Origin: Nitrososphaerota archaeon
GTDB lineage: Archaea > Thermoproteota > Nitrososphaeria > Nitrososphaerales > UBA57
Reading direction: 5' to 3'
DNA length: 20,746 bases
Assembly (NCBI GenBank): GCA_002713205.1
Contig: PAVW01000017.1
Location: 1 to 20,746 of the forward strand
The notes beneath the pieces are model-generated. The model was given only the letters and a program-made list of their open reading frames with translations. It did not search any database and was not told where the DNA came from. This document shows positions 1-20,746 of this stretch, in pieces (positions within the stretch are counted from its first letter, which is position 1; every line of letters starts with the position of its first letter). A program made the position numbers and the translations under genes.

Positions 1-90
1 CCTGAGAAAACACCAACCGAATCTAAACCTGAGAAAACACCAACCGAATCTAAACCTGAGAAAACACCAACCGAATCTAAACCTGAGAAA
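1..90 (+). repeat. Perfect 27-bp tandem repeat (cctgagaaaacaccaaccgaatctaaa), 3 full copies plus a 9-bp partial; may continue upstream of the window
   Basis: Copies at 1-27, 28-54 and 55-81 are identical base for base; 82-90 repeats the first 9 nt. The unit length is a multiple of 3 and in frame with the coding tail. Confidence 0.95.
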
Positions 91-111
91 AAAATACCTC
101 CAAAAGAATAA
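1..111 (+). CDS. 3' end of an upstream gene (5' part lies outside the window); C-terminal tail made of PEKTPTESK nonapeptide repeats
   Basis: Frame 1 is open from base 1. It reads PEKTPTESK x3, then PEKKIPPKE, with stop TAA at 109-111 (hand translation). It is absent from the ORF track because it has no start in the window. Identity unknown. Confidence 0.5.
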   Translation, partial: PEKTPTESKPEKTPTESKPEKTPTESKPEKKIPPKE

Positions 112-121
112 TTAATGAAAT

Positions 122-415
122 GTGATTGGATTGTCTGAAGAAAAAACTGAAACCCCTGAAGAAAATAAGGTAGCCTCTGAAGAGGAAACCGAACAACCTG
201 TTGCTAAAGTTGTACGACCTAAACGACAAAAAAGAAAACCTAGATTTAGTCCACAAATTTATAAATTTTATCAAATTAAAGATTCAAAAATAACTAGACT
301 CCGTAATGAATGTCCTCGCTGCGGTAAAGGAGTATTCTTAGCCGAACATTCTGATAGATTAACATGTGGCAAATGTGGATATGCTGATTTTAAACATGTT
401 TCAAAAACAACCTGA
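122..415 (+). CDS. rps27ae: 30S ribosomal protein S27ae with an unusual ~35-aa acidic/low-complexity N-terminal extension
   Basis: C-terminal zinc-ribbon core [41 protein letters not shown] (CPRCG...CGKCG) is the S27ae signature. The only canonical start in the ORF is GTG at 122-124, with an in-frame TGA at 116-118 just upstream. Confidence 0.85.
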
Positions 416-425
416 TTTATTAATT

Positions 426-1292
426 TTATTTTATCACTAGTAATTTTTTTGGTTTGTTCAAATGTTCTAATTTTTGATTTATTTCTTTATTTCGTCTAAT
501 TTTAGATAAGAGTTCTTTTTGTATAATTCCTGGTTTAACTCGACCCGCAAGAATATGTATATAATAATGTCTTAACATTCTAGAGAGATACCTAAATTGG
601 AAATAGATCTTCTTACTATTTTTCTTTTTTACTTTTAAACGAACAAATTTATTATCATAAACGATTTTTCCTGATGTATGCAATTCTTTCAAACACACTT
701 TAAATAATTTCAAACTTTTTTTCATATTCATATTCTTTTGATTACCTCCATAAGTCATTGTATAACTGTATTTCACAGGTGGGTATATGCTGATTCTTTG
801 TCTCAGTCTTTTGAACAGAAAATAATCGATAGGAATAAGAATAAATTGAATTAGGAATGAATATTCTGAATGTAATTCATCAATAGTTTCTATAATTACT
901 CTGCGTTTGTATTCATATTCAATTTTATAGAAAAAGTCATCATTTATCAAGGGTTCATATGGATTTAACAACCTTCCTATTACAAATTCACCAAGCTCGC
1001 CATTTTTTGCATCATTTTGTAATGCATTACTATCTACAAATATTGCAGAAATTTCAATTTGATCAAAAATATATTGATATCTTATTCTTTGTTGATAATT
1101 ATTAATTACAACAATTAGATCATAATCACTATGAGACTTTGCGTATCCAGAAATTCTTGATCCATATATACAAACGCCCTCTATTTTTAGACCTTTAGTT
1201 CTTTTTTTCAGAGTTTTTAAAACTAGTTTTTTTTCTTCTTCTTCAGTTAATTCATTTTTTGTTTTTATTTTTGACAATATTTTCAATCTCAT
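426..1292 (-). CDS. Nucleotidyltransferase-fold protein (Pol-beta/MNT-type N-terminal domain plus ~170-aa helical C-terminal region); substrate unknown
   Basis: GS...DxD catalytic signature YGSRISGYAKSHSDYDLIVV (nt 1119-1163), with a later strand Asp (AIFVDS). ATG start at 1290-1292. The 5' end overlaps the upstream gene by 41 nt. Confidence 0.6.
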   Translation of the reverse strand: MRLKILSKIKTKNELTEEEEKKLVLKTLKKRTKGLKIEGVCIYGSRISGYAKSHSDYDLIVVINNYQQRIRYQYIFDQIEISAIFVDSNALQNDAKNGELGEFVIGRLLNPYEPLINDDFFYKIEYEYKRRVIIETIDELHSEYSFLIQFILIPIDYFLFKRLRQRISIYPPVKYSYTMTYGGNQKNMNMKKSLKLFKVCLKELHTSGKIVYDNKFVRLKVKKKNSKKIYFQFRYLSRMLRHYYIHILAGRVKPGIIQKELLSKIRRNKEINQKLEHLNKPKKLLVIK

Positions 1293-1986
1293 TAATTCTT
1301 TGTTTTACCATTGGGTCAAATATAGTGTTTGTCATTGTAACAAAATTAAACCCGGCTATATTTGCACTTGGATTAATTTTAGTGTATGGTAATCCTTTAT
1401 TCATCCATAATTCTCGTGTTTTATTAATTAATTTTGCTTCTACCGTATGATTTGGAAATTTCTTTCTCATGAGTTTAATTAATGCTGGTCCTTTACTTTT
1501 ATCCTTAAAAATTAAATTTGGACTATAGAGTCTTTCCGCATCAGCATATTGTGATTCAAATATTGTATTTGCAATTTCATCAGATATGATATTTTTTGTT
1601 GTGAATCGCCTAACATGTTCAATGTAATGCAAAAATTCATGTGCTAAAATTCCATGAATTGTGCCTTTATTGCCAAATGCAATTAAAGCCGCTGATAACT
1701 GGACTATTATTGCTATACTTTGTCTGGTTGTATTTGGTATCGTTATTGTAGTTGGTATGGTTCTTGCAAACAAAATACCAGTTTTTCCTACTTCCAGACT
1801 TGTTTTTTCAATTGGTAAAATTGGTTCAATATAATATTGTGGATATTTAATTCCAGAAATTAATTCTATTCTCTTTGCTCCTTCTTCTACATATTGCATT
1901 CTTTTTATAATTTTATTGAAAATACTTTTTGGTATTTTATTTTTAATACTAAGATCATTGAACCTCCCTAATGGGTCCAATTCCAA
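1252..1986 (-). CDS. Putative zinc metallopeptidase (HExxHxxxH motif), family unassigned
   Basis: HEFLHYIEH at aa 116-124 (nt 1615-1641, verified by reverse-complement translation). Candidate third-ligand Glu at aa 137, 144 or 151. The start is TTG (1984-1986), 7 nt after the Lrp stop; the first in-frame ATG is at aa 30. Confidence 0.5.
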   Translation of the reverse strand: MELDPLGRFNDLSIKNKIPKSIFNKIIKRMQYVEEGAKRIELISGIKYPQYYIEPILPIEKTSLEVGKTGILFARTIPTTITIPNTTRQSIAIIVQLSAALIAFGNKGTIHGILAHEFLHYIEHVRRFTTKNIISDEIANTIFESQYADAERLYSPNLIFKDKSKGPALIKLMRKKFPNHTVEAKLINKTRELWMNKGLPYTKINPSANIAGFNFVTMTNTIFDPMVKQRINEIENIVKNKNKK

Positions 1987-1993
1987 TTCTTTA

Positions 1994-2470
1994 TTACCTC
2001 ATGTCCTTACTATCAATATTCATCGTTGAAACATAAGGTAACTTTTGTCTTTTCATCTCAATAAAAGTTTCAGTATGAGTAAGACCATCTATTTGCGCCA
2101 CTTTTTTCGATACCAATAAATGTAGATCATCTAAGGATTTTGCACTTAACAAAATAAGCAGATCGAATCTGCCAGTAATTTCAACAATTTCACGCGCTTC
2201 TTGTAAATTTGTTATTCGTTGTAAAATCTTATCCCTTTGTTTTGAATTGATATTACATCCAACAATTGCTCTTATTGGATACCCTAGTAAACTCTCATTA
2301 ATTTCTAAGGTAAATTTCTTAATTAACCCTTGATTGATAAGCCTTTTAATTCTACTATATACAACTGACACATTTATCTCGATTTTTTCACTTAGTTTTG
2401 GAACTGAAATATTCGCATCATTTACTAACTCTGATAGAATTTTTAGGTCCAATTCATCAAATTTAACCAT
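1994..2470 (-). CDS. Lrp/AsnC-family transcriptional regulator (HTH plus RAM/ligand domain)
   Basis: N-terminus LDLKILSELVNDANISVPKLSEKIEINVSVVYSRIKRLINQGLIKKF is the typical AsnC-type HTH. Length of 158 aa and the C-terminal alpha-beta domain fit the family. Confidence 0.85.
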   Translation of the reverse strand: MVKFDELDLKILSELVNDANISVPKLSEKIEINVSVVYSRIKRLINQGLIKKFTLEINESLLGYPIRAIVGCNINSKQRDKILQRITNLQEAREIVEITGRFDLLILLSAKSLDDLHLLVSKKVAQIDGLTHTETFIEMKRQKLPYVSTMNIDSKDMR

Positions 2471-2502
2471 TATTTTTCAACACTTCTATTAATTTTATAA
2501 AA

Positions 2503-2510
2503 TATATAAG
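2503..2510 (-). promoter_or_regulatory. Candidate TATA box (CTTATATA on the minus strand) for the Lrp gene
   Basis: tatataag on plus is CTTATATA on minus, 33 nt upstream of the ATG at 2470, inside the 66-bp gap after asd. The geometry suggests a very short leader. Confidence 0.35.
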
Positions 2511-2536
2511 CAAAAACGAAAAATCTTAAAATTCTA

Positions 2537-3619
2537 TTAATGAATCATTTTTTCTTTGACTAGAATTTCAGCCATTAATACAGTGCCTTTAGCAGCACCC
2601 ATACGTGTATTATGTGAAACAAGGACATATTTAATACCATTAGGAAAAACTTCATCTTTTCTAATTCGACCAATGGAAGTAGTCATTCCTCCTTCCGAAT
2701 CTCTATCTAATCTTGGCTGTGGTCTAAATGGATCATCCATAATTGTTAGTAATTGATTAGGAGCCGATGGAAGATCCATATCTGATAAACAATCTGAAAA
2801 AGATTTCATCGCCTCTTTTATTTCATCGACTTCGGCCTTATTCGATGTTATTACTAAAACAGATTCTGTATGACCATCAAGAACGTTTACTCTAGTACAT
2901 GTTGAAGACACTTTAAACGAAGCATTTTGAATAACTTCTCCAGATTTTTGCCCCAAAATTTTTAACGCTTCAATTGATACTTTTTCTTCTTCTTGTGGAA
3001 TATATGGAATTATATTATCTACTAAATCTAATACTGCTATACCTGGACTTCTTCCAGCACCTGATACTGCCTGTAATGATGTCATAATTACTGATTCTAT
3101 TCCAAATTTATCTTGAATGGGTTTAAGAGTAAAAGCTAATCCTGTAGTTGTACAATTTGCTTGCGGTGATATAAACCCGCTCCAACCTCGTTTCTTTTGC
3201 TCATGTAATATTTGTATATGTTCATTATTTACACCGGGAACAAGTATAGGAACATCTTTTTCATACCTAAATGCAGATGCTGTACTTAATACTGGAATAA
3301 ATTTTGCAAATCGTGGTTCAATTCTTTGTGCTGCATTAGTTTCTAATGCTGAAAATGCAACATCAAATTTTTCTGGATTTACTAGATCTCCATCTTCAAC
3401 AATCATATTATTTATTTCTGTCTTGGATTGTTCTTTACAAAACCATTGAATAGAACCATTTTGATTTTTGATTGCATCAATATATCTTTTACCCGCTGAA
3501 TTCTTTGATGCTGCAAGACCGGTTATTTCAAACCACGGATGATTCTGTAATGCTGTAATGCATTGTTGTCCAACTATTCCAGTTGCACCTATGATTATTG
3601 TTTTATACATAATTTTCAC
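2537..3619 (-). CDS. asd: Aspartate-semialdehyde dehydrogenase
   Basis: N-terminal NADP fold IIGATGIVGQ, active-site Cys context QANCTTTG, and C-terminal SHNTRMGAAKG. It lies between aspartate kinase and the Lrp gene. The track start is GTG at 3617-3619; ATG at 3608-3610 (MYKTIIIGATG) is an equally plausible start. Confidence 0.85.
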   Translation of the reverse strand: MKIMYKTIIIGATGIVGQQCITALQNHPWFEITGLAASKNSAGKRYIDAIKNQNGSIQWFCKEQSKTEINNMIVEDGDLVNPEKFDVAFSALETNAAQRIEPRFAKFIPVLSTASAFRYEKDVPILVPGVNNEHIQILHEQKKRGWSGFISPQANCTTTGLAFTLKPIQDKFGIESVIMTSLQAVSGAGRSPGIAVLDLVDNIIPYIPQEEEKVSIEALKILGQKSGEVIQNASFKVSSTCTRVNVLDGHTESVLVITSNKAEVDEIKEAMKSFSDCLSDMDLPSAPNQLLTIMDDPFRPQPRLDRDSEGGMTTSIGRIRKDEVFPNGIKYVLVSHNTRMGAAKGTVLMAEILVKEKMIH

Positions 3620-3620
3620 T

Positions 3621-5009
3621 TTATTTGTCCATGTTAAATTGTTTATGGATAGCTTCTGTAGCCAATTTACAATCTGATTCTTTAACTACGAAAGAAATAT
3701 TTTGTTCTGATGAACCCTGTGCAATCATCTTTACATTTATATTCTTACTTGAAATTGCACTAAATAATTTTGTAGCTACGCCGTGAGTTCCCTTCATACC
3801 AGCTCCTATAATTCCTATTACTGCCACTTCATCATCAGAATGAATATTATTAACACTACTTTTTCCTAGTAATCCGACTTGAAGAACACTAACTGCCTTT
3901 TGTAATTCATTTTGTTTGATGAGAAATGTTATATTTGCTTCTGAAATGCTTTGAGAAATCATTATTATATTGACATTATTTCGTCCTAATATACCAAATA
4001 TTTCACCTGCAGTACCAATGTTGCCTACCATGTTCATTCCAGATACAGTAACCATTGCTAGATTATTTATTATTGTGATTGCTTTTGTTATTTCATCTTT
4101 CTTTACATTTACCTCTTCATTTATCAAAGTACTCGGACCTTCTGGATCGAATGTGTTCTTTATTCTAACTGGAATATTAGCTAGTTTGGCAGGTTCCAAT
4201 GCTCTCGGGTGCATTCCTTTCGAACCCATTATTGCCATTTCTGTTGCTTCATTATATGATAATTGTGGAATTGTTTTTGCATTTGGATAGATTTTTGGAT
4301 TTGCTGTTAATAATCCATTCACATCTGTCATTATCCATATTTCATCTACGTCAAAACACATTCCGATTAAAGATGCTGTATAATCTGATCCACCACGACC
4401 TATTGTTGATATTTCCCCTTGTTGTGTAACGCCAATAAATCCTGTTATTACCGGTACTGTTTTCTCTAATCCTGATAAATTCTTCTTTATGTTATGTTGA
4501 GTAACTTTTACCAATGGTGATGCATTACCAAAGTTTTCATCAGTCATAATTCCAATTTCTCCTCCTGTGAAAGATTTTGATTCTATACCTGCATCTCTTA
4601 ACTTTGCTGATATTATAAGAACAGCTAATCTTTCTCCAAATGAAAGAATTTTATCTAATGTTTTATTACTTAATTCTTTAACCGTTATTACTCCATTGAC
4701 TGTTTTTTCCAACTCTTCAAGTAATACTGATATAGATTCCAATAATTCATTTTGAATTTTTTTATCATGAATAATCTCACTAGCTGTTTTTTTGTGTCGT
4801 TGTGTTATAATATCAAAAACCTCTAATTCCATTTTTCCTTTCTTTGCACTTTCTGCTAATTTAACTAATTCATCAGTAGTTGAGTGTAAAGCAGAAGATA
4901 CAACAATAATTTGATTTTTTTCATTTAATTTGCTTACAAAATCACAAACTTTATTTATCCTTTTTCCATTTCCCACCGACGTACCGCCAAATTTTATTAC
5001 TATTTTCAA
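3621..5009 (-). CDS. lysC: Aspartate kinase (catalytic domain plus C-terminal ACT domains)
   Basis: KFGGTSVG at the N-terminus and GRGGSDYTAS. The C-terminal region is duplicated and ACT-like. The start codon is TTG (5007-5009), 1 nt after the hom stop. Confidence 0.9.
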   Translation of the reverse strand: MKIVIKFGGTSVGNGKRINKVCDFVSKLNEKNQIIVVSSALHSTTDELVKLAESAKKGKMELEVFDIITQRHKKTASEIIHDKKIQNELLESISVLLEELEKTVNGVITVKELSNKTLDKILSFGERLAVLIISAKLRDAGIESKSFTGGEIGIMTDENFGNASPLVKVTQHNIKKNLSGLEKTVPVITGFIGVTQQGEISTIGRGGSDYTASLIGMCFDVDEIWIMTDVNGLLTANPKIYPNAKTIPQLSYNEATEMAIMGSKGMHPRALEPAKLANIPVRIKNTFDPEGPSTLINEEVNVKKDEITKAITIINNLAMVTVSGMNMVGNIGTAGEIFGILGRNNVNIIMISQSISEANITFLIKQNELQKAVSVLQVGLLGKSSVNNIHSDDEVAVIGIIGAGMKGTHGVATKLFSAISSKNINVKMIAQGSSEQNISFVVKESDCKLATEAIHKQFNMDK

Positions 5010-5010
5010 T

Positions 5011-6021
5011 TTAAACCCTCATATTCTGTTTAATTTCTACCAAATCTCTAATAATTGCACTAGCTGTTTCCATACCTCCTGCACCTTTACCAATAATAAT
5101 TTCCTCACCTGCAAATTCCGTTGTAAATTTAACAGAATTTAATGCACCTTTTACACACATTGGATCCTCTCTTGAAATCTCTATTGGACTCACTTTTGCC
5201 GACTTGTTTATACTTGCAATCAATTTAATCGTATTTCCATTACCTTTTGCTTTAGAAATATCTTTTTGTGTTATATCCCTTATACCTTTCACAGATAAGT
5301 CATTTAATACCAAATCTTTGTTTAATAATAAATTTCCCATTATCACCAATTTTGCGGCTGCATCAAATCCATCCACATCCAATGTTGGATCTGATTCAGC
5401 ATAACCCAATTTTTTCGCTTCATTTAACGCATCATTAAAACTTAATCCACGATTATCCATTTCTGTTAAAATATAATTTGTAGTCCCATTTAAAATTGCA
5501 TTTATTTCAAGTATTCTGTCTGCTTCAAGACATTTTCTTCCAAATTCTAGAATTGGTGTACCTCCTCCTACTGCTGCACTGTATTTTAAAATTACATTAT
5601 TGTAATTTGCTTTTTCAATTAAAGAAGAAAATGCAATTGCCAATGGTCCTTTATTTGCAGTTATGATATTTTTTTTAGTTTTTATTGCAATATCAAGTAG
5701 ACTGTTTGACGGTTCACCGTTTTGTATATTTGTAGGCGTCGCTTCAACCAAAAGTTCGGCATCAACTTCTTCAATTAATTCTATTGCTGTTTTATCTTTG
5801 TTACCTATTGATAGTTCTGAAATTGATTTGCCAGCTTCTTTTATATTAATTATATCGTTAATTTTTATTCCTTTTTCATTTATTGCCACGCCTTTTGAAT
5901 CTGCCGCCGCAACAATTGTTGGATCTAGTCCATAGTCTGACAGAAGATCTTGTTTACGATTAAGTAATAATTGACAAAAACTTTTTCCAATAGTTCCAAG
6001 TCCAATTAATATTGTTCTCAA
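5011..6021 (-). CDS. hom: Homoserine dehydrogenase
   Basis: N-terminal GLGTIG dinucleotide fold, and DPTLDVDGFDAAAKLVIMG, typical of the HSD catalytic domain. TTG start (6019-6021) is preceded by an in-frame TAA and a GGAG at 11-nt spacing. Confidence 0.85.
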   Translation of the reverse strand: MRTILIGLGTIGKSFCQLLLNRKQDLLSDYGLDPTIVAAADSKGVAINEKGIKINDIINIKEAGKSISELSIGNKDKTAIELIEEVDAELLVEATPTNIQNGEPSNSLLDIAIKTKKNIITANKGPLAIAFSSLIEKANYNNVILKYSAAVGGGTPILEFGRKCLEADRILEINAILNGTTNYILTEMDNRGLSFNDALNEAKKLGYAESDPTLDVDGFDAAAKLVIMGNLLLNKDLVLNDLSVKGIRDITQKDISKAKGNGNTIKLIASINKSAKVSPIEISREDPMCVKGALNSVKFTTEFAGEEIIIGKGAGGMETASAIIRDLVEIKQNMRV

Positions 6022-6104
6022 TTATACTCGCACTCCTTTTGCATATTTAACAAGTTATTTACATTAACTTAAACATAATATTGAATTCACTTTGTATTAA
6101 TTTT

Positions 6105-6139
6105 ATTCTATTAGAATGCCTTATTATGTAATTTTACAT
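6105..6139. promoter_or_regulatory. Two AT-rich palindromes in the hom / thrB divergent promoter region (candidate operator sites)
   Basis: ATTCTA-T-TAGAAT at 6105-6117 is a perfect 6+1+6 palindrome. ATGTAATTTTACAT at 6126-6139 matches 6/7 per half-site and lies 17-30 nt upstream of the thrB ATG. Chance palindromes are common at this AT content. Confidence 0.25.
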
Positions 6140-6155
6140 AATTTCACTGAAGCAG

Positions 6156-7100
6156 ATGAAAAAAAGAATTAAAAATGTTACGGCAATTGGACCTGCATCA
6201 AGTGCAAATTTGGGTTCCGGTTTTGATTGTTTTGCCATCGCATTAGATGATATTTTTGACACTGTCAAAATTAGCTTGAATTCTAAGCCTGATGTAATTA
6301 TTAAAAATATTAGTCAAACTAAAAATATTCCAACCCAACCTAATGAAAATACAGGAGGCTTGGTTGCATTAAATATAATTAAAGAATTCAATTTGCCTAA
6401 TGTAACACTAGGTATAAAAAAAGGTGTACCGCCTGGTAAAGGACTAGGTAGTAGTGCTGCAACCGCATCTGCAGTTGCAGTTGGTTTAAACAAAATGTTT
6501 TCTTTGAATTTATCTAAACATGAACTTTTAAAATTTGCTGCAAGTGGTGAAATTGCTTCTGCTGGTGTTGCACACTCAGATAATGTAGCTGGTTCATTGT
6601 TTGGCGGTTTTGTTGTTGTTTCTTCTTTTCCTAAAATTAATATAGCTTCTTTTTCTCCTCCTAAAAATTTACGTGTATGTATTGGAATTCCTAAAATAAA
6701 TACACCGCCAAAAAAAACAGGGTTGGCAAGAAAATTATTACCAAAAAGTGTAAAGTTTTCAGATGCCGTTATTAATATTTCTAATGCTGCAATGATGGTT
6801 GCTGGTTTTTCAAAGAGAGATGAAAATATTATTGGCGCATCTATGCATGATTCAATTGTAGAACCGGCAAGAGTATCTATGATACCTAATTATAAAAAAA
6901 TTAAAGCGCAAGTTTTAAAATCTGGTGGACTTGGTATGGCAATAAGTGGTGCAGGTCCTTCTGTTATTGTCTTTGTAAATACAAATCAACTTGTACAAAA
7001 TAAAATTAAAAAAATAATTAAATCTGGTTTTAAATCTGCAGGTTATAATTCCTCATTACTTATGACCAAAATTGGTAAAGGAGCTAGAGTGATTAAATAA
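6156..7100 (+). CDS. thrB: Homoserine kinase (GHMP kinase)
   Basis: PASSANLGSGFD and the GHMP motif PPGKGLGSSAATASA. Confidence 0.9.
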   Translation: MKKRIKNVTAIGPASSANLGSGFDCFAIALDDIFDTVKISLNSKPDVIIKNISQTKNIPTQPNENTGGLVALNIIKEFNLPNVTLGIKKGVPPGKGLGSSAATASAVAVGLNKMFSLNLSKHELLKFAASGEIASAGVAHSDNVAGSLFGGFVVVSSFPKINIASFSPPKNLRVCIGIPKINTPPKKTGLARKLLPKSVKFSDAVINISNAAMMVAGFSKRDENIIGASMHDSIVEPARVSMIPNYKKIKAQVLKSGGLGMAISGAGPSVIVFVNTNQLVQNKIKKIIKSGFKSAGYNSSLLMTKIGKGARVIK

Positions 7101-8323
7101 TGTTGTTAAAATGTATAAATTGTTCATATACATACGATATTGATAAAATAATTTATTTATGTGAAAAATGTAATGATTTGTTAGAAGTAGTTTATGATTT
7201 GGATAAAATCGGAAATAAATTGGATTCTACTTGGAAAAACATTCCATTAAGTGTTTGGAAATATCAACCGTTATTGCCAATTGATACAAACATTGATAGA
7301 GTTACTTTATCAGAGGGCGGAACTCGACTTCATCGTTTGAATAAATTTTCAAGTTTCATTAACATTAAGAATTTATATGTTAAAAATGAAGGCGATAATC
7401 CTACTGGTTCCTTTAAGGATCGTGGAATGTCAATTACTGTTACAAAGGCCAAGAGTTTGGGGGCTTCCATTATTGCTTGTGCTTCCACTGGAAATACTTC
7501 TGCTTCACTTGCTGCTTATGGTGCACGTGGTGGCATGAAACGTATAGTTCTAATTCCTACGGGCAAAGTGGCATATGGAAAACTTTCTCAAGCTATGGTT
7601 TGCGGAGCTAAAGTTATTCAAATTGAATCGAATTTTGATAAATGTCTTGAAGTTATTATGGAATTATCGGCTAATTTCCCTGATATTTATTTAGTAAATT
7701 CAATTAATCCTTTTAGAATTGAAGGTCAAAAAACCTTAGCTTTTGAAATTATAGACCAATTGGGTCACGTTCCTGATTGTATAATTGTTCCTATTGGGAA
7801 TGCAGGTAATATTAGTGCTATTTGGAAAGGAATGAGAGAATTCTTAGAACTAGGACTTATTGATAAATTACCAAGAATGATTGGTGTTCAGGCAGAAGGT
7901 TCTTCACCCGTAGTTTCTGCTTTTAAAGCCAAAAAAATGGAAGCGACTAAAATATTGAAACCAGATACTATTGCTACTGCAATTCGAATAGGTGCCCCTG
8001 CTAGTTCAAAAAAAGCACTCCGTGCTATTTACGATTCGAAAGGCTATGCAGAACGAGTTAGTGACAAAGAAATACTTGAAGGACAAATGAATTTGGCCAA
8101 ACTTGAGGGTATATTCGTAGAACCTGCTAGTGCTTCTCCCATAGCGGCATTAAAAAAATTAATTCGTAAAGGGATAATATCATCTGATGATGAAGTCGTT
8201 TGCATTGCAACCGGAAACGGTTTAAAGGATCCTGATGTTGTTACTAATTTCTTAAAAAAACCTTTAGAAGTCAAAGCGGATTTAACTTCTATTAAAAATG
8301 TAATTGATGATGAGATGGAATAA
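7100..8323 (+). CDS. thrC: Threonine synthase (PLP-dependent) with N-terminal CxxC...CxxC zinc ribbon
   Basis: PLP-lysine motif GSFKDRG, plus GNAGN and ASTGNTSAS. N-terminal CINCS...CEKCN. The ATG overlaps the thrB TAA by 1 nt (TAATG). Confidence 0.9.
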   Translation: MLLKCINCSYTYDIDKIIYLCEKCNDLLEVVYDLDKIGNKLDSTWKNIPLSVWKYQPLLPIDTNIDRVTLSEGGTRLHRLNKFSSFINIKNLYVKNEGDNPTGSFKDRGMSITVTKAKSLGASIIACASTGNTSASLAAYGARGGMKRIVLIPTGKVAYGKLSQAMVCGAKVIQIESNFDKCLEVIMELSANFPDIYLVNSINPFRIEGQKTLAFEIIDQLGHVPDCIIVPIGNAGNISAIWKGMREFLELGLIDKLPRMIGVQAEGSSPVVSAFKAKKMEATKILKPDTIATAIRIGAPASSKKALRAIYDSKGYAERVSDKEILEGQMNLAKLEGIFVEPASASPIAALKKLIRKGIISSDDEVVCIATGNGLKDPDVVTNFLKKPLEVKADLTSIKNVIDDEME

Positions 8324-8324
8324 A

Positions 8325-8816
8325 CTATTTTTTTCTTTCATCTATTCTTATTTTATTTCTTAGTTCAGCTTCTTTGTATCTTCTTTTTTCTTCATCTGAT
8401 TCCGGTTTAATTCTAGGAACTGGTGTAGGACGACCAACGTCATCAATTGCCACTACAACAAGATAACATGTATTTGTATGAGTTATTTTTCCAGTTTTCA
8501 AATCTTCAGCTTCAATTCTTACTCCTACTTCTAATGATGTTCTTCCAACATAGTTAATTGATGATTTCAGAATTACTTTGTTTCCGATATATATCGGTGC
8601 AAAAAAATACATATTATCAATTAAAACTGTAACTATTGGTCTTCTACAATGTTTACTCGCTACCATTCCTGCAACTTCATCCATTAATTTCATTATTATC
8701 CCCCCATGTACTAGCCCAATTGGATTATTTTTATTAAACAAAAAATTACCTGCATGTTCCATTAACATTAAATGTGAAGATGTAATGGAAGATTCTTTTA
8801 CTGTTTTTTCTTGCAT
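8325..8816 (-). CDS. Hotdog-fold acyl-CoA thioesterase
   Basis: LVHGGIIMKLMDEVAGMVA and the overall ~160-aa layout match YciA/4HBT-type thioesterases. Confidence 0.7.
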   Translation of the reverse strand: MQEKTVKESSITSSHLMLMEHAGNFLFNKNNPIGLVHGGIIMKLMDEVAGMVASKHCRRPIVTVLIDNMYFFAPIYIGNKVILKSSINYVGRTSLEVGVRIEAEDLKTGKITHTNTCYLVVVAIDDVGRPTPVPRIKPESDEEKRRYKEAELRNKIRIDERKK

Positions 8817-8839
8817 TAAATTAAAAATCTTTTGATTAG

Positions 8840-8847
8840 TATATAAC
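8840..8847 (-). promoter_or_regulatory. Candidate TATA box (GTTATATA on minus) for the thioesterase gene
   Basis: It lies 24 nt upstream of the ATG at 8816, a spacing expected for a leaderless transcript. Confidence 0.35.
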
Positions 8848-8855
8848 TTGACTTA

Positions 8856-9647
8856 TTAAATTGCAGTATCATTTTCAACTGGTAAAATTCTTCGTGCTGT
8901 TGCTCTGCTAAATAATATGAATAAAACTCCTGGTAAATATTGAACAGGTGTTTCTTTAATGATTGTTTTAAATTTTAATCTGAAAGATGAACCAATATTA
9001 TGTTTTTTACTTTGTTGATATCCTATTCTTACTTTACGCAAATTTGATTTCATTTCAAAATCTTCATCATGAATTAAAAAACCATTCGTCTTTCCTTCAT
9101 TTTTTCCTACTCTAATTTTTTCATAAAGTGCTTGATCTTCGAAATGAAGTTTTTGTTGATCAAATCTGTTGTTACCAACAATGCTTCGTTTATAGAATCT
9201 AGGAATGCCTTCTTTTGAATGTAACCAATACAATGAACGTAAATGGTGGTATGATTTCTTAAGATATGAACCTGTAAATGAAAATTTTTCAGGTATAAGT
9301 AATAAATCATAACCGCTTTTTGTTTTGATTAAACATTCTTCAAGTAATTTTTTATTTGATGGAATTTGATCCGAGTCAAGGAATAATATAAAATCACCAT
9401 TTGCATTATCAAGTGCAATGTTTCTTTTTAATGAAATGTTATTTTTTTTTGCAATTAAAATATTAGAAAAATAAGGAAGATTTAGTTCTTTAACCCATTC
9501 AGAATTTTTATCGCAAATTAAAATCCATTCTTTTGGTTTTAACGTTTGTTCATTTAGATTTTTTCCAATCTCTTCTATCATATTATAATATTTTTTAAAT
9601 TTTCCATGTACGGGTGTATGTACGGGAGTTATAATACTAATGCTCAT
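8856..9647 (-). CDS. Family-2 (GT-A fold) glycosyltransferase
   Basis: ISIITPVH (beta-1) and KRNIALDNANGDFILFLDSDQ (the canonical RN...A.G.%%.F%D.D block). Confidence 0.8.
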   Translation of the reverse strand: MSISIITPVHTPVHGKFKKYYNMIEEIGKNLNEQTLKPKEWILICDKNSEWVKELNLPYFSNILIAKKNNISLKRNIALDNANGDFILFLDSDQIPSNKKLLEECLIKTKSGYDLLLIPEKFSFTGSYLKKSYHHLRSLYWLHSKEGIPRFYKRSIVGNNRFDQQKLHFEDQALYEKIRVGKNEGKTNGFLIHDEDFEMKSNLRKVRIGYQQSKKHNIGSSFRLKFKTIIKETPVQYLPGVLFILFSRATARRILPVENDTAI

Positions 9648-9934
9648 TTTTATTTTAATTCCACTGAGTTTTTGTTAGAATTATATTCACATTCTTGTTA
9701 TATAAAATAAATTAATTAAGGATTTCAATATTCTATTAATTTTTACTACGATTTAATTTATTTATTGTTTTATTCTAAAAGTTTCAAGATAAGAAGTTTT
9801 ATTTATTAATTCAAACAAGGATTATCAGTAATACTAGAAGTTTTACCACAGTGGCAAGTTTTACGTATTATAACAAAGCTTGTTTATAGATAATAATATC
9901 TATTTTTCATATTATTTTGAATCGTATGATATCA

Positions 9935-10000
9935 CATGTTATTCGCATATTCTCACATATTTTTACATATTCTCACATATTCTAGCATGTTATTGCATGG
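9935..10000. repeat. Helically phased CAT-decamer array bracketed by a 13/14-bp direct repeat
   Basis: Decamers start at 9946, 9956, 9966, 9976, 9986 and 9996: catattctca / catattttta / catattctca / catattctag / catgttattg / catggtgatt. The 15-mer catattctcacatat is perfect at 9946-9960 and 9966-9980. catgttatt(c)gcat occurs at 9935-9948 and 9986-9998. Confidence 0.85.
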
Positions 10001-10414
10001 TGATTGATTATTGATCTTGATTGTTTATTTTGATATATGGCTCTGCTAAATTATTTCTATTGATTTTTTTTGTTATTCTGAGAAATTTTTTCTAAATTGT
10101 TAAAAATTTATTGTTTTGAGAGTATTTTTAGCGTATTAAAAAAAATTGACAAAAATTATATTATGATAGTTACTTTATTTTTTTATTTTTTACTTACATT
10201 TGAATCTTTTATTTATTTAATTGGAATTTCTTACAGCTCGAATTCATAAACAGGTCAATTATAGTCTTTTTATCTACATAACTACCGGATAATTATGGTT
10301 TTTGATAATTCAACAACCTTTTTTTAGTGCAAAAATATTAAATAGAAGTGATTTAGCACTTAAATTTAGTTTGCGTATGAAAACAGGCTCTAACTGAACC
10401 ATTCATCCATAAGT

Positions 10415-10422
10415 CTTATATA
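10415..10422 (+). promoter_or_regulatory. Candidate TATA box (CTTATATA) for the large envelope-protein gene
   Basis: It lies 37 nt upstream of the ATG at 10459. The same octamer occurs upstream of the Lrp gene. The predicted short leader would include the AAGGAG at 10445-10450. Confidence 0.35.
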
Positions 10423-10444
10423 GCAAAACAAGTCAACTTCGTTT

Positions 10445-10450
10445 AAGGAG
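10445..10450 (+). promoter_or_regulatory. Shine-Dalgarno-like AAGGAG
   Basis: The aaggag ends 8 nt before the ATG at 10459. Confidence 0.45.
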
Positions 10451-10458
10451 TATATAGT

Positions 10459-13400
10459 ATGAACTATAATTTTAACTCAGAATGGCTTTTCTCAAAGCAA
10501 TTCAAAGCAGCGACAGTAACATTCTTACTAGCAGCTAGCATGCTCTTGTTTGCAGGAGTCGGTATGGCACCTCAAGCAGCAGCAGCTAACACAGGAACAC
10601 TCACACTCTCTCAAGGACAAATGTTCGGAAACATGACAGTGCAGATCACTGTAAATGATCCTGACATCAATGTTGCAGCGGTAAAAGATACCTACAATAT
10701 TGGTCCTATAATAACATGGACAAACACTTCAGGTGTTTACTACATTAATTCAACACAATCACTCGGTGGCTCATGGAATGCATATGCTACGGACGCATTA
10801 TATGTTGCACAGACATGCAGTATATCTAATGTAATGTACCGAGCAAATCTTACCGCGAGCGACAAATCTAACAATGCATCTCACGCAAGGTATCATCCAG
10901 GACACGCAGCAGCAGGTTCTGGTGCAAACGGTCTAACGCAGGGTTCATGTGCACGTTCGCACATTGAAAACTTCCACTTGGATCAAGGTGTACCTTCCAC
11001 ACGAACTTATGCAAACCACTCATATGATGGTGGTTCAGCAACAAAGTTATCAACAACTCACAGCATTGCAAATGACCCAATGATTCACATGTTTAACATA
11101 ACAAGAGGACACACAATAACAATCACGTACAAAGATGCGTCAGATTCAACAGGAACTTCAAAAGATGTCAGCGCTACTTTGCTTTACAAAGAGACCAAGC
11201 CAGTATTAGATAATAATGGGAAAACTGAAATTACCCCTCAAGAGCTACTCAATCTTAGAGTAACTCATATGGATAGGAATAATGACCCTACCAAGAAAGA
11301 TCACTTTAGTGTAAGTAACAATTCAGAAAGCTTACGACTAAGTATATCTAGTTCTTCAAATACAACATTGGCAAACCTTGTCAATAAGACTCTACTTTAT
11401 TCATGTACCATTCAAGGTATAGTAAGATCCACAGGAAAAGGCTGTCAATCTGATGGCTCATCCAATTGGCAATTGAACTTTACAGAAACAGGTATTAACA
11501 CAGGTATATTTGATCTATCCGTAGGAAGTGATAAGTTTAACATGAGTAACCTTCATGTTAACGACAGTTCTCACGCAACGGTCGTTACATCAGCAGCCGC
11601 ACTTAAGACAAATAAATTGGTGCGCGATGGTAGTACGCTGAAATCACTTTGGTCAAATGGAGATAAATTTAAGATCTCTATGAAGACTTATCCAAATACG
11701 GGTAACGAGTACAACGCTACGTCGTGTACTACTGCAAGAGGAAGCTCTAGCAATAGTAACGGGCACTGTACCAATGCAACTTCAGTAACCTTCACGATTA
11801 AAGAAACATCTAGCACATTAACGGCAAGTGCAACCACATTGAGCTTTAGTGACGATGTCACGTTCACTATGGAAGACTTTGATCAGAATAGTGATGCAAC
11901 TGTAAAAGACACTATTGCAACTGTTTATGCAGAAATTAACGACAGTTCTCCTATAACCGTAACGGCTAAGGAAAGCGCAGTTAATTCAAGTAGTTTCACA
12001 TTTACTGTTAGAGCGACAATTGGTACATACACCTCTGGTTGTAGTTTCAGTACTACATACAGTAGACTGACATGTACAATTGATCCGTCTCAGGCAAAGA
12101 GCACAGTTATTGATGTTACGTACACTGACCAACATACGGCAGCAGTGCGTTCACTTTCACTAACCTTTGTCACAACTGCAGCAACTGTAACAACTTCTGT
12201 CACATCGATAGATGAAAGCGCAACTAGTTTCAAGATCACATATGAGGATCCAGATTCTAATGATGCGTCAGCTACTGCAGAACAACTGTTATTCAATGCT
12301 ACGAATACAGTAGGTAGATGTGTCTGTATGGGTGGTGATAGCGATATACCTGGTATATACCATGGAACTGTTGTCAATAGAAAGAAGGTAGCTAACTTTA
12401 CCATTACAAAGATTAATGGTACAAACGGTTATCATGACTTGACAAACGCCTCTGGCCTCATTACTGAGACCGATAAAGATACAGGTATTTGGGAACTCAC
12501 TGTTACATTAGCATCATTGAGGACAAGCCTCGATGTTCGTGGTGGAACAGGTCCATTAGGACTCACTGCAGGTGACAAACTTGTTGTTTCAGTTAAAGAT
12601 CAATTTGATGCAACTACAACAAATATCACTATTACAATTGGTGGTACTATTGGTACACTTGCATGGGATCGTACGGACTTTCCAATAACTGTAGATCACG
12701 CATCAACAGGTCTTGCACGTAACCAAAGTAGAGTTAATGCAACTATAACACTAACAGATTCTGACAAGAACACAAATGCTAATGCCAAGGATAATGCAAC
12801 ATTACGACTCCGTATATTGAACGGAACTGGTAAAGTTGTTGGTAATACACGAGGCGGTAGTACAATTACAATTGCTTCAGCCGCATTAGGATACCTATCC
12901 TGGTATAATGTAACTGCACAAGAAACTGGCGTAGATACTGGAGTATTCACGTTTAAGATGGGAATCAACTGGGGTAATGCTAACGCTGATATACCTACAG
13001 TTATGAACTATTCTAAACCAACTCAATTGTACTATGCATTAGATACAATGAAAGACATGATTGGAGGATCAATCTGTGCTGAATGGCAAGATGGTGCTGC
13101 AACTAGCAATATTACAACAGCTCATAGTGGAGCAGGAGTAATAACTGGTAACGCGGCCAAGAAAGGAGTTAGCTCCTGTCTTGATATCACAGCACATGAT
13201 GCAACTATCTCAGCTAATATAACCACTGGTAAATTAGGCGATGTTTTGGAAGTAACCGCTACAGAACCTGATTATAACCGTGATGTAGCAGTGAAAGATA
13301 AACTCTACATGTTGATAATTGGTACAAACAAGCAGGACAAACCATCAGAAACAGATACAGCACAATATAACTTGACTGTAGCCTTAACTGAAACTGGCGT

Positions 13401-14640
13401 AAACACAGGCGTATTTGCCAAGAATATCACCTTAGAACCAGGTAAATCACCATTTGCCTCAACTTTGGCGGCTAATTCATACCTCAGATTCAGAATCAGA
13501 GACAATGCAACATCTAACAGCTTCTATTCTGGAGCTGGTCTAGCAAGAGCATCTGCAACACATGCAGTTACGGTGACATCAACAACCACCACTCTTGAAC
13601 TAACACCAGGTGATGCATCAGGTCCAGATGGTAAGGTCTATATCAAGCTTACTGACCCTGATTTGATGACAACTGCAGCAAGTAGTATGCAAATGACAAA
13701 GATAGTTTCCAATGGAACTGATGACGTAGAGAAACCCTATGCATCCAACGGAACTACTTCGACAGGTACATACTGGTTCGCTATTACGATGGCAAGATCA
13801 ACTGGATCGCCAACTAACGAAGATGGCACTCTACATGTCAATGGTACAGATATAGTATACTTCTACTATACTGATACTAAGGACGCTGCTGGAGTAATCC
13901 AAGTTATATCAGCCACGTTGAACATCAAGACAGAAGCTGGAGCAGTATCACTTGATAAAGTCAATTACTTAGTCGCTGAATTCGCAACGATTTCAGTAAC
14001 TGACCTTGACGCAAACACAAGTCCAGATACCAAGCAATCAATCACAGTCAAAGCAAGTACTGAAAGCTGGGAAGTCGGAACTACTATCACACTCCAAGAA
14101 ACTGGAGCTGATACCGATGTATTCACAGGCCAAGTAGAACTAATTGCAACCACCAAGGGCGTACCTAGTGGAGCACAAGTATCTGCATCAGTCGGCGATA
14201 CATTAACTATCAAGTACACAGACACACTCTGTGATGACTCGAAGAAATGTTACATATACGCAACTGCAAAAGTAGGCCAAGCCCTGTCAAAGACAGAGCA
14301 AGTACCAGCTGGAGATCCAGAAATAGTTGACACATCAGGTAATTTGATAGTAAGTCCAAATGTAGGAGATATCCTCATTATACAGGCATCAATTACCAAT
14401 GATGATGACGTAGCTCACACAATAACATTCTTGGTACAAATCAAGAATGCTGACGGCGAAATCGTCAACTTAGGTTGGGTAAGAGACATTGAACTTGCAG
14501 TAGACGAATCACAGACACCAGGAATGTCTTGGTTACCTGATTCAGCAGGAACATACACAGCAGAAGTATACGTATGGGACAGCCTAACATCGGCTGTAGC
14601 ACTATCACCAGTGAAGAGCACAAGCTTCACTGTTGGCTAG
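10459..14640 (+). CDS. Large secreted, acidic, heavily sequon-decorated multi-domain surface protein; probable S-layer lattice glycoprotein with no membrane anchor
   Basis: N-terminal signal (KAATVTFLLAASMLLFAGVGMAPQAAAA). About 37 N-x-S/T sequons by hand count. Thr/Ser/Ala/Asn-rich, with ~134 D+E versus ~95 K+R (hand count). Eight tandem beta-sandwich-like repeats plus a C-terminal CARDB/Ig-like domain (aa ~1290-1393). It ends ...STSFTVG with no TM segment or sorting signal. It is flanked by glycosylation genes. Confidence 0.75.
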   Translation: MNYNFNSEWLFSKQFKAATVTFLLAASMLLFAGVGMAPQAAAANTGTLTLSQGQMFGNMTVQITVNDPDINVAAVKDTYNIGPIITWTNTSGVYYINSTQSLGGSWNAYATDALYVAQTCSISNVMYRANLTASDKSNNASHARYHPGHAAAGSGANGLTQGSCARSHIENFHLDQGVPSTRTYANHSYDGGSATKLSTTHSIANDPMIHMFNITRGHTITITYKDASDSTGTSKDVSATLLYKETKPVLDNNGKTEITPQELLNLRVTHMDRNNDPTKKDHFSVSNNSESLRLSISSSSNTTLANLVNKTLLYSCTIQGIVRSTGKGCQSDGSSNWQLNFTETGINTGIFDLSVGSDKFNMSNLHVNDSSHATVVTSAAALKTNKLVRDGSTLKSLWSNGDKFKISMKTYPNTGNEYNATSCTTARGSSSNSNGHCTNATSVTFTIKETSSTLTASATTLSFSDDVTFTMEDFDQNSDATVKDTIATVYAEINDSSPITVTAKESAVNSSSFTFTVRATIGTYTSGCSFSTTYSRLTCTIDPSQAKSTVIDVTYTDQHTAAVRSLSLTFVTTAATVTTSVTSIDESATSFKITYEDPDSNDASATAEQLLFNATNTVGRCVCMGGDSDIPGIYHGTVVNRKKVANFTITKINGTNGYHDLTNASGLITETDKDTGIWELTVTLASLRTSLDVRGGTGPLGLTAGDKLVVSVKDQFDATTTNITITIGGTIGTLAWDRTDFPITVDHASTGLARNQSRVNATITLTDSDKNTNANAKDNATLRLRILNGTGKVVGNTRGGSTITIASAALGYLSWYNVTAQETGVDTGVFTFKMGINWGNANADIPTVMNYSKPTQLYYALDTMKDMIGGSICAEWQDGAATSNITTAHSGAGVITGNAAKKGVSSCLDITAHDATISANITTGKLGDVLEVTATEPDYNRDVAVKDKLYMLIIGTNKQDKPSETDTAQYNLTVALTETGVNTGVFAKNITLEPGKSPFASTLAANSYLRFRIRDNATSNSFYSGAGLARASATHAVTVTSTTTTLELTPGDASGPDGKVYIKLTDPDLMTTAASSMQMTKIVSNGTDDVEKPYASNGTTSTGTYWFAITMARSTGSPTNEDGTLHVNGTDIVYFYYTDTKDAAGVIQVISATLNIKTEAGAVSLDKVNYLVAEFATISVTDLDANTSPDTKQSITVKASTESWEVGTTITLQETGADTDVFTGQVELIATTKGVPSGAQVSASVGDTLTIKYTDTLCDDSKKCYIYATAKVGQALSKTEQVPAGDPEIVDTSGNLIVSPNVGDILIIQASITNDDDVAHTITFLVQIKNADGEIVNLGWVRDIELAVDESQTPGMSWLPDSAGTYTAEVYVWDSLTSAVALSPVKSTSFTVG
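10645..14223 (+). repeat. Eight divergent protein-level tandem domain repeats (116-205 aa each) inside the large surface protein
   Basis: A recurrent motif trio. (D/E)xDxNx(D/N)xxxKD starts at aa 67, 272, 473, 597, 767, 938, 1066 and 1182. (T/Q)ETGxxTGxF occurs at aa 342-351, 669-678, 821-830, 977-986 and 1213-1222. Closing strands are of type hxhxYxD (ITYKD, VTYTD, VSVKD, FRIRD, FYYTD, IKYTD). Confidence 0.7.
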
Positions 14641-14648
14641 GAGAGGAG
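14639..14648 (+). promoter_or_regulatory. Tandem Shine-Dalgarno (AGGAGAGGAG) overlapping the upstream stop codon
   Basis: In ctAGGAGAGGAGcattaaTTG, the first AGGAG shares its AG with the TAG stop (14638-14640). The second ends 6 nt before the TTG at 14655. Confidence 0.55.
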
Positions 14649-14654
14649 CATTAA

Positions 14655-15827
14655 TTGCCCTCCCCCCTCTATTTTTTCCAGAATAGTTCTGGAAAAGACG
14701 TAACTCTAGCATTAGTACTGTCAGTACTGTTGATTGCAGCAGCACCCGTTGCTTTTGCAGCCGTAACACTCGCCGCTGGTCAGGATGAATTTAATCCTGG
14801 CGATCAGTTGACTGTTACAGGTACAGCAGCACCAGATGAGGACATAACGTTCAAAATAGCAAATCCAAATGGAGCACAAGTAGGAGTTGGACAAACTTCA
14901 GCTGATGCGAATGGAGCTTTCTCAGCAACATTGTTGAGATTCCCTTCAGCCGCAACTACTACGTTCCCATTCGGAAGTTATACTGTAACTGCCACAGGTT
15001 CTAGTGGAGATGACACAGAGATTACTGTGACATTTACCGAATCTGCAGCCGCAGCACCCGCTCCGGCACCTGCAGCACCTGCAGCAGTAGCAGCTAGCAC
15101 AGGGCTATCTGTATCAGTATCTGTCTCTGGAACATACAACTCTGGTGATTCAGTATCGATCTATGTAGTAACAACCGATGATGGCGTACTACGAGACGTA
15201 ACATTACAAATTGTACAAGTAAATGGACCAGGTGGTTCTGAAAATATACGAAGTACATGTAATCGCGTTTCAACTGGTCTAAATCGTTGTTCGTACACTG
15301 TTAGTGGAGGAGTAGGCACCTATGCCGTGCTTGTAAGCGCATCATCAAATAGTGGTTCAAACGCAGGCGTTGCGACGTTCCAAGTCGCGGATGAGATTGA
15401 AGTTAATATCCCACCCGCAGCACCAGGAGCCGCACCTGCTAATCTTGCACCACTTGAAAATGCAATTAACAATGTAGCACGAGATGTTGACGCACTTGAT
15501 GACCGACTTGGTAATGTACAAAACGCTGTTAATGGAATATCACTTCCTGCAGCAGGTGCAAACCTCGGTCAAATTAGTAGTGCATTGAATGCTGCAGCAG
15601 CAGACATTAAATCAGCAGTCTCAGGAGCTCAAGCAGCAGTATCGGATGACGTTGGCGCAGCAGAAGACAATATAGAAAATGCAGTTGATGGAATTGCAAG
15701 TAGCACAAAATCAGCAGCAGAGGGTTCTTCACAAGCCGCTTCAATGGCCATGATAGCCGCAGTTCTTGCAGCTATTTCAGTCATACTACAAATAGTCGTA
15801 ATAGTTAGAGGAAATATCCTTAAATAA
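14655..15827 (+). CDS. Secreted, C-terminally membrane-anchored coiled-coil protein; candidate S-layer stalk/anchor subunit (SlaB-like architecture)
   Basis: Signal peptide VTLALVLSVLLIAAAPVAFA. Two beta-rich domains (aa ~36-128 and ~149-246) separated by an Ala/Pro linker AAAAPAPAPAAPAAVAA. Clean 4-3 heptad spacing L267-I271-V274-V278-L281-L285-V288-V292-I295, with further Ala-rich heptads to aa ~360. C-terminal TM MAMIAAVLAAISVILQIVVIV followed by RGNILK. The only usable start is TTG at 14655, directly after an in-frame TAA. Confidence 0.7.
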   Translation: MPSPLYFFQNSSGKDVTLALVLSVLLIAAAPVAFAAVTLAAGQDEFNPGDQLTVTGTAAPDEDITFKIANPNGAQVGVGQTSADANGAFSATLLRFPSAATTTFPFGSYTVTATGSSGDDTEITVTFTESAAAAPAPAPAAPAAVAASTGLSVSVSVSGTYNSGDSVSIYVVTTDDGVLRDVTLQIVQVNGPGGSENIRSTCNRVSTGLNRCSYTVSGGVGTYAVLVSASSNSGSNAGVATFQVADEIEVNIPPAAPGAAPANLAPLENAINNVARDVDALDDRLGNVQNAVNGISLPAAGANLGQISSALNAAAADIKSAVSGAQAAVSDDVGAAEDNIENAVDGIASSTKSAAEGSSQAASMAMIAAVLAAISVILQIVVIVRGNILK

Positions 15828-15834
15828 CCAAGGT

Positions 15835-15872
15835 AGCGCGTTTAACGCGCTCCACCTTTTTTTTTTATTTTT
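15835..15872 (+). terminator. GC-rich hairpin followed by a T10-A-T5 tract, ending the envelope-gene operon
   Basis: Stem agcgcg (15835-15840) pairs with cgcgct (15846-15851) around loop tttaa. T10 follows at 15857-15866, then a, then ttttt. It begins 8 nt after the TAA at 15825-15827. Confidence 0.7.
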
Positions 15873-15972
15873 ATAATAGCATCTGCTATTGATAATTTTT
15901 TTTGTTTGAACATATATTCTTATATGACAACTTTCACAACTATCAACAATACTTGAGTGAGTGTAAATTTTC

Positions 15973-16746
15973 TTGAAAATAGTTGGGGCGATGCAAGTTG
16001 GAGGAAATTGTTCTTGGATACTGCCTAAAAGTCTCGATAATCTTGCATCAATTGTTGACGAAATTGTGGTAGTTGGTTCAGGAATAGTATCCCAAGAAAC
16101 CATTAAAATAGTTAACCAGAACTCCAATGTTATCGCTAAACATTTTCAGAATCAAGAAGAACCAAGAATCGAGTGGAACGACATGAATCTCTTATTAAAA
16201 ATGTCTCAACAGCGTAATGCAGATTGGATCTTGTTTATGGACGCAGACGAAACTTTTGAACCCCGTTTAAAAAATCAAATTCAACAATTGGTGAATACAT
16301 TAGATGTTGGAATGTACAAATTCAAAAAATTTTGGCTATGGAAAAGTAAAGAATATTATCGTACTGATCATCCTGAAAAATATTCAACAATAGCTTACAA
16401 TACATATCTAGTAAGATCTACATCTTCTTTACGATTTCCCAATCCTGCCGGATCATTTCTGAAAAGAGTAGTCAAACATCTTATTGGTAAAGAAAAATTA
16501 AAACCATATTTTGGTCGTGAACCTATTACTGGAATACTTGGGAAAGTAATTGAAACTGATATTGTAGTACTGCATCATGCAGCATTAAATTGGAACCAAT
16601 TTGTAAAAAGTCAAATGTGGTACGCCGCATTACTTACAAAAAGACAACCACGACGTCCAGAACTGGATATTATTGAACAACAGTTCAAAATTTTGGATGA
16701 ATCTACTCTTGAATTAAAACCTGTCAAAAAAGAATGGTTTGATTAG
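15973..16746 (+). CDS. GT-A fold glycosyltransferase (family-2-like, atypical nucleotide-binding motif)
   Basis: Beta-1 KIVGAMQV. IVVVGSGIVSQETIKIV sits in place of the usual VVDDGSTDxT. A DxD block is present (ILFMDADETF). The start is TTG at 15973, or ATG at 15991, which would remove beta-1. Confidence 0.55.
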   Translation: MKIVGAMQVGGNCSWILPKSLDNLASIVDEIVVVGSGIVSQETIKIVNQNSNVIAKHFQNQEEPRIEWNDMNLLLKMSQQRNADWILFMDADETFEPRLKNQIQQLVNTLDVGMYKFKKFWLWKSKEYYRTDHPEKYSTIAYNTYLVRSTSSLRFPNPAGSFLKRVVKHLIGKEKLKPYFGREPITGILGKVIETDIVVLHHAALNWNQFVKSQMWYAALLTKRQPRRPELDIIEQQFKILDESTLELKPVKKEWFD

Positions 16747-16754
16747 GATACAAA

Positions 16755-18248
16755 TTGAGTAAAGTAAGGATCGCTTATGCAGGAATGGTTGGTTATCTAT
16801 CATCACTCTTCAATCTCATTACTGGATTTTTATTTATCATAATAATCACACGTAATTTAACAATCCAAGAATTTGGATCTTGGCAAGTAATAGCATCTGT
16901 AATTGGTTACGCATTAATTCCTGCAATAATTCCAAGCTACTGGTCATTTCGTAACGTAGCTCGTGGACAAAGAATAGCCACAACAAGTTTCATTATAAAT
17001 GCAGTCTTATCGTTATTTGGAATAGCTATCTTTTTGTGTATACTGACATTTATTCTCCCTGATATATCACTGCCTATCCAAATAGTTTTACTTGCTACTT
17101 GTCAGGTTCCAATTGCATACATGTTTACTTCAGTTAAAACCACTGCTCATGGGAATAAGGTTGAAGCTATTGGTTATTCGTCATTTTTGATGGAAACAGT
17201 CAAAATACTAGTAGCGTATATATTGATTTCTCAAACTAACTTAGGACTCGCAGGAGCTTTTATCACTGTTTTAATTGCCACTTCGATTCAGATTCTATTT
17301 CTTGCAGTAATGGTGAAAAACCAATTTCTTAAAAAATTACATCGTGATAATATTAAAAAATGGTTCAAATCTGCTTGGGTTCCTCTCTTTACAGATATTT
17401 CAAATAAACTCCTAACTTTGGATGTTGTTTTAATAACTCTACTTACAAAAAGTACAGAAACTGTTGCATATTTTAAAAGTGCTTATGTCTTTGCTATAAT
17501 TCTTTTTAATACACAACAATTTGCTATTGCCTTACGTACTAAATTACTACAAGGCGGTAATAAAAATGATATAGAATCGACATTGAAATTAATTTTGTTT
17601 TTTACTATTCCATTAATTGCAGGCTGTATAACAATGGCAAAACCTCTTCTTTATATTCTTAATCCATTATATGTTCAGGCAGAAATCACTTTACAAATAC
17701 TTTCCGTCGGTATATTCTTTTACACTATTTCCCACGTTTTTAATTTGATTTTAACTGGGATAGATGATGTTGATAAATATGGAGAAACACGATTTAATGT
17801 TCTAAAAAATAGTTTTCTAGTAAAATTACCCACAATAGATGGCATATTTCGCTTCATTTACTTGATTCTGTTGTCCTCCTCAGTAATATTAATAACGCGA
17901 AATGAATTGAGCTATGATTTGACCATGATATGGGCTACCTTGTTTTTTATAACACATATTCCTCTTGTAATAATAAAATGGAATTTTATTCACGTCAATA
18001 CAGGAACGCGTTTTCCCTATAAGACTATAATGACGACTTGCTTTTCCTCTTTAATAATGTCATTTGTAGTGTTATCTCTAACACCTCGTATAAATTATAA
18101 TCCCAATATAATTGATTTTATATTTCCAGTCATTGGTATTATAGCATTGGGTGCTTTCTTATATTTTTCAATTCTCTTGATAATTGATCAAGATTTTAGA
18201 AAATTATCAATGGAATTCATAACAAAATACATTGTAAAAAATACTTGA
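16755..18248 (+). CDS. Polysaccharide/oligosaccharide flippase (Wzx-type, MOP superfamily)
   Basis: 497 aa and roughly 12-14 predicted TM helices. N-terminal ITRNLTIQEFGSWQV resembles the Polysacc_synt signature. Adjacent to glycosyltransferases. The start is TTG at 16755 or ATG at 16785. Confidence 0.6.
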   Translation: MSKVRIAYAGMVGYLSSLFNLITGFLFIIIITRNLTIQEFGSWQVIASVIGYALIPAIIPSYWSFRNVARGQRIATTSFIINAVLSLFGIAIFLCILTFILPDISLPIQIVLLATCQVPIAYMFTSVKTTAHGNKVEAIGYSSFLMETVKILVAYILISQTNLGLAGAFITVLIATSIQILFLAVMVKNQFLKKLHRDNIKKWFKSAWVPLFTDISNKLLTLDVVLITLLTKSTETVAYFKSAYVFAIILFNTQQFAIALRTKLLQGGNKNDIESTLKLILFFTIPLIAGCITMAKPLLYILNPLYVQAEITLQILSVGIFFYTISHVFNLILTGIDDVDKYGETRFNVLKNSFLVKLPTIDGIFRFIYLILLSSSVILITRNELSYDLTMIWATLFFITHIPLVIIKWNFIHVNTGTRFPYKTIMTTCFSSLIMSFVVLSLTPRINYNPNIIDFIFPVIGIIALGAFLYFSILLIIDQDFRKLSMEFITKYIVKNT

Positions 18249-18276
18249 TCTTATATGAAAATATTTTGGTAGTGCA

Positions 18277-19383
18277 CTAAATGAACCATGCGACAAGTAG
18301 AATTATACCACAAATTGCATAAATTATTGAAAAAATTAATAATGAATTATTTTTGAAAATTACTGTTGGCATTTTATATATGCTTGGGGCTAATGAAACT
18401 AGTCTGAAATATCCTGCAAAATAAGAATATGCAGGCTGAACAATTGCACTAAAGATTAATAGATATAGACTAAATTTATCTTCTCGATTTTTTATTAAAA
18501 CAATAATCGACATTACTACTGCAATGAATACACTCCAAGTTATTATCTCATTTACAATTAAATTATAACCAGTTATCATGGGTGTATCAACACCTCCAAA
18601 AAATCTATTCTGAAAGAAAGTATAAAATGGAATTCCTAACATACTATGTGCAATTCCTGAACCGATTCCTGACGTAAATCGTAGAAAATGCTCTAAACCA
18701 AATCTTGAAACCAAATAAAGTCCATGAATACTAATGGTTGCTAATGGAATCATAAAATATTTCATCCAATTATCTTTTTTTTCCATTATAAAGAAAGGAA
18801 ATGTAAACACTACAAAATCAGGTCTAGTTACACATGCAAGTGATAGAAACACACTACTCTTGCCAAATTTGTTTTCCCGAAAAAGTAGATATGATGTAAA
18901 AATGAGAAAAAAGAAAAGTGGTTCGTTCATTGCACCATGAGTCGAAATAAGCATTATTGGACTGAAGGCATAAAAAATTGTTGAAATTCCATATCCTTCA
19001 ACTTTTACTATTTTGTAAAAAATAGCCACACTTGCAGAAAAGAAAATTATATTAATTACTTCCATTGAAATTGCAGTTAAATTTGCATCTCCTTGCGCTA
19101 TGAAATATGTCAATACAGGATAAAGGAAGGTGGCATATCTAAAACCAGAGTCTACTGGAGGATCAGAAAATGGATCTAAAGCAATTTTATAATATGCAGC
19201 CCCATCTGTATTTGCATCTCTTGAAAAATCAAATACAGTCAATCCATATTGTAAACAAAACAAATAAAATAGCAGATTAAATAAAAATACTATTAAGAAA
19301 ATATTTCTCGCATGTAATTTCTTTTTCAATAATATTTGAACTTTTGACAGTTCCATTAGAATTATATATTTTATTTCTCGCAT
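18277..19383 (-). CDS. Polytopic membrane protein, possible GT-C fold glycosyltransferase (PIG-V/DUF2029-like mannosyltransferase resemblance)
   Basis: About 10 hydrophobic helices. The first loop DANTDGAAYYKIALDPF...FRYATFLYPVL resembles the D..Y..IA..GY...AFFPLYP pattern of PIG-V-type enzymes as I recall it. It lacks the WWDYG motif and is too short for AglB. Confidence 0.4.
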   Translation of the reverse strand: MREIKYIILMELSKVQILLKKKLHARNIFLIVFLFNLLFYLFCLQYGLTVFDFSRDANTDGAAYYKIALDPFSDPPVDSGFRYATFLYPVLTYFIAQGDANLTAISMEVINIIFFSASVAIFYKIVKVEGYGISTIFYAFSPIMLISTHGAMNEPLFFFLIFTSYLLFRENKFGKSSVFLSLACVTRPDFVVFTFPFFIMEKKDNWMKYFMIPLATISIHGLYLVSRFGLEHFLRFTSGIGSGIAHSMLGIPFYTFFQNRFFGGVDTPMITGYNLIVNEIITWSVFIAVVMSIIVLIKNREDKFSLYLLIFSAIVQPAYSYFAGYFRLVSLAPSIYKMPTVIFKNNSLLIFSIIYAICGIILLVAWFI

Positions 19384-19434
19384 ATTAAGTTTAATATTAA
19401 GAATCGATTTTCATTAAGAGAAGTGATACTTTTA

Positions 19435-20652
19435 TTAGTCTTTGTTTTTTATTATTTTTAATTCTGGCATTGGAATTATATAATTTATCTTTGAGTATTT
19501 TTCTTCTACTTTCTTTATTATCTCATCTGCATAATTCCATGCAAAAATCATCAAATAATCTGGTTTTCTTTTAAGTAATATATCAGGACTTGTTATTGGA
19601 ATATGACTTCCAGGAGTAAACAAACCCTGCTTTAAAGGCGAATCTTCAATTATTAGTTCAATATGTTTGTTGTTCAGGCCAATGGAATTAATTATAGTGC
19701 TAGATTTCGCAGGTGCTCCATATCCAAAAATAGTTTTATTTTCATTACAGATTTTATTAACCAAATTGTTAATTTCTTGTATATTTATTTCTAATTTTTG
19801 ACTGAATTCTTCCATAATTTGAAAATTGCCAATTTGGTCTGATCTTTCTTCTTGAAGCAAACTAAGTACATTCTGATTGGGTCTAGAATCCTTTGACACG
19901 TATACTCTGATTGAACCTCCATGTGTTGGTATTTTTTCTATATCAACTATATTCATTTTATGCATTTGAAAGAGATTCACAAGTGAATGTACAGTATAGT
20001 ACATTACATGTTCATGGTATATATTGTCAAAAGTAAGTTCCTTTAGCATATCTGCAAAGTATTGTACTTCAAATATGAATATCCCCTTTTCATTTAACAG
20101 TAATTTCACATTTTCGATAAACTCATGATAATTTTCCAAATGCGCAAATACGTTGGATGCTGTTATTATGTCTACATTGCCTGTTTTATTAATCATCTTG
20201 TTTACTGTTTTTCTATCGAAATAACTACATATTGTATCTAGTCCGTTCTTGTTTGCAATTGATGCTAGATTAGTAGCAGGTTCAATTCCTATTGCACTAA
20301 AGCCTATCTCTAGTAACGGTTTAAGTAATATTCCATCATTTGAACCTATATCTACCACTGATTCTGCATTTGGAAACGATTCTTTTAGTTTATGTGCGAA
20401 TTCATTAAAATGATTTCTAAGTCCTCCTGATATTGATGACGCATATGCATAATTCAAAAATAAATTGTCTCGTTCAACAAAACTCTGATCAGTTAATTGT
20501 ATTAATAGACATTTACTGCAAAAAGTTAGTTCAAGCGGATATATTCTTTCATTATTAAAATCTTCTCTCTTTAAGAAAGCGTTTGCAGGTGGTTGATTAT
20601 TTAAAGATAAAAAATCCCTTAACTCTTCACTCTTACACGATCTGCATTTCAT
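19435..20652 (-). CDS. SAM-dependent NDP-sugar C-methyltransferase (TylCIII-like: N-terminal Zn ribbon, class I MTase, C-terminal C-methyltransferase domain)
   Basis: MKCRSCKS...LTFCSKCLLIQL (4-Cys Zn site followed by the NAFL motif), SAM motif VVDIGSNDGILL, and a ~400-aa length typical of the family. Confidence 0.7.
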   Translation of the reverse strand: MKCRSCKSEELRDFLSLNNQPPANAFLKREDFNNERIYPLELTFCSKCLLIQLTDQSFVERDNLFLNYAYASSISGGLRNHFNEFAHKLKESFPNAESVVDIGSNDGILLKPLLEIGFSAIGIEPATNLASIANKNGLDTICSYFDRKTVNKMINKTGNVDIITASNVFAHLENYHEFIENVKLLLNEKGIFIFEVQYFADMLKELTFDNIYHEHVMYYTVHSLVNLFQMHKMNIVDIEKIPTHGGSIRVYVSKDSRPNQNVLSLLQEERSDQIGNFQIMEEFSQKLEINIQEINNLVNKICNENKTIFGYGAPAKSSTIINSIGLNNKHIELIIEDSPLKQGLFTPGSHIPITSPDILLKRKPDYLMIFAWNYADEIIKKVEEKYSKINYIIPMPELKIIKNKD

Positions 20653-20746
20653 GATTCAGGTACCTTGATTACGGGCTTTTTGTCTTTTACAATCAATACA
20701 TCAGCTCCGTTTGGCACTTGAATTTTCTCACTTAATATTTTTACTA
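20649..20746 (-). CDS. 3' end of an upstream minus-strand gene (5' part outside the window), function unknown
   Basis: Hand translation of the minus strand gives an open frame ...VKILSEKIQVPNGADVLIVKDKKPVIKVPES*. Its TGA (20649-20651) overlaps the methyltransferase ATG (20650-20652) as ATGA. Confidence 0.4.
   Translation of the reverse strand, partial: VKILSEKIQVPNGADVLIVKDKKPVIKVPES

Follow-up and report, generated by a model that had tools for sequence, protein, structure and literature searches.

The two adjacent genes described here likely form the S-layer module of a marine thaumarchaeon, consisting of a lattice protein and a SlaB-family stalk. Gene anatomy, homologies and synteny are the parts of this picture that the analysis shows directly. 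The window, by which we mean the whole 20,746-nucleotide stretch of DNA that was analysed, contains both open reading frames claimed by a first-pass annotation of this DNA. They were located on the plus strand at 10459-14640 (1393 aa) and 14655-15827 (390 aa), with a gap of 14 nt, and the NCBI record name agrees with the earlier supposition that the organism is a thaumarchaeon. The nearest genomes are those of heterotrophic, non-ammonia-oxidising marine Thaumarchaeota (HMT MAGs), and the source lineage is probably a heterotrophic, HMT/pSL12-like marine thaumarchaeon. Both genes are labelled 'hypothetical' in the annotation, the larger being NCBI MBE19109.1 ('hypothetical protein'), and the pair is flanked by glycosyltransferases, a polytopic membrane protein and a nucleotide-sugar cluster. 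The features of the locus are listed below.

10416-10422, plus strand: TATA-like TTATATA, a putative slp expression signal read from the sequence
10445-10450, plus strand: Shine-Dalgarno-like AAGGAG, 8 nt before the ATG, a putative slp expression signal read from the sequence
10459-14640, plus strand: probable S-layer protein gene (slp), encoding a multi-domain glycoprotein with a signal peptide at about residues 1-43 and no membrane anchor (open reading frame, hydropathy, homology)
13915-14637, plus strand: conserved C-terminal two-domain module of the large protein, residues 1153-1393, equivalent to NmSLP domains 9-10 on the membrane-facing side (homology)
14290-14637, plus strand: terminal beta-sandwich domain of the large protein, residues 1278-1393, a candidate docking domain (AlphaFold2, Foldseek)
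14638-14664, plus strand: junction element H1, a predicted hairpin over the Shine-Dalgarno sequence and start codon (RNA folding)
14655-15827, plus strand: SlaB-type anchor gene (slaB), 390 aa, TTG start (open reading frame, translation, homology)
14655-14762, plus strand: signal peptide of the 390-aa protein, residues 1-36
14672-14698, plus strand: T6 run (14672-14677) and predicted hairpin H2 (UUUUUUCCAGAA / UUCUGGAAAAGA) (sequence, folding)
14763-15038, plus strand: beta-sandwich D1 of the 390-aa protein, residues 37-128 (AlphaFold2)
Residues 129-147 of the 390-aa protein: Ala/Pro linker
15096-15392, plus strand: beta-sandwich D2 of the 390-aa protein, residues 148-246 (AlphaFold2)
Residues 247-263 of the 390-aa protein: Pro/Ala linker
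15444-15725, plus strand: helical stalk, made up of a heptad coiled coil (residues 264-296), the break SLPAAGA and an Ala/Ser-rich helix (residues 304-357)
15735-15824, plus strand: C-terminal TM helix, residues 361-384, with the basic tail RGNILK (hydropathy)
15835-15866, plus strand: terminator-like hairpin AGCGCG-TTTAA-CGCGCT followed by T10 (sequence, folding)

Analysis of the 390-aa protein bore out the architecture first proposed for it, namely a signal peptide, two beta-sandwiches, linkers, a coiled coil and a C-terminal TM helix with a basic tail. Hydropathy places hydrophobic segments at residues 11-43 and 358-390. The AlphaFold2 model has strands at residues 38-127 (pLDDT 70-82) and 151-244 (pLDDT 60-70) and helices within residues 265-389; DSSP assigns helices to residues 265-293 and 304-357, where the pLDDT is below 50 as expected for a monomer model. 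The beta-sandwich region is MG2-like, as judged by a weak Pfam match and by Foldseek matches to complement MG domains. The proposed heptad series (L267/I271/V274/V278/L281/L285/V288/V292/I295) falls exactly on a/d positions with a hydrophobic period of 3.5 over residues 264-296, and the second stalk helix (304-357) has a period of 3.6-3.7. The C-terminal TM helix and tail are nearly invariant among close homologues, and such a helix followed by a basic tail was found in 91 of 148 family representatives. No ATG, GTG or TTG lies between the TTG at 14655 and the signal peptide, and this start is supported by one relative (L010) that has an ATG at exactly the same codon.

Sequence comparisons place this protein among the SlaB proteins. 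The NCBIfam SlaB model NF040788 matched residues 19-164 with an E-value of 3.9e-11, at a score (42.5) far below the equivalog cut-off of 700 bits, and the same model matched 54 of 60 family members (best E 5.8e-91). BLASTP against the N. maritimus SlaB A9A4Y8 gave 21% identity (E 2e-13), hhalign aligned the two over their full length (96.5%), and the D1 domain of the Metallosphaera (M. sedula) SlaB is 33% identical over 85 aa (E 1e-12). A family profile reached the S. acidocaldarius SlaB (8qox_B) over the full length with an E-value of 4.8e-46; a profile built from close homologues alone did not reach that chain, and a PDB search with the single sequence returned no matches. At the level of sequence homology, the Sulfolobales link of the 390-aa protein rests on its N-terminal domain together with intermediate sequences. 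Among the Foldseek matches of the predicted model, 8qox_B is the only one that spans the full length (E 3e-8). A chemotaxis-type reading of the protein was contradicted by its topology. Sequence, architecture and gene position all make the 390-aa protein a member of the SlaB family in its wider sense: it combines homology to the N. maritimus, Metallosphaera and S. acidocaldarius proteins with a signal peptide and beta-sandwiches (two to three define the type), a coiled-coil stalk, a C-terminal TM helix and a place downstream of the lattice gene, all of which support the SlaB-like anchor originally suggested. Its linkage to that gene and the conserved C-terminus of the S-layer protein indicate that it probably tethers the S-layer lattice to the membrane.

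The large protein is secreted and lacks an anchor of its own, as had been claimed. Its sole hydrophobic segment by hydropathy covers residues 15-40; there is no Cys near the N-terminus and hence no lipobox, and the C-terminus is not hydrophobic and thus carries neither a TM helix nor a PGF-CTERM-type signal. The chain has 37 N-X-S/T sequons, 14 Cys and a net charge of -40, and six strand motifs of the D-x-D type and four of the form ETGxN(T/D)GxF were counted along it, besides the terminal domain. Orthologues in HMT-lineage MAGs are 60-61% identical. Pfam and NCBIfam searches gave no match. In a PDB sequence search, residues 1153-1392 matched residues 1493-1733 of NmSLP (8c8k, E 1.6e-25), and besides NmSLP there was one chance-level glycosyl hydrolase match (E 0.27); the search returned no SlaA chains of 8qox or 7zcx. 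Compared with the Nitrosopumilus S-layer protein, the C-terminal module is 33% identical to residues 1517-1754 (E 2e-28), while the rest of the protein has no comparable match and its first 60 or so residues align weakly (E 5e-4). As a secreted multi-domain chain of Ig-like type carrying the conserved C-terminal two-domain module, the 1393-aa protein is therefore likely, on sequence grounds, a lattice protein of the NmSLP type and not a homologue of the Sulfolobales SlaA.

The synteny comparison proposed in the first-pass annotation came out in favor of a lasting association between the two genes. Of 27 related loci surveyed, 25 could be tested, and in every one of them the slaB-like gene is preceded, at a distance of 14-16 nt, by the end of a long open reading frame; the other two (L015 and L017) were left out because their upstream DNA is too short, yet they have the same junction sequence. 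In a Nitrosopumilus genome (L034), slaB likewise follows slp on the same strand.

The junction between the genes is compact. The slp stop codon TAG (14638-14640) overlaps GGAGAGGAG (14640-14648), which ends 6 nt before the slaB TTG (14655). In the predicted H1 hairpin, the Shine-Dalgarno sequence GGAGAGGAG pairs with CCUC(C)CC just past the start, and the TTG (14655-14657) lies in the inner stem. Each of the 17 distinct variants of the junction is predicted to form H1, at -11.4 to -12.9 kcal/mol. Its inner stem varies by clade (GCA/UGC versus CAAC/GUUG) with the start codon still paired; its outer pairs are invariant and so provide no covariation evidence. The T6 run at 14672-14677 is the only coding-strand run of five or more T in the 5.35 kb of slp and slaB, as against 2.7 such runs per kb elsewhere in the coding regions of the window, and a T5-T6 run was found in every related locus. 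H2 is likewise predicted in all junction variants, one of which (L008) keeps it through a change of CCAG/CUGG to CAAG/CUUG. Nucleotide conservation at the junction (0.79-0.81) is slightly above that of the flanking coding DNA (0.68-0.78). Because the junction is barely more conserved than its flanks and most hairpin pairs are invariant, the evidence for RNA structure is modest. The internal T6 run and the two predicted hairpins were absent from the earlier description of the locus. The terminator which that description placed after the second gene is borne out by the sequence (stem 15835-15851, T10 at 15857-15866, folding z-score -4.0); the simple bicistronic operon deduced from it is oversimplified, given the conserved T6 run and the predicted hairpins that bury the ribosome binding site at the gene junction.

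Taken together, the junction hairpin and T-run suggest attenuated, translationally coupled expression of the anchor. In coupled bacterial and phage gene pairs, such as the MS2 coat and replicase genes, the downstream ribosome binding site is masked by a hairpin. The present junction resembles these pairs in that the upstream stop abuts a predicted hairpin pairing the downstream Shine-Dalgarno sequence and start codon, and by analogy the expected outcome would be a fixed, lower output of the second protein. It differs from them in its archaeal host and in the T-run directly after the hairpin, which suggests an added transcriptional component. In a regulatory scheme that we consider plausible, if not quite probable, the slp promoter would transcribe both genes, the GC-rich hairpin and the only T-run of the operon would act as a leaky terminator, and the conserved junction would make the anchor less abundant than the lattice protein. 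Since the predicted hairpin buries the slaB ribosome binding site and start codon, we propose that most slaB translation would depend on ribosomes that reach the end of slp and unfold the hairpin there. Two linked and more doubtful readings are that the junction is a conserved RNA device setting the lattice-to-anchor ratio, by leaky termination together with termination-reinitiation coupling through H1, the T-run and the second hairpin, and that the weakly charged S-layer protein serves as a negative control for the ammonium-sieve model.

In the structural model that we favor, the 1393-aa protein would be a secreted, heavily N-glycosylated lattice protein of the NmSLP type. The C-terminal helix of the 390-aa stalk would sit in the membrane, with a helical segment of about 94 residues extending outward and the two MG-like beta-sandwiches at its tip; if fully helical and trimeric as in Sulfolobus, the stalk would be about 14 nm long. 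The conserved C-terminal domains of the S-layer protein would be where the stalk holds the lattice, both this contact and the oligomeric state being presumed. A different use of those domains has to be weighed, in which the last S-layer domain itself attaches to a glycan or lipid linked to the membrane, leaving a minor accessory role to the SlaB-like protein (as a spacer, assembly factor or sparse tether). Conservation of the S-layer protein peaks in its terminal domain: identity to HMT-lineage orthologues climbs from 0.27-0.36 over residues 301-400 to 0.80-0.82 over residues 1301-1393, and the domain is shared with the Nitrosopumilus S-layer protein. Its AlphaFold2 model is confident (pLDDT 88-98), and the top Foldseek matches are a Wzt carbohydrate-binding domain (TM 0.66-0.69, rmsd 2.3 A) and CARDB 3idu (TM 0.66-0.70). 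A glycan-synthesis cluster adjoins the pair, the junction features are predicted to limit how much SlaB is made, and in N. maritimus NmSLP reportedly far outnumbers the SlaB homologue, with the published suggestion that S-layer domain 10 may self-anchor (PMC11153153). However, similarity of beta-sandwich folds at 13-16% identity is no proof of glycan binding, the 14-16 nt linkage does not vary even between clades with as little as 52-60% identity, and the SlaB architecture has been kept from Sulfolobales to Thaumarchaeota, which argues for a conserved structural role. We therefore consider a self-anchored lattice with an accessory SlaB unlikely, and it and the SlaB-stalk model are not mutually exclusive. 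The rise in conservation towards the C-terminus speaks for a membrane-facing interface, as does the recurrence of the terminal domain at the end of secreted proteins of about 330 aa (44% identity, E 4e-31) that begin with two SlaB-D1-like domains.

The charge of the large protein bears on whether it forms the lattice at all. Its -40 amounts to -2.9 per 100 aa, versus -235 or -13.4 per 100 aa in Nitrosopumilus, and S-layer proteins of the genera Nitrosopumilus, Cenarchaeum, Nitrosarchaeum and Nitrosotenuis have tabulated net charges of -130 to -285 (PMC11153153). The 1393-aa protein lacks the strong net negative charge for which a role as ammonium sieve has been proposed in marine ammonia oxidisers. 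This difference in charge, the restriction of the NmSLP resemblance to the last 240 aa and the silence of papers on the lineage about an S-layer would fit a large adhesin or other surface glycoprotein. Against this, the protein has the same size class, signal-peptide style and position upstream of slaB as NmSLP, and it is kept as a single long gene in all related loci. Weakly charged S-layer proteins (-39 to -77) are known from soil and acidophilic ammonia oxidisers (PMC11153153). The G+C content of slp is also raised (0.38-0.45 versus about 0.30 in the flanks), at least part of which is explained by its T/S/A/G-rich composition. An adhesin is thus quite improbable, and strong negative charge is a property of ammonia-oxidiser S-layers and not a condition for NmSLP homology. 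It is more improbable still that the 390-aa protein is an unrelated coiled-coil membrane protein merely adjoining a surface protein gene: NCBI and UniRef do call its Nitrosopumilus homologues 'methyl-accepting chemotaxis protein', and spurious matches to coiled-coil families such as SMC and Rad50 occur throughout the family, but Pfam finds no chemoreceptor signalling domain in it, its helical region is extracytoplasmic, flanked on one side by the signal peptide and on the other by the C-terminal TM helix, whose tail has 6 residues, its specific homology is to the SlaB beta-sandwich domain, and the synteny is conserved.

The S-layer module thus favored can be compared with two known systems. 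The closest is that of N. maritimus, NmSLP (Nmar_1547, PDB 8c8k) and SlaB A9A4Y8, in whose genus slp likewise precedes slaB on the same strand. The two C-terminal S-layer domains are homologous in both, the S-layer protein has no anchor of its own in either, and the SlaB proteins are homologous over their full length, sharing two beta-sandwiches, a helical stalk and a C-terminal TM helix. Unlike in N. maritimus, the S-layer protein here has 1393 aa (1734-1755 aa there), a charge of -40 (-212 to -235 there) and twice the sequon density; it is otherwise dissimilar save for the weak N-terminal match, and the SlaB identity is low. The 14 nt gap with its overlapping ribosome binding site and hairpin contrasts with a 107 nt spacer with T7CT7 in Nitrosopumilus, and the nearest genomes here are non-ammonia-oxidising HMT MAGs. 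The second comparison is with the two-component SlaA/SlaB S-layer of Sulfolobales, reportedly described by Veith et al. in 2009. The S. acidocaldarius SlaB (PDB 8qox) shares the signal peptide, beta-sandwiches, coiled coil and C-terminal TM helix, with a homologous D1. In Sulfolobales, too, lattice and anchor genes form one bicistronic operon with the anchor gene immediately after the lattice gene, the intergenic regions and signals are conserved, and slaA mRNA is in large excess over slaB mRNA (PMC5744192). Here, by contrast, the lattice protein is unrelated to SlaA, and the anchor has two beta-sandwiches where the 475-aa S. acidocaldarius SlaB has three. The stalk is shorter and Ala/Asp-rich, not Ser/Thr/Leu-rich, and the protein has 0-1 sequons, unlike the heavily glycosylated Sulfolobus SlaB.

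The first-pass annotation considered such a pair in a thaumarchaeon poorly described, a claim that does not stand. Von Kügelgen et al. (2024) reported a SlaB homologue, with a C-terminal TM domain that may anchor the canopy, in most Nitrososphaerota, and tabulated SlaA/SlaB pairs for about 25 species (PMC11153153); slp and slaB have also been scored across 39 ammonia oxidisers (PMC11559005). The slp-slaB arrangement is therefore already described for related archaea, current understanding is not overturned by our findings, and what is new is the lineage, the weak charge and the conserved junction. The results assign a function to a pair of genes labelled 'hypothetical' yet abundant in marine metagenomes. 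They also give a first description of the cell-envelope locus of an apparently heterotrophic lineage of marine thaumarchaea, and the genome papers on that lineage make no mention of an S-layer. The order of lattice gene then slaB is common to this lineage, Nitrosopumilus and Sulfolobales despite unrelated lattice proteins, so SlaB looks to be the ancient, conserved half of the module. The weak charge of a marine S-layer protein also bears on the proposal that the S-layer charge of ammonia oxidisers serves in ammonium capture. If the present reading is true, a non-ammonia-oxidising lineage shares seawater with ammonia oxidisers while displaying about one fifth of the acidic charge density and twice the glycan sites, and its S-layer could conceivably, as the second of the two doubtful readings has it, provide a natural negative control for the ammonium-sieve model.

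The first-pass annotation described a secreted, anchorless protein followed after 14 nt by a small membrane anchor. Both open reading frames are present as described, so the gene pair is confirmed as observed, and its reading as a two-component S-layer is supported.

Features of the slp/slaB region of the window
10459-14640, forward strand: slp, encoding the 1393-aa S-layer protein; ATG start, open reading frame read from sequence
14290-14637, forward strand: terminal beta-sandwich domain of the S-layer protein, residues 1278-1393; AlphaFold2 model with pLDDT 88-98
14638-14698, forward strand: slp/slaB junction with two conserved predicted hairpins (H1 and H2) and a T6 run, also found in the related loci L001-L029
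14655-15827, forward strand: slaB, encoding the 390-aa SlaB-like protein; TTG start, open reading frame read from sequence
Residues 361-384 of the slaB product, forward strand: C-terminal hydrophobic helix, followed by RGNILK; from hydropathy
15973-16746: 257-aa GT2-like glycosyltransferase, directly after the terminator
16755-18248: 497-aa protein with at least 10 hydrophobic segments and no family hit, possibly flippase-like
18277-20652, reverse strand: AZOBR_p60025-like 'cell surface glycopolymer formation' protein and sugar C-methyltransferase

The large protein, deposited at NCBI as MBE19109.1 and annotated there as 'hypothetical protein', contains one hydrophobic segment by hydropathy (residues 15-40), 37 N-X-S/T sequons and 14 Cys. 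Hydropathy and sequence reading found no Cys in the vicinity of its N-terminus and a C-terminus that is not hydrophobic. Therefore, the protein carries a signal peptide and lacks a TM anchor, a lipobox and a PGF-CTERM-type tail, in agreement with the first-pass description. The G+C content is 0.38-0.45 across the slp and slaB frames versus about 0.30 in the flanks. A PDB sequence search matched the last 240 residues to NmSLP, the S-layer protein of N. maritimus (8c8k, E 1.6e-25), and Sulfolobus SlaA was absent from the matches. Against the S-layer protein of a Nitrosopumilus genome this segment has 33% identity, and the remainder shows no detectable similarity save a weak match in the first ~60 residues; what is shared with Nitrosopumilus is confined to the last two domains. 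Identity to orthologues climbs along the protein, from 0.27-0.36 near residues 301-400 to 0.80-0.82 over the final 93, and a word-index search with the C-terminus returned five fragments only. The counterparts of these last two domains in NmSLP are domains 9-10, a flexible pair situated in the pseudoperiplasm, with domain 10 proposed as an anchor (von Kügelgen et al. 2024, PMC11153153). By sequence comparison, the conserved parts of the S-layer protein point to its membrane-facing side.

The small protein has the architecture originally proposed, with a signal peptide, two beta-sandwich regions (D1 and D2), Ala/Pro linkers, a coiled coil and a C-terminal helix with a basic tail. The TTG is the only start codon ahead of the signal peptide, and in the relative L010 this very codon is ATG. 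The AlphaFold2 monomer model (mean pLDDT 53) contains all-beta regions at 38-127 and 151-244, joined by Ala/Pro linkers, and helices spanning 265 to 389. The heptad residues L267 to I295 fall exactly on a/d positions, as had been claimed, with a hydrophobic period of 3.5; a break at SLPAAGA is followed by a second helix, 304-357, with a period of 3.6-3.7.

Family comparisons support the SlaB-type reading of this protein. The NCBIfam model for Metallosphaera SlaB matched residues 19-164 (E 3.9e-11) at a score far below the equivalog cut-off, and direct comparison gave 33% identity to domain 1 of M. sedula SlaB over 85 aa (E 1e-12). N. maritimus SlaB (A9A4Y8) matched with E 2e-13 and an hhalign probability of 96.5% across the full length. 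Searching 1.8 billion cluster representatives with a profile built from 13 close homologues gave 404 relatives; of the 148 inspected, 91 terminate in a TM helix and basic tail. The SlaB model matches 54 of 60 full-length members (best E 5.8e-91), many of which are matched by coiled-coil families as well. When a profile of these 60 members was compared with the PDB, S. acidocaldarius SlaB (8qox_B) was matched over its whole length (E 4.8e-46), but the narrow close-homologue profile did not reach Sulfolobus SlaB, so the link runs through intermediate sequences. A PDB search with the single 390-aa sequence gave nothing meaningful. In a Foldseek search of the PDB, 8qox_B was the sole match covering the whole model (E 3e-8), the remaining matches being tandem MG domains of complement proteins. 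Pfam scans gave weak hints of MG2 and PKD only; PF28202 ('SlaA-like') is among the precomputed hits of a related protein and was never returned by our local Pfam scans. Several Nitrosopumilus SlaB homologues (P0315, P0328, P0351 and others) are publicly named 'methyl-accepting chemotaxis protein'. We rejected this name, which topology and domain content contradict and which is probably a coiled-coil artefact.

The model of the S-layer protein's terminal domain has the Wzt carbohydrate-binding domain and CARDB as closest folds. A domain 44% identical to it (E 4e-31) also ends secreted proteins of ~330 aa that start with two SlaB-D1-like domains (P0056, P0060, P0072 and P0099). Finding both domain types in one protein agrees with a functional link between them but does not prove contact. 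We infer that a SlaB stalk, held in the membrane by its C-terminal helix, would bring D1-D2 up to the S-layer protein's C-terminal domains; with residues 264-357 fully helical, the stalk would be ~14 nm long. In the main rival to this arrangement, SlaB would be a sparse accessory and the terminal domain itself would bind an envelope glycan or lipid. Such a scheme has been suggested for N. maritimus, in which SlaB is much rarer than NmSLP (PMC11153153).

The pairing of the two genes is conserved. Of 27 related loci in which the 5' end of the small gene is covered, 25 have enough upstream sequence, and in every one of these a long open reading frame (up to about 1400 codons) ends 14-16 nt before slaB; the remaining pair, L015 and L017, are too short for this check and share the junction sequence. 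The surveyed loci group into three clades, with identities of only 52-60% in the slp and slaB proteins. A Nitrosopumilus locus (L034) likewise has slp (1755 aa) followed by slaB (334 aa) on one strand. Its spacer, however, is 107 nt long and contains T7CT7, whereas the gap in the window is 14 nt. Within this spacer (L034 7894-8000), T7CT7 lies ~25 nt past the slp stop, and a TATA-like TTATAGA and AGGAG precede the slaB ATG. The layout suggests termination and separate initiation in Nitrosopumilus, unlike the overlap-type junction of the window.

At that junction, the slp stop TAG overlaps GGAGAGGAG, whose end is 6 nt before the slaB TTG. The hairpin and T10 claimed as a terminator were found 3' of slaB, but the simple bicistronic operon proposed with them is incomplete, given the hairpins and T6 run between the genes. 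In H1, predicted in 17 of 17 distinct junction variants (-11.4 to -12.9 kcal/mol), the Shine-Dalgarno sequence pairs with CCUC(C)CC just past the start codon, which itself lies inside the inner stem. The inner stem is GCA/UGC in one clade and CAAC/GUUG in another, with the start codon paired in each. With invariant outer stems, and inner stems whose pairing register changes from clade to clade, a covariation count would be uninformative. H2 is predicted to pair the T-run with CUGGAAAA, and compensatory changes in L008 keep it. Nucleotide identity at the junction (0.79-0.81) is barely above that of the flanking coding DNA (0.68-0.78), and most pairs are invariant. The T6 run, 8 nt downstream of H1, is the only coding-strand run of T>=5 in the 5.35 kb of slp plus slaB, for which codon shuffling gave an expectation of 3.1 +/- 1.6; the window's remaining coding regions have 2.7 such runs per kb. 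Every related locus has the T-run. Oligo-T tracts are archaeal termination signals. In the slaAB operon of Sulfolobales, slaA mRNA far exceeds slaB mRNA and the intergenic regions are conserved (PMC5744192). On these grounds we propose, with modest confidence, that transcription may terminate leakily after slp at the T-run and that slaB translation may depend on ribosomes finishing slp.

Glycosyltransferases, a sugar C-methyltransferase and an AZOBR_p60025-like protein are common neighbours in the lineage, though rearranged. The 257-aa glycosyltransferase is 60-62% identical to proteins near slaB in related lineages; the AZOBR-like gene lies immediately upstream of slp in L001-L003, and a nucleotide-sugar biosynthesis cluster lies beyond the window's extent, downstream of the AZOBR-like and C-methyltransferase genes (L037 12629-20184). 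These surroundings fit a heavily glycosylated S-layer protein. Upstream of slp, a PALP-family threonine-synthase-like gene occurs in both the window (7100-8323) and L034 (1-1078); their mutual identity of only 36% may reflect distant lineages or paralogues. At 9943-9998, ~460-515 bp before the ATG, the 810-bp spacer preceding slp (25% G+C) contains some five units of a repeat with a 10-bp period (CATATTCTCA and variants), possibly an array that binds protein or bends DNA. Scanning the window with Rfam and for tRNAs gave no hits, and a sigma-70 promoter scan, irrelevant to an archaeon, gave chance-level results.

An NCBI MAG named 'Thaumarchaeota archaeon' (locus tags CMO11_039xx) contains the exact proteins of the window. 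Among species-representative genomes, relatives of the small gene (52-59% identity) are confined to a set that includes ASW2_bin45, ASW8_bin1 and ATL; these are heterotrophic pSL12-like marine Thaumarchaeota (PMC7300363; bioRxiv 10.1101/2019.12.22.886556). By these nearest hits, and not by phylogeny, the window would be placed in that group, whose mean G+C of 32.6% agrees with the low G+C of the window. Neither of these reports nor a 2026 study of 104 such genomes mentions an S-layer.

A SlaB homologue is encoded by N. maritimus and by most Nitrososphaerota, its C-terminal TM domain being a possible anchor of the canopy, and SlaA/SlaB accessions, many consecutive, are tabulated for about 25 species (von Kügelgen et al. 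2024, PMC11153153); slp and slaB have also been scored across 39 ammonia oxidisers (PMC11559005). The first-pass annotation considered such a pair poorly described in thaumarchaea; since these pairs are already published, the kind of system is known and that estimate of novelty was too high. What goes beyond these two papers is the lineage, the annotation of both genes, a junction of the 14-nt overlap type that has predicted hairpins, and the S-layer charge. The net charge of the S-layer protein is -34 to -40 in the window's lineage (window and L001-L003) versus -235 in Nitrosopumilus (L034 2626-7893), and its sequon density is twice as high, at 2.5-2.7 versus 1.2 per 100 aa; in the SlaB-like proteins the sequon count is 0-1. 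The published charge range is -130 to -285 for the genera Nitrosopumilus, Cenarchaeum, Nitrosarchaeum and Nitrosotenuis; for ammonia oxidisers that live in soil or are acidophilic it is -39 to -77 (von Kügelgen et al. 2024, PMC11153153). If the organism is truly no ammonia oxidiser, the charge gap would fit the explanation of the acidic S-layers of marine ammonia oxidisers by ammonium capture.
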